DNA from: Fidelibacterota bacterium
Lineage (GTDB): Bacteria; Fidelibacterota; UBA2242
Assembly (NCBI GenBank): GCA_049975265.1
Contig: JBNGDF010000001.1
Coordinates: 1 to 64,000 of the forward strand
Direction of reading: 5' to 3'
Length of the DNA: 64,000 nt
The notes under the pieces are model-generated. The model did not search any database. It saw only the letters and a list, made by a program, of their open reading frames with translations, and was not told where the DNA came from. How positions within the stretch are numbered: the stretch's first letter is position 1; each line of letters opens with the position of its first letter. A program made the translations under genes and the position numbers. Shown in pieces: positions 1 through 64,000 of the stretch.

Positions 1-9
1 ATACTTTCG

Positions 10-17
10 TATTTTTG
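10..17 (+). promoter_or_regulatory. TAnnTTTG-type promoter element upstream of the hybrid kinase
   Basis: TATTTTTG at 10-17, about 15 nt before the SD at 32-39. The same motif recurs before five other genes in the window. Confidence 0.45.
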
Positions 18-45
18 CTCAGTTATCTGATAAAGGGGGCATTTT

Positions 46-1545
46 ATTACTGAGACCAAGCCGTCTGATAATCCTGGGCAGACACTATCATACGAATATA
101 TTTTTAACCATGTCACAGACATGATCATGGTCTGCGAACATGACTACTCGATTACGCTGTCGAATAACTCCGCTAATATAATCCTCGGCACCGGCGAGAG
201 TATCGTAGGTCGTAAATGCTACGAAGTACTACGCCAGTCCGGCAGTCCCTGTGTCGACTGCCCTCTGCAGGACACCATCAACAGTGGTACCGTCATTCCG
301 CTGGTCAAATTCGATGACCGCTACAATGAATATTTCGAAGAGCGCTGCTTCCCAATAATGGCGGCAGATGACACTGTAAAGTCCTTTATTCTATATGTTA
401 AAAACATTACGAAGTCCCGGGAGCTGGAGGAGAAATCATCCCGTCTGAAGAAGCTCTCAGCTTTGGGTCAGATTAGTTCCGGCGTCGCGCACGATTTCAA
501 CAATGTCCTGACTGTGGTGTTGGGGCGTGTCCAGCTTATGAAGAAGTTGATTTCCGATCCCTACATGCTAAAAAGCCTTGACATGATCGAAAAATCAGCT
601 TTGGACGGAGCTTCCAAGGTTCGCAAAATTCAGGAATTTTCCAGACCGCACAGCAAGACTCTCAACCAGACTGTAAACCTGAATGAAATCATTGAGGAGG
701 TTGTCGAGATAACGCGTCCAAAATGGGACGTCGCCTCAAAAATCCGCGGGATTCTGATTGAACCAATCGTTGATTTGCAGCCGGATATTTTCATCATGGG
801 CGATTCGTCAGACATTCGCAACGCTTTTACCAACATCATCTTCAATGCTATTGACGCAATGCCAAACGGCGGCGTCTTGTCTATCAAAACCCAGCGCACC
901 GATGGCTATATTACCGTTGATTTCAAAGATACCGGCATCGGTATGACGGAAGAAACCGTCGAACGGATTTTCGATCCCTTTTTTACAACCAAGGGCGTCC
1001 TGGGCAACGGTCTCGGTATGAGTGAGGTCTACGGGATCATTAAACGCCACAACGGCAAGATCACCGTTCAGAGCGAAGTCGGGGTAGGGACTACAATCAA
1101 ATTACGCTTCCCAGCCGTCAAGCAGAAAGCCGCCGCGACGCCAACCGATCACCTGGATTTAACCGGCACATTTTCAATCTATATTATTGATGACGAGGAG
1201 TACATCGTCGAGACGTTGAAGGATTTTCTCTCCGATCTGGGACATTATGTGACAACCAATACCGATCCCGAAGAGGCTCTCGATGAGATTTCCAAACAGC
1301 ACTATGATATCGTCATTACCGATCTTGGAATGCCCGGTATCAGCGGTCTTGAGCTGGCAGAAAAAATCAAAGCCCTAAAACCCGAGACCCAGATCGTCCT
1401 GATCTCCGGCTGGGCGTTGAATCTGAAAGCCCAGGACATCGAAAACCGGATTGACTTCATTATAAATAAACCCTTCTCCTTTGAAAAGATCAATTATACC
1501 CTTTCGGAAATTGAAGCAAAACTGCTGGAAATCCGCCAAAAGTAA
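46..1545 (+). CDS. Cytoplasmic hybrid sensor kinase (PAS - HisKA - HATPase - receiver)
   Basis: H-box GVAHDFNN, N-box NAIDAM, DTGIGM, FDPFFTTK, GNGLGM, and a C-terminal REC domain (IIDDE, TDLGMP, KP). First ATG is at 121, but the frame is open from 34 and the PAS-like start YEYIFNHVTD lies upstream of it. Start placed tentatively at ATT 46 after SD AAAGGGGG. Confidence 0.9.
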   Translation: MTETKPSDNPGQTLSYEYIFNHVTDMIMVCEHDYSITLSNNSANIILGTGESIVGRKCYEVLRQSGSPCVDCPLQDTINSGTVIPLVKFDDRYNEYFEERCFPIMAADDTVKSFILYVKNITKSRELEEKSSRLKKLSALGQISSGVAHDFNNVLTVVLGRVQLMKKLISDPYMLKSLDMIEKSALDGASKVRKIQEFSRPHSKTLNQTVNLNEIIEEVVEITRPKWDVASKIRGILIEPIVDLQPDIFIMGDSSDIRNAFTNIIFNAIDAMPNGGVLSIKTQRTDGYITVDFKDTGIGMTEETVERIFDPFFTTKGVLGNGLGMSEVYGIIKRHNGKITVQSEVGVGTTIKLRFPAVKQKAAATPTDHLDLTGTFSIYIIDDEEYIVETLKDFLSDLGHYVTTNTDPEEALDEISKQHYDIVITDLGMPGISGLELAEKIKALKPETQIVLISGWALNLKAQDIENRIDFIINKPFSFEKINYTLSEIEAKLLEIRQK

Positions 1546-1555
1546 ACCCAATGAT

Positions 1556-3319
1556 ATGACCTTTCGAAATAGCCTACGGCTAGATTGGCACTATATCTCG
1601 CTTATTCTCTTTCTCATTCTTTTCTCCTGCCAGAATAATAACCAACACCAAGTTCAACAAACCGATCTCTACCCATCCAACGATCATATCGAAGACGGCG
1701 GAACATTGGTCGTTGGTATCCGCACGGAGCCGGAAACACTGAACCCGCTTTTTGCACTTTCCCAGTCCGCTCGTAATGTCATCGGGCTGATCTTTTTACG
1801 GCTCGCCAATATCAATGCCGACCTTGAAACCTTTTCACCGGGTATCGCCAAATCCTGGGAGATATTTCCGGAAAAGCGGCAAATCGTGTTTCACCTTCAT
1901 CAAAACATCCGCTGGCATGATGGACACCCGCTGACGGCGGAGGATGTGGTTTTTACCTACCAGCTGCACGTGAACCCCATCATTGGCTGGGACGGTATCT
2001 CCTATAAACAGAACATTTCCAATGTCACAGCGCCTGATGATTCGACGGTCATTTTCACATTTCACGCCGGCAATCACACCATGCTTTCGGATGCCGTCGA
2101 GGGGTACATTCTACCAAAACATCTCCTGCAACCCTATTCTCCGGAAGAACTTTTTACCGCCGGTTTTAACCGCCAGCCGGTCGGGGCGGGTCCCTTTATT
2201 TTCGTCGAATGGCAGAACCAACAGCTCATCCGCCTGTCAAAAAACGAATCCTATTTCAAAGCATCCAAACCGCATCTTGACCGGGTCATTTTCCGGATTG
2301 TCCCGGATAATTTCAATCTCCTGAACCAGCTGAAATCGGGAGAGGTGGATATGGTGGAGGGTATTCATCCGAAAAATTTTCTGGCGATTCAAAAAAGCTG
2401 GCAATCCGGACATTCTCACCTCCGACCCATCCGCTATCTCGGGCGCCGTTATGATTTCATCGGATGGAACCTGATCGATCCCGCATCCCACCGGAAAGCT
2501 GTCGCTGCCGGCGCGACCCGGTCAGCAATCGACAGTCTCATCCGCCCCAACAAACTCTTCGGCAATCAAAAAGTTCGGGCGGCACTGACCATGGCGATTG
2601 ACCGCGAGGCAATTTTGAACAGCGTCAATTTCGGGATGGCAGTCCCGCTGCACGGACCCGTTCCACCCATTTTACCCAGCTATAATGAGACCGCCAACGT
2701 CGTCTGGGAGTACAATCCCGAAAAATCCCGGGAGTGGCTGGCGGAGCTGGGCTGGGCAGACCACGATGGCGATAAGCTCCTGGACAGAAATGGTGTGCCC
2801 TTTCAGTTTGAAATCCTCACCGAAAGCGGCAATCTGCACTGGGAACAGGTCGCCACTATCGTACAGGCGCAGCTGGCGGAGATTGGTATCCGGACCAACC
2901 TGCGGTTTCTAGAACCTGCGCTGCTCTATGGGGAACTTCTGCCAAACCGCGCATTCGACGCCGTCATTATGGGCTGGACAGTGGGACTTACTCCGGACTA
3001 TGCACCGCTCTTTCACAGCGACAGCTACTTCACCCCCTTTCACTTCACCGGATACTATTCACCTGAGTATGACCGCCTCGACGGTCTGGCGAAAAACGCC
3101 CGCCGCACAGCTGCCGCACAGCCGTATTATGATAAAATCGCCAGACTGCTTTCCCGAGAGCTGCCCTATACCTGGCTATATTACCGAATGGAGTGCTCAG
3201 CGGTACACAGCCGTTTTAAAAATATCATTTTCGACAAACGCGGTCTCTATGTCAACCTTGAAGATTGGTGGATTCCCCAAAGCGAACGTCTGAAAATTGA
3301 CAGGATCTTAAAAAATTAA
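1556..3319 (+). CDS. Peptide/nickel ABC transporter substrate-binding lipoprotein (OppA/DppA family)
   Basis: Lipobox LILFSC; SBP family 5 motifs WHDGHPLTAEDVVFT and PVGAGPF; first gene of an opp-like operon. Start moved to ATG 1556. Confidence 0.9.
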   Translation: MTFRNSLRLDWHYISLILFLILFSCQNNNQHQVQQTDLYPSNDHIEDGGTLVVGIRTEPETLNPLFALSQSARNVIGLIFLRLANINADLETFSPGIAKSWEIFPEKRQIVFHLHQNIRWHDGHPLTAEDVVFTYQLHVNPIIGWDGISYKQNISNVTAPDDSTVIFTFHAGNHTMLSDAVEGYILPKHLLQPYSPEELFTAGFNRQPVGAGPFIFVEWQNQQLIRLSKNESYFKASKPHLDRVIFRIVPDNFNLLNQLKSGEVDMVEGIHPKNFLAIQKSWQSGHSHLRPIRYLGRRYDFIGWNLIDPASHRKAVAAGATRSAIDSLIRPNKLFGNQKVRAALTMAIDREAILNSVNFGMAVPLHGPVPPILPSYNETANVVWEYNPEKSREWLAELGWADHDGDKLLDRNGVPFQFEILTESGNLHWEQVATIVQAQLAEIGIRTNLRFLEPALLYGELLPNRAFDAVIMGWTVGLTPDYAPLFHSDSYFTPFHFTGYYSPEYDRLDGLAKNARRTAAAQPYYDKIARLLSRELPYTWLYYRMECSAVHSRFKNIIFDKRGLYVNLEDWWIPQSERLKIDRILKN

Positions 3320-3320
3320 A

Positions 3321-4304
3321 ATGGTCCCGGGTTTTCTGAACAGAATACTGAGCCTTATTCCCACGCTGCTGATTGGCATCACCATCAGCTTTGTCATTAT
3401 TCACCTGGCGCCCGGTGATCCGGCAACCCGTTTTCTTAATCCAAACCAAACTCCGGAAGTTCAATCCGCCATCCGCGCACGCTTCGGTCTCGACCGGAGC
3501 CTGCCGGTGCAATACGGCAGATGGTTGAAAAACGTGATCTTGCACTTCGATTTCGGCTACTCATTTTCCAGCGGAAAAGCCAGCCGGGCGATAATTGCAG
3601 CGGCACTGAAACCAACTGCCGTTCTCGCCTTCTGGGCACTGCTGTTCGCCCTTGCTGTGGGTATCTCCCTGGGCATCCTGGCAGCCCTGAAACAGAACCG
3701 GCTGACCGACTTCATCTGCAACAATCTAATGATCTTCTTTCTTTCAACGCCTGGCTTCTGGCTCGGACTGATGCTGATCGGCATATTCTCCATCCAGCTG
3801 GGCTGGTTGCCCGGTGCCCATCTTCACTCTTTATACCATCACGAACTCGGCGGCGGAGCCCGTCTGCTGGATTCCATCAAACATCTAATCCTGCCCGTCA
3901 TTACTTTGGGGCTCCCTCTGGCGGCTACATTTTTCAAGTACGTTCGCAGCAGTATGATAGAAACGATCAGCTCAGACTTCATTTTAGCCGCCAAAGCCCG
4001 TGGCATCCATCCCTCCAAAATTCTCTGGAAATATGCCCTGAGACATTCGCTGTTACCTGTGATCAGCGTCCTGGGCATTGTTATTCCGGCATTGTTAAGT
4101 GGGGCGGTTATTATCGAGGTGCTGTTTGCGCTGCCGGGCGTCGGCAGAACCATGGTCACAGCGGTTTACAGCCGCGACTACCCGGTTCTCATGGCAGCAG
4201 TTACCTTCAGTTTCATCGCGGTCATTGTTTGTAACTTACTGGCAGACATCTGCTATCGTATCGTCGATCCGCGGATTCAGGTTTCTTCCGGTAAAATCAC
4301 ATGA
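3321..4304 (+). CDS. Peptide ABC transporter permease (OppB/DppB)
   Basis: APGDPA, DFGYSF, EAA loop AAKARG, EVLFALPGVG, RDYPV, DPR. Confidence 0.93.
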   Translation: MVPGFLNRILSLIPTLLIGITISFVIIHLAPGDPATRFLNPNQTPEVQSAIRARFGLDRSLPVQYGRWLKNVILHFDFGYSFSSGKASRAIIAAALKPTAVLAFWALLFALAVGISLGILAALKQNRLTDFICNNLMIFFLSTPGFWLGLMLIGIFSIQLGWLPGAHLHSLYHHELGGGARLLDSIKHLILPVITLGLPLAATFFKYVRSSMIETISSDFILAAKARGIHPSKILWKYALRHSLLPVISVLGIVIPALLSGAVIIEVLFALPGVGRTMVTAVYSRDYPVLMAAVTFSFIAVIVCNLLADICYRIVDPRIQVSSGKIT

Positions 4305-5137
4305 TTCTATTTTCCCCCAGAAATACTGATGCAGGTTGCTCTTTTCGGGCGGGTTGCGGCATCCTGCTGTTTATTCTTCTCTTCATTTTAATCGGTCCGC
4401 TGTTTATATCTCATGATCACCTGGTTCAAAACCTGGCGGAATCGCTCGAGCCCCCCTCTGCGTCCCACTGGTTGGGAACCGACCATTACGGACGGGACAT
4501 TTTTACCCGTCTGATTTACGGTGGTCGCTTAACCTGGATCATTGCCATTTTTGCGACCCTGATTGCCATTGTTATCGGAACTCTGGTTGGGCTTTTTAGC
4601 GCCTGGCGGAGCGGTTGGGTTGACCTGATTCTCATGCGGCTGGTGGATGTTGTGCTTGCCTTTCCGAGAATCTTTATCATTTTATTAATCGTTGGTCTCG
4701 GTGGGTCTTCCATTAAACTGCTGATCTGGCTGCTGGCGCTGTTTTCATGGATGGAAACGGCGCGTATCGTCCGGGCTGAAGTCGGCATTCAAAAAAACCT
4801 CACCTACGTAAAAGCAGCACGGGCGGCAGGGCTGGGAACGAACCGGGTTCTCTTCTTGCACATTCTTCCCAATATCGCCGGACCGGTCATTGTCTCGGCG
4901 GTTCTCCTGATTTCAACGATTATCCTGGTTGAATCCAGTCTGAGCTTTCTCGGGCTGGGTGTTCAGCCGCCCAATGCCAGTTGGGGAACCATCCTGAATG
5001 AAGGGAAAATAGACCCGTTGGGAACCTGGTGGATCTCCGTACCGGCAGGAATCTGTATTCTGCTCACCGTCATCGGCTTTAACCTGATCGGGGACGCCCT
5101 GCGCGACCTTTTCGATCCATATCATTTCAAATCATGA
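4301..5137 (+). CDS. Peptide ABC transporter permease (OppC/DppC)
   Basis: HWLGTDHYGRD, AARAAG, HILPN, ESSLSFLGLG, GDALRDLFDP; ATGA overlap with the previous gene. Confidence 0.93.
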   Translation: MILFSPRNTDAGCSFRAGCGILLFILLFILIGPLFISHDHLVQNLAESLEPPSASHWLGTDHYGRDIFTRLIYGGRLTWIIAIFATLIAIVIGTLVGLFSAWRSGWVDLILMRLVDVVLAFPRIFIILLIVGLGGSSIKLLIWLLALFSWMETARIVRAEVGIQKNLTYVKAARAAGLGTNRVLFLHILPNIAGPVIVSAVLLISTIILVESSLSFLGLGVQPPNASWGTILNEGKIDPLGTWWISVPAGICILLTVIGFNLIGDALRDLFDPYHFKS

Positions 5138-5913
5138 AAAGTGTGCCATACCCGATTCTCGATATCAACCATCTGACCGTTGAATACCCCTCCGGTTCAT
5201 TCAATCCTTTTCATCGAAAAAGGAAAACGGCGGTTACGGATATCACTATTCAGATTCAGACCGGTGAATGTTTTGCCGTTTTCGGCGAATCGGGCTGCGG
5301 CAAGAGCAGTCTTATCAACGCCATTCTCGCTTTCGCTCCTGTCACACAGGGAACCATTCTATTTGACAACCAGAATCTACTGCACCTCTACGCATCCAAT
5401 CCGCGCCGGGTCCGTCCTCTAATCCAGCCGGTTTTTCAGAACTTTCACCAAGCCCTGAATCCGCGCCGGCGAATCGGCAGCCTGTTCAAAGAGATCCACT
5501 CCATCTATCCCGGTCGCCCCGATCCCGCTGAGCTGTTTCAGCGGGTCGGTCTGAGCCGCGCTGTCCTGAATGCCTATCCCCACCAGCTCAGCGGCGGACA
5601 GCAACAGCGGATTGGTATAGCCCGGGCACTGGCGACCAACCCGAAACTGCTTCTCCTGGATGAGCCGGTCACATCTTTGGACCTGTCTATCGCCGCCCGG
5701 ATTCTGGTATTGCTGAAATCGCTTCAGAAAGACCAGGGTCTGACTTACCTGTTGGTTTCGCATAATTTTGCCATTCTCCGCCTGCTGGCGGACCGCGTTG
5801 CGGTGATGAGAGACGGACATATCCTGGAAATCAGCCCACCCGGGCAACTGCTCGCCAGTCCAAAGCACGACTATACTAAAAACATCCTTGCAAAGAGCAG
5901 CATTGTATGCTAA
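5134..5913 (+). CDS. Peptide ABC transporter ATP-binding subunit (OppF-like)
   Basis: Walker A GESGCGKS, signature LSGGQQQR, Walker B LLLDEP, PKHDYT. Confidence 0.92.
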   Translation: MKSVPYPILDINHLTVEYPSGSFNPFHRKRKTAVTDITIQIQTGECFAVFGESGCGKSSLINAILAFAPVTQGTILFDNQNLLHLYASNPRRVRPLIQPVFQNFHQALNPRRRIGSLFKEIHSIYPGRPDPAELFQRVGLSRAVLNAYPHQLSGGQQQRIGIARALATNPKLLLLDEPVTSLDLSIAARILVLLKSLQKDQGLTYLLVSHNFAILRLLADRVAVMRDGHILEISPPGQLLASPKHDYTKNILAKSSIVC

Positions 5914-6881
5914 TCCTTTCTGCTACAAAACTGTCCGTTTCAGTAAAAACACCCGCCCGGAAACTGCCGCTGATAAAGGACCTCTCATTCACACTCAGAC
6001 AGGGTGAAACACTGGCGGTCGTCGGCGAAAACGCCAGTGGAAAGACTACTCTGTGTAAAACACTGACAGGACTTTTGCCGGGCAATTTTCAGATCAGCGG
6101 TTCCCTGAAATACCACCCGAATCCGACGACCGCAATCGAACTGACCGATCAGTCCGAATCCCGACCGATACAGATCAACGGCAAAGAGATCGCCATGGTC
6201 TTTCAGGACGCTCCGGGCAGTCTGAATCCCCTGATGAAATGCGGCGCCCAACTGTTGGACGTATTCAAAGAACACTCGGCGAGCACCAATTTAGAAAATA
6301 AACAGCGGACTCTACAGTTGCTCGGGCAGCTGGGTCTGCCCGAGCCTGCAACCATTTTCAACAGCTACCCCCACCAACTGTCCGGTGGTATGGCTCAACG
6401 GGTCGCCCTGGCATTGGCATTGGCGGGAAATCCCAGAGTCCTGATCACCGACGAACCCACCACAGCGCTGGACACCATTGCCAAAAACCGGTACCTGCAA
6501 CTGCTGCAAACATTAAAAAAACAGAACAGCCTCGCACTGATCTTCGTCACTCACAATCTGAATGAAGCCCTGAGCTTCGCCGATTCCATCCTGATTTTAT
6601 ACAACGGCTATGGGCTGGAATACGGATCGGCACCGGTACTGCGAGAGCAGCCACGACACCCCTTCACATCCGATCTCCTGGATATTCAAAAAGCCCTAAA
6701 CCAAAACCGGTTGCCCCAACCAATCCCAGGAGAGTCTCCCTCCTTTGGACAGCCGGTCGGCGGTTGTCCCTACCATCCCCGCTGCAGCCAGGCAACAGAG
6801 CGGTGCCGGACGACCTTTCCGCCGCGGCTTTCCCTGGCGAATGACGCTTTTGTTTCCTGCTATTATCCAAAAAATAATTGA
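5907..6881 (+). CDS. Peptide ABC transporter ATP-binding subunit (OppD-like)
   Basis: GENASGKT, LSGGMAQR, ITDEPTTALD, and a C-terminal HPFT plus Cys-rich GCPYHPRC domain. Confidence 0.92.
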   Translation: MLILSATKLSVSVKTPARKLPLIKDLSFTLRQGETLAVVGENASGKTTLCKTLTGLLPGNFQISGSLKYHPNPTTAIELTDQSESRPIQINGKEIAMVFQDAPGSLNPLMKCGAQLLDVFKEHSASTNLENKQRTLQLLGQLGLPEPATIFNSYPHQLSGGMAQRVALALALAGNPRVLITDEPTTALDTIAKNRYLQLLQTLKKQNSLALIFVTHNLNEALSFADSILILYNGYGLEYGSAPVLREQPRHPFTSDLLDIQKALNQNRLPQPIPGESPSFGQPVGGCPYHPRCSQATERCRTTFPPRLSLANDAFVSCYYPKNN

Positions 6882-6969
6882 GTGACCGAATATTTCTGCG
6901 TGTTACTCTACCAAAAATTTATTAATTTCGCTCCGTGTCGCAGATAAAAACGTTAACAGGCAGACATTT

Positions 6970-8085
6970 ATGGTAACAAGAGCGGTTTCCAACAGGTTTC
7001 ATACCCTTCTCAAAATATTGGCTCTGCTGGGATTGGTCTACCTCTTTCTGCTCAGCATTACGCTGATCGGCTCGTCTTTTAAAGCCATGGGTAAAGAGGC
7101 TGCCCAGACCATTATGCAGATGGTCTCAAATCCTGTCATGGGTCTGGTGGTGGGCATTTTCACCACAAGCCTGGTACAGAGTTCTTCACTCACTACCTCG
7201 CTGGTGGTCAGTATGGTCGCCGGAGGGGTCTTCTCCACCGACCCGAATGTCTCGATCCGGCTGGCGATTCCGATCATCATGGGCGCCAACATCGGTACCA
7301 GCGTCACAAACCTGATTGTATCCATCGGGCACATCCGTCGCTCGGACGAATTTGAACGCGCTCTGGGTGCCAGTATCGTCCACGATTTTTTTAATGTACT
7401 CTCGGTTCTGGTGATCTTTCCTCTGCAGCTGATGTTCAATATCATCGGCAGCCCGGCGCGCGCAGCCTCCAGTCTCTTTGTCAATCTGGGCGGTTTGAAA
7501 TTTATCAATCCTCTCAATGCCATTCTGAATCCCGTCGCAAAAGCCATCCTGCAGCTCTTCCCAAACCATCCATGGATCGGAGTGGTAATCGCATTTATTC
7601 TGCTCTTCTTCGCCCTCCGCTATCTTGTTGCGGTGATGAAGTCTCTGGTGCTGAAAAAAATTGAAGCATTTTTCGATCAATACATATTCAAAACCGCCTT
7701 CCGTTCCCTCATGCTGGGAATGCTTTTCACCGCCCTGGTGCAGAGCAGTTCCATCACCACTTCTCTGGTTGTTCCTTTGGCAGCTGCCGGCGTACTCAGC
7801 TTAAAGAAGATTTTTCCCTACGATCTCGGCGCCAACATCGGCACCACCATTACCGCTTTTCTGGCTTCCCTAGCTACCAGCAATCCCGACGCTGTGACCA
7901 TCGCATTCAGTCATTTCCTGTTTAACGTCCTCGGGATCATCATCTGGTTGCCCCTTAAAAATGTGCCAATCACCATGGCTAATGTATTTGCTCACTGGTC
8001 GGTTCGGCATCGTTGGGTCCCGATTGCATACATTTTATTGCTTTTCTTTATCATCCCGTTATTATTAATTTTTATAATGAGGTAA
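6970..8085 (+). CDS. nptA: Na+/phosphate cotransporter (NptA/SLC34 family)
   Basis: Duplicated QSSS motifs and GANIGT motifs; polytopic membrane protein. Confidence 0.88.
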   Translation: MVTRAVSNRFHTLLKILALLGLVYLFLLSITLIGSSFKAMGKEAAQTIMQMVSNPVMGLVVGIFTTSLVQSSSLTTSLVVSMVAGGVFSTDPNVSIRLAIPIIMGANIGTSVTNLIVSIGHIRRSDEFERALGASIVHDFFNVLSVLVIFPLQLMFNIIGSPARAASSLFVNLGGLKFINPLNAILNPVAKAILQLFPNHPWIGVVIAFILLFFALRYLVAVMKSLVLKKIEAFFDQYIFKTAFRSLMLGMLFTALVQSSSITTSLVVPLAAAGVLSLKKIFPYDLGANIGTTITAFLASLATSNPDAVTIAFSHFLFNVLGIIIWLPLKNVPITMANVFAHWSVRHRWVPIAYILLLFFIIPLLLIFIMR

Positions 8086-8091
8086 TTAAAA

Positions 8092-8766
8092 ATGTTAAAA
8101 GAAATTTTAAAAATCTGGAAAAAACAGGATGCCACCACAGAAATCCTGAAAAAATATCTGAAGGCTCTCGAAACCGACTTCAAAATGTATAAAGAGGCGG
8201 TGCGTTGCCTGCGGCGGTGTGACAACAGTAAAATGGAGCTGGATATTTATCAAACCGATATCACCATCAACAAATCCGAACGACAGATCCGCCGGGACAT
8301 TCTCACCCACCTGATCATGTTTGATAAATCGGAAATCGAAACCGGTCTAACCATCGCCAGCATCGTTATTGACATCGAGCGAATCGGCGATTACATGAAA
8401 AATATCGCCGATCTCGCCAATCTTCATAAAAGCAAACTGCACGGCGGCGCCTACGAAGAGGTGCTCAGCCGGACAGAAAAGCGGATCGAGGAGTTTTTTG
8501 AGCTCACTCTCCAGGCTTTTCCGGAATCCAATGTCGAGCTGGCGCGCAAAGTGGTCAAGGGTTATCGGGAGGTCTCGAAAGATTGCACAGTTACAACCAA
8601 CGAGCTGATCCAAAATGGCGGCAATTTCAGCGTGTCCGACGCCGTGACGCTCGGACTTTATATACGGTTCCTGAAGCGAACCGGCGCACACTTATTTAAT
8701 ATCTGTACTAGTATTATTAATCCTTTCGATCGTATCGGTTACGACGAAAAGAAGAAGGAAGAGTAG
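8092..8766 (+). CDS. PhoU-domain phosphate uptake regulator
   Basis: DIERIGDY and RFLKRTGAH PhoU repeat motifs; adjacent to the Na/Pi transporter. Confidence 0.8.
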   Translation: MLKEILKIWKKQDATTEILKKYLKALETDFKMYKEAVRCLRRCDNSKMELDIYQTDITINKSERQIRRDILTHLIMFDKSEIETGLTIASIVIDIERIGDYMKNIADLANLHKSKLHGGAYEEVLSRTEKRIEEFFELTLQAFPESNVELARKVVKGYREVSKDCTVTTNELIQNGGNFSVSDAVTLGLYIRFLKRTGAHLFNICTSIINPFDRIGYDEKKKEE

Positions 8767-8774
8767 GTTTACCA

Positions 8775-10202
8775 TTGTCAATTAGTGTCACCAAACGCAG
8801 TGAAGATTATGCCCGCTGGTATACCGATGTCGTTCAAAAAGCCGAACTGGCAGATTACGGTCCGGTCAAGGGTACCATGGTTATCCGCCCTTATGGATTT
8901 GCACTATGGGAAAATATCCGCGATATCGCCGACCGCATGTTCAAGGAGACCGGTCATGTTAATGCCTATTTTCCTATGTTTATTCCGGAAAGTTTTATGC
9001 ATAAGGAAGCTGAGCATGTGGAGGGCTTCGCTCCGGAATGTGCCGTCGTAACTCATGGCGGCGGGAAAAAACTGGACGAACCGCTCTATATCCGTCCCAC
9101 CTCAGAAACCATCATCTGGTCCATGTACAAAAAATGGATCAAGTCCTACCGCGATTTGCCGCTTTTGATCAATCAGTGGGCTAACGTCGTACGCTGGGAG
9201 CTGCGCACCCGCCTGTTTCTCCGCACCACTGAATTTCTCTGGCAGGAAGGTCATACGGCGCATGCCACCTTCGAAGAAGCCGAAGAGGAAACCCGCAGGA
9301 TCATCGAAATCTACCGCATTCTGGCAGAAGATTACCTGGCAATGCCGGTCTATGTGGGTAAAAAGACCGACGCTGAAAAGTTCGCCGGCGCTGTCCACAC
9401 TTATTCCATCGAAGCCATGATGGGGGATAAAAAAGCACTGCAATCCGGCACCTCTCACAATCTCGGACAAAACTTTGCCAAAGCCTTTGACGTTACATTC
9501 CTGAACAGTGAAAACAGACAGGAGTATGTTTACGCCACCAGCTGGGGCGTCAGCACCCGTCTGGTGGGTGGTGTTATTATGACTCACGGCGACGATAAGG
9601 GGCTGATTCTGCCGCCCCGCATCGCTCCCTATCAGCTGGTCATTGTCCCCATCTGGAAAAGCGCGGAACAAAAAGACCGGATTATGGAGGAGGTTGCCAA
9701 AATCAAGCTGCAATTCAGCAAAGCCGACATCCGTTTTGTCGTCGACGATAATGAACAGGTCTCAGCCGGCTGGAAATTTAACCAGTGGGAGATGAAAGGC
9801 GTTCCGCTGCGCCTCGAAATCGGACCCAAAGACCTGGAAAAACGACAGGTTGTTCTGGTACGGCGCGATAACGGTAAAAAACAGTTCGTCCCTTTTGAAA
9901 ATCTTTTTCGTGTAGTCAACCATCTCCTGGAAGATGTTCAGAGCAGCATTTTTCGACTGGCAAGCGATTTCCGGGATAAAAATACAATCGAAGTCGAAAA
10001 CTATTCCGGCTTCAAAAAGGTCATCGAAGCGGGCGGTTTTGTGAAAGCCTTCTGGGCAGGCGACGGTGCCGCAGAGGCAAAAATTCAGGAGGAAACCAAA
10101 GCCACTATCCGCTGTATTCCCTTTAAACAGAACCGCAAGGGAAAATGCTTCTTCACGGGCAAGGCGGCGGATACCCAGGTTATTTTCGGGAAATCCTATT
10201 AA
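8775..10202 (+). CDS. proS: Proline--tRNA ligase (archaeal/eukaryote-like type)
   Basis: IRPTSET, FLRTTEFLWQEGHT, SWGVSTR, PPRIAP and C-terminal GKSY; no INS editing domain. TTG start. Confidence 0.96.
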   Translation: MSISVTKRSEDYARWYTDVVQKAELADYGPVKGTMVIRPYGFALWENIRDIADRMFKETGHVNAYFPMFIPESFMHKEAEHVEGFAPECAVVTHGGGKKLDEPLYIRPTSETIIWSMYKKWIKSYRDLPLLINQWANVVRWELRTRLFLRTTEFLWQEGHTAHATFEEAEEETRRIIEIYRILAEDYLAMPVYVGKKTDAEKFAGAVHTYSIEAMMGDKKALQSGTSHNLGQNFAKAFDVTFLNSENRQEYVYATSWGVSTRLVGGVIMTHGDDKGLILPPRIAPYQLVIVPIWKSAEQKDRIMEEVAKIKLQFSKADIRFVVDDNEQVSAGWKFNQWEMKGVPLRLEIGPKDLEKRQVVLVRRDNGKKQFVPFENLFRVVNHLLEDVQSSIFRLASDFRDKNTIEVENYSGFKKVIEAGGFVKAFWAGDGAAEAKIQEETKATIRCIPFKQNRKGKCFFTGKAADTQVIFGKSY

Positions 10203-10312
10203 TCATCATCTCCCGCATCTGTTCCACTCATCCTGACGATTCAGGGAAAAGCGCCCTCAGGATATAAAACCCTTGTAACCTATTGAATATTCCTTTAATC
10301 TATGTTGACGAC

Positions 10313-11047
10313 ATGACACTGGTAAAGACAGAGGCGCTCATTTTACGATCAATCCCCTTTCAGGAAAGCAGCTTCATTGTGCGCATGTTTACCCGCGAAC
10401 AGGGTAAAATCGCCGTGATCGCCAAAGGCGCACGCCGCTTGAAAAGCGGCTTCCGGGGTCTGCTGGAACCACTGAATTATATCGATGCCATTTACTATTA
10501 TAAAAGCACCCGGGACATTCAAACCCTCAGTAAAACAGACCTGCTCCGCTCATTCCTTGCGACAGCCGGAGATATGGAAAGCACCATACTGGGTATGGCA
10601 TTGCTGGAGCTCATCGATAAAATTGTCCACGATCACCAGCACGACAGCGAAATTTTCGACAGTGCCGTGGCGCATCTCAAAACCATGGACAAGACGCCTC
10701 AAATCAGCCAAATCGTTTTTATGTGTTTCCTGCTGGAGCTCATCGACATTTTGGGCTATCGGTTCAATGCTAAAATGTGTCACCGCTGTCGGACTGAACT
10801 GGACGATGCCGTTTATCACCCCGGCAGTGCCGAACTGTTATGTCGTGAGTGCGGTCACAATATTTCCACCGAATACCGCCTGAGCAAAAGCGAGGTCGCT
10901 TTTCTGGCTAATCCGCAGGCAGAGGCGCTCTACCCCCATATTGATCAGAAAAAACTGCTGCGCACTCTTCTCCACTACCTCTCCTATCATATCGATGAAG
11001 CGCTCAATCTGAAAACGCTGCGGATACTACCCTCAATTCAAACATAG
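10313..11047 (+). CDS. recO: DNA repair protein RecO
   Basis: KTEALILRS...FTREQGKIAVIAKGAR N-terminus; CHRC...CREC zinc finger. Confidence 0.92.
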   Translation: MTLVKTEALILRSIPFQESSFIVRMFTREQGKIAVIAKGARRLKSGFRGLLEPLNYIDAIYYYKSTRDIQTLSKTDLLRSFLATAGDMESTILGMALLELIDKIVHDHQHDSEIFDSAVAHLKTMDKTPQISQIVFMCFLLELIDILGYRFNAKMCHRCRTELDDAVYHPGSAELLCRECGHNISTEYRLSKSEVAFLANPQAEALYPHIDQKKLLRTLLHYLSYHIDEALNLKTLRILPSIQT

Positions 11048-11054
11048 GACGATC

Positions 11055-11933
11055 ATGTATCGCAACTACTATCAATACCGCCCCGGTTTTCATTCGCAAT
11101 ACATCCGCCCGCGAATGTTCGGCGGCGCGGTCAAAACCATTATTATTGCCAATGTAAGCGTATTTCTGTTCATGCTGCTTTTCAGACTGGAGGGATTTTT
11201 TGCCTATTACCTCGGACTGGTTCCGCAGTTTGTCTGGAGCCGGGGCTTTGTCTGGCAGCTGGTAACCTATATGTTTATCCACGGTGGTTTTGGTCACCTC
11301 TTCATCAACATGTTCATTCTCTGGATGTTCGGTTCGGAAATCGAATCCACCTGGGGACACCGGGAATTTTACAAATTTTATTTCATCAGTGGAATCGGCT
11401 CGGGGCTGATCACGCTGCTGTTTAGTATCAATTCCACAATCCCGGTAGTGGGTGCCAGCGGTGCTATTTACGCCCTGCTGGTCGCCTTTGCCGTCATGTA
11501 CCCCAACCGCCTGATTTTTCTCTATTTTCTAATTCCCATCAAGGCAAAATATCTGGTGCTGATCATGGGGGTGTTCACCTTTTTTTCATCTTTTTCGCAG
11601 GGCGCTGGCGGGATCAGTCACCTGACCCATCTCGGCGGACTCCTGATCGGTTATATCTATTTGAAACGCCACAATCTATTTTCATCTATCCACTTTCAGA
11701 TGCCCCGAATCCGATTTAAGAATCCCTTTAAACATCCGTCTCACAAACAGCGCAATAAATCTCCGCACAGCAATCACCCGCTGCAGGGTTCCGAGCAAAC
11801 CATGCGCGAAGAGCTCGACCGCCTGCTGGATAAAATCAACCGTTCCGGTTATGACAGTCTCGACGAAACGGAACGTCAAAATCTGGTACTGATCGGGAAA
11901 TATTTCGCTGACAAGGACAAACAGAAAAACTGA
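11055..11933 (+). CDS. Rhomboid family intramembrane serine protease with C-terminal soluble extension
   Basis: HGGFGHLFINM, catalytic GASG and HLGG; tail ELDRLLDKINRSGYDSL. Confidence 0.9.
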   Translation: MYRNYYQYRPGFHSQYIRPRMFGGAVKTIIIANVSVFLFMLLFRLEGFFAYYLGLVPQFVWSRGFVWQLVTYMFIHGGFGHLFINMFILWMFGSEIESTWGHREFYKFYFISGIGSGLITLLFSINSTIPVVGASGAIYALLVAFAVMYPNRLIFLYFLIPIKAKYLVLIMGVFTFFSSFSQGAGGISHLTHLGGLLIGYIYLKRHNLFSSIHFQMPRIRFKNPFKHPSHKQRNKSPHSNHPLQGSEQTMREELDRLLDKINRSGYDSLDETERQNLVLIGKYFADKDKQKN

Positions 11934-12054
11934 CCAACAGCGGGTCGAATATGAAAAGCACCTGTATCAACAGAAACAAATTCTACCATACCTTCAGTAA
12001 CAGAACCGGTGCTGGAGCCGATCTCATTATGTACGAATAATTAGGAAGCGTTCT

Positions 12055-12846
12055 ATGATGACCATTATATTGCATGCCGCATTCAGCATCTGGGTTTTTA
12101 TGTCCCTGTTTTTTATTCTGGCGGTGATTAAAAAGGACAACTCCATCGTGGATGCCGGTTGGGGGTTGGGCTTTGTCATGATCACCATCATCGCTCTACT
12201 AAAGGGATCCTGGCCGGGCTTGCGCGGGATTGTCTATCTATTCGTTATCATTTGGGGACTGCGACTTTCAATTCATATTTATCTGCGCAACCGGGGTCGT
12301 GGCGAGGACTTTCGCTACGCCAAATGGCGGCAGGAGTGGGGCAGATGGCAGCTTCCGCGCAGCTATCTCCAAATCTTCATGCTGCAGGGATTGCTGATGC
12401 TCCTCATCGCCTATCCGGTGATTCTGATCTCGAGTGTACCGCGCGAACCGCTGGGGACAACCGGCATTCTGGGGATTTCTGTCTGGTTGCTGGGCTTTTA
12501 TTTCGAAGTGGTTGGGGACCTGCAGCTGCGGCGGTTTAAAAAGGACCCGGACAACAGAGGCAAAATCATCCAATCCGGTTTATGGCGCTATACCCGGCAT
12601 CCCAATTATTTCGGGGAGGTCATCATGTGGTGGGGCATTTTCCTGCTGGCGCTGCCGGTTCAATCCGGCTGGACCGCCATCATCAGCCCGCTGCTGATTA
12701 CCTATTTTCTGTTGAAGGTCTCCGGCGTCCCGATGCTCGAAAAGAAATATGCAGGCAACGTCCAGTTCGAGCTGTACAAACAGCGCACCAGCGCCTTCTT
12801 CCCCTGGTTTCCGAAAAAGCCGAAGTCAAAAGCCAATAATACTTAG
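12055..12846 (+). CDS. DUF1295 / steroid 5-alpha-reductase-like membrane protein
   Basis: GEDFRY, GDLQLRRFK, GLWRYTRHPNYFGE, SGVPMLE. Confidence 0.85.
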   Translation: MMTIILHAAFSIWVFMSLFFILAVIKKDNSIVDAGWGLGFVMITIIALLKGSWPGLRGIVYLFVIIWGLRLSIHIYLRNRGRGEDFRYAKWRQEWGRWQLPRSYLQIFMLQGLLMLLIAYPVILISSVPREPLGTTGILGISVWLLGFYFEVVGDLQLRRFKKDPDNRGKIIQSGLWRYTRHPNYFGEVIMWWGIFLLALPVQSGWTAIISPLLITYFLLKVSGVPMLEKKYAGNVQFELYKQRTSAFFPWFPKKPKSKANNT

Positions 12847-14075
12847 CAGTGTTTTTCTTTATAGGTTTTCAAAATCCCGAGAACATAATCAATATCGGCT
12901 TCCGTATGGTCGGCACAGACCTGGAAGCGGATCTCTTCGTCACCTTTAGGCACGACGGGAAAATTCAATCCGGTCGCCAATACCCCGTTATCCATCAAAT
13001 AAGCCACTAAATCCGATGTCATCGCCGTATCCCTGACCATCAATGGCACCACCGGGTGTTCACCGGGGATGGTTTCAAAGCCCAGACTGACCAAGCCCTG
13101 TTCAAATTTTCTGGTCATTCGGCGGAGATTCGTCAGCAGACTTCGTCCCGCAGGGCTATCCAATATCTCCACCGCTTTCAGCGCCGCCGCAGCTTCCGAG
13201 GCGGTAATCGGATTGGAATAGATGTACATCGGCGCAGTTTCCCGCAGGAATTCGATGATTTTCCCATCCGACACCACATAGCCGCCGTTGACGCCGAACG
13301 CCTTGCCCAGCGTACCGACGACAATATCAACCCGTGCGCCGGTATATTCCTCGGTTCCGCGACCGGTCTCACCGAAGGCGCCTACCCCGTGGGAATCGTC
13401 AATCAAAGTGATAATTCCCTCTTCAAAGCGGTCATCATATTTTTCGGAAATCTCCACCAACTTTTTCAGCGGGGCATGATCGCCACGCATACTGAAAATT
13501 CCATCGGTGACCACCAGCGCCCGACGCCCGTTGCCGATATTCTCCGTCACCTTTTTTTCAAAATCCGCCATATCATTGTGCCGGTAAATGGCTTTCGCCG
13601 CCGGTCGGGAGAGGCGCATCGCCTGAATGATGCAGTTGTGATTCAGTTCATCACTGATCAGGACGGTCTCCGGAGTGGTCAGCGGCACAATCACGCCCAT
13701 ACTGGTTACGTATGCAGAGCTGAACAGCATTGCAGCTTCCCGGTTATGAAATTCCGCCAGCCGGTGCTCCAGATCAATATGCGGTTGCACCGTTCCGCTG
13801 ATGAAGCGCACGGCGCCCGGACCGACACCGTATTTCCGGGCGGTCGCCTCCTCAGCGGCAATCAGCTCCTCCCGCAATGACATGCCCAGATAGGAATTGG
13901 AATTCATTTTGATAAACTCTTTATCCTCCGAACCGCTGAGATAGTAACGCGGTCCATAATGCCCGGAGGCTCGCTTGACGCCGGTCACCACTTTTTCGGC
14001 GCCCTTGGCACGACCACTCTCTCTGAGCTCCTCCAGCTGCTTCGAGATCTTTTTCATGACACGTTTCAAAGACAT
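12843..14075 (-). CDS. kbl: PLP-dependent alpha-oxoamine synthase, most likely 2-amino-3-ketobutyrate CoA ligase
   Basis: NSYLG, GAVRFISGT, DELNHNCII, DDSHGVG, GTLGKAFG; in an operon with threonine dehydrogenase. Confidence 0.8.
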   Translation of the reverse strand: MSLKRVMKKISKQLEELRESGRAKGAEKVVTGVKRASGHYGPRYYLSGSEDKEFIKMNSNSYLGMSLREELIAAEEATARKYGVGPGAVRFISGTVQPHIDLEHRLAEFHNREAAMLFSSAYVTSMGVIVPLTTPETVLISDELNHNCIIQAMRLSRPAAKAIYRHNDMADFEKKVTENIGNGRRALVVTDGIFSMRGDHAPLKKLVEISEKYDDRFEEGIITLIDDSHGVGAFGETGRGTEEYTGARVDIVVGTLGKAFGVNGGYVVSDGKIIEFLRETAPMYIYSNPITASEAAAALKAVEILDSPAGRSLLTNLRRMTRKFEQGLVSLGFETIPGEHPVVPLMVRDTAMTSDLVAYLMDNGVLATGLNFPVVPKGDEEIRFQVCADHTEADIDYVLGILKTYKEKHC

Positions 14076-14087
14076 GGCTTCTCCCTG

Positions 14088-14468
14088 TTATTTTGATTCA
14101 ATGATGACAACCGCGCCGGCGAGCTCCCGCAGGTGAGAAAGAGAGACATGAATCCCGCCGAATTGGTTCCGCCGGGCAAAATCTCCCGCTTTCCCGGATA
14201 ATCGGATTATCGGCTTACCCAAGTCATCATTCAGAATCGTAATTTCCCCAAATGCCAGTCCGCCGCGATAACCGGTACCGATAGCCTTGAAAAACGCCTC
14301 TTTGGCGGCAAAGCGCGCCGCATAATGCTGCGCTTTATTGACCCCACAGGATTCACAATATTCGATTTCCGCGGAGCTGAACATTTTCTCCTTAAAACGG
14401 CTGTCGCCGTCCACCTGCTTCGCAATCCGGGCAACTTCAATCAGATCAAATCCGATCCCGATAATCAT
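14088..14468 (-). CDS. acpS: Holo-[acyl-carrier-protein] synthase
   Basis: GIGFDLIEV, AARFAAKEAFFKAIGTG, GKP, HVSLSH. ATG at 14468 overlaps the tdh stop (ATGA). Confidence 0.93.
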   Translation of the reverse strand: MIIGIGFDLIEVARIAKQVDGDSRFKEKMFSSAEIEYCESCGVNKAQHYAARFAAKEAFFKAIGTGYRGGLAFGEITILNDDLGKPIIRLSGKAGDFARRNQFGGIHVSLSHLRELAGAVVIIESK

Positions 14469-15409
14469 ACCGCTAATTTCTCTTTCAGATGGTTCAACAT
14501 ATCGGCGGTCATCTTTGCAAGATTGTATTCCGGTTGCCAGCCCCACTCCTCACGGGCAGCGGAATCGTCAATGGAGTCGGGCCAGGAATCGGCAATCGCC
14601 TGTCGCACCGGATCGATTTCATAACGAATTCTGAAATCCGATATATGCTTCCGAATCGCAGCCGCCAGCATTTCCGGATCGATACTCATCGCAGTTACAT
14701 TGAAGGCATTACGATGGTTCAGCCTGGTGGGATCGGCTTCCATGAGTTGAATGGCTCCTTTAACCGCATCGGGCATATACATCATATCCAGACATGTGCC
14801 GGCTTTCAAAAAGCAGGTGTACTGCTTTTCCTGAACCGCCTTATAGTAAATATCCACCGCATAATCGGTGGTGCCACCGCCGGGCAGCGTTTTATAGGAG
14901 ATGATTCCGGGATAACGCAACCCGCGGGTGTCTACATTATACCTGCTAAAATAATAGTCGCAGAGCAGCTCCCCGGCGACCTTAGTGACGCCGTACATCG
15001 TTGTCGGGCGCTGGATCGTATCCTGGGGTGTGGCAACAGAAGGGGTGCCCTGTCCGAAAGCACCGATACTGCTGGGCGTAAACACGGCACAGCCGAATTC
15101 CCGGGCGACCTCCAAAACGTTGTACAAACCGTTGATGTTCACCCGCCAGGCTTGCTGCGGCTTCGTCTCCGCCACCGCCGACAACAGCGCCGCCAGGTGG
15201 TAAATCGTACCGATTTTATGACGGCTGACAATTTCCGCCAGCCGTTGCGGATCGGTCACATCCAGCAATGCCCACTGGCAATCGCAATCCCTGCCGTCTT
15301 CCCGGATATCCGTAGCCAGGACATTTCCTGCACCGTAGCGTTCGATCAGAGCCGTCGTCAGTTCAGACCCTATCTGTCCCAATGCGCCGGTTACCAATAT
15401 TTTTCTCAT
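14465..15409 (-). CDS. tdh: L-threonine 3-dehydrogenase (SDR/epimerase type)
   Basis: GALGQIG, HLAALLSA, PSSIGAFG, YGVTK, PGGGTTDYAV, RQAIADSWP. Confidence 0.88.
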   Translation of the reverse strand: MRKILVTGALGQIGSELTTALIERYGAGNVLATDIREDGRDCDCQWALLDVTDPQRLAEIVSRHKIGTIYHLAALLSAVAETKPQQAWRVNINGLYNVLEVAREFGCAVFTPSSIGAFGQGTPSVATPQDTIQRPTTMYGVTKVAGELLCDYYFSRYNVDTRGLRYPGIISYKTLPGGGTTDYAVDIYYKAVQEKQYTCFLKAGTCLDMMYMPDAVKGAIQLMEADPTRLNHRNAFNVTAMSIDPEMLAAAIRKHISDFRIRYEIDPVRQAIADSWPDSIDDSAAREEWGWQPEYNLAKMTADMLNHLKEKLAV

Positions 15410-15631
15410 GAATTTCCTTACTTACACCCTATTTTTCCAGTTCTGAGAATTCAACTGTCGCGATCATTCCGTTTTTCTGATATATTTACCAAGACAAATC
15501 CCCATTAAAAATTCTCCGCTTCAAGATAGTACAAAAATTACGCCATTTAACACAATTATTTCACTGAATTTCTTTGAATCCAGCTCATCCGCTTCTATCT
15601 TTAGCACTGGTGTAACCAAAAGGAACGAGCA

Positions 15632-16825
15632 TTGTCAGTCATCTGGTTCAGCTTCCTTCTTGCCATCACGCTTCTGTTGATCATCGGTCGGAAAAGCATC
15701 TGGCTGGGACTGATGATTTCAGCCGTTACGCTGGGCATCCTGAATATGCCCCTTGCGGAGGTTTTGCAGATTATCGTCGGAACAATCGCCGATCCGCCGA
15801 TTTTCCTACTGGCTCTGGCGGTGGGGATTATGCCCATTATCGGCGGCGCCCTGTGTGATTCCGGGTTGATCCGGGAACTCATCGGATCACTGAACATCCG
15901 CAGTAAAACATTTCTGTGTATTGCACCGGCTTTCATGGGTATGCTCACCATGCCGGGCGGCGCCCTGCTCTCGGCACCGGTAATCGCCAATGTCGGAACC
16001 GGCGCCACCAAAGCCGACTACGCCGCTGTCAACGTCTGGTTTCGGCACATTCTGGTGCTGATCTATCCACTTGCCGGTCTGCTGGCAACGACAAAAATGG
16101 CGGGGCTCGAACTGTACACCGAGGTGCTCTATCTGCTCCCGGCATTTTTACTGCTGACACTGCTGGGCTATCTTTTCCTGCTGAAACCCATTCAGGACTC
16201 CAGTAGCCTCGGAGGACAACACAATTTAAGAAAAATCCTCCAGCCCGTTGTGGCTGTCATGGTTGCTCCCTCCGTCCACCTGATTGGCAAACTCACTTTC
16301 CTGCAGGTTATCGAAGAGATTCCCCTGCTGATCGGGGTTTTCCTCTCTCTCATTCTGACATTTTATTTTGGCAATCTACCGGTCAAAGCGTTGTTTCCGC
16401 TCATACGCCGGATGCGACCCTGGCGCTTTTTCCTGTTGGTCATGGGAATGTTTATTTTTCTAAATGTGTTCAGGTCCACCGAGGCTTCGGCGGCTATCGC
16501 CGCTATTGCGGTTAATAAAACCTTTCTGTTAGTGGGAATCGGACTATTTCTGGGCTTTGTGACCGGACGGGTCCAGGTGCCGGTCTCGATTCTGCTGCCG
16601 ATTTACTATGCCCGTTTTGGCAGTAATACAATGTCACCACTGATATTTGCCGTCATGTATTTTGCCGTATTTATCGGGTACCTCGTTTCTCCGATACATC
16701 CCTGTGTAGCGGTGACGCTGGAGTATTTTAAAACAAATATAAAGGAATATTACCAGAAGGTTGCGCTGCCAGCATTGCTTGCCATATTGACGGTAACCAT
16801 CTTTTCACTGCTTTTCCTGGAATAA
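15632..16825 (+). CDS. DUF401-like polytopic membrane protein (putative transporter)
   Basis: GMLTMPGGALLSAP, NVWFRH and SPIHPC motifs; many hydrophobic helices. Confidence 0.7.
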   Translation: MSVIWFSFLLAITLLLIIGRKSIWLGLMISAVTLGILNMPLAEVLQIIVGTIADPPIFLLALAVGIMPIIGGALCDSGLIRELIGSLNIRSKTFLCIAPAFMGMLTMPGGALLSAPVIANVGTGATKADYAAVNVWFRHILVLIYPLAGLLATTKMAGLELYTEVLYLLPAFLLLTLLGYLFLLKPIQDSSSLGGQHNLRKILQPVVAVMVAPSVHLIGKLTFLQVIEEIPLLIGVFLSLILTFYFGNLPVKALFPLIRRMRPWRFFLLVMGMFIFLNVFRSTEASAAIAAIAVNKTFLLVGIGLFLGFVTGRVQVPVSILLPIYYARFGSNTMSPLIFAVMYFAVFIGYLVSPIHPCVAVTLEYFKTNIKEYYQKVALPALLAILTVTIFSLLFLE

Positions 16826-16904
16826 AGACCGCCTCATGCAATCTCACTGAGAATATGAATAATCCAAAAAACTGATTAAGCCGATCAAAACCTACAATTG
16901 TTTG

Positions 16905-18494
16905 CTATTTCAGCGGTTCCCACTCGCCGATGGTTTCGATTTCTACTCTGGTCTGCGGATCGGTGGTCCAGAATTCGTTGGCATTATAGGTCCAGCCCAT
17001 GGTTTCCGAGCCGCCGCCACTCTCAGTGGTAATTAAAAAGCGATTCGCCAGATGACCGAAGTAATTAGCCTGATCCCGGGGTAGTTCATTATCGCCGCCA
17101 CTTGGGTCCACCGGTATCCAGCCGTAGTTGGGCAGATAGACCTCCGCCCAGCGATGAAAAACATTATCCAGGCTGGCGTCATCCCCGCGCACAACGACCG
17201 ATCCTACATAGCGCGCCGGCAGCCCGGCAGCCCGGCACATGGCGATATAGACGAAACTGTATTCCGAACAGGAACCGTTGCCCCGTGCCAGAACCGTCGG
17301 CGCCGTATTCCAGCCGCCCACCATCTCATAGTACATGTTGTCAATCAGATAGTTGTAGATTTTCCGGGCAATCCAATAGGGATTCCGCTCATCACCAAGA
17401 CACTGACGCAGCGCCTCCCGGATAACCGGATGATCGATTTGATACTTTTCGTCATCCTCAAGATATAAGGTCTGAATCTCTTTCGGAATACTCTCCAGCG
17501 AGCCGACCTTATCGGGAAAAATGAAATAGCGCGTCTCCCAGACCGTAGCATCGGTCACGGAAACGATTTCCTGGACAGCGGAGGGGTCCAGATTTTCTGT
17601 CAGGAAACAGGCGGTTTTCTGTCCCCAGCGATCGGTCTGAATTTTGGTATATTTGGGAGTATAGAGGATTTCACCATTGATCTGCTGACTGTCGCGGTTG
17701 CCGGGAATCGGCAGATGAACCTCAGCTGACCGGACCTTTCCGGGACCGAAATTCCGGATCTGGTGTGTAATGGTCACCTTCGCCCGGCGTTCATTGCTCC
17801 GAATAAATTTCTCATCATCAACGTTCAATTTATACAGCCGATCCGTCTGGTAGTCCACCGCCCAGAGAAATTTCCCGTCAAACGCCAGCCCCCGTGTGAA
17901 GGGACCCGGCGCATCGGTCATCAGAACCACACAGCCACTTTCCGGGTCAACCATATGGATTTCATCGATGATTCTGTCCGAAATCCAGAGATAGTGCCCG
18001 TCGAAACAGAGTCCGCGGGGATCACCGGCGGGGGCTTTCATTTCCCGGATCGTCGTTCCGTCGTCAGGGCTGCACTGAACAATTACATCGGAGCTGTTGT
18101 CAGCACTCCAGAGATAGCGCCCGTCCCAGGTCAGACCGCGTGGCGTTCTACAGGGAGCATCAATCGTCTTTAAAATCAGCCCTGTTTCGATATCGATCCG
18201 ATAGATTTTGCCGCTGCTGATATCCGCATTCCAGAGAGCCTGTCCGTCCCAGGCAAGCCCCATGGGCCAGTAGCCCGGTGAGTCGAGGGTCTTTAGCACC
18301 TTGCCGTTCTTGCGGTTGATGCAAAACAGCTTATCGGCTTTGCGGTCTGCCAGCCAGAGATGTTTGCCGTCGAAGGTTAATCCCGTCGGACAGGTACCGG
18401 GAATCTCAAACTCCTCAACCACTTCTCCGGTAAACGCCGGCAGATCCGCTACTATCCAAACCAAAGCAAGTAGCAAAATGAGTGTCTTTTTCAT
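16905..18494 (-). CDS. Secreted beta-propeller plus transglutaminase-like domain protein
   Basis: Signal peptide; five xxGLx(F/W)DGxxLWxxD repeats; Cys-His-Asp triad GSCSEY / FHRWAEV / WIPVDPS. Confidence 0.85.
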   Translation of the reverse strand: MKKTLILLLALVWIVADLPAFTGEVVEEFEIPGTCPTGLTFDGKHLWLADRKADKLFCINRKNGKVLKTLDSPGYWPMGLAWDGQALWNADISSGKIYRIDIETGLILKTIDAPCRTPRGLTWDGRYLWSADNSSDVIVQCSPDDGTTIREMKAPAGDPRGLCFDGHYLWISDRIIDEIHMVDPESGCVVLMTDAPGPFTRGLAFDGKFLWAVDYQTDRLYKLNVDDEKFIRSNERRAKVTITHQIRNFGPGKVRSAEVHLPIPGNRDSQQINGEILYTPKYTKIQTDRWGQKTACFLTENLDPSAVQEIVSVTDATVWETRYFIFPDKVGSLESIPKEIQTLYLEDDEKYQIDHPVIREALRQCLGDERNPYWIARKIYNYLIDNMYYEMVGGWNTAPTVLARGNGSCSEYSFVYIAMCRAAGLPARYVGSVVVRGDDASLDNVFHRWAEVYLPNYGWIPVDPSGGDNELPRDQANYFGHLANRFLITTESGGGSETMGWTYNANEFWTTDPQTRVEIETIGEWEPLK

Positions 18495-18550
18495 CTCATC
18501 ATCTCCGCTGATTTATTATCGGGTCGCATGTTTCCGTCTGAAAAATGAGC

Positions 18551-18973
18551 CTATTTCAGCAAGGCATTCAATCCCATCAAATAGGGTCCCGCGCCGCTTC
18601 CCCGGAATCGCGCCATGACCACATCCTTCAAAACCGATTGTTCAAAGGTCTCTGCGGAAAAAGGAAATTCTTCCAGACAGACCTCTACGACGGGTAACTT
18701 GATAATTCCCAGCAGCTCCCGCAGACTGGTGGCGCTTCGGGACAGCGCACCCGGACAGATTAGAACACCGGATACTTCATTGCGGTTGCGGCTGATGGTT
18801 TTCAGAATCCGGGCTTCATCGTAGAACTGGTAAATTTTCAATTCTACCCCGGCAATTTGGGCTTCGCGCCGCAGGGTCTTATTCAGCTTATCCAGCGTCA
18901 ACCGCGTCCCGGTTGCAACCGAGACCCTGCCCAGTAGCGGCAGATTGGGACCATGAATCACAAGCAGCTTCAT
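18551..18973 (-). CDS. aroQ: Type II 3-dehydroquinate dehydratase-like protein with degenerate active site
   Basis: LVIHGPNL, TL, ICPGAL, PVVEV and GxG pattern follow the AroQ fold, but the catalytic residues are substituted. Confidence 0.7.
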   Translation of the reverse strand: MKLLVIHGPNLPLLGRVSVATGTRLTLDKLNKTLRREAQIAGVELKIYQFYDEARILKTISRNRNEVSGVLICPGALSRSATSLRELLGIIKLPVVEVCLEEFPFSAETFEQSVLKDVVMARFRGSGAGPYLMGLNALLK

Positions 18974-18994
18974 GGTTTGAAAATACAAGGGATT

Positions 18995-19873
18995 TTATTC
19001 ATTTACAACCGTGCTTTTCAGACGTTTATCATCACTGAAGAAGGACCACTCCCAAACCGCGGTAAAAGGCTTTAACCAGCCCGCCTGCTGTAACGCCCAG
19101 AAGGGCGCTTCCGGGAGCATCAATTGCCGGTCTGCGACAGAAATAATCACTCTTGCACCAATCTTGTCGTATTTCACCCGGGTCGTCGCCCGGCAATCAA
19201 AACGCCAGCGCTGACCCACCGGACAGGCTTTTGCCTCCAGCTTGACCGGATTCAGCGCCAAAGCCACCCGCCGATCCCCCTGAGTGCTCTGCCAGCTGAT
19301 GGAGCGCGCCGGCAGACTGACATACGACACATCCCGACGCTGCCGTTCAAGCAAAACTGTCCAGTTTCGAAACACCCCCACTACCTTCGGAGATTTTAAT
19401 GCAAAGTCCGAATACCAGCCGTGCTGGGCACCGCCGCCTCTACATAGCCGCCAGCTTTGCCGACCATATTCCGGAAATCCCAGAAGCCGTCCGGACACTG
19501 CAATGATAATATTCGTATGGTAGACCGTCAGCTTATCGATAAACGACAGGCTGCCGGGACCGTCTGTCCGGACTTCGTGCGCCAGCCGGTTGAACCGACT
19601 CTGCACCTCCCGAACAGGCAGATCCGCAAACATTATGATCAAAATAATTATAAACAAACTAAAAATTATTCGCGTTATCGTATAGTTACGACTCTTCAGC
19701 ATAAGCGGTAAAAACACAAGCAAAAGCAGCAGTGTAATTACGATCAAAAACAGTCCGCCGATGAGCAGTGACCAGAAAAAAAACAGCAGCAGGAAAAAGG
19801 AAATAATTCCCAACAGGATCAGTAATGATAACCGTCCTGACTTGTAAACAAATGTATGGTCGTTTAAATTCAT
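18995..19873 (-). CDS. Hypothetical membrane protein (about 3 N-terminal TM helices plus soluble domain)
   Basis: 292 aa ORF with SD GGGGA and an upstream promoter-like motif; no family recognised. Confidence 0.65.
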   Translation of the reverse strand: MNLNDHTFVYKSGRLSLLILLGIISFFLLLFFFWSLLIGGLFLIVITLLLLLVFLPLMLKSRNYTITRIIFSLFIIILIIMFADLPVREVQSRFNRLAHEVRTDGPGSLSFIDKLTVYHTNIIIAVSGRLLGFPEYGRQSWRLCRGGGAQHGWYSDFALKSPKVVGVFRNWTVLLERQRRDVSYVSLPARSISWQSTQGDRRVALALNPVKLEAKACPVGQRWRFDCRATTRVKYDKIGARVIISVADRQLMLPEAPFWALQQAGWLKPFTAVWEWSFFSDDKRLKSTVVNE

Positions 19874-19904
19874 TCCCCTGCCAAATGACGTTTATCCACC
19901 GGAA

Positions 19905-19933
19905 CAAATATAAGCTTTTCTCAGCCGTGTCAA
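19905..19933 (-). promoter_or_regulatory. Promoter TTGACA-N15-TATATTTG upstream of the 19873 gene
   Basis: Minus-strand TTGACA at 19933-19928 and TATATTTG at 19912-19905. Confidence 0.55.
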
Positions 19934-19955
19934 AACAGTTTTATGGGGTGAAACA

Positions 19956-21035
19956 TCAGACATTAAAGCGAATTTCCATCACATCACCGTCCTGCACACT
20001 ATAGTCTTTTCCCTCGAGTCGGAGCAGCCCTTTTTGACGACAGGCGGAAAGGGAGCCCTGTTCCAGCAGGTTTTGACAGGAAACCACATCCGCCCGGATA
20101 AAGCCCCTCTCCAGATCGGAGTGAATGACACCGGCTGCCTGTTGGGCATTCATGCCCCGGCGGATTGTCCAGGCGCGGCACTCGTCCTCCCCGATAGTAA
20201 AAAAGGAAACCAAGCCCAGCAAATCATAGGACTTCCGCACCAGCCGGTTCAGCGCCGGTTCGCCAATGCCGAGCTCGTCTAGAAACTGCCGGCGGTCCCC
20301 TTCTTCCAGTTCGGCAATTTCCCGCTCAATTTTTAAACACATCGGCATAATCTGTTCCTTTTGTATCGGTAAACTGTCCCGGTCGGACAAGCCCTCTTCG
20401 GGATTATTCAGACCAGCCTCAGAAACATTGAAGATCACCAGCATCGGCTTGGCGGATAAAAACTGATACCCTTTGAGCAGCACCTGTTCCTCCGGGCTTA
20501 GTAAAACATCCTGCACCGCCTGTCCCACCTCTAGTGATGCCCGGCATTTCTGTAAAAGCAAAAACTCACACTAGTCCGCGGCATTAGATTTCTTTTGAAG
20601 TTGCTTTGCGAGACGCTCCAGGCGCCTTTCAACTATCAGCAGGTCTGATAAGATAAATTCTGATAAAGCAAACTCCAGGTCTCTGAGCGGATTCACCGAA
20701 CCGAAAGGGTGTGGCACCAGATCATCTTCAAAAGCCCGTACCACCAGCACAATCTCGTCCACCATCTTCAAATCGGTAAAAAACTGCGGCGAGTGTCCGC
20801 CTTCGTTTTGCGGATTGAGACCAGTGATTTTAATATATTCGACCAGCGCCGGCACCCTTTTACGCGTCTGAAAGAGCGCCGTCAAACGGTCCAGCCGATG
20901 ATCACTGACTCTGATAATTCCCCGCTCGGACACCTGCTTCTCCTTGGCGCCCGGGCTTCCGGCGTGCTGGCTCAACAGTGTCTGAAACAGCGTGGTCTTG
21001 CCCGCAAAGGGCAGACCGACAATTCCGACTTGCAT
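19956..21035 (-). pseudogene. ychF: YchF/DUF933-family ATPase interrupted by a single in-frame TAG (20573-20571)
   Basis: GIVGLPFAGKTTLF N-terminal half and TGS C-terminal half (SFFTIG, AAGVIHSDLERGFIRA, GKDYSVQDGD...FNV) are in the same frame, separated by GAC TAG TGT. Confidence 0.85.
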
Positions 21036-21146
21036 AATGACATTCCTTTGTCATGGTTCAAAAAGTGGCGGAATTTACCCCGGATAATTTTAGTCTCAAA
21101 CAAGAAAACCTGTTATCTTTACCGGGGAAAGGTGTATATTTATATC

Positions 21147-22010
21147 ATGAAAAACCTTTGGCATGAATACAAATCGATGCTCAAACCGCTACCCATCGAG
21201 GGTCTGCCGGATTTATTCATTTTCCGTCCGCTGGCATTTATACTGGTAAAAATCCTCTCCCGCTTGCCGGTCACTCCCAACCAGGTCTCTGTAACGGCGA
21301 TCCTCACCGGGATCAGCAGTGGCATCTGTTTTGCGCGGGGCAGTCGCGAGAGTTTTCTGGCGAGCGGAATCCTGTACGGATTGACCGCAGTTATCGATTG
21401 CAGCGACGGGATGCTGGCCCGCTACAAGCGCAACGGATCCCCCACTGGTCGGATCGTGGATGGAACTATTGATTACATCAACGGCGTGGCGATTTTCACC
21501 GGGCTGGGAATCGGTATGTCGAAAATGAGCACCCTGCCCGGAGAACAGTTGTGGGCGATAATCCTCCTAGCCGCCCTGTCCATGATTCTTCATAGCATTC
21601 TCCTGGATTACTACCGCAGCCAATTTTATATACACGCCCTGAATGTTCATCGCTCCATCGCTGAGGAGATCGCCCAATTTTCCGCCGAACTGGAACGGCT
21701 CAAAAAGGAACATATTCAGCCCGTCAACCGGCTGTTGATCCGGATATACCTGCTCTATTGCCGTTTGCAGAACGGTGTTAAACTGTCCTCCGCCCGGTAT
21801 GACGCCGAAAGGTATTATCGAATTAACAGGATCACTCTGAAGCTGTGGCAGCTGATTGAGCTCTCCGCCCATATCTGTGTCCTGATCATTGCGGCGATTC
21901 TGTACCGTCCGGATATTTTTCTCGTCTACACCATCATCTTCGCCAATCTCTGGGTGCTGATCATGCTGCCTGTTCAGATAATCGCCAATCGGACATCCGC
22001 ATTGATATAA
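21147..22010 (+). CDS. CDP-alcohol phosphatidyltransferase family protein
   Basis: TPNQVS and signature DCSDGMLAR...GRIVDGTID. Start moved to ATG 21147. Confidence 0.9.
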   Translation: MKNLWHEYKSMLKPLPIEGLPDLFIFRPLAFILVKILSRLPVTPNQVSVTAILTGISSGICFARGSRESFLASGILYGLTAVIDCSDGMLARYKRNGSPTGRIVDGTIDYINGVAIFTGLGIGMSKMSTLPGEQLWAIILLAALSMILHSILLDYYRSQFYIHALNVHRSIAEEIAQFSAELERLKKEHIQPVNRLLIRIYLLYCRLQNGVKLSSARYDAERYYRINRITLKLWQLIELSAHICVLIIAAILYRPDIFLVYTIIFANLWVLIMLPVQIIANRTSALI

Positions 22011-22024
22011 AGCTGTATCGCAAT

Positions 22025-22999
22025 ATGAAAATTCTGGTAACGGGAGCAACTGGGTTCATAGGCAAACACCTGGTACCACGTCTGCTGGAGGAACATTACG
22101 ATGTCCGGTGTCTCGCACGCCAGACCAGCCTGAAACCCGACAGATTCAAAGACCATGTCGAGTGGGTGTTTGCCGATCTCGACGACTCGGCAGCCTTAAA
22201 TGCCGCCTGTCATAAAATTGATATCGTCATCCATTTAGCCGGTCTGATCAAGTCCGCCCGTGCCGCCGATTTCTTTACAATCAACAGCGCCGGAACAGAG
22301 CGTCTTCTACAAGCCCTCCCCCGAGGTAAAAAAATCATCCTGGTCAGCTCGCAGGCGGCAATCGGTCCAAGCAGCACACTGCAGCCGCTGCCGGAAACCG
22401 CCCTTCCCAATCCCATTTCGGCATACGGTCGCAGCAAGCTGATGGCAGAAAACCACCTCATCAGAGCCGGTCAGAAGATCAACTACACCATCATCCGACC
22501 TCCGATTGTCTACGGACCCCAAGACCGGGAGTCACTGGCGATTTTCCGCTTGGCAAAATATCGTCTGAATCCGATCATCGGCTTCCAGAAAGCATACGTT
22601 AATCTGGTCTATGTGGCAGACCTCGTCGAGTTTATTCTGCTTTGTCTCAAAAACCGCCGCTCTGATAACGAAATATTCCATATCAACGACGGAAATGATA
22701 GTGGATATACGCAGAGTGAAATGGTTCGAAAAGCGGCTGAACGGTTGGGTTCCCGTTTGATTCCCCTTTACGTCCCGAAATTCCTGGTGAAAACCGTCGC
22801 CGAATTGAACACCGGCATTTCCAGGCGGCGCGGAAAGGTCTCCATGCTGAACCGGGATAAATATACGGAGATCACCGCTTGCGGATGGCTCCTTTCTTCT
22901 CAAAAAGCCCGGACAATTTTACATTACAGACCCCGTTACGACCTTGACCGGGGATTTACAATAACCGTCGACTGGTACAAGCAAAAGGGATGGCTGTAA
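22025..22999 (+). CDS. NAD-dependent epimerase/dehydratase family SDR (possible ceramide/3-oxo-lipid reductase)
   Basis: GATGFIG, VSSQAA, YGRSK, RPPIVYGP. Confidence 0.85.
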   Translation: MKILVTGATGFIGKHLVPRLLEEHYDVRCLARQTSLKPDRFKDHVEWVFADLDDSAALNAACHKIDIVIHLAGLIKSARAADFFTINSAGTERLLQALPRGKKIILVSSQAAIGPSSTLQPLPETALPNPISAYGRSKLMAENHLIRAGQKINYTIIRPPIVYGPQDRESLAIFRLAKYRLNPIIGFQKAYVNLVYVADLVEFILLCLKNRRSDNEIFHINDGNDSGYTQSEMVRKAAERLGSRLIPLYVPKFLVKTVAELNTGISRRRGKVSMLNRDKYTEITACGWLLSSQKARTILHYRPRYDLDRGFTITVDWYKQKGWL

Positions 23000-23910
23000 A
23001 TACCGCCTTATCAATCTTAAATCGCATTCGCAAAGGCGCCTTTTCGCCGGATTATCTGCTGCTGCCCTTTGCGCTCCTTATGACCGCGATTTCCATCGTC
23101 TTCTTTAAACGGCTGCAACCTCCCTGTCTGTTGATCCTGGCGGACCTGTTTGTTGTTAGCGTGTTGCTATACCTGATTTTTCTTGAAGCCCGCGGCGAGA
23201 CTAATTCTATTGCATACTTTTTACACACCTGGCTGCCCGTCATTTCGCTGACACTGTTTTATGTTCAGTCCACCTCATACGATCATCTGGTTTTCACAAC
23301 CACATTTGACAATCTTTTGATGCGCTGGGAGGAGGCACTGTTCGGCAAGCTGAACCGTTTCGCCGGTATTCCCGGGAGGTATCTGCTTCTGGACGAGCTG
23401 TTCCATTTTTTCTACTTTTCCTATTACATTATTCTGTTCGTGCCGGGGCTGATCATGATGGCGCGGAGGTCGGCAAAATTGCATGAAATGGTCTTTTCAC
23501 TGACGCTGATGATGTTTGCTCACTATCTTGTCTTCATTTTGTTTCCCGGCGACGGACCGGTCGCCCGCCGCCCGGACATTTTCCAGCACGGAGCGGTCTT
23601 TATCCCACTGATGAACTGGATCTACACCATTGGCGGAGAACAGGGTGGTGGTGCGTTCCCCAGTACCCATGTGACAGTCACAGTCATGGTCTTGCTTTAT
23701 TGCCGCACCGAATTTCCCGGGAGCCGCTGGCTTTTCGGCATACTGGCGATTGGCATTTGTGTCGCCACTATCTATTGCAGCTATCACTATATCGTGGACA
23801 CGCTCGCCGGACTGGCGACAGGAACGGCTTTCTTTTTTATTGGAAGGAAAATATACCCTATTCGGATGATTCAGACGAATCAATCCGGCGGATCGATATC
23901 TCACCGATGA
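22990..23910 (+). CDS. PAP2-family membrane phosphotransferase (Aur1/inositol-phosphorylceramide synthase-like)
   Basis: LFPGDGP, GGAFPSTH and YHYIVD motifs; multiple TM helices. Confidence 0.8.
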   Translation: MAVNTALSILNRIRKGAFSPDYLLLPFALLMTAISIVFFKRLQPPCLLILADLFVVSVLLYLIFLEARGETNSIAYFLHTWLPVISLTLFYVQSTSYDHLVFTTTFDNLLMRWEEALFGKLNRFAGIPGRYLLLDELFHFFYFSYYIILFVPGLIMMARRSAKLHEMVFSLTLMMFAHYLVFILFPGDGPVARRPDIFQHGAVFIPLMNWIYTIGGEQGGGAFPSTHVTVTVMVLLYCRTEFPGSRWLFGILAIGICVATIYCSYHYIVDTLAGLATGTAFFFIGRKIYPIRMIQTNQSGGSISHR

Positions 23911-25114
23911 TCCGGCTGTTGGCTTTAGTGACGATCAGTTCGGCATTTTTCAACCGAATCTTTTCACCAACCTTGGGAATGCGTTGCATCCGGTGCAGGA
24001 AAAATCCGCCGATGGTTTCGTACTCTCCCTCGGGAATCATGAATCCGAAACGATCGTTGATATCGTCCACCGGCATGCGACCGCTGACCACGATCGTCCC
24101 GTCCGGGTGCAGGCGGAAGAGATTCTCGACCTCATCGTACTCATCCTCAATATCACCGACGACCTCTTCCAGGATATCCTCAATAGTCACAATTCCTTCG
24201 GCGCCACCAAATTCATCCACCACGATTGCCATGCTCTGATAATCGTTCTGTAAATCCTCCAGCAACTTGGCAATTCCCATGGTTACAGGCACATAATATG
24301 CCGGGCGGATCAGGGATTTAATGCTCTTGGACGGATTCTCTCCTAAAATATCAAAACTGTTCAGAATCCCAACGATCTTATCCACCCGGTTGCGGTACAC
24401 GGGAATGCGACGGTGCCTGGTCTGAACAAAGTATTCCGCTGCTTCCTGGATCGTCGCCTTTTCGCTCAGCACGGCAACATCTATCAGGGGAATCATGATC
24501 TCCCGGACACTGGTCTCCGTAAATTGCAGCAGCCGGTTGATCATTCTTCGTTCGCTGGGCTTGACGTCGCCCGTGTCATGCCGCATCTTCATCATTAACT
24601 TCAGCTCTTCTTTACTGATAAAAAGACCCTCGTCCGTCCGCTTCTCACCACCAAAGATTTTGGCGATCAATGAAGCGATATTGGTAAACACCCAGATGAG
24701 CGGGAAGAAGATCAGCATGAAAAAGCGTAGGATAGCGATGATGTGTGGCACGATTTCATTGCTTTTCTGCTGAAAAATACTCTTTGGAACGATCTCGGCA
24801 AAGACAAGGTTTACAAGGGTCATGATTACAATCGAAACCGGCACTCCCAACGGACCCAGCCACATATAAAACATCGAGGCGGAAAGGGTGTTGCTGGTAA
24901 TCGTACTGATATTGGTACCCAGCAGCGTCGTACCCAGAATTCGCTCCGGATTCTTCAGGATATTCAGCGCATGTTGCGACGGACGATGACCCGATTTGGC
25001 GGCATGTTTCAGCTGCATCCGGTCCACCGATACCAGCGCAATCTCCGATCCCGAGAAAAAGGCTTCACTCAGAACGCACATCAGGATGATAATTATGATT
25101 AACAGCACACTCAT
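23858..25114 (-). CDS. CNNM/hemolysin family protein (DUF21 - CBS pair - CorC_HlyC)
   Basis: FFSGSEIAL, AEIVPK, VVDEFGGAEGIVTIEDILEEVVGDIEDE, ETIGG. Confidence 0.92.
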   Translation of the reverse strand: MSVLLIIIIILMCVLSEAFFSGSEIALVSVDRMQLKHAAKSGHRPSQHALNILKNPERILGTTLLGTNISTITSNTLSASMFYMWLGPLGVPVSIVIMTLVNLVFAEIVPKSIFQQKSNEIVPHIIAILRFFMLIFFPLIWVFTNIASLIAKIFGGEKRTDEGLFISKEELKLMMKMRHDTGDVKPSERRMINRLLQFTETSVREIMIPLIDVAVLSEKATIQEAAEYFVQTRHRRIPVYRNRVDKIVGILNSFDILGENPSKSIKSLIRPAYYVPVTMGIAKLLEDLQNDYQSMAIVVDEFGGAEGIVTIEDILEEVVGDIEDEYDEVENLFRLHPDGTIVVSGRMPVDDINDRFGFMIPEGEYETIGGFFLHRMQRIPKVGEKIRLKNAELIVTKANSRIIGEISIRRIDSSESSE

Positions 25115-26367
25115 TTCTGTTTCTTCACCAGCAATGAATCGATTCGGTTGTTCTTGATTTTTTCCACAGTAAATATCAGATTTTCGTATTTGATACTGGA
25201 TTTTGCCTTGGGCAACTCACCGAACAGCGCAAAAACAAATCCACCAATTGTATCCACGTCTTCGGAAGCCAGTCCCACGCCCAGCAGCTCATTAAATTCG
25301 TCAAGCGACATGTTTGCATTAATTCGAAATAGCGATTCATCAAGTTGCTCGTGCTGCTCGCTGTCATCTTCAAATTCATCGGTGATATCACCGAAAATGG
25401 CTTCCAGCAGATCCTCCATGCTGACCAATCCCTGAACACCACCATATTCATCCAGTACAATTGCCACCGATATTTTCCGGCGCTGAAAGGTCTGAAACAG
25501 TTCGTCCACCCGCTTGGTCATGGGCACAAAATAGGGTTGGCGTAAAATCTTGGTTAGAGACTTTTCGACTTTGGCGTCTTTATTAATACTCAGCTCAATT
25601 AAATCGTTGGCAAACAGGATCCCAACTATATTGTCCTTGTTATCGCGATATACCGGCACCTTGGAATAGTGATTCTGTTTAATCTCGCAGATCATCTCAT
25701 CCAGGGGCATATCCGCCGGCAGACAGAACATATTAATCCGGGGCGTCATCACGTCGTCCATCCTGGCATCACCAAAATCAAAGACATTGTATATATATTC
25801 CCGCTCCAGTGAATCAATGATGCCCTCTTTTTCACCCTCTTCTACAATCGTCTTGATCACGTCCTCGGTGAGGATGCTGCCGGTGCGCGAATCCCCCCCG
25901 ATAAACAGGTCCACAATGCGGTCAGACAGCGTCCGAATCAGCCAGCGGATCGGTGCAACCATTCTGGAAAAAAAGTAGAGCGGTGCCGCTACAAAAAGGG
26001 CAAAGCCCTCATTCTTCTTGATCGCAATTGTTTTCGGCGTAATTTCACCCACCAGCAGCAGTACCGGCAGGACAATCACGATATTGATCCACGGCAGCTC
26101 CTCACCAAAAAAGGCGATTATCAGAGCTGCCGAGATGGAGGATATTGAGATATTAACAAATTCATTGCCCAGTAAAATCGTAATAATCAGGCGGCGCGGG
26201 CGCTCCAGCAGAATTTTAATGTTGCGCCCCTTCTTTTCGTGGGTCAATCCTAATTTTTCGATCTGTACTTTGGTTAAGGAAAAAAGCGCCGTCTCGGAAC
26301 CCGAAAAGAAACCCGACAGAAACAGGAGTACAACGAGCAATGCCATTTCAATATAAAATAGCAACAT
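25111..26367 (-). CDS. CNNM/hemolysin family protein (tandem paralog)
   Basis: FFSGSETALFS, GEITPK, LDEYGGVQGLVSMEDLLE. Start moved to ATG 26367 after SD GGAGA. Confidence 0.92.
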   Translation of the reverse strand: MLLFYIEMALLVVLLFLSGFFSGSETALFSLTKVQIEKLGLTHEKKGRNIKILLERPRRLIITILLGNEFVNISISSISAALIIAFFGEELPWINIVIVLPVLLLVGEITPKTIAIKKNEGFALFVAAPLYFFSRMVAPIRWLIRTLSDRIVDLFIGGDSRTGSILTEDVIKTIVEEGEKEGIIDSLEREYIYNVFDFGDARMDDVMTPRINMFCLPADMPLDEMICEIKQNHYSKVPVYRDNKDNIVGILFANDLIELSINKDAKVEKSLTKILRQPYFVPMTKRVDELFQTFQRRKISVAIVLDEYGGVQGLVSMEDLLEAIFGDITDEFEDDSEQHEQLDESLFRINANMSLDEFNELLGVGLASEDVDTIGGFVFALFGELPKAKSSIKYENLIFTVEKIKNNRIDSLLVKKQK

Positions 26368-26529
26368 ATCAGAAAAATGGTCTCCAACTATCTTCCATCG
26401 TGTGTAATATAATTCCAATACCGGATATTCCAAAATCCTATTCGCTCTAAACCATCAAACCCCTTGCTTTTACTCCTCCTAATCCGGAAATTGCTTATGT
26501 CCATTTGAAAGGAAATTCAGAGAATCAGT

Positions 26530-28068
26530 ATGAAAAGCAAACTCACCCCAATCCTGACCATTTTCCTCCTATCACTTCATCTTAGTCACTGCGCTTCTAC
26601 GTCAACCCAACGCCCTACGCAAACAGTCGTGACTTCGCCGGACACAGTCCTGTCGGTCAGCTTCCTGCACTGGAACGACCAGCACAGCGCCAACCTGCCC
26701 TATGTTTCCCACTGGGGATATACCAAAGGGCAGATGATCGGCGGTTATGCGACTCTGGCAGGCTATATTGATTCGTTGAAACGAATTTACCCGGAAGCCG
26801 TCGTTCTCAATGCCGGGGACGATTTTCAGGGTTCCCCCATCTCCGCCCTTACCAAAGGCATGTCCCAGATTCGTATTCTCAACGAAATCAAACCCGACGC
26901 CTTTACCATTGGAAATCACGAATTCGACTACGGCATGGAAAATCTGCGCCGGGCGGTCAACGCCGCATATTTTGCGGTACTGTCCTGCAATATTTTCGAT
27001 TCCACCCGTATGGCACTGTTTACAGAGCCTTATAAAATTGTTCAATCGGAGGGTTTACGCATCGGCATCATCGGGGGCATTATGGAAAACCTGAAATCCA
27101 CTGTCCTGCCGGCTAATATGGAAAAAATTGCAATTCTGGACCTCTCCGAATCCATCATGAAATATGTCGTCGAAATACAGGATAAAACCGACCTGATCGT
27201 CGTGCTGAGCCACAACGGTTTCCGCGAAGACAGCCTGCTGGCGACACAACTGTCCGAAGTGGATGTCATTTTTGGGGGTCACTCCCATACCCGCCTCAAA
27301 CAGCCGGTGCCGGTCAATAATATTCTGATCTGTCAAGCCGGGGCGCAGGGACAGTTTCTGGGGCACCTGCGGGCAGTCGTCGCACCGCAATCAAGGCGCA
27401 TTATTCGCCATGAATACGAACTGATTGAAACCGTTGTCAAAGACATTACCCCTTCCGCGGCGGTGGCACACATCGTTGATTCCCTGGAAACCGCCATTGC
27501 CGCAGAGATGAACCGGGTAATCGGTGAGCTCAAAACCGACTGGGTCCGCAGCAGCCGCGGCGAATCAAATATCGGTAACTGGATTGCCGATGTAACCCGG
27601 CACCATTTCAGTGCTGACATCGCCTTTCAAAACAGCGGCGGAATTCGCAAGGGGCTCCGCGCGGGACCGATCCGGGTCCGCGACATCTGGGAGATTGCGC
27701 CCTTTGATAATACCATCGTACTGGTGACCGTCACCGGCGAGCAGCTTCTTCAAATTTTGAACTGGCGCATTAATAATCCCCGTGATCTGCTTCAGCAGTC
27801 CGGAATCCGGCGGGTCTGTGACATGGTTTCCAAAACTCTCATCGCAGCTTCGGTGAACGGTCAGCCGATCGATCCACAGCGCGAATACGTCATTGCCACC
27901 AACAATTATATCATCGGGCATATCGAACGATTTTTCGGACTCTCCGCTGAAGATGTCAAAATTCGTGACACCGGTATCATCGGGCGGGACGTTCTGATAA
28001 AAGCAGTAGAGACCCAGCCGCTCATCGATAGTCGAATCGATGGACGGCTCATCATCCGAAATCGGTAG
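26530..28068 (+). CDS. Secreted bifunctional metallophosphatase / 5'-nucleotidase
   Basis: NDQH, AGDDFQGSP, GNHEFD, LSH, GGHSH, NSGGIR, PFDN; signal peptide. Confidence 0.9.
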   Translation: MKSKLTPILTIFLLSLHLSHCASTSTQRPTQTVVTSPDTVLSVSFLHWNDQHSANLPYVSHWGYTKGQMIGGYATLAGYIDSLKRIYPEAVVLNAGDDFQGSPISALTKGMSQIRILNEIKPDAFTIGNHEFDYGMENLRRAVNAAYFAVLSCNIFDSTRMALFTEPYKIVQSEGLRIGIIGGIMENLKSTVLPANMEKIAILDLSESIMKYVVEIQDKTDLIVVLSHNGFREDSLLATQLSEVDVIFGGHSHTRLKQPVPVNNILICQAGAQGQFLGHLRAVVAPQSRRIIRHEYELIETVVKDITPSAAVAHIVDSLETAIAAEMNRVIGELKTDWVRSSRGESNIGNWIADVTRHHFSADIAFQNSGGIRKGLRAGPIRVRDIWEIAPFDNTIVLVTVTGEQLLQILNWRINNPRDLLQQSGIRRVCDMVSKTLIAASVNGQPIDPQREYVIATNNYIIGHIERFFGLSAEDVKIRDTGIIGRDVLIKAVETQPLIDSRIDGRLIIRNR

Positions 28069-28128
28069 GAAACAGCCACGCCTCTTTTTCATTACTATAA
28101 AAAGGGGTTCCGGCTTTGAATAAAATAT

Positions 28129-28165
28129 TTGACTTTATTACCGAATTATATTTACATTTTGCGGC
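28129..28165 (+). promoter_or_regulatory. sigma70-type tRNA promoter with GC-rich discriminator
   Basis: TTGACT (28129-28134), 18 nt spacer, TACATT (28153-28158), then GCGGC; AT-rich upstream element. Confidence 0.6.
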
Positions 28166-28237
28166 TTTTTGGAGAGTGATCCTTTCTGACCACAAAGGGC
28201 GCAACTCTTGATTAATTTTCTCCCCGGAGATAAAAAT

Positions 28238-28311
28238 GGTGGGTGTAGCTCAGTTGGTAGAGCAACAGGTTGTGGCCCTGTCGGTCGCGGGTTCAAGTCC
28301 CGTCACTCACC
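28238..28311 (+). tRNA. tRNA-His (GUG)
   Basis: G-1 plus acceptor stem GTGGGTG/CACTCAC, D arm GCTC/GAGC, anticodon arm ACAGG-TTGTGGC-CCTGT, T loop TTCAAGT, C discriminator; CCA not encoded. Confidence 0.96.
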
Positions 28312-28322
28312 CGAACACTTAT

Positions 28323-28394
28323 GGCGCCATCGTCTAGTGGTTAGGACCCAGGATTTTCATTCCTGTAACCGGAGTTCGATCCTCCGTGGCGCTA
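28323..28394 (+). tRNA. tRNA-Glu (UUC)
   Basis: Acceptor GGCGCCA/TGGCGCT, anticodon arm CAGGA-TTTTCAT-TCCTG, T arm CGGAG-TTCGATC-CTCCG; CCA not encoded. Confidence 0.96.
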
Positions 28395-28400
28395 CATTCA

Positions 28401-28429
28401 GGCTCCTCTATCGAGGAGTTTTTCATTTT
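28401..28429 (+). terminator. Rho-independent terminator after the tRNA pair
   Basis: GGCTCCTC-TATC-GAGGAGTT hairpin followed by TTTCATTTT. Confidence 0.75.
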
Positions 28430-28563
28430 AACCGCAATCTGTTTCAAAAATATTCCACTTTCTTGTTGAAAATCAGCCAAAAAGACCTTATTATCAATCA
28501 TTATTGTCCAGGGAATTTTTGTTATAATCCTTGTTTTCTCAAGAAAGCCCGTTTGCCCAACTG

Positions 28564-29136
28564 ATGGTCATTGCTAAATATATATCGGTTCTGCTGCATC
28601 CCTTTATTTGCGGAATTCTGGCTTTCCTGCTGATTCTCTCCAAAAGCTATGTGACTTTTCCGCAATACCTTTTTATTACCCTGATTATTATATTGGCAAT
28701 TGTTGTTTTTCCAGCCTTCCATGTCATGTCAATGAAACGAAAAGGGCAGACGATCAGCCTGGATATTCCGGAAAGGCAAAATCGAATCTCTTCCTTCATT
28801 TACAGCATCGTAATATACACGGTTGCCCTTATATTACTCTGGATTGTCTGTGCGCCGAGACCGGTGCTGGTGCTGATGTGGGTTTATGCTTTCAATACGG
28901 TGGTCGCGACCCTGATTACAAAATACTGGAAAATCAGCATCCACGGTATGGCTCTCGGCGGGCCCATTGCCGCCCTGGGACAGGCAGTGGCGCCCGTTTA
29001 CTATTGGGGAATCGTCCTCGTCATTCCCATAACCTATTCCCGGGTCCGCCTTAAAGCGCATACGCCTGCACAGGTGATGACCGGCTTTGCATTGGGCTTT
29101 ATTCTAACCATAATTCATTTTAAATTACTGGGGTAG
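28564..29136 (+). CDS. PAP2-superfamily-like membrane protein
   Basis: WKISIH and SRVRLKAHTPAQV motifs; about 6 TM helices. Start uncertain (TTG 28531 or ATG 28564). Confidence 0.65.
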   Translation: MVIAKYISVLLHPFICGILAFLLILSKSYVTFPQYLFITLIIILAIVVFPAFHVMSMKRKGQTISLDIPERQNRISSFIYSIVIYTVALILLWIVCAPRPVLVLMWVYAFNTVVATLITKYWKISIHGMALGGPIAALGQAVAPVYYWGIVLVIPITYSRVRLKAHTPAQVMTGFALGFILTIIHFKLLG

Positions 29137-29138
29137 TC

Positions 29139-30380
29139 ATGCGAAAAGCCGATGTATTAGCAGTAATTCTCGGAGGCGGTCAAGGAACCCGACTGTTTCC
29201 CCTGACCAAATACCGGGCTAAACCGGCGGTCCCTTTCGGCGGCAAATTCCGGATCATTGACATTCCCATCAGCAACTGCCTAAACAGTAAAATCGAAAAA
29301 ATATATGTTCTGACTCAGTTCAATACCGAATCGCTGCACCGGCACATTTACGGCACCTACCGGCTGGGACGCTTTACCAGGGGCTTCGTGGACATACTGG
29401 CTGCTCAGCAAACCACCGAAAATATGGACTGGTATCAGGGAACCGCCGATGCCGTCCGTCAGAATCTGGAGTACTTCCGACAGATCAACGCCAAATATAT
29501 CCTGATCCTGAGCGGTGATCACCTGTACCGTATGGATTACAATCAATTCCTGAACACCCATATTAAAAACCGTGCAGATATCACCATTTCCGTCAAACCG
29601 GTATCCCGCCACGAGGCTTCCGGTTTCGGCATTTTGAAAACCGATCCCCAGAACCGGATTCTGGAATTTGTCGAAAAACCTGCTCCCGATCGCCTCGAAG
29701 CCGCTGCCAGCCCCGGACTGCCGTCCGACACTCCCTTTCTGGCATCCATGGGCATTTACGTTTTCAGCAGTCGCATCCTATTTGAAATCCTGCGCCAAAA
29801 CAGCAGTGCTGATTTCGGCAAACATATCATCCCCTACGCGATTGACCATTATCGCGTTTTTACCCATACATTCAATGACTACTGGCGGGATATCGGGACC
29901 ATGGAGTCCTTCTTCAAAGCCAATCTCGAATTGGCTTCAATGAAGCCGCCCTTTACATTTTACGACGAAATATTTCCGATTTACACCCATGCCCGCTCCT
30001 TGCCCGGTTCACGGGTGGACAACTGTACCTTTGAAAACGCCCTGCTGGCGGACGGCTGCTTCATTGCCAAAAGCATAATTAAGAATTCCGTCATCGGGAT
30101 TCGCACCAAAATCGTTAGCAATGCGTTGCTCGAAAACTGTGTCATCATGGGTGGCGATTACTACGAAAACAGACCCCGCAGAGGTATCACCCCTGTGGGC
30201 ATCGATAAAAACTGCGTTATCAAAAACACCATCATCGATAAAAATGCGCGAATCGGCAACAATGTCCGGATCATCAACGAAGCCAATATCCGCAATCTCG
30301 ACCGAAGCAATTACTATATCCGCGACGGAATTGTTGTTATTCCGAAAAATACAACCATTCCGAACAATACGGTGATATGA
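29139..30380 (+). CDS. glgC: Glucose-1-phosphate adenylyltransferase
   Basis: GGGQGTRLFPLT, RAKPAVPFGG, WYQGTADAV, SGDHLYRMDY, EKP, ASMGIY. Confidence 0.96.
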   Translation: MRKADVLAVILGGGQGTRLFPLTKYRAKPAVPFGGKFRIIDIPISNCLNSKIEKIYVLTQFNTESLHRHIYGTYRLGRFTRGFVDILAAQQTTENMDWYQGTADAVRQNLEYFRQINAKYILILSGDHLYRMDYNQFLNTHIKNRADITISVKPVSRHEASGFGILKTDPQNRILEFVEKPAPDRLEAAASPGLPSDTPFLASMGIYVFSSRILFEILRQNSSADFGKHIIPYAIDHYRVFTHTFNDYWRDIGTMESFFKANLELASMKPPFTFYDEIFPIYTHARSLPGSRVDNCTFENALLADGCFIAKSIIKNSVIGIRTKIVSNALLENCVIMGGDYYENRPRRGITPVGIDKNCVIKNTIIDKNARIGNNVRIINEANIRNLDRSNYYIRDGIVVIPKNTTIPNNTVI

Positions 30381-30403
30381 GACCATAAGGAAAGATTCGA
30401 TCA

Positions 30404-31216
30404 ATGGTTTATTATGCCAATCCCAAGCAGACGGTACTGTTCCCGGAACTAATGTCCGCCCGGGACCTGCCGTCCATCACCACTTTGCCGGAATATGACA
30501 AGGCGCTGGAAAATTTCATTAAAATGTCCGATTACGGCGCCTTTATCGAACTCAATATTGCCGGGCTGGAGAAGTCATTTTCCCTCTCATATGATGAGCT
30601 TCGTGTCCCCCGGCGATACCGCCAGAGCCGCTTTGATGTAAGTTCACCGACATTTCATCTCTTTCCGAACACGATCCACAATCATTTCAAGCGCCTGAGG
30701 TATGAGGCACGCTCCTTTTTTAATAAAACCAACAGCGTGAAAACCGGTTTCGGCTATTTTCTGTTTCGTCCCTACTTTTATCTATGGGACCAGCACCTCA
30801 AGAAATTTACCGACGATCTGTTCGATTACCTCCGTCTCGAAGTAGGTGAAAAAGGCTACCAAAAATATTACACCCGGCTCTGGGATGAAGCGGTAAAGTG
30901 GCTGCGCAGCGGGCTGAAACGCAAATTTCACCACCTGCTACCGGCGGTGGACACCGACCTGATTCAGAGCCGGATGACCCGTTTTCGGGAATTGAATCTG
31001 ACCATTTCCCAGCTCGATCCGGAAGACCCGGACTATTTTCTGAACTGCCTGATTCTGAAGACTTTTCATATTCCAACAAATCTGTCCGATTACATGAAGG
31101 GTATCTCGGTCCTCTCCACCTTTAAAACCATTCATTTGGAACATTTGAAAAACATCTCCATCGAGACACTCGAAGACCTGCTGGAGCTGTTACATACACT
31201 TCCCACCCAATCTTAA
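30404..31216 (+). CDS. Hypothetical soluble protein
   Basis: 270 aa ORF packed between glgC and pcm with SD-like AAGGA; no family recognised. Confidence 0.75.
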   Translation: MVYYANPKQTVLFPELMSARDLPSITTLPEYDKALENFIKMSDYGAFIELNIAGLEKSFSLSYDELRVPRRYRQSRFDVSSPTFHLFPNTIHNHFKRLRYEARSFFNKTNSVKTGFGYFLFRPYFYLWDQHLKKFTDDLFDYLRLEVGEKGYQKYYTRLWDEAVKWLRSGLKRKFHHLLPAVDTDLIQSRMTRFRELNLTISQLDPEDPDYFLNCLILKTFHIPTNLSDYMKGISVLSTFKTIHLEHLKNISIETLEDLLELLHTLPTQS

Positions 31217-31230
31217 TCCGGCGAAAACTC

Positions 31231-31884
31231 TTGATACGGTCAACACCTCAGAATCCCGCGGAAATGGTTGCTCAGCAGCTCAGTTGCCGCGATATCACCG
31301 ATCCCCGGGTCCTGCGAGCCATGCGGAAAATTCCCCGGCACCACTTTGTTCCGGAGAAACACCGTGCGCTGGCTTACTCCGATCAGGCGCTGCCCATCGG
31401 CAATGATCAGACCATTTCCCAGCCCTACGTTGTCGCTTTTATGACCCAGGCACTGGATGTCCAGCCGTTATCGAGGGTCCTGGAGATCGGCACCGGCTCG
31501 GGTTATCAAACCGCCGTTCTTGCCAGTCTTGCCCGGGAGGTCTATACCATCGAGATTGTTCCCTCTCTCCAGAAACAGGCCCGGAAGGTCCTGGCTGAAC
31601 TGCATATTAACAATGTCCGTTATCGCTGTGCCGACGGTCGACGGGGCTGGAGAGAGCAGGCTCCTTTCAACCGTATTATCGTAACCGCCGCCAGCCGTAA
31701 CATTCCGGAATCGCTGCCTGACCAGCTGAACGACGATGGCAAAATGATTATTCCGGTGGGTAGGCAGCCCTGGTCACAACATCTGATTCTGCTCAGAAAA
31801 GACCATAACCAACTGAAACAGGATAAACTGCTGGCGGTGCGCTTCGTGCCTCTTGTGAAAACCGGTAGAGGGAAACAGGTATAA
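31231..31884 (+). CDS. pcm: Protein-L-isoaspartate O-methyltransferase
   Basis: IPRHHFV, QTISQPY, VLEIGTGSGYQ, VRFVPL. Confidence 0.95.
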   Translation: MIRSTPQNPAEMVAQQLSCRDITDPRVLRAMRKIPRHHFVPEKHRALAYSDQALPIGNDQTISQPYVVAFMTQALDVQPLSRVLEIGTGSGYQTAVLASLAREVYTIEIVPSLQKQARKVLAELHINNVRYRCADGRRGWREQAPFNRIIVTAASRNIPESLPDQLNDDGKMIIPVGRQPWSQHLILLRKDHNQLKQDKLLAVRFVPLVKTGRGKQV

Positions 31885-31886
31885 CC

Positions 31887-32708
31887 ATGCAGGATCGGGA
31901 AGAGCGGCTTTTCGAGGAGCTGATTCAGACCATAGAGCAGGCTGCCTGCGGCAATTATTCAAACAGTAAATTTGAAAAATTCATGCGCGTCGGCAATCCG
32001 CCAAAAATCCGGCGCCTGGCGACGATTATGGAACATGTCTGCCGCCAGTTTGAAATCCGGGAACAGCATCTGAAAGCTGCCGTCGAGGAACTGCGGGTTG
32101 CCCGCACTGAAATGGAACGCTTCAATGCCCAGCTGGATGCCCGGGTCAAAGAGCGCACCCGGGCTCTGCAGGAAGCCAATTCCAAGCTCGAGTCGCTCTC
32201 TACAACCGACAGCCTGACCGGTATCTACAATCGCCGTAATTTTGATGAGCAGCTGGAGGTGGAATTCGCTCGCGCGAAACGTTATAACACTCCGCTCAGC
32301 TGCATTATGTTCGATATCGATCACTTCAAAAAGGTCAATGACACCCACGGACATCTCTTCGGCGATGAGGTTCTGCGGATGATCGGCATATCTTTGAAGG
32401 AAGAGCTGCGCCGCCACGATATCTTTGCCCGCTACGGTGGCGAAGAATTCGTGATTTTACTGCCGGAAACCGGCTCCGAATGCGCCCACACGGTGGCGGA
32501 GAAAATACGGCATACCATTGCCAAAAAGGTCGTCACCAAAGACGGTATTTCAGTGACGGTAACCGTCTCTCTGGGGGTGGCGGAGCTGGACAATGAGCAT
32601 ATGAAAACCGGACGTGATCTTGTGGAAAAGGCAGACCGCGCCATGTATCACGCTAAAAACAGCGGTCGTAACCGAACAGTCGTCTACTCCCGTGCCGGTA
32701 ATGAGTAG
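31887..32708 (+). CDS. Diguanylate cyclase (coiled coil plus GGDEF)
   Basis: DSLTG, DIDHFKKVND, I-site RRHD, active site RYGGEEF. Confidence 0.93.
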   Translation: MQDREERLFEELIQTIEQAACGNYSNSKFEKFMRVGNPPKIRRLATIMEHVCRQFEIREQHLKAAVEELRVARTEMERFNAQLDARVKERTRALQEANSKLESLSTTDSLTGIYNRRNFDEQLEVEFARAKRYNTPLSCIMFDIDHFKKVNDTHGHLFGDEVLRMIGISLKEELRRHDIFARYGGEEFVILLPETGSECAHTVAEKIRHTIAKKVVTKDGISVTVTVSLGVAELDNEHMKTGRDLVEKADRAMYHAKNSGRNRTVVYSRAGNE

Positions 32709-32771
32709 AAAAGCCTTTGTATGCTTGCCTGCAGAGCTGTATATTCCGTCCTGAGTAATGTTAATGTATGA

Positions 32772-35012
32772 ATGAAAATATTCACTCTTCTTTTAACCAT
32801 ATTTCTGATTGCCGTTAAACCACTATTCGCGCAGAATTATCTCTGGCCGACGAATTCCGGTCGCTATCTGAGCTCCAGTTTTGGCGAATATCGTGACGGT
32901 CACTTCCACTCCGGAATCGACATCAAGACCAATTACCGCACCGGCTATCCGGTCTTTGCGGTGGCAGACGGCTATGTCTGGCGGGTACGGACCTCACCCT
33001 TTGGCTATGGCAAAGCTGTCTATGTCAAGCACGATGACGGCAACCTGTCAGTCTACGGACATCTCGACGAATTTACTCAATTTATCAATGCCTATGTCCT
33101 GGCAGAGCAGATGCTCCGGAAACGGTATCACACCGATATCTATTTTCAGGAAAATGAATTCCGGGTGGCGCGCGGTGACACCATCGCCTATACGGGAACA
33201 ACCGGCACCAAACATCCTCATCTGCATTTTGAAGTCCGCACACCCGATAATCGCCTGATCAACCCACTGAATACGAACCTGAAAATCTACGATCCCACCA
33301 TCCCAACCATTCAGGCGCTGGCGGTGGTACCCATCAACGAATCCTCCCGAATCAACGGGCAGGCAAACTTTCAGATTTTTGAGGCTGCCTATATCCATAA
33401 AAAACTTTTTCGGATTGCTGATACCATCGCCGTCAACGGTCCCGTCGGGCTGGAGCTGAAAACACATGACACCGTGCGCGGTGTTCCGAATTTCTACAAT
33501 CCCTACGGGATTCGCCTTTATGTCGATGACAGCCTCTATTTTTATGTCCAGTATGACAGCTTTGATTTTGATGAAACCCATCTCATCAACCTGGATCGCA
33601 ACTATCAGTTCAATCAATCCGGTTATGGTCATTTTCATCGGCTCTGGTGCAAAGACTATGCCAACAATTTACGTTTCTATACCTTGTCTCCGGGTGACGG
33701 TATCCTCAGGCTGGAGCACGGCGCCCACCATATAATAATCGAGGTATATGATAAATATATGAACACCTCGAGTCTCCATCTTAACCTCGTTGCGGCATCC
33801 CCATTTGAACCAAAATTGAAACTGTTTTCCAGATCAGATAAATCTGTCGACGCTCTTTTCGACATAAACGGAACCGATTCGGTAACCATTGACGCCGCCT
33901 GGGTCACCTCCGAAGATGCTGTTATTGAACCGGCTCAGATCGAGAATAGCATCATTGATTCAACCGGTTTAGCCGTCCGGATCACCATTCCCGATACCAC
34001 TCCGGAGGCAATCCTAAAAATATTCCTCTGCCCGAGCCAAAATAATCAAAAACGCCCCTTTTACTTCAATCTCTTCTGTGATCAGCGGGTTCTATCAACC
34101 ACGCCGTTAGTGTCGTTTATTCATAATCACAACACTTTCCTGTGTCTGGCGACTTTCGACAAAGCACCTGCCATTCGACCAACGTTCTATTGTCATACTC
34201 CTTCAGCCCTAATGGATATTCCGGCGGTATCCCTCAATCCCCGAAACTATATCAGCAACCCGATCCCGCTTGCCACACTTGAGTACGCCATTGCTCTGGA
34301 ATGGCGTTACAACGACACGCCCGAAAACATCCTGCGAATCCCCTGCCGGTTCAAGCTGGCGACTCCCGGAAGTTCAACAAGCCACTTCTCCGCAGATTCA
34401 ATTTTTGCCGCACGTTTTGATGCCAATTCGGTTTATGATACCCTGGCAATCTGGATCGCCCAAAATTCATTGAATCGCAGTCATGAATTCCCATTTTATT
34501 CTGATCTCTATACTATCAACCCCGTTGAGCAGCCGCTTAAATCCACCATTTCAATCGAGATGAATGTCCCCACCGGAGCAGAGAACCCGGATAAAATCGG
34601 GGTCTACCAGCTGGATGATGACAAATGGAAATTTCTGAACAATACCCTGATTGCAGACAACGGCAGCATGCGCGCCAAGACAAACAAACTGGGTTCCTTC
34701 GCTCTTATCAAAGACAGCCAGCCGCCCGAAATTACGGACATTTTCCCCGGCAACGGCGGTCGTTTCCGCGCCCGGGATATTGTTTATATCAGCGCCATCG
34801 TGAAGGACCAACTGTCGGGAATCAAAGACGACACCGCCATCTCCGTTATGTTGAACGATCGTCCGCTATATGTGGAATACAACGCCCCTAAAAATCACAT
34901 TCGTTACAAAATTGCAGGCGGTCTGCCCGCCGGTCAGCACACCCTGAAAATCACCGTTGTGGATAACGCTAATAACCAGACAACGGGCAGCAGCACCTTT
35001 ACTGTATACTAA
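32772..35012 (+). CDS. Secreted M23 family metallopeptidase with C-terminal Ig-like domains
   Basis: HSGID, YGHL and HLHFEVR motifs; signal peptide. Confidence 0.88.
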   Translation: MKIFTLLLTIFLIAVKPLFAQNYLWPTNSGRYLSSSFGEYRDGHFHSGIDIKTNYRTGYPVFAVADGYVWRVRTSPFGYGKAVYVKHDDGNLSVYGHLDEFTQFINAYVLAEQMLRKRYHTDIYFQENEFRVARGDTIAYTGTTGTKHPHLHFEVRTPDNRLINPLNTNLKIYDPTIPTIQALAVVPINESSRINGQANFQIFEAAYIHKKLFRIADTIAVNGPVGLELKTHDTVRGVPNFYNPYGIRLYVDDSLYFYVQYDSFDFDETHLINLDRNYQFNQSGYGHFHRLWCKDYANNLRFYTLSPGDGILRLEHGAHHIIIEVYDKYMNTSSLHLNLVAASPFEPKLKLFSRSDKSVDALFDINGTDSVTIDAAWVTSEDAVIEPAQIENSIIDSTGLAVRITIPDTTPEAILKIFLCPSQNNQKRPFYFNLFCDQRVLSTTPLVSFIHNHNTFLCLATFDKAPAIRPTFYCHTPSALMDIPAVSLNPRNYISNPIPLATLEYAIALEWRYNDTPENILRIPCRFKLATPGSSTSHFSADSIFAARFDANSVYDTLAIWIAQNSLNRSHEFPFYSDLYTINPVEQPLKSTISIEMNVPTGAENPDKIGVYQLDDDKWKFLNNTLIADNGSMRAKTNKLGSFALIKDSQPPEITDIFPGNGGRFRARDIVYISAIVKDQLSGIKDDTAISVMLNDRPLYVEYNAPKNHIRYKIAGGLPAGQHTLKITVVDNANNQTTGSSTFTVY

Positions 35013-35017
35013 AGCAG

Positions 35018-35710
35018 ATGTTCATACCGCTGAAAGATTCAACTTTCCGACTCAGTCCGCCGATTGTCACGATCCTGATTATCATTATTAATATCGGTGT
35101 TTTTATCTACCAGGCGAGTCTTTCACAGGAAGCCTTACAAGCCTGGGTCTATTCCACCGGTATTATTGCAAACCGCTTATTTGACCACGGGGTCATCGGT
35201 GCGGTCACGCCCTTTTTCAGTTCTCTCTTTGTTCACAGCGGTTTTCTCCACCTTGCCGGCAACATGCTCTATCTCTGGATTTTCGGCGACAATATTGAGG
35301 GCACTCTGGGACATTTTAAGTTTATTCTTTTCTATTTCTGCGCCGGTATCATCGCCGCTCTCGTACAGATTCTCATTTACCCTCAAGCCGACATTCCAAT
35401 CATTGGTGCCAGTGGTGCTATATCGGGGATTCTGGGCGCTTATTTAATCCGCTATCCCCACGCCAGAATTCAGGTATTCATCTGGTTTTTTATTTTCATC
35501 CGCCGGGTCTGGATTCCGGCACTGTACGTTCTGGGATTCTGGTTTTTACTGCAAATCAGTAACGGTCTGGGAGCGCTGACCTTTCAACAGCAGGGCGGGG
35601 TCGCCTGGTTTGCGCATATTGGTGGATTTTTAGCCGGGATTGCCTTATTATTATGGTTGGAACCCTATGAAAGGAAACGATTATGGCAGCAATTAAACCG
35701 GAAATATTAA
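35018..35710 (+). CDS. Rhomboid family intramembrane serine protease
   Basis: HLAGNMLYLWIFGDNIE, GASGA, AHIGGF. Confidence 0.92.
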   Translation: MFIPLKDSTFRLSPPIVTILIIIINIGVFIYQASLSQEALQAWVYSTGIIANRLFDHGVIGAVTPFFSSLFVHSGFLHLAGNMLYLWIFGDNIEGTLGHFKFILFYFCAGIIAALVQILIYPQADIPIIGASGAISGILGAYLIRYPHARIQVFIWFFIFIRRVWIPALYVLGFWFLLQISNGLGALTFQQQGGVAWFAHIGGFLAGIALLLWLEPYERKRLWQQLNRKY

Positions 35711-36090
35711 AACAGCATGCCCAAAAGGCAGTGACGTTTTCCCATTCGCCCTTTTCAAAATACCCGGTCGGCGCCGCTCTCCTGACGGAGGACGGAACAA
35801 TTTTTGAAGGATGTAATATCGAATCCAGCTCCTACGGACTGACCGTTTGCGCCGAACGTAATGCCATTGCCGCGGCTGTGGTCAAGGGTCATACAACATT
35901 CAAAGCCCTCGCCGTCTATTCAATCAATGGCGCCACTCCCTGCGGTGCCTGCCGCCAGGTCATCTGGGACATCTGTGGTAACATTCCCATTTATATCTTT
36001 TCGAAAGAAAACTCTCCGAAAATGTACTATTCCGGAGACCTTTTACCCGCCCCTTTCGACAACACCAAGCTCGAGAAAGAAACCACCTGA
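35683..36090 (+). CDS. cdd: Cytidine deaminase (homotetrameric type)
   Basis: VGAAL, GCNIE, CAERNA, PCGACRQ. Confidence 0.95.
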   Translation: MAAIKPEILKQHAQKAVTFSHSPFSKYPVGAALLTEDGTIFEGCNIESSSYGLTVCAERNAIAAAVVKGHTTFKALAVYSINGATPCGACRQVIWDICGNIPIYIFSKENSPKMYYSGDLLPAPFDNTKLEKETT

Positions 36091-36719
36091 TGAAACAGTC
36101 TATTCTTATTGGTATCGCTGGCGGAACCGGCTCCGGCAAAACATCCATGGCAAAAAACATTGTCCGCGATTTCAATCCCGATCAGGTCGTTATTATCGAA
36201 CAGGATTCCTACTATTTCGACCTAAAAGACATTCCACTGGACGCCCGCCACCACCACAACTTCGACCACCCCGAAGCGTACGACTTCGAGTTGATGAAAC
36301 AGCAGATCCGTGATCTGATCAACGGTCGCTCTGTCAAAATCCCCATTTACGATTACAAAACCCACACCCGCAGCACCGAAGTTCACCGCGTCAACGGTCA
36401 CAAAATCATCGTCCTCGAGGGCATTATGGTTCTCTTTGATCCCGAGCTGCGGGATTTAATGGACATCAAGATTTATATCCAAACCGCCCCGGACATCCGC
36501 TTTATCCGGCGGCTGACACGGGACCTTAAATACCGGGGACGCTCTGTGGATTCCGTCATCAATCAGTATCTGGATACCGTCCGCCCCATGCATGAGCAGT
36601 TCATCGAGCCCACCAAACAGTACGCCGATATCATCATTCCGGAAGGGGGGCATAATACCGTCGCTGTGGACCTTTTTAAAACCAAAGTGACATCATTGCT
36701 AAAACAGCTGGCAAAATAG
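36090..36719 (+). CDS. udk: Uridine kinase
   Basis: [35 protein letters not shown]. Confidence 0.95.
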
Positions 36720-36780
36720 ACCCTATTTTGATAACATTAACCAAATTACGAATAATAAATGCATAAATCAGGAATTCGAA

Positions 36781-37389
36781 ATGCACAATCATACCATGCG
36801 CAGTTACCCCATGGGCATTGAGGAGGTCATCGCACTCACCGGAAAACCTTCCGGCTGGATCGAGGTGATCTGCGGCAGTATGTTTTCCGGGAAAACCGAG
36901 GAGCTGATCCGCCGGCTGCGGCGGGCACAGATTGCCAGGCAGAAGGTGGCGATTTTCAAGCCACTCCTGGATGTCCGTTATAGTGAAGACCACATCGTCT
37001 CGCACAATCAGCAGAAAATTCCCTCTATCGCCGTGGAAAAGGCAGAAGAGATTCTCGGGCTCGTGGGGGATGCTCAGGTTTTGGGAATCGACGAGGCGCA
37101 GTTTTTTGATAACTCGCTGGTTACTGTCTGCCGGCAACTGGCGAAAGCCGGGCGGCGGGTCATTGTGGCGGGTCTGGACAAAGATTACCGGGGCGAACCC
37201 TTTGAACCGATTCCTCAACTGCTTTGTGAAGCCGAATATATCACAAAAACTCTGGCGATCTGCATGAAATGCGGCAATCCCGCCAGCTATACCCAGCGCA
37301 TATCCAACTCCAGCGAGCGGGTCCTGCTGGGTGCCACCGATACCTACGAAGCCCGCTGCCGTAACTGTTTCGAACCTCCGGAAAAATGA
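36781..37389 (+). CDS. tdk: Thymidine kinase (type II)
   Basis: [28 protein letters not shown] and YEARCRNC zinc site. Exact start uncertain. Confidence 0.95.
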
Positions 37390-37420
37390 CATTGTACCGA
37401 TTTATATAAAGGAAATCGCT

Positions 37421-39055
37421 ATGCGTTTTGTCGGCATCCTCGGAATTCTCACGCTGCTTGGAATCGCCTTTTTAATGTCCAACAACCGCAACAAGATCAA
37501 CGCCCGGACCGTCATCTGGGGTTTGTTATTGCAGCTGCTATTTGCCGCTATCATTTTGGGAGCGCCGCCGGTTTCCTATTGTGCCATGCTGGTTTTTGTC
37601 GGTCTTATCGTTCTGTATCTCTTCAAGGATGAAATCAATGCCGGGTTCATCGGAAACAGCTCCTATCTTTCTGCTTTCGTCATCAGTCTTTTTGTACTCA
37701 TCACCGGAGCCGTTTTCTATCTGCTTAACCGGCTGGACGTCCTGGGGTATCTCTGGTGGTTGATACTTATCGCGGTCTTCCTCAAGGCGGTTTTTAAAAT
37801 TCCCCGGTACCAGCAATATCTGGTTGCCGGACTGCTGACCGCCGGTTATGTCTGGCTCATCACCCACGGCTACACCGGACATATCATCTTTTCAGCTGTC
37901 AGTCATCGGGTAGAGAATTTTTTAGCGCTGGCAGACCTGGGCGCAGAATTTCTCTTCGGGAATCTGGCGATTCCCAAATATTACTATCCGGACTCCGACT
38001 TCTGGCCGGGATTTGGTTATCTTTTCGGCTTCAAGGTTCTGCCGGTGATTATCTTTTTCGGTGCTTTCATGTCAATCCTATACCATCTGGGTATCATGCA
38101 GGTGGTGGTAAAGTGGATGGCCCGCTTTATGCAATGGACAATGGGGACCAGCGGTAGTGAAACCCTCTCCTGTTCAGCCAATATATTTGTCGGACAAACC
38201 GAGGCGCCGTTGCTGATCCGGCCGTTTATAAGCAGCATGACCATGTCGGAGCTATTAACCATCATGGTCGGCGGATTTGCCACCATTGCCGGGGGCGTAC
38301 TGGCGGGTTATATCGCGATGGGAGTCAGCGCAATTCATCTCATATCAGCCAGCGTAATGTCGGCTCCGGCGGCGCTGGTGGTTGCAAAAATCATTTTTCC
38401 CGAAACCCAGATCTCAAAGACGGCGGGAGATGCGGAGCTTCCCAAAGATATCATCAAAACCCGTAATCTGCTGGACGCCGCCAGTACGGGTGCCACCGAC
38501 GGATTGAAACTGGCGGTAAATGTCGGTGCTATGCTGATCGCCTTTATTGCGCTGATCGGGTTCGTCGATACTATTCTCTCCTTCGCCGACCGGCTGATCG
38601 ACGGCAGGCTGCTTGGCGGAACACTGTATCACTACACCAACGCCAGCGCGCTGTCACCCGTCAGTTGCGAATATACCGGAATATTTCCGGGCAGTCTAAA
38701 AACCTTTTTTGCCACGGTGCTGAGCCCGCTAGCCTGGCTGATGGGCGTTTCCTGGCAGTACGCCGGGGAGGTGGGCAATCTGCTGGGGATCAAGCTGGCG
38801 CTCAACGAATTCGTGGCGTATGGCTCGCTGGCGGAACTGATTCACAATCAGGTCATGGATGAAAAAGCCGTCGTAATCTCCACCTATGCGCTGTGCGGGT
38901 TCGCCAATTTCTCATCCATCGGTATTCAGATCGGCGGGATCAGCGCCCTGGCACCGGAGAGACGTTCTGACCTCTCAAAAATCGCACTGAAAGCTATGTT
39001 CGGTGGTGCCATTGCCAGCTGGCTGACCGCCTCCATTGCCGGAATACTACTATAA
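37421..39055 (+). CDS. nupC: Concentrative nucleoside transporter (NupC/CNT family) with an N-terminal TM insertion
   Basis: NIFVGQTEAPL, GGFATIAGG, NEFVAY, CGFANFSSIGIQIGG. ATG 37421 follows SD AAGGA. Confidence 0.9.
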   Translation: MRFVGILGILTLLGIAFLMSNNRNKINARTVIWGLLLQLLFAAIILGAPPVSYCAMLVFVGLIVLYLFKDEINAGFIGNSSYLSAFVISLFVLITGAVFYLLNRLDVLGYLWWLILIAVFLKAVFKIPRYQQYLVAGLLTAGYVWLITHGYTGHIIFSAVSHRVENFLALADLGAEFLFGNLAIPKYYYPDSDFWPGFGYLFGFKVLPVIIFFGAFMSILYHLGIMQVVVKWMARFMQWTMGTSGSETLSCSANIFVGQTEAPLLIRPFISSMTMSELLTIMVGGFATIAGGVLAGYIAMGVSAIHLISASVMSAPAALVVAKIIFPETQISKTAGDAELPKDIIKTRNLLDAASTGATDGLKLAVNVGAMLIAFIALIGFVDTILSFADRLIDGRLLGGTLYHYTNASALSPVSCEYTGIFPGSLKTFFATVLSPLAWLMGVSWQYAGEVGNLLGIKLALNEFVAYGSLAELIHNQVMDEKAVVISTYALCGFANFSSIGIQIGGISALAPERRSDLSKIALKAMFGGAIASWLTASIAGILL

Positions 39056-39069
39056 ATGATGAAGGAGTA

Positions 39070-39723
39070 ATGCGCATGAAAATGATTCTGTTGGGTCCCC
39101 CCGGTGTCGGTAAAGGCACACAGGCTCAGATTTTATCCAAAGAGTACGGAATTCCTCAAATTTCCACCGGCGATATCTTACGCTCGGCAATTCAGGCAGA
39201 CTCAGAACTAGGAAAAAAGGCTAACCAGTATATGTCCCAAGGGGAGCTGGTTCCCGATGAGATCATGCTGGGACTGATCCGGGAGCGTCTGTTCGGCGAC
39301 GATTCTCCCGAAGGATATATTCTGGACGGATTTCCGCGTACACTGGTCCAGGCGGAAGCGTTGAATCAGCTGTTTGCAGAAAATAAAACCCGACTGGATA
39401 TCGTCCTGCTGCTGGACGCCGATGAGGAGCTGATTCTGAAACGTTTGTCATCCCGGCGGGTCTGTCGTAAGTGCAAGGCAGTCTACAATCTGCTGACTCA
39501 ACCTCCGGCGGTGAACGGGATTTGTGACAAATGCGGCGGTCCGCTCTACCAGCGTGATGATGACAAAATTGAAACCATTCAAAACAGGCTTGCCGTCTAC
39601 AGACGCCAAACCGAACCGCTCATCAATTTCTATAAATCCATCAATCTCCTGAAAACCGTCGATTCATCAGGGAACCCGCGGGAGGTTCACCAAAATATCA
39701 TGAAACAACTGGAGGGGAACTAA
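39070..39723 (+). CDS. adk: Adenylate kinase
   Basis: GPPGVGKGTQ, STGDILR, LDGFPRT, zinc lid CRKC...CDKC. Confidence 0.96.
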   Translation: MRMKMILLGPPGVGKGTQAQILSKEYGIPQISTGDILRSAIQADSELGKKANQYMSQGELVPDEIMLGLIRERLFGDDSPEGYILDGFPRTLVQAEALNQLFAENKTRLDIVLLLDADEELILKRLSSRRVCRKCKAVYNLLTQPPAVNGICDKCGGPLYQRDDDKIETIQNRLAVYRRQTEPLINFYKSINLLKTVDSSGNPREVHQNIMKQLEGN

Positions 39724-39725
39724 TC

Positions 39726-40313
39726 GTGGTCACTCTGGGTATTACCGGCGGTCTGGGCGCCGGAAAAAGCACCGCCTGTCAGCGTCTCAAAGAAAAGGGA
39801 GCTGTCATTTTTGATGCCGATAAAATCGCCAAAGAGATTCTCAAAGAACCGTCCGTTCAGAAAGCGATTCAGGACGAATTTGGGATCGACGTCCTTCATA
39901 ACGGGGTGGTTGATACCGGCAAACTGGCTCGGATCGCCTTTGCCAATGAAGAAAACCAATCGGCGCTCAACAACATTGTCCACCCTTATGTAATTGAACG
40001 GTTCGAGACAATGCGGGAAACTCTGGCGGATCGGGATGGTCTGTTGGTCATTGATGCACCCCTGATTTTCGAATCGGGAATCGACGGACACCTCGATCAT
40101 ACGGTGCTGATCTATTCCACCATGAAGCTGCGGATCGCCCGCGCCCTGCGCCGGGGAAATTTAACCCGCGAGCAGATTTTGCAGCGCATGGCATTACAGA
40201 TGCCGGAAGAGGAAAAACGGGAGTTGGCCGATTTTGTGGTGGAAAATAACAGTACCGTCGAACATCTCTACGAAGAGATCGATAAACTGTACACCGGTAT
40301 TATGGGCGATTAA
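39726..40313 (+). CDS. coaE: Dephospho-CoA kinase
   Basis: GITGGLGAGKS, DAD, IVHP, DAPLIFE. Confidence 0.94.
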   Translation: MVTLGITGGLGAGKSTACQRLKEKGAVIFDADKIAKEILKEPSVQKAIQDEFGIDVLHNGVVDTGKLARIAFANEENQSALNNIVHPYVIERFETMRETLADRDGLLVIDAPLIFESGIDGHLDHTVLIYSTMKLRIARALRRGNLTREQILQRMALQMPEEEKRELADFVVENNSTVEHLYEEIDKLYTGIMGD

Positions 40314-40405
40314 AAACCTGCCTGTCCAGACAAAACTCAACTCCGCCGGAACAACTCGCCATTTTAGAGGCTTGAATTTTCTACGGTTTTCGTAAATTTG
40401 AGCCG

Positions 40406-43400
40406 ATGACTCACTACCTGTTACATAAAGCCCGCCGATTGATCTTTGCCCTCCTGCTAAGCGCACTTCCGACCATTTCAGCGGCGATATCCATCAGCGG
40501 GCTAAGTCTCGAAGGGGAATCCGATCTCTGTCAATGCATCAATCATGCCCCCATATTCCGCTGGCAACTCTCGGATTCCACCCGGGAGCTGTCGTTCCTT
40601 ATACAACTCCACAAGCAGCAAGGCGACCGTGATTCACTAATTTGGGATAGTGATACCATCACCTGTTCCGGAAATCATTTCCAATATCGCAGTCTGGGTA
40701 CACTCCGCAACGGTGAAACCTACCGCCTCTCCATCCAGACATTGGATAATCAAAATGGCTCAACAGATGAAACGTCGCTCACATTTACCATGAATACACC
40801 GCCTACCGTTCCCCGAGTCGACCCCAAAAAGCCACCGGTTGCAAAAGGGAATTTTCTACGGCTACCTCCGATAACGGCGACGGACCGGCAAATTCTGGAT
40901 TCTGACATTGCATTTCAGCTGCAAATTTATCCCGACTCTCTGCTTACCGCACCCATATTGGACACTCTTCTGCCGGGGAGCGCTGCTGTCCATGACCAGA
41001 TCATCCCACTGCCGACGGGAACGCTTCAGGACAACTCTTTCGGCTTTTTCCGGCTCCGTTCGTACGACGGTGTTGAATTTTCCAACTGGAGTCCGGTCCG
41101 GAACTTCCCAAACAATGTCAGAAACGATCCACCCCGCGATTTTGATCTGGTTGCACCCCTGTACGGGGACACACTATCAGACATACCGATTTTTCGCTGG
41201 CAGGCTGCCGAGGATCCGGATGTTGTTTTCGGAAATGACAGCCTCCGGTATATTATCGAATATTCCACCGATTCCACCTTTCATTATTATGTAAACACAA
41301 TTACCGTCGGCGGACACCGGACGGAATTCGCCCTGGAAAAAGTTGTCAATCATGAGACCTATTACTGGCGGGTTTGGGCGATGGATACAGAGGGGGCTAC
41401 CCGGCGGAGCCGGCACACAGGGCGATTTACCGTTAATACCGGTAATCGGACACCGGCGGCTCCAAAAATCCTGGCACCTCTCGATAAACAGGTATTGACA
41501 CCTACGCAGTACATTCTCTGGCGTTTCGAGGATGACCCGGACAGTGCCGACCGGTTGTCTTTTACCGTAATTATTCTTGATTCCATCACAAAGGAGACGG
41601 TTTTTGAGGAGGTACTTTCCGATTCACTGGTAACCGTCTCCCGCTTCGGTCTGGCGGAGGATTTTAGTATCGGATACAACAATATCGCCCAATATCAGCT
41701 CCGACGCATTGACCCGACGCGATTGTCTGACGGTCACTACTACACCGTTCAGGTTATAGCCAGCGATAACTGGGGCGGGTTCGCCACCTCCACCCGCGAC
41801 AATGCCATGTTTCGCTATGACGATAACATCAACACCGCTCCAGAGGCACCGCAGTCCGGGTTTTTCCCCCATAACATGACTGTCCGTCACCTGCGCCCGA
41901 CGTTCGGCTGGGACGCCGCTGTGGACAAGGATGTCAACGACCGTTTGAAGTACCGGGTCCAGATCAGCCGGGATTCCACCTTTTCCAACCGGCGCTATAT
42001 CGTTCAGGAAAGCCGTTACAGCCAGACGAGTCTTCGCCTGAGAACTACGCTTCTTGAAAACACTACCTATTACTGGCGGGTACGCTCCATCGATCTGGAA
42101 GAGGCTACCTCGCCCTGGTCTTCTGTCATGCATTTCACCGTGAATCAATACAATGAGGCGCCCGACGGTATTGTCACGCTGGCAGCGCCATCTGATCTTT
42201 CCGAAATTGCGGATTCCAGCTGGATAAAATGGTTGCCTGTCTTTGATCCCGATCCTGAAGATTCGGTACATTATATTATTGAAATCAGCACAAAAACTAC
42301 CTTCTACAGCCCGCTCGTCCAAACCCGTCTCTCCACGCCACCTCATCCCGCTGATATCTGCCACACAGATACCCTTGCTGTTCGTTTTTCTACCATTGGC
42401 GCCAATAAAAAAATCAGTGACAATCACCTGTATTTCTGGCGCATTCTGGCTTGTGACAGATTCAATGTCTGCGGACCGGCTCCGGACTCACCAAACCGTT
42501 TTATCTATAATCCAATAAACGATCCGCCCTTCAGTGTCTCCCGCGGATTTCGCCCCGCCAACGGCGCAATTGTCAATAGTCGTACGCCATTGCTATCCTG
42601 GTATTCTGCCAGTGATCCGGACTTTTCAGATTTACAAATGAATCTCTCCTATAAGATTCAGATCGCCCGTGACGGGCTTTTTCAGGACGAGAAATTGCGA
42701 GAATATCAGACCGCCCCAGGTGACACCAGCTACAATGTTTCCCAGCCCCTCGCTGAAAACCAAAAATACTTTTACCGCATCCAGACCGTCGATTCCCATG
42801 GCGCTACCTCTGGCTGGTCCACCATTAATTCGTTTATTACAAACGAATTTCCTGAGCCTCCCTTCCCGGTCTCCACCGGCTTTAGCCCGAAAGATTCTGT
42901 CATCGTCACCTCCTCCGATCCACTGATTACCTGGCTGCCGACATCAGATCCCGACCCCGGACAGTATTCCCGCGATCTCTTTTACACCCTGCGCTATTTC
43001 CGGACCGCCAAACCATCCAAATACTTTGACATCTTCAGCGAAAAAGGCGTAACCAGTGTTCAGCTGGCTTACCTCAAAGAAGATCACTACTACGGATACC
43101 GGGTCGCAGCGGTCGATCCCGACGGGCTCCAAAGCGACTGGTCAGACATCCACTATTTCGGTGTCGATGCCGTTCCGCAATATCCCACAGAGTTTCAGCT
43201 GCTCTCGCCCCGTTATTACCAGGATTCGGTACGAACCGATTTCAAATTTCAGTGGCAGGCCAGCCGTGATCAAGACCTTGGCGACAAAATCCAATACACG
43301 TTTCACTACTCCACCGACAGCAGCTTCAGCTCCAGTACCTTCGAGGCTGTGGTCGAATCCGAAGATACTCTGATCGTCGAATACCAGCCCGCCATTCCCC

Positions 43401-43816
43401 TGGAACGGGAGAAGAAATATTTCTGGAGAGTCGTTGCCACCGACATGGGTGGTCATCAGACCTGGGGCTCAAACAGCCGCGATAATCCTTTTGTCTTTAC
43501 CACCATCGGCTACAGAAGAGCTCCCAACCTGGTCCCGCAGCAGTTTATGCTGTATCAAAATTATCCAAATCCCTTCAACCAGGTAACGAAAATCAAATAT
43601 GTGGTTTCCGAACTGGGAACCGTTGAAGTGAGCATTTATGATATCCTTGGTCAGAAGGTTCGCTCGCTGGCGGATGGGCGGCATCAACCAGGCATCTACG
43701 AGGTCGTCTGGGACGGAACCGACAACAGCGGCATCGCCGTTCCCGGCGGCATGTACATTTGCCGCATGCATGCCCGGAACTTCAGCTCCCATAAAAAGGT
43801 ATTATTAATGAAATGA
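40406..43816 (+). CDS. Large secreted repeat protein (about 8-9 Fn3/Ig-like modules) with FlgD-Ig/T9SS-type C-terminal domain
   Basis: Signal peptide; repeated W..A.DPD...Y...YYWRV...D...WS...F modules; C-terminus LYQNYPNPFN...IYDILGQKVRSL...WDG...GMY...KKVLLMK. Confidence 0.85.
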   Translation: MTHYLLHKARRLIFALLLSALPTISAAISISGLSLEGESDLCQCINHAPIFRWQLSDSTRELSFLIQLHKQQGDRDSLIWDSDTITCSGNHFQYRSLGTLRNGETYRLSIQTLDNQNGSTDETSLTFTMNTPPTVPRVDPKKPPVAKGNFLRLPPITATDRQILDSDIAFQLQIYPDSLLTAPILDTLLPGSAAVHDQIIPLPTGTLQDNSFGFFRLRSYDGVEFSNWSPVRNFPNNVRNDPPRDFDLVAPLYGDTLSDIPIFRWQAAEDPDVVFGNDSLRYIIEYSTDSTFHYYVNTITVGGHRTEFALEKVVNHETYYWRVWAMDTEGATRRSRHTGRFTVNTGNRTPAAPKILAPLDKQVLTPTQYILWRFEDDPDSADRLSFTVIILDSITKETVFEEVLSDSLVTVSRFGLAEDFSIGYNNIAQYQLRRIDPTRLSDGHYYTVQVIASDNWGGFATSTRDNAMFRYDDNINTAPEAPQSGFFPHNMTVRHLRPTFGWDAAVDKDVNDRLKYRVQISRDSTFSNRRYIVQESRYSQTSLRLRTTLLENTTYYWRVRSIDLEEATSPWSSVMHFTVNQYNEAPDGIVTLAAPSDLSEIADSSWIKWLPVFDPDPEDSVHYIIEISTKTTFYSPLVQTRLSTPPHPADICHTDTLAVRFSTIGANKKISDNHLYFWRILACDRFNVCGPAPDSPNRFIYNPINDPPFSVSRGFRPANGAIVNSRTPLLSWYSASDPDFSDLQMNLSYKIQIARDGLFQDEKLREYQTAPGDTSYNVSQPLAENQKYFYRIQTVDSHGATSGWSTINSFITNEFPEPPFPVSTGFSPKDSVIVTSSDPLITWLPTSDPDPGQYSRDLFYTLRYFRTAKPSKYFDIFSEKGVTSVQLAYLKEDHYYGYRVAAVDPDGLQSDWSDIHYFGVDAVPQYPTEFQLLSPRYYQDSVRTDFKFQWQASRDQDLGDKIQYTFHYSTDSSFSSSTFEAVVESEDTLIVEYQPAIPLEREKKYFWRVVATDMGGHQTWGSNSRDNPFVFTTIGYRRAPNLVPQQFMLYQNYPNPFNQVTKIKYVVSELGTVEVSIYDILGQKVRSLADGRHQPGIYEVVWDGTDNSGIAVPGGMYICRMHARNFSSHKKVLLMK

Positions 43817-43821
43817 AAATT

Positions 43822-44259
43822 TTATATGGAATCCGCCAGACTTTCCAAAAACTCAATATAGTGAGACGGCAGCGACCAGTAGTACGCCTGTTCGAGAACT
43901 ATTTCCTGGAGACCGCGGTTAACTATCTGATTTGAACCGATTTCCGTAATATACATAAATGCCGCAGCGGTCCGGCTGTCCAGAAAGCGGACCTTGCGTG
44001 TTATCTTTTCAAAATCCCCCAGTGAATCCGCCTCTTTCTGATCGAGGAAGTGAATATCCCGCATCGATAAGCACCAGACAATTCCCCATACGGTGGACGA
44101 ATCGTCCGCTACTATCGTCAACTTTCCCTGCGAATTAAACGCCAGCCGGTATCCCGGCAGCTCCGCTACGCCTTCAAAAGCAACCCCCGGACATATACCC
44201 CGGATAATATCCTCGTTCATATTATCGGCGTAGGCAAAATAGAGCCGAGAATTATTCAT
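43822..44259 (-). CDS. Gamma-glutamylcyclotransferase-like protein
   Basis: YFAYAxNM, LPGYRLAF, VWGIVW, LDQKE. The canonical YFAYGSN is altered to YFAYADN. Confidence 0.75.
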   Translation of the reverse strand: MNNSRLYFAYADNMNEDIIRGICPGVAFEGVAELPGYRLAFNSQGKLTIVADDSSTVWGIVWCLSMRDIHFLDQKEADSLGDFEKITRKVRFLDSRTAAAFMYITEIGSNQIVNRGLQEIVLEQAYYWSLPSHYIEFLESLADSI

Positions 44260-44384
44260 ATCCCCATCTCCCAAAAATTTTCCCTTTCAAAATGCCTATA
44301 AAAATATTAACAGATACTCCCAAAATGCAAGTGGATTGTGAAAAAATATGATGTTGGGAAAATGCCATCCATACTATCGCCGAT

Positions 44385-45764
44385 CTACCGAAAAGCCAGC
44401 CGGGCAAAAAAGTGTCGTAGCGGCGACTCCTGTTGATCAACCAAAACCATCCCCCGCAAATGTTCGCGCCGGGCATACAGCTCCGTCACTGCACGGGCAA
44501 CGTACTCCAGATGACCACCGGTATAAACCCGCCGCGGCAATGCCAGCCGCATCAAATCCAGTTCCGGATATATCCACCGCCCGCTTTGCAGGTCTTTACG
44601 CGCAAACATCAGACTACCCACCTCCGTAGCACGAATACCGGATTCCAGATAGAGATTTACCACCAGCGTCTGTCCGGGAAATTCCGCCTGCGGGATATGC
44701 GGTAAAAATTTGCGCGCATTTACGTAAACCGCATGCCCGCCGGTGGGCTTCAGAATCGGTACACCGCCATCTTCAAGCAACCGACCCAGATAGTTCACCT
44801 GTCCGATACGGTATGCCAGATAATCTTCATCCTGAACCTCTTCAAGCCCGCGGGCAATCGCCTCCAGGTCGCGCCCTGCCAGACCGCCGTAGGTCAGAAA
44901 CCCCTCTGTCAAAATCAGCTTTTCTTTGAGTGGTACCATCAGAGCAGGGTCATTAAAAGCAATAAAGCCACCGATATTTACAATGGCATCTTTCTTGGCA
45001 CTCATGGTGCAACCATCGGCATAGGAGAACATCTCCCTGACGATCTCAGAAATTTTACGGTCCCTATACCCGGATTCCCGCCGCTGAATAAAAAAAGCGT
45101 TCTCGGCAAACCGGCAGGCGTCCAGGAACAGAGGTACATCATAGCGGTTACACAGAGCCCGGACCTGCCGCAGATTCTCCATGGAGACCGGCTGCCCGCC
45201 GCCGGAATTATTGGTCACGGTGATAAAGACCACCGGCACGTTTTCACGTTCCCCGCCTGCAAGGAGCTCTTCCAGCTTCCCAACATCCATATCGCCCTTG
45301 AAAGGGTATTCCCGCTCGGGGTCTTTCCCCTCTTCGATCACCAGGTCCAGCGGAATTCCGCCATTGGCCAGAACATTTGCCCGGGTAGTATCAAAATGAT
45401 TGTTGTTGGGGACCGTCATCCCGGGTTTTACTATCGTCGAAAAAAGCAGGTTTTCGGCGACGCGTCCCTGATGGGTGGGAATGACAAACTGTTTGCCGGT
45501 CAAATCCTTAACCGTCTCTTCAAAGTGATACCAGTTGCGACAATGCGCATAGGATTCATCTCCCAGTTGCATACCAGCCCACTGATTATCACTCATTGCT
45601 CCGGTTCCACTGTCGGTCAAAAGATCAATGTATACCATTTCAGAGGGAATGTTGAACAGATTGTAACCGGCTTTTTCGAGAATGGTCTGTCGTTCAGAAC
45701 GGGTGGTTTTCCTGATCGGCTCAATCACCTTGATTCTGAAGGGTTCGGGAATATATTTTTCCAT
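44385..45764 (-). CDS. tnaA: Tryptophanase (beta-eliminating lyase)
   Basis: IDLLTDSGT, GDESYA, HQGR and PLP lysine MSAKKD. HFDTTR and LRHF match tryptophanase rather than tyrosine phenol-lyase (YFTTTR / LRFF). Confidence 0.88.
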   Translation of the reverse strand: MEKYIPEPFRIKVIEPIRKTTRSERQTILEKAGYNLFNIPSEMVYIDLLTDSGTGAMSDNQWAGMQLGDESYAHCRNWYHFEETVKDLTGKQFVIPTHQGRVAENLLFSTIVKPGMTVPNNNHFDTTRANVLANGGIPLDLVIEEGKDPEREYPFKGDMDVGKLEELLAGGERENVPVVFITVTNNSGGGQPVSMENLRQVRALCNRYDVPLFLDACRFAENAFFIQRRESGYRDRKISEIVREMFSYADGCTMSAKKDAIVNIGGFIAFNDPALMVPLKEKLILTEGFLTYGGLAGRDLEAIARGLEEVQDEDYLAYRIGQVNYLGRLLEDGGVPILKPTGGHAVYVNARKFLPHIPQAEFPGQTLVVNLYLESGIRATEVGSLMFARKDLQSGRWIYPELDLMRLALPRRVYTGGHLEYVARAVTELYARREHLRGMVLVDQQESPLRHFFARLAFR

Positions 45765-45768
45765 CTTG

Positions 45769-45846
45769 ACGTCTCTCCTGTTAGATCGTTGGTTTATGAC
45801 AATATCAATCCCGTCAACGATCTAACTGGGAGCCCGCCGCAGACGT
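45769..45846 (-). promoter_or_regulatory. Structured tnaA leader that pairs over the Shine-Dalgarno
   Basis: Perfect 12-bp inverted repeat 45780-45791 / 45815-45826, extended by CTCC/GGAG and ACGTCT/AGACGT. Confidence 0.6.
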
Positions 45847-45913
45847 GCAAAGTAATATTTTTCAGATAAGAAATCGCCGTTCCAGGATAGCATGGTATTC
45901 CGGTGAATTGTAT

Positions 45914-46210
45914 CTATCTCGATTTCTTTTTTATATCTTTCTGCAATTTTTTCAATGTCTTGTTCGCGTCCCGCTCGCCCTCTTTCAGAAGTCTCTCGCT
46001 CTTCTTTAGTATCTTTTCACCCTGCCTGATCAACTCGGATTTCTGGGCTTCATTATAGGAAACACCGACAGCCACCGCTAAAATAATAAAAGAAATCAGC
46101 GCCCACTTCACCAGTTTTCTGAACACCATAAACAGAAATAGAATCAGAACCGCCACGAGCGCCAGGGCGATAATCGGATTGACTGAGAGATAATCGATCC
46201 AGTTTTCCAT
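45914..46210 (-). CDS. Small hypothetical membrane protein (2 TM plus basic coiled tail)
   Basis: 98 aa ORF with strong SD GGAGGG, downstream of padR. Confidence 0.75.
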   Translation of the reverse strand: MENWIDYLSVNPIIALALVAVLILFLFMVFRKLVKWALISFIILAVAVGVSYNEAQKSELIRQGEKILKKSERLLKEGERDANKTLKKLQKDIKKKSR

Positions 46211-46225
46211 TTTCCCTCCCGTTGA

Positions 46226-46741
46226 TTACAAAAGAGACAACAGCTCTCGGGTCCATTTGCGCTCCGCCTGCCAGAGAGACAGCGGACGCGAAAGCATAGC
46301 CCTCTCCAGCATACTGGGATTGTTGATACTGGTCAGCTCCTTGACTTTCGTCTGGATCAGGCGGCTTAACTCAGAGTCGTAGAGCGATAGCGCCTCCTTC
46401 ATTTCGTGCCGGTCCAGCACATCACCGAACCGCAAGCCGGTTTCAAACAGACTGGCTTCCGGTCGCGGTTGCGACAGGACTTTTTTAATCTCCTCCGTAA
46501 AAACCTGGCGCCCCTTAAAGGTCATCGCATAGACCCGCCGACCGGGAAGATTTTCCTGCGGCTTGAAATGACTTTCCAGAAAACCGGCTTTCTCCAGTTT
46601 CTTCAGGGTAGAATAGATCGTGGAAAATCCGATTTTCATGCGATCACGAATGCTTCTATCAACGATTTCCTTCTCAACATGATAGGCGTGGCACGGTTTC
46701 TTTTGAATGATTCCAAGTACCGTTAGTTCGAGTTGCGTCAT
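46226..46741 (-). CDS. PadR family transcriptional regulator
   Basis: LTVLGII, STIYSTLKKLEKAG, RRVYAMTFKG and a C-terminal dimerisation helix. Confidence 0.9.
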   Translation of the reverse strand: MTQLELTVLGIIQKKPCHAYHVEKEIVDRSIRDRMKIGFSTIYSTLKKLEKAGFLESHFKPQENLPGRRVYAMTFKGRQVFTEEIKKVLSQPRPEASLFETGLRFGDVLDRHEMKEALSLYDSELSRLIQTKVKELTSINNPSMLERAMLSRPLSLWQAERKWTRELLSLL

Positions 46742-46842
46742 CTATTCCATTCCAAAAATATTACCTGCGGACAATAGCAAATTTAACGGAATTTCCGGTT
46801 TAATTGCAAAAAAACTTCCGCAAGGCGCGGCTCCTGTTCAAA

Positions 46843-47550
46843 TCATTTGGAATCAATGTCACGGTTCACCCGATATTCACTAAATCCAATCGTAATCCTG
46901 CCGGTTACTGGTTCACCACCCGTCCGTCCATCGAAGTACCCGACAGGAGATTCGATGGACGGACGCTGCATTTCCGGAATCGGTTTTTGCATTCTGAGAT
47001 CGACAATTGTTGTTTCGGGTAACCAGAATTTCTCATACTGTCGATACTGAATGGTTATCATCGTTTCCACTATATCGGGTCTCCTCATCACAATCTTATC
47101 CAGGCTCCAGCGCTGCGGATTGATCCAGAGGGTTGTGGTCATTTTCGATCCCTTTTCAAGCGGCTGAAGCCGCAGAATATAGACACCATCCTCATTCTGA
47201 CCGGGCTGGCTTTCCAGTTCGATGGTTGACTTTTCTGTCAGCTCCTCGATCTGGGATGGGGCAAGCCCGATCCTGGGTAACATGGCGAATCCATCCGTTT
47301 CGACATGGAATTTGTCAGGTTTCGTATAAAAGAGGCGCAGCTCCTTATCCGGCATCCGCAGATTCGGAATATCTGCCGAAACCGTCACCGTCACCGAATA
47401 GTTCTCAATGGATTCAAGGCCCGAACGGACCATTTTCAGAATACCCGCCGGTTCGGAAAAAGGCTGAGCCGGTAAGCCGCTCCAGATACCCGACAGCAGA
47501 CCGATAATGCAAATTTTACAAACAGGTTTGACAAATTTTGGATTCATCAC
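46843..47550 (-). CDS. LolA-like / outer-membrane lipoprotein-sorting fold periplasmic protein
   Basis: Signal peptide; YTKPDKFHVET, TTLWINPQRW, QYEKFWLP...FSEYRVN pattern. Confidence 0.6.
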   Translation of the reverse strand: MMNPKFVKPVCKICIIGLLSGIWSGLPAQPFSEPAGILKMVRSGLESIENYSVTVTVSADIPNLRMPDKELRLFYTKPDKFHVETDGFAMLPRIGLAPSQIEELTEKSTIELESQPGQNEDGVYILRLQPLEKGSKMTTTLWINPQRWSLDKIVMRRPDIVETMITIQYRQYEKFWLPETTIVDLRMQKPIPEMQRPSIESPVGYFDGRTGGEPVTGRITIGFSEYRVNRDIDSK

Positions 47551-48392
47551 GATAAAATATCTTTCCGTATAAACACCAGCATACTCAGTACATAAAAGCC
47601 GGCAATATAGCCCGCCAGACAGAGTACTTTGTGCGCAATCTCGCCCCAGGGAATCGGATCGGCGAAAGGCGCAAAGAATACATCAAAATAGGTTGTAAAC
47701 AGATAGGGACGGATAACATTCAGCGCATCAATCTGAATGACCGACAGAATCAACGCCGCTACCAGTACGGCATAGGTACCGATGATCGGGCCGATTCCAT
47801 TGCCAGCTATGGTGGAAAAGAAAAACGTCAGCGCCGCCACCACCATCTGAACCACCACCGCCAGTCCATAGGCGATTACAAAACGGACAAGCGCCTCATT
47901 CTGCGAGAGAATCAGGATACCTTTATCAAAAACAAACAGGTCTCCGCCCCCAACAATCAATAACCCCGATCCGACGCAGATAAGCCCCAGATAGAATACG
48001 ATGACAACGGTATAGAAAAAAGTGGCGATAAACTTCGAGGTAAGGATTTGGAAACGGGATATCGGGCGGGTCATCAGTATCCGAAACGTCCCCGCTGACG
48101 CCTCACCCGCCATAATATCACCCCCCACCAATACAATGAAAAAGGGAAAGTGAACCCACAATACATTCATCAGATAGTAGGAAACCAACAAGCCGTTCAC
48201 CAGCGTACCGACAAACATAACTGAATCACCAAGCGGCTGCAGCGCCTGATCCTGTACATCAAAGCCGAAACGGTGTACCAGATACATTATTACCGGTACC
48301 AGCAGTGTGATCGTAGCAAAACCGATATATGTCCGCATGCGGTTAAAAATCTTTAAAATTTCGAAATAGGTCGCTTTAATCAGCAGAATCAT
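47547..48392 (-). CDS. ABC-2 type exporter permease
   Basis: AGEASAGTFRILMTRPISR...SKF, FIRKDI; about 6 TM helices. Confidence 0.85.
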   Translation of the reverse strand: MILLIKATYFEILKIFNRMRTYIGFATITLLVPVIMYLVHRFGFDVQDQALQPLGDSVMFVGTLVNGLLVSYYLMNVLWVHFPFFIVLVGGDIMAGEASAGTFRILMTRPISRFQILTSKFIATFFYTVVIVFYLGLICVGSGLLIVGGGDLFVFDKGILILSQNEALVRFVIAYGLAVVVQMVVAALTFFFSTIAGNGIGPIIGTYAVLVAALILSVIQIDALNVIRPYLFTTYFDVFFAPFADPIPWGEIAHKVLCLAGYIAGFYVLSMLVFIRKDILS

Positions 48393-49307
48393 TTATTGTC
48401 CGTGCCGGATTTTCAACAGGGTTAAATAGTAATCTTCCAGCGACGTGCGGGGAACGATCGAGAATATCTTGAAACCGCTACGCACCAGGCATTCCGATAA
48501 AAGCGGACGGCTATCCGCATTCAGGTGGACTTTCAAAACCCCCTCCTCAAGGGCTATGTCGTCGAGCCATTCCTCGTTTTTCAGCAGCCGAAAGGCAGCG
48601 TCGGGACGATCGACCTGTACCTCGGTTACATAAAAATCCGTCTGACCCAGCAGATCCTTCACGGAACCCTGTACCACCATGGAACCATTATCGATAATCG
48701 CCATATGGGAGCAGACCTGCTCAACTTCGTGCAGCAGATGAGATGACAATAAAATGGTCATCTTCCTCTCGTGAGCCAGCAATATGATCAGCTCCCGGAT
48801 TTCATGGATTCCCTCCGGATCAAGCCCGGAAGTCGGTTCATCGAGAATCACCAGTTCCGGATCATGCAAAAGAGCCTGAGCGATTCCCAGCCGCTGCTTC
48901 ATACCATGGGAATAGTTACGTACATCCTCCCGTGCCCGGTCCTGCAGTCCGACGATTTCGAGCACTTCCTGTATCCGGTGGCGGCTTTGGCAGCCGCTCA
49001 GAGCAGCCAAAATATTCAGATTCTTTTCAGCACTCAGATACAGATAAAAGTCTGGTTTCTCCACCAGAGCACCGATGCGGGCATAGATCTTCTGTCCGGA
49101 GCAGCCTACCTTATGCGACAACAGCTCAAAGGTTCCGGCGCTCGGGCGGATCAGATTCAAGAGCATACGGATCGTGGTACTTTTCCCGGCACCATTTGGT
49201 CCCAGGAAACCGAAAATCTGTCCCTTTTCAACCGTCAGGTTCAGGTCCTTCACAGCCCAGCGGTTTCCAAACCGCTTTCCCAAATCATAGGTCTTTATTA
49301 CCATCAT
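48393..49307 (-). CDS. ABC exporter ATP-binding protein (BcrA-like)
   Basis: GPNGAGKST, YSHGMKQRLG, ILDEPTSGLDP, SSHLL. Confidence 0.92.
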   Translation of the reverse strand: MMVIKTYDLGKRFGNRWAVKDLNLTVEKGQIFGFLGPNGAGKSTTIRMLLNLIRPSAGTFELLSHKVGCSGQKIYARIGALVEKPDFYLYLSAEKNLNILAALSGCQSRHRIQEVLEIVGLQDRAREDVRNYSHGMKQRLGIAQALLHDPELVILDEPTSGLDPEGIHEIRELIILLAHERKMTILLSSHLLHEVEQVCSHMAIIDNGSMVVQGSVKDLLGQTDFYVTEVQVDRPDAAFRLLKNEEWLDDIALEEGVLKVHLNADSRPLLSECLVRSGFKIFSIVPRTSLEDYYLTLLKIRHGQ

Positions 49308-49390
49308 TGACCCCAAAATCGGGTGTCAATTTAAGGTTAAAGGAAACAGAATCCAACGGAATGTTTACCGGCTTTTCCTGTCAGGAAGGA

Positions 49391-50932
49391 TTACAACCAT
49401 AGTTGACGATCGAGACTGCGGTACTGAATCGCCTCCGCCAGATGCTCCGGACGGATGTTCTCCACTCCGGCAAGATCGGCTATCGTCCGGGATACTTTCA
49501 GAATGCGGTCGTATGCCCTGGCACTCAGCCCCAATCTGGTAATTGCATTATGCAGGAGGGTTTGTCCGTTGCTGTCAATTTTACAGAAACGGCGGATCAT
49601 CCTGGTATCCATATCGGCATTGGCATGAATGCCTTCAAATTGGGCAAAACGCTCCGTCTGCCGGCGGCGGGCTTGCTGAACCCTGCTTCGAATGTCCTCT
49701 GACTTTTCGCCCAGAGACTTTCCAGCCAGCTCGCTGATTTTGACCGCCGGAACTTCGATGTGAATATCGATCCTGTCCAGCAGCGGTCCTGAAATCCGGG
49801 ACATGTATTTCTGAATCTGCACTGGCGAACAGGTACAATCGTTGTTCGGGTCGGTAAGATATCCACAGGGACAGGGGTTCATTGCTCCCACGAGGATAAA
49901 ATTCGCCGGATAAGAAAGCGACATCTGTGCCCGGCTAATGGTCACAATGTTATTCTCCATGGGTTGGCGCAGCACTTCAAGGACATTTTTCTTGAATTCC
50001 GGCAATTCATCCAGGAAAAGGACTCCATGGTGGCTCAGGCTGACCTCACCAGGGCGGGGTAATTTACCGCCACCAACCAGAGCGGCATCGGATATTGTAT
50101 GATGGGGCGACCGGAAAGGACGGGTTGCAACAATTCCGGTTCCCTCCGGCACCAGACCGGCAACGGAGTGAATCTTGGTTGTTTCAAGCGCTTCATCCAG
50201 CGTAAGATTGGGTAATATGGAAGGAAACCGTTTCGCCAGCATCGTTTTACCGGAGCCGGGCGGTCCGATCATGATAATGTTGTGAGCACCAGCAGCCGCC
50301 ACTTCCAACGCCCGCTTGGCATTCTCCTGGCCCTTCACATCGGCAAAATCCTGTTCATAGCGGCGCTGCTCCTCAAAGAGTTCTGTGACATTGACATTTA
50401 CCGGCTCCGGCTCGAAATCGCCGTTTAAAAAATCGAGCGTCTCCTGAAGAGTATTGACTCCCACCACCCGCAACCCGCCGGCAATCGCTGCCTCCCGGGC
50501 ATTTACTCTGGGCAAAATAATCCCTTCAATGGAGGAATCCTGTCGAATCGAGACCGCAATAGGCAGCGCTCCCCGGATACCCCGCAGCGCACCATCTAGT
50601 GACAGCTCGCCAAGTACAATGTATTTTTCGAGCAGCTTCATGGACACCCGCCCGATGGCACTCAGGATACCGATGGAAATAGGCAGATCGAAAGCGCTGC
50701 CCTCTTTACGGATATCCGCCGGTGCAAGATTGATAACAATCTTATTCAAAGGAATAGAATAGCCACTGTTCTTAATCGCCGATTCGACCCGCTCCTTGCT
50801 TTCTTTTACAGCACCTTCCGGCAAACCAACCGTAATAAAGCGCGGAATCTGAGCATTCACCATATTGCACTCGACATTCACCACATAGGCGTCAATACCC
50901 AATACTGCAGCGCTTTTCACAAGAGAAAACAT
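49391..50932 (-). CDS. comM: YifB/ComM family Mg-chelatase-like AAA+ ATPase
   Basis: VGLPEGAVKES, NLAPAD, GPPGSGKT, FRSPHH, LFLDELPEF, NPCPCG, GPLLDRID. Confidence 0.92.
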   Translation of the reverse strand: MFSLVKSAAVLGIDAYVVNVECNMVNAQIPRFITVGLPEGAVKESKERVESAIKNSGYSIPLNKIVINLAPADIRKEGSAFDLPISIGILSAIGRVSMKLLEKYIVLGELSLDGALRGIRGALPIAVSIRQDSSIEGIILPRVNAREAAIAGGLRVVGVNTLQETLDFLNGDFEPEPVNVNVTELFEEQRRYEQDFADVKGQENAKRALEVAAAGAHNIIMIGPPGSGKTMLAKRFPSILPNLTLDEALETTKIHSVAGLVPEGTGIVATRPFRSPHHTISDAALVGGGKLPRPGEVSLSHHGVLFLDELPEFKKNVLEVLRQPMENNIVTISRAQMSLSYPANFILVGAMNPCPCGYLTDPNNDCTCSPVQIQKYMSRISGPLLDRIDIHIEVPAVKISELAGKSLGEKSEDIRSRVQQARRRQTERFAQFEGIHANADMDTRMIRRFCKIDSNGQTLLHNAITRLGLSARAYDRILKVSRTIADLAGVENIRPEHLAEAIQYRSLDRQLWL

Positions 50933-51024
50933 CCTCTTCTCCGTTTTTCTTAAAGTATGTTGGTGAAATATATCGGTTTTTTCACTGAGTTACAAAAGTT
51001 TTTACTGCCATGAAAGCGCCGAAA

Positions 51025-51063
51025 TATATCAATTTGATATAGCCGGTATATGCAATTGATATG
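51025..51063. promoter_or_regulatory. Tandem palindromic protein-binding sites (candidate bEBP enhancer)
   Basis: Perfect palindrome TATATCAA-T-TTGATATA at 51025-51041 and a 13/17 copy TATATGCAATTGATATG at 51047-51063, 22 bp apart. Confidence 0.65.
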
Positions 51064-51128
51064 ACGCAGGACGTAAAAGTCAGAACGGAATATCGATTTC
51101 CCGACGGAGCGGTGGCTCTCTGAACATT

Positions 51129-51145
51129 TTGGCACCGCTTTTGTA
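51129..51145 (+). promoter_or_regulatory. sigma54 (-24/-12)-like promoter
   Basis: TTGGCAC-CGCTT-TTGTA against consensus YTGGCAC-N5-TTGCW; one mismatch at the -12 C. Confidence 0.6.
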
Positions 51146-51180
51146 ATTGATTGAGATGAACGATGAAAGGAGACGAAAAA

Positions 51181-52365
51181 ATGATAATGCACACCATCAA
51201 AAAAATCCTGCACTACCTGATGATCCCCTTAATTACTCTGACTCTGTTCCGCCCTGTAATAGCCGGGAGCCGCGACGAAAATGCCCCTGACTTGGGCGAA
51301 GAGTACCAGCTGGCTGCCAAAGAGATGAAAAGCTGGTTCAGAAAGTGTCACCCTCAACCGCCTTTCCCGGAGGTCGATCGCCCCGGGCTTGGCTATTACA
51401 TCGACAACATCTCTTTTAAAGACGCCTATGAACTGAATTATTCAGGAAATACCGGTGTGCTGGTGAGTGGTAGTCGCAGCTGCAACGATCATCCGGTCTT
51501 GCAACGGGAAGACATCATCATAAAAATTGATGGGATTTCAATAAAACACCGGTCACACTTCGATGACTTTATTGCAGAAAAATCGATCGGCGACTCTGTT
51601 ACCGTTGAATTTTTACGCTACGGTGACACATTTCAGAAAAGACTCTCGGTTGTAAACGAGAACTCTCCCCGGAAATTTGAACAGTCCTGGAGCGATCCGA
51701 CCTCCCGGAAAAGCCGGGGCTTAGGAGGAATCGGATATAAACCGATGTATGTCAACATGGATTTATCCCCGATCAACGATCTGTACGGCACCCTCGGTTT
51801 TAATGAATTATCAGGATTCAACAATCTCCATCACGGATTCGATCTGCAGGGATTGATCGGCAACGGCTACTTCATCGGTGGTTATGGTGTTTGGACAGGA
51901 CAAAAACAGAGCATTCATTACGCCATAGATCAGGCTACATCGGTATACCGGGATATAAAATATACATCCGGCATGGGTGGCATATCGCTGGATAAACGTT
52001 ACCGGCTCGGCGATCGCTGGATGCTTTCTGCCGGCATAATGGTCGGCGGTGGATCCACCCGACTCGAAATCGATCAGTTTGAACAAACGGTGGACTGGCA
52101 CGAGATCGGTCTGGATACTACCGGATCGTATAACGATTACCTGCAGCTACAAAAAAAATACACTCTCTTGCAGCCACGCATTGCCATGATGTACCGGGTC
52201 TTGCCGGTTTTCTGGATTAAAGTTGAAGCCGGTTACATGCTAAGCTATTCCAGGAATGGCTGGCAACAGATTTTGAACGATAATAAACACTCCATAGATG
52301 AGCCGGGAAACGACTCTTCGATGAGCGGTTTCACCGTTAGCATTTCACCCTTTTTCGGGTTTTAA
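51181..52365 (+). CDS. Secreted PDZ domain fused to a predicted outer-membrane beta-barrel (paralog 1)
   Basis: Signal peptide; PDZ (GLGY, GVLV, LQREDIIIKIDG, VTVEFLR); alternating amphipathic strands; terminal ...ISPFFGF. ATG 51181 follows AAAGGAG. Confidence 0.75.
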   Translation: MIMHTIKKILHYLMIPLITLTLFRPVIAGSRDENAPDLGEEYQLAAKEMKSWFRKCHPQPPFPEVDRPGLGYYIDNISFKDAYELNYSGNTGVLVSGSRSCNDHPVLQREDIIIKIDGISIKHRSHFDDFIAEKSIGDSVTVEFLRYGDTFQKRLSVVNENSPRKFEQSWSDPTSRKSRGLGGIGYKPMYVNMDLSPINDLYGTLGFNELSGFNNLHHGFDLQGLIGNGYFIGGYGVWTGQKQSIHYAIDQATSVYRDIKYTSGMGGISLDKRYRLGDRWMLSAGIMVGGGSTRLEIDQFEQTVDWHEIGLDTTGSYNDYLQLQKKYTLLQPRIAMMYRVLPVFWIKVEAGYMLSYSRNGWQQILNDNKHSIDEPGNDSSMSGFTVSISPFFGF

Positions 52366-52394
52366 CATCCTAGATTAGCATGAAAGGAGTTACC

Positions 52395-53669
52395 ATGTCT
52401 GGTTCAAATTCAAAGATACAGCGTCCAAATACATCCATTATCTACATTATCATCTGCTCCTGGTTACTGTTTGTCATTCGGATTTTATCGGCGCAGACTC
52501 TCCCCGCAGAAGAGGTGCAATCTGCAACATTATCGGATGAAATCAGCGCGACTGACACTACCCGGACTGACACACTTGTCATCTTGCCGACCACTGGTCA
52601 AAAGCCCTATCTGGGAATCGTGTTCGGTCGTGACCTCGACTTTGAAAGAGCCGAAAAAGTACATTTTCCCTATAATTATGGCGCCTGCATAGATAACATC
52701 GAGCCGGGTGGACCGGCGGATAAAGCCGGGCTGAAGGAGGGTGACATTATTACCCGCTTCGGCAAGGAAAAAATCTGGTACAACAATTATCTTGTCCGGG
52801 TGGTTGAAAAATATCAGCCGGGAACGGATGTCCCTGTTGTTCTTTATCGTGACGGCAACGCAATGACAACCACCATCACTCTGGACAGTGCCCCGGAATC
52901 CGTCGAGATAAAAATCGGCGAATCGGAAGAATCCACGAAAACAGATTATTCCGGTTCGAAAAAAACCAGAATCATCAAAAGATCGGATGCCGGGATTTTT
53001 TCCTGTGATTTCAGCTATTTTGTTCCCGACAATCTTGCGTTCTACACCCAGTTCTTACAAGCTCAACTCGGCTACTCTGCGGTCACAGATAACAGGCAGA
53101 TCAATGATAAAACCTACACCGGTTTAAATATGACGGGCTTTCACTTTCGTCCGGATAGCGACGACGGCGACCTGAGCTGGGGTTTTGTCTGGGCAAACAA
53201 CAGCTGGAACCGTCACAAACCGGTAACCTTCGCCGGAGCCGATCGTGACAGTTATCTGATATACAGCATGAACTACTGGGGTGTAACATTGGATCAGCAA
53301 ATTACGATCTTCCGGCGATTATACTTACGTGCCGGCGTTCTGGCTGGCAGCCTGACCAGCGGTCTTGCGTTGCACCAGACCGAACCGCTGACACAATGGG
53401 CGGAGATCGGGGCTCGTTTCACCGATAGCAACGAGAGTTATCTGCAAGTGGAAAAGAAATATTTTCTGATTCAACCCAACGTTTCTGTCTTTATTCCCAT
53501 CCTTGGTGACCTCGGTCTGCAGGCAAAACTTGGCTACTGTTACGGAATTCCCCGGACAGACGGCTGGAAGGTCCGCACACCGAGTGGTGGCAAAGATGTC
53601 CTCAATTCGCCGAATACATCGATCGGGGGATACACCCTCTCCATTGGACCAGCTCTCTTGATAAAGTAA
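52395..53669 (+). CDS. Secreted PDZ domain fused to a predicted outer-membrane beta-barrel (paralog 2)
   Basis: PYLGI, GGPADKAGLKEGDII PDZ motif; C-terminal strands align by eye with paralog 1 (KKYFLIQPNV vs KKYTLLQPRI). ATG 52395 follows AAAGGAG. Confidence 0.78.
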   Translation: MSGSNSKIQRPNTSIIYIIICSWLLFVIRILSAQTLPAEEVQSATLSDEISATDTTRTDTLVILPTTGQKPYLGIVFGRDLDFERAEKVHFPYNYGACIDNIEPGGPADKAGLKEGDIITRFGKEKIWYNNYLVRVVEKYQPGTDVPVVLYRDGNAMTTTITLDSAPESVEIKIGESEESTKTDYSGSKKTRIIKRSDAGIFSCDFSYFVPDNLAFYTQFLQAQLGYSAVTDNRQINDKTYTGLNMTGFHFRPDSDDGDLSWGFVWANNSWNRHKPVTFAGADRDSYLIYSMNYWGVTLDQQITIFRRLYLRAGVLAGSLTSGLALHQTEPLTQWAEIGARFTDSNESYLQVEKKYFLIQPNVSVFIPILGDLGLQAKLGYCYGIPRTDGWKVRTPSGGKDVLNSPNTSIGGYTLSIGPALLIK

Positions 53670-53670
53670 A

Positions 53671-53750
53671 TCTGGAAAAGGAAAGGCGTTCTCTGATCCA
53701 TTATTTCATTTTACACGTCTGGCAGACAATCATGCCCTTTCTTTTCCGGA
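53671..53750 (+). repeat. Imperfect 18-nt inverted repeat (RNA stem) just after the PDZ gene pair
   Basis: TCTGGAAAAGGAAAGGCG (53671-53688) pairs with TGCCCTTTCTTTTCCGGA (53733-53750) at 17 of 18 positions when G-U is allowed. Confidence 0.5.
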
Positions 53751-53787
53751 AAGGTCTGATTTTTCAGTTAAAACAGCTCGAAAGTAA

Positions 53788-53816
53788 TTGAAAATAGGGC
53801 TGGATTAGCGTATTTT
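53788..53816 (+). promoter_or_regulatory. sigma70-type promoter of the DUF4390 / two-component operon
   Basis: TTGAAA, 17 nt spacer, TATTTT; ATG 11 nt downstream. Confidence 0.55.
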
Positions 53817-53827
53817 GTATCAACATC

Positions 53828-54400
53828 ATGATCGAAACACTCACAGATCGACTCATTGCTACGATCATCACAATTGGCTCGCTTTTGTTTCCTTTTATTG
53901 ACGGACTGGCCCCTGCATTTACCGATGTCAGCGTTAATCTGATTGACAATTCACTGGCGCTGTCACTGAATCTGACCAACTGTTATTCCGACGAGTTCGA
54001 TCGAATTCTCACTTCGGGACAGCCGGTGACAATCCGTTTTCTGGCAGAGCTGTATGACGGTCGTACCCGGCAAGTGGTTCTGAAAAGAGACTTTGAGCAC
54101 ACTATCCGTTATAATCCTCTGAACAAACAGTATGCAATCTACCTTTCCGAAAGAGATGAGCGGCGAATTTGCGAAACCCTGGACGATGCCCACGCCTGCT
54201 TCAGTACTTTGTACCGGGTTACACTCCTCTCCCCCGAAAATCTGGAAAAGGACCGTGATTACTTTTTCCGGATTTCAGCGGCTCTCGATCCGATTACCTT
54301 TATCGGTGAAAAATCCCCCTTTGATCTGATGCTTTACTGGAACAATAAGAAGCCAAAGATTGACACCGAAAACTTTAATTCGGCCATATTTTACCGTTGA
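53828..54400 (+). CDS. DUF4390-like periplasmic protein
   Basis: N-terminal hydrophobic segment, LTSGQPVTIRF, IRYNPLNKQY; position before an NtrY/NtrX-like pair is typical of this family. Confidence 0.7.
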   Translation: MIETLTDRLIATIITIGSLLFPFIDGLAPAFTDVSVNLIDNSLALSLNLTNCYSDEFDRILTSGQPVTIRFLAELYDGRTRQVVLKRDFEHTIRYNPLNKQYAIYLSERDERRICETLDDAHACFSTLYRVTLLSPENLEKDRDYFFRISAALDPITFIGEKSPFDLMLYWNNKKPKIDTENFNSAIFYR

Positions 54401-54407
54401 TACAATT

Positions 54408-55613
54408 ATGAAAAAACCAATTCCATCATTCCGCCTGCAGATCTTTCTTCTGTTTATCGCTCTGTTACTCATCTCCGTAACGTTTACCCGGTCCTTTTTT
54501 ATTAAAAGCAACCATTCTTTTTTACAGCGTCTCTCCGAACAGAATATTCTCACAAAAATTGAAACACTCTACCATGACTACAGAGCCGTTCTTCCCCAGG
54601 AGCAGGCAGAGTCGTTTAAGCAGGATATCGAAGAACTGATGTTGGGACAAAAGGCGATCGATCTGTCAACTGAGATTTATCAGCAACAGGTCGACGCCTA
54701 TTCCCGTTATATCTTCATCTTCATTGTGTTATCGGTGTTCCTCATTTTTGTTCTGTCAATTAATCTGATTACCCGACCGCTCCGCCGTTTACAAGCCGCC
54801 ACCCAGGAACTGATGGCGGGCAATATCCGGATTCATGTCAAAGAAAATCCCTTCTCACCGATTAATACCCTGATCGTCTCATTTAACCGGATGGTTTTGG
54901 AACTGGACCGGCAGCGCAAAATCGCCATAGAGGCTGAGAAGCAGATGGTTTGGCGGGAGATCGCCCGGGTAATGGCTCACGAAATCAAAAATCCACTTAC
55001 ACCCATAAAACTGAGCGTTGAGCACCTAGAAATGAAATGTCTTACAGATTCTGCAATCAGCCCCAAATTTCTTGGTGACAGTCTCTCTGTAATCAAAGAG
55101 GAGGTCGTGAACCTGCAAGCCCTCGTAGATCGGTTTCGGGGATTCGCCACCCTGCCTGAAGCAAAGCCCGAACACTATTCAATCAAGGCACAAATCGAGG
55201 AAATCATCGCGTCTTATCAACAAAAACACCGGATTGAATTAATCGGCGAAAATGAGGTTCCTCCGATCCGGGCTGATAAGATGCAGATTAAACAGGCGCT
55301 GGTCAATCTGATTCAAAACGCGCTGCAGGCAGCCGATACCCCGTCCGTTATTGTCACGATAAAAATCGAAACCGCTGATAACTGGCTGATGATTAGCATC
55401 CATGATAACGGTCCCGGAATTCCCACCGAAAACCTGGAGAAGATTTTTGAACCCTACTTCACCACCCGTCGTAAGGGCACCGGACTCGGGTTACCTATTG
55501 TTAAAAGAATTGTCGAAAATCACAGGGGTACCATTTCCATAGAAAGCCGAATCAACGCGGGTACCACAGTTTTCATCCGGCTGCCGATCCAAGTAAATAC
55601 GGAGGGATGCTAA
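54408..55613 (+). CDS. Membrane HAMP sensor histidine kinase (NtrY-like)
   Basis: 2 TM helices, HAMP, WREIARVMAHEIKNPLTPI, NLIQNA, DNGPG, GTGLGL. Confidence 0.9.
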   Translation: MKKPIPSFRLQIFLLFIALLLISVTFTRSFFIKSNHSFLQRLSEQNILTKIETLYHDYRAVLPQEQAESFKQDIEELMLGQKAIDLSTEIYQQQVDAYSRYIFIFIVLSVFLIFVLSINLITRPLRRLQAATQELMAGNIRIHVKENPFSPINTLIVSFNRMVLELDRQRKIAIEAEKQMVWREIARVMAHEIKNPLTPIKLSVEHLEMKCLTDSAISPKFLGDSLSVIKEEVVNLQALVDRFRGFATLPEAKPEHYSIKAQIEEIIASYQQKHRIELIGENEVPPIRADKMQIKQALVNLIQNALQAADTPSVIVTIKIETADNWLMISIHDNGPGIPTENLEKIFEPYFTTRRKGTGLGLPIVKRIVENHRGTISIESRINAGTTVFIRLPIQVNTEGC

Positions 55614-56980
55614 TGAACATATTGGTCGTTGATGACGAAAAAAATATCCGCCAAACACTTGGCGCTATTTTGTCCGACGAAGGTCATCATGTATCCGTCG
55701 CCGCATCCGGTGAAGAAGGATTGCGCTGTCTTGGCGAGAATCTTTTTGATCTTGTTTTTCTTGATGTAAAGCTCCCCAGAATCAGTGGCATTGATATCCT
55801 GAAACAGATCAAAAAGGAGTGGAGCTCCACCGAAGTACTAATGATTTCCGGCGACAGCGATATAAATACCGCCGTAACAGCGGTAAAGATAGGCGCTCAC
55901 GACTTTATGGAAAAGCCACTGTCGCTCCCTAAAATTTTAATTGCCGTCCGGAACATTGCCGAGAAAAGGAAACTTTTGCAGAAGTGCATTATCGGTGACG
56001 AGGTTACCAGCTCCCGCTACCGGATCGTTGGCGAATCAAAACAGATCCAAGATATCCGGGAAGTGATTCAGCGGGTTTCCAAAACCGATGCAAAGGTTCT
56101 GATCACCGGTGAAAGCGGCACCGGAAAAGAGCTTGTCGCTTATCATATCCACAAACAGAGCGCCAGGTCTGATCAACCCTTTATTACCTTCAACAGCGCC
56201 GCCATTCCCAATGAACTGGTGGAGAGTGAACTGTTCGGTCACGAAAAAGGCGCATTTACCGGAGCCGACCACCAAAAACCGGGCAAACTCGAACGCGCCA
56301 ATCACGGAACCCTTTTTCTGGACGAGATCGCTGATATGAACCTCGCCGCCCAAGCCAAAATTCTGCGCGTTCTGGAAGAGGGTACATTCGAACGTGTCGG
56401 CGGCACCCGCACCATTGATATCGATGTCCGGATTTTAGCCGCCACCAACCGGGACATCAAGGCACTGATTCGGAACGGTGAATTCCGGGAGGACCTTTTT
56501 TACCGGCTCAATGTTGTCCCGATCCATTTATCGCCACTTCGGGAACGTCCCGCGGATATCCCCGTTTTAATCAGGCATTATCTGCACGCCTATTCTGTCG
56601 AACTGGCAACACCCCAAAAGAGTTTTACCGAATCAGCAATTCGTCGACTGACGGACTATCCTTTTCCCGGCAATATTCGTGAATTGAAAAACTTTATCGA
56701 ACGTATGTATATCCTCTCCGACAAATCCACACTCGGTAAAGATGATGTCCGCCTCCATCTGGGTTCTCACGACAGCCCGGCGCGCGATTTCCTCGAAGAC
56801 ATCCTGATGAAAAACAACTTTAGCGATGCAAAAAGGGCGTTTGAGAAATACTATCTTACAAAAAAACTGGAAGATACTGGCTGGAATATTTCCCGCCTAG
56901 CCGGCGATATCGGTATCCGACAACCCAACCTGTCGCGCAAAATTAAGTCTCTTGGAATCGACGTGCCGAGTAAAAGTTAA
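55613..56980 (+). CDS. sigma54-dependent response regulator (NtrX/NtrC-like: REC - AAA+ - Fis HTH)
   Basis: VVDDE, phospho-Asp FLDV, GESGTGKE, intact GAFTGA, LFLDEI, FREDLFYRL, C-terminal HTH. Confidence 0.93.
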   Translation: MNILVVDDEKNIRQTLGAILSDEGHHVSVAASGEEGLRCLGENLFDLVFLDVKLPRISGIDILKQIKKEWSSTEVLMISGDSDINTAVTAVKIGAHDFMEKPLSLPKILIAVRNIAEKRKLLQKCIIGDEVTSSRYRIVGESKQIQDIREVIQRVSKTDAKVLITGESGTGKELVAYHIHKQSARSDQPFITFNSAAIPNELVESELFGHEKGAFTGADHQKPGKLERANHGTLFLDEIADMNLAAQAKILRVLEEGTFERVGGTRTIDIDVRILAATNRDIKALIRNGEFREDLFYRLNVVPIHLSPLRERPADIPVLIRHYLHAYSVELATPQKSFTESAIRRLTDYPFPGNIRELKNFIERMYILSDKSTLGKDDVRLHLGSHDSPARDFLEDILMKNNFSDAKRAFEKYYLTKKLEDTGWNISRLAGDIGIRQPNLSRKIKSLGIDVPSKS

Positions 56981-56993
56981 CATTCCCTGCGTT

Positions 56994-58067
56994 TTAAAGG
57001 GAAGTAATGTCAATATCTTTGTTATAATTACCGGACTCAAATTCTGCAATCTCCCGCTCGATCCGCCCGCAAATATCATCACGGTGGGACTTGGCTGCCA
57101 GTTTGATTGCATTGGTAATGGCTTTTGCTCCCGAGCGACCGTGAGCTTTGATAACGATCTCTTTAAATCCCAGCAGTGGTGCCCCGCCATATTCGGAATA
57201 ATCCGTCGATCTCTTCAAGCGCCGAATGCCACCGGAGAGGGCAATCAGCCCCAGCCGCCAAAGCAGCCGGTGTTTAAAGGCATAGCGCCCCAGATGCGAG
57301 GCGGTTTCCGCCATGCCCTCCATCATCTTTGTCACGATGTTACCCACATATCCTTCGGTAACCACCACATCGGACACCCCCAGCATCAGTTCGTTGCCCT
57401 CAATATTACCAATAAAGTTGACATCGGGCAGGTCATCCAGAATGCGATAGACCGTAGATAATAATTCGCCGCCCTTATAGGACTCCTTGCCGATGTTCAG
57501 AAGAGCCACCGTGGGATCCTCAATACCCTTAATATCGGAAGCATAAATTTTACCCATCAGAGCAAATTGCACCATATCATCCACGGAGCAGTGGATGTTA
57601 GCGCCCACATCCAGCAGCAGGGCAAAATGATCTTCCCGCTTCTGGACATTTCGGGTGGGGTAGACTGTCGCAATCGCCGTTTTACGGACGTTCACAATCC
57701 GGGGAATATACAACGATGACGCTAAAACATAGGCGCCCGTGTTCCCGGCAGAAACCACTCCATGCGCCCGACCTTCGGCACAGAGCCTGACGGCAACAAT
57801 CATAGATGCATTGGGTTTCCGACGCACCGCGTCCCGGGGAACATCGGACATCTCAATTGTTTCGTCCGCAGGGACTATCTCCAAACGCTCTGCATCATAA
57901 GTCTCCTTAGCGAGGATTTCCGCAATCTTTCTCTCATCGCCGACCAGAATCACCTTTCCGGGCGATTCCAGTGTCGCCACCGCCGCTCCCCGCACAATCG
58001 CCTCCGGGGCATTATCGCCCCCCATGGCATCAACCGCGACCACAATATTTTTTTCCCTTTCACTCAT
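56994..58067 (-). CDS. plsX: Phosphate acyltransferase PlsX
   Basis: VDAMGGDNAP, SAGNTGA, LDVGAN, LNIG, GNIEG, YGGAPLLG, KAHGRS. Confidence 0.95.
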   Translation of the reverse strand: MSEREKNIVVAVDAMGGDNAPEAIVRGAAVATLESPGKVILVGDERKIAEILAKETYDAERLEIVPADETIEMSDVPRDAVRRKPNASMIVAVRLCAEGRAHGVVSAGNTGAYVLASSLYIPRIVNVRKTAIATVYPTRNVQKREDHFALLLDVGANIHCSVDDMVQFALMGKIYASDIKGIEDPTVALLNIGKESYKGGELLSTVYRILDDLPDVNFIGNIEGNELMLGVSDVVVTEGYVGNIVTKMMEGMAETASHLGRYAFKHRLLWRLGLIALSGGIRRLKRSTDYSEYGGAPLLGFKEIVIKAHGRSGAKAITNAIKLAAKSHRDDICGRIEREIAEFESGNYNKDIDITSL

Positions 58068-58082
58068 CTTTTTATCACCCAA

Positions 58083-59009
58083 TCAATGTCCCGGCGCATT
58101 CCTGAACACTGTATCTATATTACGTATCCAATTTTCAAATTTCAATCGCTTCACTGCAGAATTCTTAAATACGGCTTTAAATTTATCCATATTTATTCCA
58201 TTGCCAAATTCCAGCAACCGGCAAATCTTCGTCCTGTTGTCTGTATACCTTTCATCGGAAGTAACCTTTTGCCAGCGGATATTCCATGGACATACTTCCT
58301 GACAAACGTCACATCCGTATACCCAGCCATTCAGCCACTCAGCCTCCTGTTCCGAAAAAACACCCCTCTTTTCCACCGTCAAATAGGAAATGCACCGTCG
58401 GGCATCAATCATACCCGGCGCCACGATCGCACCGGTCGGACAGCTCTCCAGACACTTCCTGCAGCTGCCGCAACGATTTACAGCGCTTCCTGTTACAGGT
58501 AATTCTATAGATAACAGGATTATACCGATGAAGCAGTATGATCCGATGTTCTCGGCGATAAATAAGCCGTTTTTAGCGATCCAGCCCAGACCGGCTTGCT
58601 CTGCATAGGCTTTTTCCATAAACGATCCGGTATCAACATACACTCTGCCCCGAACGTCCGGATCGACGTTCCGAATCTGAACCAAAGCGGTCTCTAACTT
58701 CTCTTTAACCAGAACATGATAATCAATTCCCAGCGCATATCCGGAAAACCGCAAGCCGCTCTTCGTAAAAAACGGCGGGCTGTAATAGTTGTCAAGTCCT
58801 ACCAGAATCGCTTTTACCCAGGGAAATTTCCGGCGAATATCAAACCGGTCGGCAGCACTTTTTACCATCCAGCTCATATCGGCATAATAGCCTTTCTCAA
58901 GCCAGCTCCGATATCTGGAGATGTACTTGCTATCCAGTGATGGTTTGGAAATCCCAAAGGCTGTAAATTTCCGGGTCATAATGGATTCGATCTGTTTGCC
59001 TGTGATCAT
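58083..59009 (-). CDS. queG: tRNA epoxyqueuosine(34) reductase
   Basis: YALGIDYH, YVDTG, AGLGWIAKN, CGSCRKCLESCPTGA, CISYLT, GCDVCQEVCPWN. Confidence 0.93.
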   Translation of the reverse strand: MITGKQIESIMTRKFTAFGISKPSLDSKYISRYRSWLEKGYYADMSWMVKSAADRFDIRRKFPWVKAILVGLDNYYSPPFFTKSGLRFSGYALGIDYHVLVKEKLETALVQIRNVDPDVRGRVYVDTGSFMEKAYAEQAGLGWIAKNGLFIAENIGSYCFIGIILLSIELPVTGSAVNRCGSCRKCLESCPTGAIVAPGMIDARRCISYLTVEKRGVFSEQEAEWLNGWVYGCDVCQEVCPWNIRWQKVTSDERYTDNRTKICRLLEFGNGINMDKFKAVFKNSAVKRLKFENWIRNIDTVFRNAPGH

Positions 59010-59116
59010 GATCAAATTTACAAACCATTTCCGGTGTTAAAAACCACCTTGGGGAAACAAACCGGTTTTTTTTAAACAGATAAAATATTTATATTTCAGA
59101 CCAGAGAGGAGACACC

Positions 59117-59635
59117 ATGCCCAGCCTGAGCGACCTGTTTAAAGACCACGACAACCTTCAAAAACCGGACAATGCACCTTCCGAAGCTAAACCCGCCACC
59201 CGACCCGAATCTTCGGCGGGAAAGAAACGGGTTCTCTTCATCTGTACCGGCAACTCCGTGCGCAGCCAGATGGCGGAAGCACTGTTAAAATCCCTCGGTG
59301 CCGAACATTTCGAAGCCTACAGCGCTGGGATCACACCCGCCGGTGTTCACCACCTCACCAAACAGGTAATGGGTGAAATCGGTATCTCCATGGCCGGTCA
59401 TCGCAGCCAGCATGTTAATGAATACGCCGATATGCAATTCGATTTTGTTATTCCCCTCTGCGAAGTCGCCGCACTGAGCTGCCCCGACTTTCCCGGCGCC
59501 CCTCAACGAATCAACTGGTATATCGACGATCCCATCCGGGTCATTGGCGACGATACCAGGAAGCTGACAGCATTCCGGATTACCCGGAATATTTTAAAAA
59601 ATAAAATTCAATCGTTTATTCAAAAAAACAGCTGA
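59117..59635 (+). CDS. arsC: Arsenate reductase (thioredoxin-coupled, LMW-PTP fold)
   Basis: CTGNSVRSQMAE, SAG, LC...CP redox cysteines, DDP; low-complexity N-terminal extension. Confidence 0.82.
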   Translation: MPSLSDLFKDHDNLQKPDNAPSEAKPATRPESSAGKKRVLFICTGNSVRSQMAEALLKSLGAEHFEAYSAGITPAGVHHLTKQVMGEIGISMAGHRSQHVNEYADMQFDFVIPLCEVAALSCPDFPGAPQRINWYIDDPIRVIGDDTRKLTAFRITRNILKNKIQSFIQKNS

Positions 59636-59666
59636 AAATCCGCTTTAATTCGCCAGTTGTTATTTT

Positions 59667-60389
59667 CTACGGCGCGGCTCTCAATTCCCACAATCGCCCC
59701 AACAGCTTCTCAAGCGCATTTCCCAGGTTCTCGTCCCGGGCAGTGGTGATGTCCGGCTCGTTTTTGAGGACTATATATGGCACCCTGTGACCTTTTACCG
59801 AAATAAATTCGGGATCGTTACCCTTAAACTCTTCCCAGTCAACCGCCCCATACAGACGGGTTAATTTTTCGTCAGGCAAGCCGTGCTCCAGGATGCTATC
59901 CGGACGCTCAGGATTAAAACGCCGCCGATTTTTTCGCAGCGACTCTTCGAACGATACATCTATGTAAAAAATCGCCGCTCGCTCTAGGATGGAATCGGAG
60001 AGATGCTGAAACGCTTCACGATAGCCGCCATGTTCACTGCCGCGACTGAATTCGATAATCGTCGTCACCGTATCGTGATAATTCTTGTCACGCTTCCTTT
60101 TTGAATACTCCATGCTGATCCGCTCAATCAGCAAATTCCACAGATATTGAAACTTAAAATAGCCCTGAGAATCGGTATGCAGACGTGGTTTCTTCATAAC
60201 CTTTTCCAGAATTGTATCCTCCTCAAACCAGGTCCAGAGCATGGGAAAATCGTCAATTTCTTCAAATTCCCCGATATGAAAACGCCGGATACGGTCTCTC
60301 GCGGGCGTCTTTTTCAGATAATCAATGACTTCAGACTTACCCGAAGCCGGGCGCCCCATGATGATGATTATATCAAAACGTTTGTTCAT
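59667..60389 (-). CDS. Hypothetical P-loop protein (NMP-kinase-like layout)
   Basis: GRPASGKS Walker A near the N-terminus, IIEFSRG, FYIDVSFEESLRKNRRR lid-like segment. Confidence 0.7.
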   Translation of the reverse strand: MNKRFDIIIIMGRPASGKSEVIDYLKKTPARDRIRRFHIGEFEEIDDFPMLWTWFEEDTILEKVMKKPRLHTDSQGYFKFQYLWNLLIERISMEYSKRKRDKNYHDTVTTIIEFSRGSEHGGYREAFQHLSDSILERAAIFYIDVSFEESLRKNRRRFNPERPDSILEHGLPDEKLTRLYGAVDWEEFKGNDPEFISVKGHRVPYIVLKNEPDITTARDENLGNALEKLLGRLWELRAAP

Positions 60390-60401
60390 GCCGTTACACC
60401 T

Positions 60402-61475
60402 CTATATGTTTTTTTCTTTCGCCAATTCTGCCGCGCGTTTCTTTTCAGCACGGGCAATGAAACTCACCGCCACAAGAATGAAAAAGAGGCTGATCCAGTC
60501 GATTAGTCCGGGCCAGGCTCCGCCAAAAAATAGAGCAAATAGCAGCGTGGAAACGGTGCCGGCGATCAGCGAAGTAAGCCGGTTCACCAGCCCCGCAAAA
60601 GTCGCCGTACGACCTTTGAACATGAATAAAAAGACACTGAAAAACGCAACAACTCCGAATGCGGTACCCCAAAATGCCGCCCATCCCCAGCCCGGAACAG
60701 GATCAAATACCGCATTGGCGAAGGGGGTAATGCGCGGACCGCTCCAGCCGGTTTTGCGAACAACAATCAGCAGCATCGCCGCCACCAAAAAGATCGTGGT
60801 TGTGGACGAAATCTGTTCGATGCCAAAAAACGCTTTGTTGTTATCGACTTTCACATTCGTGGGACGGGTGTTTTTATAGTAATTCATTATATAAATCCGT
60901 ATGGCATAGGCGGTGATATAGCTGCAAAAAATGATCACCACCGGCAGATTGGTAAAGGGATTTTCCCCACCGTTCCCGCCGGTTAAAACTTTGACGCTGA
61001 CCGCAATCACCGCAAAAATAACCCCAAAATTCTCTTCGGCATACACCTTCTTGTGCAGAATTCCCTGCTTTATCTGAATGGCATCGACGACCCGACCGAT
61101 AATAATTACGGCGCCCCGCATAATCACCATCGCAACCATAACGGATACACCCTGAAAGCTGTATAGCAGCGTCGTCGTGGGTACAACCACCGCGGTCATA
61201 ATACCGGAAGGAATTATATAGAGCAGCTCCGAAGGAAAGGTGATGGAACCCCAGGTGATTAGTTTAATCGAATTGAGTTTATACCAGCGCAATGCCAGCA
61301 CTACAGACGTGGCAAAAAGCGTGGATGCAGCCGTACTATATACCAGATACTCCATGCTGTTCATGCCGGTCCGCAGGAAATACTTGACGCTCATCCCGGT
61401 AATTACATAAAACACAAAATATCCCAGACTCAGCTGGATCAGACGACCTGTACTACCGTCTTCTGTTTTCCACAT
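60402..61475 (-). CDS. Hypothetical polytopic membrane protein (about 10 TM, DMT-like size)
   Basis: 357 aa, strong SD GGAGG, about 10 hydrophobic segments; no family recognised with certainty. Confidence 0.75.
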   Translation of the reverse strand: MWKTEDGSTGRLIQLSLGYFVFYVITGMSVKYFLRTGMNSMEYLVYSTAASTLFATSVVLALRWYKLNSIKLITWGSITFPSELLYIIPSGIMTAVVVPTTTLLYSFQGVSVMVAMVIMRGAVIIIGRVVDAIQIKQGILHKKVYAEENFGVIFAVIAVSVKVLTGGNGGENPFTNLPVVIIFCSYITAYAIRIYIMNYYKNTRPTNVKVDNNKAFFGIEQISSTTTIFLVAAMLLIVVRKTGWSGPRITPFANAVFDPVPGWGWAAFWGTAFGVVAFFSVFLFMFKGRTATFAGLVNRLTSLIAGTVSTLLFALFFGGAWPGLIDWISLFFILVAVSFIARAEKKRAAELAKEKNI

Positions 61476-61648
61476 GAACGACCTCCATCATAGGACAGCT
61501 TGAACATTTATTCACGAAGAAACGATTTTCGTTCAATGAATCTTATCCGAATCACTTGAGACTGACATAAAACCAAGAACAAGTTAACGAACCCGCAAAA
61601 AAAACCAAACTTTATTTTTTTAATCTCCTTTTTTCAATAATTTTGACC

Positions 61649-63310
61649 ATGAAAAAAATAACCATTCAAATCAATCAGGGTCCCCAAAGACAGATTCAAC
61701 CCGGTCTGACCATTCGAGAGTTGCTTCAGAAATACGACAGCGACCACCAGTCCCTGGAATATATTGCCGTCAAAAACAATCTCTTTGCCTGTTTAAATGA
61801 AACGATCACCGAAAATTCCACCATTGGCACATACACCCGGTTTTTCGAATCCTCTCGCCGCGCCTATGAAAATGCCGCTGTCATTATGCTCCAATACGTT
61901 ATGGAACGATACCTTCGCGATAAAAAACTATCCATCCTACACAGTATGGCAGACGGTGTCTATTGCGAAATCAATCAGGGAGAGCCGCTACCCGCCGGGG
62001 CAATCAAGACCCTGAAAAGCGGTTTCGCCGAACTCGTCTCCGCCGACATTCCGATCATCCCAAAACTCTGTACAAAAGAAGAAGCAACCCGCTATTTTCG
62101 CCAGAACAATCGCCCCGACACAGCGGATTTGCTCAAATATTGCTCTCTGAATTATTTAATGCTTTATGAATTAAAAAGACGTTGCTACTGGCTCCCCAGT
62201 CCACCGGCACCCTCAACCAGCCTGATCAATACCTATGACATTCTAAAATACAAACGGGGTTTTGTTCTCCGCATTCCCACGGAGAGCAAACCCGGCGAAC
62301 TACAGCCTTTCTATAATCAGCAACGCCTTTATGAAATCTTCAACGAAGCCGAACGCTGGGGACAGATTCTGGAACTGTCCAACATCTGTCAGTTGAACGA
62401 CCTGATTGCCAGCAACAGCATTTCCGATATTATCAAAATTTCCGAGGCACTGCACGAAAAGAAGATTGCCGCCATTGCCGATAAAATCGACCACACTCAT
62501 CAGGATAAACGCCTTATTTTTGTCGCCGGTCCATCATCCTCTGGCAAAACCACCTTTATGAAACGCCTGTATATCCAGCTGCGTGTTCTCGGCCACAAAG
62601 TCATCAGTATCTCTCTTGACAACTACTTCAAAGACCGTGATGAGCTGACCAGAGAACAGGGCGGGAACCTGGATTACGAGGTACTCGAGGCACTTGATTT
62701 GAAGCTGTTGAACGACCATCTCGGTCAGTTGCTCAAAGGAAAATCTGTTGTGCCCCCGGTCTACGACTTTGTATCCGGAAAAAAGACACCTGCCAAGGGC
62801 GAAATTCGCTCCGACAAAAACACCTTCTTCATCATTGAGGGTATTCATGGCATCAATCCAGGACTGGCGGAAAGCATCGACGATCGCTACAAATTCAAAA
62901 TCTACCTGAGTGCACTGACCCACCTGAACTTCGATGACACCAACCGCATCCCGACACACGATACCCGTTTGATTCGCCGGATCGTTCGGGATGCCAAATA
63001 TCGTGGCTACTCAGCGGCGGACACGATCAAGATGTGGAAAAAGGTCGTAGAGGGAGAAAAGAGATATATTTTTCGTTTTCAGGGCACCGCCAATATTATG
63101 TTTAATTCTTCCCTCGCCTACGAACTCTGTGCTTTGAAACAGCCCGCCGAAATCGCCCTGAAACAGGTTGACTCCAACGATCAAAGCCACCCTGAGTCAG
63201 AGCGTTTGTTAAGTCTGTTAGCCTATTTCTTGCCTATCGATATCAAGGAGATCCCCCAAAATTCCATTCTGAGAGAATTCATTGGAGAGAGCTCCTTCAG
63301 TTATCATTAA
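61649..63310 (+). CDS. Nucleoside (uridine) kinase fused to a ThrRS N-terminal-like domain
   Basis: N-terminal TGS/ThrRS-editing-like region; SEALHEKKI, AGPSSSGKTTF, LDNYF, IEGIHG, RLIRRIVRD, LREFIG. Confidence 0.85.
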   Translation: MKKITIQINQGPQRQIQPGLTIRELLQKYDSDHQSLEYIAVKNNLFACLNETITENSTIGTYTRFFESSRRAYENAAVIMLQYVMERYLRDKKLSILHSMADGVYCEINQGEPLPAGAIKTLKSGFAELVSADIPIIPKLCTKEEATRYFRQNNRPDTADLLKYCSLNYLMLYELKRRCYWLPSPPAPSTSLINTYDILKYKRGFVLRIPTESKPGELQPFYNQQRLYEIFNEAERWGQILELSNICQLNDLIASNSISDIIKISEALHEKKIAAIADKIDHTHQDKRLIFVAGPSSSGKTTFMKRLYIQLRVLGHKVISISLDNYFKDRDELTREQGGNLDYEVLEALDLKLLNDHLGQLLKGKSVVPPVYDFVSGKKTPAKGEIRSDKNTFFIIEGIHGINPGLAESIDDRYKFKIYLSALTHLNFDDTNRIPTHDTRLIRRIVRDAKYRGYSAADTIKMWKKVVEGEKRYIFRFQGTANIMFNSSLAYELCALKQPAEIALKQVDSNDQSHPESERLLSLLAYFLPIDIKEIPQNSILREFIGESSFSYH

Positions 63311-63346
63311 AAATCCCGTCAAATCTAATTCGGCTCGTTTTTCCCA

Positions 63347-63769
63347 TTAAAACGGGATGTCCTCGTCGCCGGAATTACTATTCCCCTCATCTTTGGAGGT
63401 GTCATTGCCGGATTTTCCCTTGCCGACCATTCCACCCAAAATGGTTATCTGGTCGACCTGAACCTCTGTTTTGCTCCGTTTCTGACCCTCTTTGTCATCC
63501 CATGAACGAGTCTGCAGGCGCCCTTCAGCATAAACCAACTGCCCCTTTTTGAGCCACTCCTTTGCAAATTCAGCCTGCGCCCGCCACATTACCAGATTGT
63601 GCCATTCGGTTTTCTCGTTGCGCTCACCGTTTTTGTCCTTATAATACTCGGTAGTCGCCAGAGAAACATCCGCCACCGCATCCCCGCTGGGTGTGTAGCG
63701 TACTTCCGGATCACGACCCAAATGTCCCACGAGAATCACCTTGTTAATGCTTCCTTTCGGTAAAGCCAT
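63347..63769 (-). CDS. ssb: Single-stranded DNA-binding protein
   Basis: INKVILVGHLGRDPE, TEWH, EGRLQTRSW, acidic tail DEDIPF; SD GAGGAGG. Confidence 0.97.
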   Translation of the reverse strand: MALPKGSINKVILVGHLGRDPEVRYTPSGDAVADVSLATTEYYKDKNGERNEKTEWHNLVMWRAQAEFAKEWLKKGQLVYAEGRLQTRSWDDKEGQKRSKTEVQVDQITILGGMVGKGKSGNDTSKDEGNSNSGDEDIPF

Positions 63770-63844
63770 AATCTCTTCCTCCTCTTTTTAAACGTTGTAA
63801 TCCCTCGCATTGGAGCGACTAATACATATAAAACTGTTGCTTAA

Positions 63845-63873
63845 ATTATATTGATATTTTCTATTTATGTCAA
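63845..63873 (-). promoter_or_regulatory. Perfect consensus sigma70 promoter for ssb
   Basis: Minus strand TTGACA (63873-63868), 17 nt spacer, TATAAT (63850-63845). Confidence 0.8.
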
Positions 63874-63880
63874 CTTTTTT

Positions 63881-64000
63881 TTAAACGGCGTTCTTCAGTT
63901 TTTCTTTAATATTTCCGATAAACTGTGAAAACTGTTCGTCTTTCTCACAGCGGTCTTCTACGCTTTTACAGGCGTGCACGACGGTGGAGTGATCTCTGCC
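63881..64000 (-). CDS. dnaA: Chromosomal replication initiator DnaA, C-terminal 39 aa (partial; not in the ORF track)
   Basis: Minus-strand translation GRDHSTVVHACKSVEDRCEKDEQFSQFIGNIKEKLKNAV*; RDHSTV is the DnaA domain IV signature. Confidence 0.88.
   Translation of the reverse strand, partial: GRDHSTVVHACKSVEDRCEKDEQFSQFIGNIKEKLKNAV

Follow-up and report, generated by a model that had tools for sequence, protein, structure and literature searches.

In Bordetella, PlrP, PlrS, and PlrR constitute a beta-proteobacterial NtrYX system with a DUF4390 protein as its third component (PMC13001219). As laid out in the main text of that report, NtrY/PlrS kinases combine a periplasmic PDC domain with a cytoplasmic PAS domain, and PlrP is proposed to restrain the phosphatase activity of the kinase, acting, as thought, through the PDC domain of PlrS; the function of DUF4390 and the contact it makes are left open there (PMC13001219). 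For the alpha-proteobacterial NtrYX systems of Rhodobacter, Brucella, and Caulobacter, a REC-AAA-HTH regulator is tied to envelope genes in the text of PMC7240162. The NtrX proteins of this class are described as lacking GAFTGA (bioRxiv 10.1101/2023.06.06.543975), and DUF4390 is not reported for the class in the text of PMC13001219. In Desulfovibrio, the pair DVU2931/DVU2934 (Dde_3000/Dde_3003), annotated as NtrY/NtrX, provides the sigma54 regulator of lpxC (PMC3333781, PMC4045070, PMC4641369). According to the text of the respective papers, DVU2934 ("ntrX") controls this single gene (PMC3333781, PMC4045070), and a mutant of the kinase derepresses the target (PMC3333781, PMC4045070, PMC4641369).

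In the window, by which we mean the whole 64,000-nucleotide stretch of DNA that was analyzed, a DUF4390 gene lies immediately 5′ of the gene for a HEIKN-type kinase and a regulator gene comes next, the order described in the text on Bordetella PlrPSR. Pfam bears out the predicted domains of all three products (DUF4390, HAMP-HisKA-HATPase, and REC-AAA-HTH). The DUF4390 (PlrP-family) protein (positions 53828 to 54400, plus strand; 190 aa; PF14334, 63.1 bits) begins with a hydrophobic helix. Its gene adjoins that of the kinase in 36/40 further loci, the other four being orphan second copies, and Pfam detects DUF4390 in only 7/50 Cloacimonadota genomes; DUF4390 had no match on plasmids, and its profile had none among solved structures. 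The sensor kinase (54408 to 55613, plus strand; 401 aa) possesses two transmembrane helices, a periplasmic segment of ∼75 aa, HAMP, HisKA (H191, HEIKN), and HATPase. Its original description as NtrY-like is accurate as to HEIKN and HAMP, which are shared with NtrY/PlrS, but not as to PDC and PAS, neither of which was found in the kinase by a Pfam search. HAMP runs straight into HisKA, and the periplasmic segment measures 60 to 81 aa (median, 73) among 67 orthologs. Because the window kinase has no PDC domain, the presumed route of PlrP action, it and the DUF4390 protein offer a minimal system in which to test how DUF4390 functions. Structural modeling of the DUF4390 protein with a kinase dimer (residues 1 to 128) weakly suggests a contact: the score was 0.54, compared with 0.00 for the best control, with runs agreeing in at least 93% of contacts and a partner pLDDT of at least 81. 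The mark used for such scores was reached by 116/157 solved and 2/215 mismatched pairs, and the range up to 0.60, in which the DUF4390-kinase value falls, holds 18 solved pairs and both mismatches. We consider it likely that the DUF4390 protein acts on the neighboring kinase.

The third gene (55613 to 56980, plus strand) encodes a sigma54 enhancer-binding response regulator composed of REC (D51), AAA+ with GAFTGA (213 to 218), and HTH. As had been noted, its Walker A, GAFTGA, Walker B, and HTH motifs are all intact, and GAFTGA is invariant in 10 orthologs save for a K/R preceding it. PlrR, by the published description, lacks AAA+ and has rsmB upstream, whereas the window regulator is a full sigma54 activator with no rsmB at the locus. 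The label NtrX-like is not supported. The regulator scores 418.7 bits against NCBIfam NF051870 (NtrX), below the cutoff of 600; two NtrC-family chains outscore chain 5m7n, presumably Brucella NtrX, against it (348 versus 314 bits); and its intact GAFTGA and different binding site set it apart from alpha-proteobacterial NtrX, for which the papers' text gives the site GCA-n9-TGC. The likely starts of the kinase (54408) and regulator (55613) genes are corrections derived from ribosome-binding sites and orthologs. As had been noted, a separate sigma70-like promoter lies upstream of the three genes (53788 to 53816, plus strand), very near the start codon; it is weak when taken alone, with 13 such sites in the window against 8.4 expected. 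No enhancer or sigma54 site was found at this promoter, and autoregulation was rejected after neither was found upstream of DUF4390 in 13 loci.

Two genes precede this cluster, and their upstream region contains the proposed target of the regulator. The two phased palindromes that had been noted at 51025 to 51063 are present as a distal site, TATATCAATTTGATATA (51025 to 51041, no strand assigned), which is a perfect 8-1-8 inverted repeat and the predicted activator site, and a proximal copy with 3 mismatches (51047 to 51063, no strand assigned), located 22 bp, or two turns, past the distal one. The center of the proximal palindrome is 77 bp upstream of the −24 G of a sigma54 promoter, TGGCAC-N5-TTGT (51130 to 51144, plus strand), whose predicted transcription start site is near 51156. 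The consensus of the paired sites is ATATCA-N3-TGATAT. Within the window, two palindrome matches at ≤3 mismatches were found, compared with 0.16 expected, and 2/100 shuffles reached two, a test that is partly circular because the pattern was derived from the first site. The whole genome was scanned with a matrix derived solely from relatives, the window genome being excluded. The distal palindrome was the best site in the genome (26.9 bits) and the proximal one the second (19.1 bits), and the pair is unique, at 46.0 bits versus 18.4 for the next pair. The genome possesses rpoN, as the original prediction required, and 10 intergenic sigma54-like sites, the promoter at 51130 to 51144 among them. 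With its domains, rpoN, the −24/−12 promoter, and the upstream palindromes, the regulator has the characteristics of a REC-type sigma54 enhancer-binding protein. Chance AT-rich palindromes next to a chance promoter match would be a trivial explanation, and the −24/−12 pattern alone does occur at chance level in the window (4 matches versus 4.07 expected); the element is credible because it is conserved in relatives, not from window statistics. The strict site-plus-promoter pattern was found in 31/301 genomes, compared with 0 for the reversed control, and the spacing is conserved, so that conservation refutes the chance explanation, to which we assign practically no weight.

DVU2934 is the closest characterized analog of the window activator. 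In both, going by the papers' text, a GAFTGA response regulator is associated with one envelope target and a palindrome ∼100 bp upstream of a sigma54 promoter, and in Desulfovibrio a small hypothetical gene, Dde_2999, is located 5′ of the kinase gene. The same text indicates that Desulfovibrio differs in its target (lpxC), its site (GTGTAAAAAACACACA, GTGTAAA type), and its larger, multisensor kinase. The PSP and Lia systems (PspF-sigma54; LiaFSR), as surveyed, likewise place envelope genes under a sigma54 activator or a two-component system with an accessory protein, but the core output here is a PDZ-barrel protein, and neither "PDZ" nor "barrel" occurs in the main text of the PSP/Lia survey PMC11237479.

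The first of the two target genes, PDZ-barrel A (51181 to 52365, plus strand; 394 aa), encodes a likely signal peptide (judged by eye), an N-terminal helix, an HtrA-type PDZ domain, and a predicted 8-stranded barrel. PDZ-barrel B (52395 to 53669, plus strand; 424 aa) has the same architecture; the likely starts at 51181 and 52395 are again corrections derived from ribosome-binding sites and orthologs. The two had been proposed to be paralogous PDZ genes, and indeed share 31% identity over the C-terminal 132 aa (E = 2e-17). The PDZ domain of B is above the Pfam cutoff (44.3 bits), and that of A, which is degenerate in the window's genus, is just below it (26.9 versus 27). A hairpin followed by a T-rich run (53728 to 53761, plus strand) is the likely terminator of the A-B operon, and several relatives have hairpins there. 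The AlphaFold model of A, based on an alignment of 128 rows and made for A only, has a pLDDT of 89.8 and eight antiparallel strands that close a barrel, predicting a fold of PDZ plus 8-stranded barrel. The PDZ domain of the model matches that of HtrA (E = 1.3e-6; root mean square deviation [rmsd], 2.2 Å). Structure matches to the barrel span Z scores of 14 to 16, the best folds being OprF (Z = 15.2; rmsd, 2.5; 133 aligned), NspA (Z = 15.3; rmsd, 3.2; 152 aligned), OmpA, and OmpW (Z = 14.7; rmsd, 3.8; 161 aligned). No single solved structure among the matches listed spans both PDZ and barrel. In HtrA/DegS a protease domain accompanies PDZ, whereas the window protein has only PDZ, on an OmpA/OmpX/OmpW-type barrel; no protease domain was found in the PDZ-barrel protein, with HtrA/Deg matches covering PDZ only and falling far under the cutoffs. 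The last residue in the family is F in 88/128 rows, as in A, and Y in 9/128; B and its paralogs end without an aromatic residue. In barrels with an even number of strands, the two termini lie on the periplasmic side, and for this reason the PDZ domain would be expected there. From the fold and termini, the protein would be located in the outer membrane. An Atlas search with the barrel of A returned unnamed clusters, one having OMP_b-brl in 18% of its members. The family comprises ∼70 full-length clusters at 50% identity, and literature searches found no description of this family of PDZ-bearing outer-membrane barrels, to which the present analysis draws attention.

The predicted conservation of motifs and synteny was observed in relatives, in other families, and in Cloacimonadota. 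Tandem sites 20 to 23 bp apart together with a sigma54 element were present in 16/16 close relatives with an ortholog of A, and an enhancer site of at least 12 bits was found at 32/34 loci of other Marinimicrobia families, which were not used for the matrix; Cloacimonadota also carry the enhancer arrangement. Among 301 genomes of the phylum, 93 have the barrel gene and 85 the activator ortholog; both are present in 82, the barrel gene only in 11, the activator only in 3, and neither in 205, counts in which kin are not independent. In the Cloacimonadota, loci were assigned to groups (enhancer, no enhancer, or unclear) before the activator was searched for. Where the enhancer was present without an adjacent kinase cluster, 28/29 genomes had the activator ortholog; where the barrel gene lacked the enhancer, 0/15 did. 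Of five unclear loci, four had the activator, and the fifth (L213) had neither the activator nor either promoter element. Of the 16 activator-less genomes (the 15 without enhancer plus L213), 15 keep rpoN, and a TTGAC sigma70 box is found within 110 bp in 12/16, versus 2/29 with the enhancer. A prospective test in Marinimicrobia gave the same pattern, in that four activator-less genomes from two genera (G104, G139, G107, and G180) all lack the enhancer and sigma54 site and all keep rpoN. Independent losses are few: three on the Cloacimonadota gene tree, which was built with FastTree and on which one loss (L213/L230) concerns an operon-internal gene, plus the two Marinimicrobia genera. Two further exceptions are G049, with a full cluster and no recognizable site (2.1 bits), and L221, with a site of neither type.

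The binding site also varies with the recognition helix of the activator. The HTH helix of the window regulator, xQ[PS]NLSRK, is absent from the other 10 bEBP-like proteins of its genome. At all 7/7 loci where V/I replaces the Q, the best site was TTATCA-N3-T(G/T/A)ATAA. Q-type activators pair with ATATCA sites in 6/8 cases, the others being one hybrid site and one mis-picked locus (A type on another scan). The change from Q to V/I is thus matched by a change from A to T in the site and may reflect one to three events. These patterns bear on whether the palindromes might instead bind another factor, either a different bEBP-like protein (10 of the genome's 11) or a repressor, which might serve the divergent comM-like gene, with the kinase cluster as a linked passenger. 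Two genomes with enhancer and promoter have no activator ortholog, G307 (best, 40%) and G220, whose contig stops 164 bp past the barrel gene, which leaves an assembly gap as a possible reason for the absence. However, co-loss in two phyla and the covariation of helix and site argue against another factor, as do split loci (G177 and G236), in which the barrel gene retains the enhancer, the kinase cluster has none, and the activator is encoded at a separate position; we regard this alternative as very improbable. The divergent gene on the enhancer side has Mg_chelatase/ChlI domains and is comM-like. Control of this gene by the enhancer was rejected, as the enhancer stays in relatives where the divergent gene is replaced or absent; its own sigma70-like promoter (TTGTAA-17-TATATT, 50967 to 50995, minus strand) is probably outside the circuit. 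Since enhancer and activator are gained, lost, and altered together, the neighboring activator likely switches the genes on, and we hold it to be highly probable, on comparative sequence evidence, that it binds the paired sites and drives the sigma54 promoter. The originally proposed circuit, in which the two-component system induces the PDZ proteins, is strongly supported on comparative grounds, with co-loss and covariation singling out the adjacent activator as the likely binder. This assigns to a DUF4390 three-component system a defined output, a binding site, and a specificity residue, each of them a prediction drawn from the gains, losses, and covariation found in nature.

The claim that the circuit is self-contained is correct for the window genome but not for relatives, where parts can lie apart and PspC/Toastrack genes can be among the targets. 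In the window genome, a large regulon was rejected: no other site pair is comparable, and the PspC, DUF4097, and LiaF-like genes lack the enhancer. In other genomes, enhancer and sigma54 site also occur upstream of Toastrack DUF4097 (G052 and G042), LiaF-like (G042), and PspC (G149) genes; in G039 and in several Cloacimonadota, the operon itself contains inserted LiaF or DUF4097 genes; and one further target, in G291, is an efflux-adaptor-like gene with no family assignment. PspC, LiaF, and Toastrack domains are partners in PSP/Lia envelope-stress systems, as surveyed in the main text of PMC11237479. These targets suggest envelope stress, a link that rests on other genomes because those of the window genome lack the enhancer, and envelope stress is probably the cue. 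PspA was not seen as a target. Alternatively, the cue could come from the homeostasis of the outer membrane or from metabolism (redox, nitrogen, or the supply of lipids), with a structural, adhesive, or small-solute OmpA/OmpW-type barrel and PDZ as a tether. The control of lpxC by the closest analog, DVU2934, as given in the papers' text (PMC3333781, PMC4045070), the OprF, NspA, OmpA, and OmpW folds, and the sigma70-type promoter that the barrel gene gains where the activator is lost are compatible with this. We nevertheless find it unlikely: all family-assigned extra targets, the G291 gene being unassigned, are PspC, LiaF, or Toastrack, and at the loci inspected the motif was never followed by a nitrogen or respiratory gene.

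The best explanation, which we consider reasonably probable as a whole, is a three-component envelope-stress circuit. The DUF4390 protein would tune the neighboring kinase, which in turn would phosphorylate the GAFTGA activator; the latter would bind directly to the paired ATATCA-N3-TGATAT sites and switch on the sigma54 promoter for the two predicted outer-membrane PDZ-barrels. Most speculatively, the protease-less PDZ may capture hydrophobic C-termini that unfolded envelope proteins expose, making the PDZ-barrel a holder or adaptor anchored at the inner face of the outer membrane; this quality-control role is plausible, at somewhat below even chances. Alternatively, the barrel could itself belong to the signal path, with the periplasmic PDZ domain retaining or releasing DUF4390 (or a different relay) depending on the assembly state of the outer membrane, an arrangement that would create a trans-envelope feedback loop comparable to RcsF/OmpA or NlpE/Cpx. 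Such a role would fit a regulon that is usually a single operon, the rarity of an activator without the barrel (3/85), and the conserved PDZ loop (G42 in 120/128 rows). The barrel gene, however, survives without the circuit in about 20 genomes and therefore also has a role under other promoters. The DUF4390 C-termini are variable, with 13 different last residues among 67, unlike typical PDZ ligands, which makes the DUF4390 C-terminus an unlikely canonical ligand, and we rate a barrel in the signal path as quite improbable.

The preferred three-component circuit would give two phyla with few cultured members a first predicted regulon for envelope stress and is small enough to be rebuilt in E. 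coli. Searches of the literature, mostly of nonsubscription sources, found no description of Cloacimonas PDZ outer-membrane proteins or Marinimicrobia sigma-54 two-component systems, the main texts found on DUF4390 contained nothing on Marinimicrobia or Cloacimonadota, and broader searches listed only general papers on envelope stress. That the two phyla share a previously undescribed envelope-stress response, with a DUF4390-gated, PDC-less kinase, a new class of PDZ-barrel outer-membrane proteins that read C-terminal signals of unassembled outer-membrane proteins from the side of the outer membrane, and possible feedback to the kinase, is a tentative and, in its entirety, doubtful proposition. 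Between enhancer and promoter, the window also contains a short CG(A/T)CG element (51102 to 51109, plus strand); mostly missing in families beyond the window's order, it is conserved in most of that order and could, at a guess, be a DNA-bending site.

The layout proposed by the original prediction was re-found at the locus. Two predicted regulator binding sites of the form ATATCA-N3-TGATAT, the first a perfect inverted repeat (51025-51041) and the second 22 bp downstream of it (51047-51063), precede a -24/-12 element (TGGCAC-N5-TTGT; 51130-51144), which by itself matches at chance level in the window. These are followed by paralogous genes A and B (likely starts 51181 and 52395), with one PDZ domain apiece, and downstream by genes for DUF4390 (53828-54400), a HAMP-HisKA-HATPase kinase (54408-55613), and a REC-AAA-HTH regulator with GAFTGA (55613-56980). 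The sigma54 gene rpoN, on which the proposed circuit depends, was found in the genome, which encodes 11 bEBP-like proteins. Within 53788-53830, a -10-like box stops ∼11 bp 5′ of where DUF4390 starts, and neither here nor in relatives is a ribosome-binding site visible for this gene; given both features, its transcript may be nearly leaderless. Downstream of comM, a genus-conserved stretch (46226-49316, minus strand) encodes a PadR regulator, an unassigned LolA-like-looking protein, and an ABC-2 exporter pair.

Homologs bear the label Candidatus Marinimicrobia. Among 41 close-kin genomes searched with protein A, some match was present in 38, and strong matches (E < 1e-37) in just 17, including the window's genome; the weaker ones are barrel-only or PDZ-only. 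DUF4390 profile matches occurred in exactly those 17 genomes, 13 of which had supplied the profile. The promoter motifs proved conserved, with two sites 20 to 23 bp apart plus a sigma54 element (degenerate in G039) in 16/16 relatives, the center of the proximal site lying 74 to 88 bp before the -24 G. Several of these loci have no divergent comM-like gene, and no site lies upstream of DUF4390 in close kin. Under a site matrix built without the window's genome, the two window sites rank first and second in that genome, where the pair scores 46.0 bits versus 18.4 for the next pair. A run of N in G010 and a frameshift in G019 break the kinase, and in G030 a frameshift affects the regulator (L029, L030, and L034); these breaks may be assembly errors. 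Barrel-only homologs are present in most relatives, often in tandem, and the window's genome carries a PDZ-less barrel of 310 aa within an ABC/efflux-like operon (G000:C5:93193-94125, minus strand).

Across the phylum, PF14334 (DUF4390) was found in 87/301 genomes. In 34 of 40 loci from other families, hand-picked for family spread, a PDZ-barrel gene, mostly single copy, lies upstream of DUF4390-kinase-regulator, bearing out the synteny expected of the module; four of the remainder are orphan second DUF4390 copies and two have no barrel there. The orphans (L093, L111, L114, and L125; family f7) lack an adjacent kinase; in its own genome set, PMC13001219 describes DUF4390 as near-strictly linked to a kinase. 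In 32/34 loci, the sigma54 element has a site scoring 12 bits or more upstream of it; G049 has no such site, and G113, unscored in this count at a locus edge, reached 13.8 bits in a separate scoring. Among all 301 genomes, the barrel profile matched 93 (counting G199, a barrel without PDZ) and the regulator was present at ortholog level in 85: 82 have both, 11 the barrel only, 3 the regulator only, and 205 neither, in counts where kin are not independent and long queries can miss. In G177 and G236, the barrel and kinase cluster occupy different contigs with other neighbors; the site and promoter stay at the barrel, and a regulator ortholog is present in the genome. G177 (L094 and L148) retains the PDZ-barrel, regulator, and DUF4390-kinase at three separate places. 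In family f15, four barrel homologs (L140, L141, L142, and L143) have a long acidic N-terminal region replacing the PDZ and no enhancer.

Of the top 150 50%-identity representatives in a profile search, about 70 are full-length PDZ-barrels, and a clade outside Marinimicrobia is labeled Cloacimonadota. A genome scan kept 80/116 loci, of which 72 are labeled Cloacimonadota or Cloacimonetes, 6 are unlabeled, 1 is Neomarinimicrobiota, and 1 is Spirochaetia (almost identical to a Cloacimonadota copy). The kinase cluster is adjacent at 27 of these loci; another 29 carry the site and promoter but lack that cluster next to them, 15 show neither element, 5 are unclear, and 4 were set aside (L153, L161, L218, and L229). 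The regulator was sought for 50 of the 80, namely, the 29, 15, and 5 plus one control. Orthologs (54 to 61% identity) were found for 28/29 site-bearing loci, 0/15 without either element, and 4/5 unclear ones; the fifth, L213, is missing both promoter elements. Five ortholog-less genomes re-searched at a lower threshold gave best matches of at most 40%. Of the 16 genomes without elements and ortholog (the 15 and L213), 15 retain rpoN, and TTGAC occurs within 110 bp of the start at 12/16 of these loci versus 2/29 site-bearing ones. On the Cloacimonadota gene tree, loss amounts to three changes, one in an operon-internal gene. The same outcome was predicted beforehand for four complete Marinimicrobia genomes (two genera) with the barrel and without regulator or DUF4390; all four retain rpoN and have neither the site nor a sigma54 element. 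G307 and G220 are exceptions, with the site and no regulator ortholog. Among the 50 Cloacimonadota genomes, Pfam recovered DUF4390 in only 7, and five of these weak matches sit immediately before the regulator gene. In activator-less L213 and L230, the PDZ-barrel lies inside an ABC-transporter operon and has an S49 (SppA-like) peptidase gene downstream of it, a possible hint of a protein quality-control role.

The recognition helix xQ[PS]NLSRK is retained in nearly all regulator orthologs and absent from every other bEBP of the window's genome. Of the Cloacimonadota loci where the cluster is adjacent, 24 were scored, and only 14 reached at least 12 bits. At all seven sub-12-bit loci with the regulator in view, Q is replaced by V or I, and the best sites of V/I-type loci read TTATCA-N3-T(G/T/A)ATAA, in pairs 31 bp apart. 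ATATCA sites are clear for 6/8 Q-type regulators, the others being one hybrid and one mis-picked in this scoring; L221 yielded neither site type. The switch may represent one to three events, and the covariation fits the predicted direct binding. The feature is real, and the proposed regulatory wiring is very probably correct, being supported about as far as sequence comparison allows.

In the AlphaFold model of the PDZ-barrel (128 rows; pLDDT 89.8, pTM 0.70), an N-terminal helix and a PDZ are joined to a barrel of eight strands. Foldseek matched it to HtrA PDZ domains and Ail/OmpA/OmpX. VIA-align placed a Dot/Icm porin first (Z 15.7, rmsd 4.3, 189 aligned), with NspA at Z 15.3, OprF at 15.2, OmpW at 14.7, and HtrA PDZ at 12 to 13.5. 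The C terminus is mostly WFGF, the PDZ loop P-x-L-G-hydrophobic is conserved across the family, and family scans found no protease domain in A and B. From the established topology of such barrels, the PDZ is predicted to face the periplasm. The job proposed for the PDZ-barrel, as a quality-control holder or adaptor, is a tentative reading.

DUF4390 is a candidate third component. PMC13001219 proposes that PlrP (DUF4390) restrains PlrS phosphatase activity via a PDC domain; the window-locus kinase has HEIKN, yet its periplasmic segment is just 60 to 81 aa, without PAS. A complex model of DUF4390 and the dimeric kinase (residues 1-128) reached a score of 0.54 versus 0.00 for the best of three controls, with at least 93% of contacts agreeing between runs and partner pLDDT of at least 81. 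This mark was reached by 116/157 solved and 2/215 mismatched pairs, and scores at or below 0.60 there comprise just 18 solved pairs and both mismatches, so the model suggests contact between DUF4390 and the kinase only weakly. We found no solved DUF4390 structure that could explain the score by memory.

The nearest system in logic, judged from papers' descriptions, is Desulfovibrio DVU2934 (“ntrX”), a GAFTGA regulator with lpxC as its sole reported target, which is derepressed in a kinase mutant (PMC3333781, PMC4045070, and PMC4641369); its target and site differ from those described here. Alpha-proteobacterial NtrX has a GCA-n9-TGC site and is reported to have no GAFTGA (bioRxiv 10.1101/2023.06.06.543975), and the window regulator does not reach the NtrX model cutoff. 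The main text of PMC12316311 mentions neither Marinimicrobia nor Cloacimonadota, and PMC5192318 names DUF4390 once, for Burkholderia. A literature search, with most subscription journals outside its coverage, returned no description of the module or of PDZ-barrel fusions. The output protein family and binding site are apparently undescribed so far; the circuit otherwise belongs to an already known kind of system.

The strict site-plus-promoter pattern occurs in 31/301 genomes (reversed control, 0) and, apart from barrel genes, marks DUF4097 Toastrack genes (G052 and G042) and a LiaF-like gene (G042). G149 has a second enhancer copy ahead of a small ORF and a PspC gene, and G291 a single site before an efflux-adaptor-like gene with no family assigned. 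In G039 and several Cloacimonadota, the barrel gene is followed by inserted LiaF or DUF4097 genes, and f15 has a cluster of ECF sigma, DUF4097, and LiaF-like genes directly upstream. PspC, LiaF, and Toastrack are partners of PSP/Lia stress systems according to PMC11237479. We consider envelope stress a reasonably probable cue; the PspC, DUF4097, and LiaF-like genes of the window's own genome are without the site, which counts against it. Elsewhere in that genome, a second kinase-bEBP pair (G000:C26:29259-34388) precedes CGTCGA repeats, whose sequence resembles a window element at 51102-51109, along with a sigma54-like site and a gene for a small secreted protein containing EF-hand-like DxDGDG repeats; we read this arrangement as a local circuit in parallel to the one described here. 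Another sigma54-like site, TGGCATAACATTTGT (G000:C2:83239, plus strand), lies about 60 to 90 bp upstream of a gene that, from its sequence, looks like dnaK.
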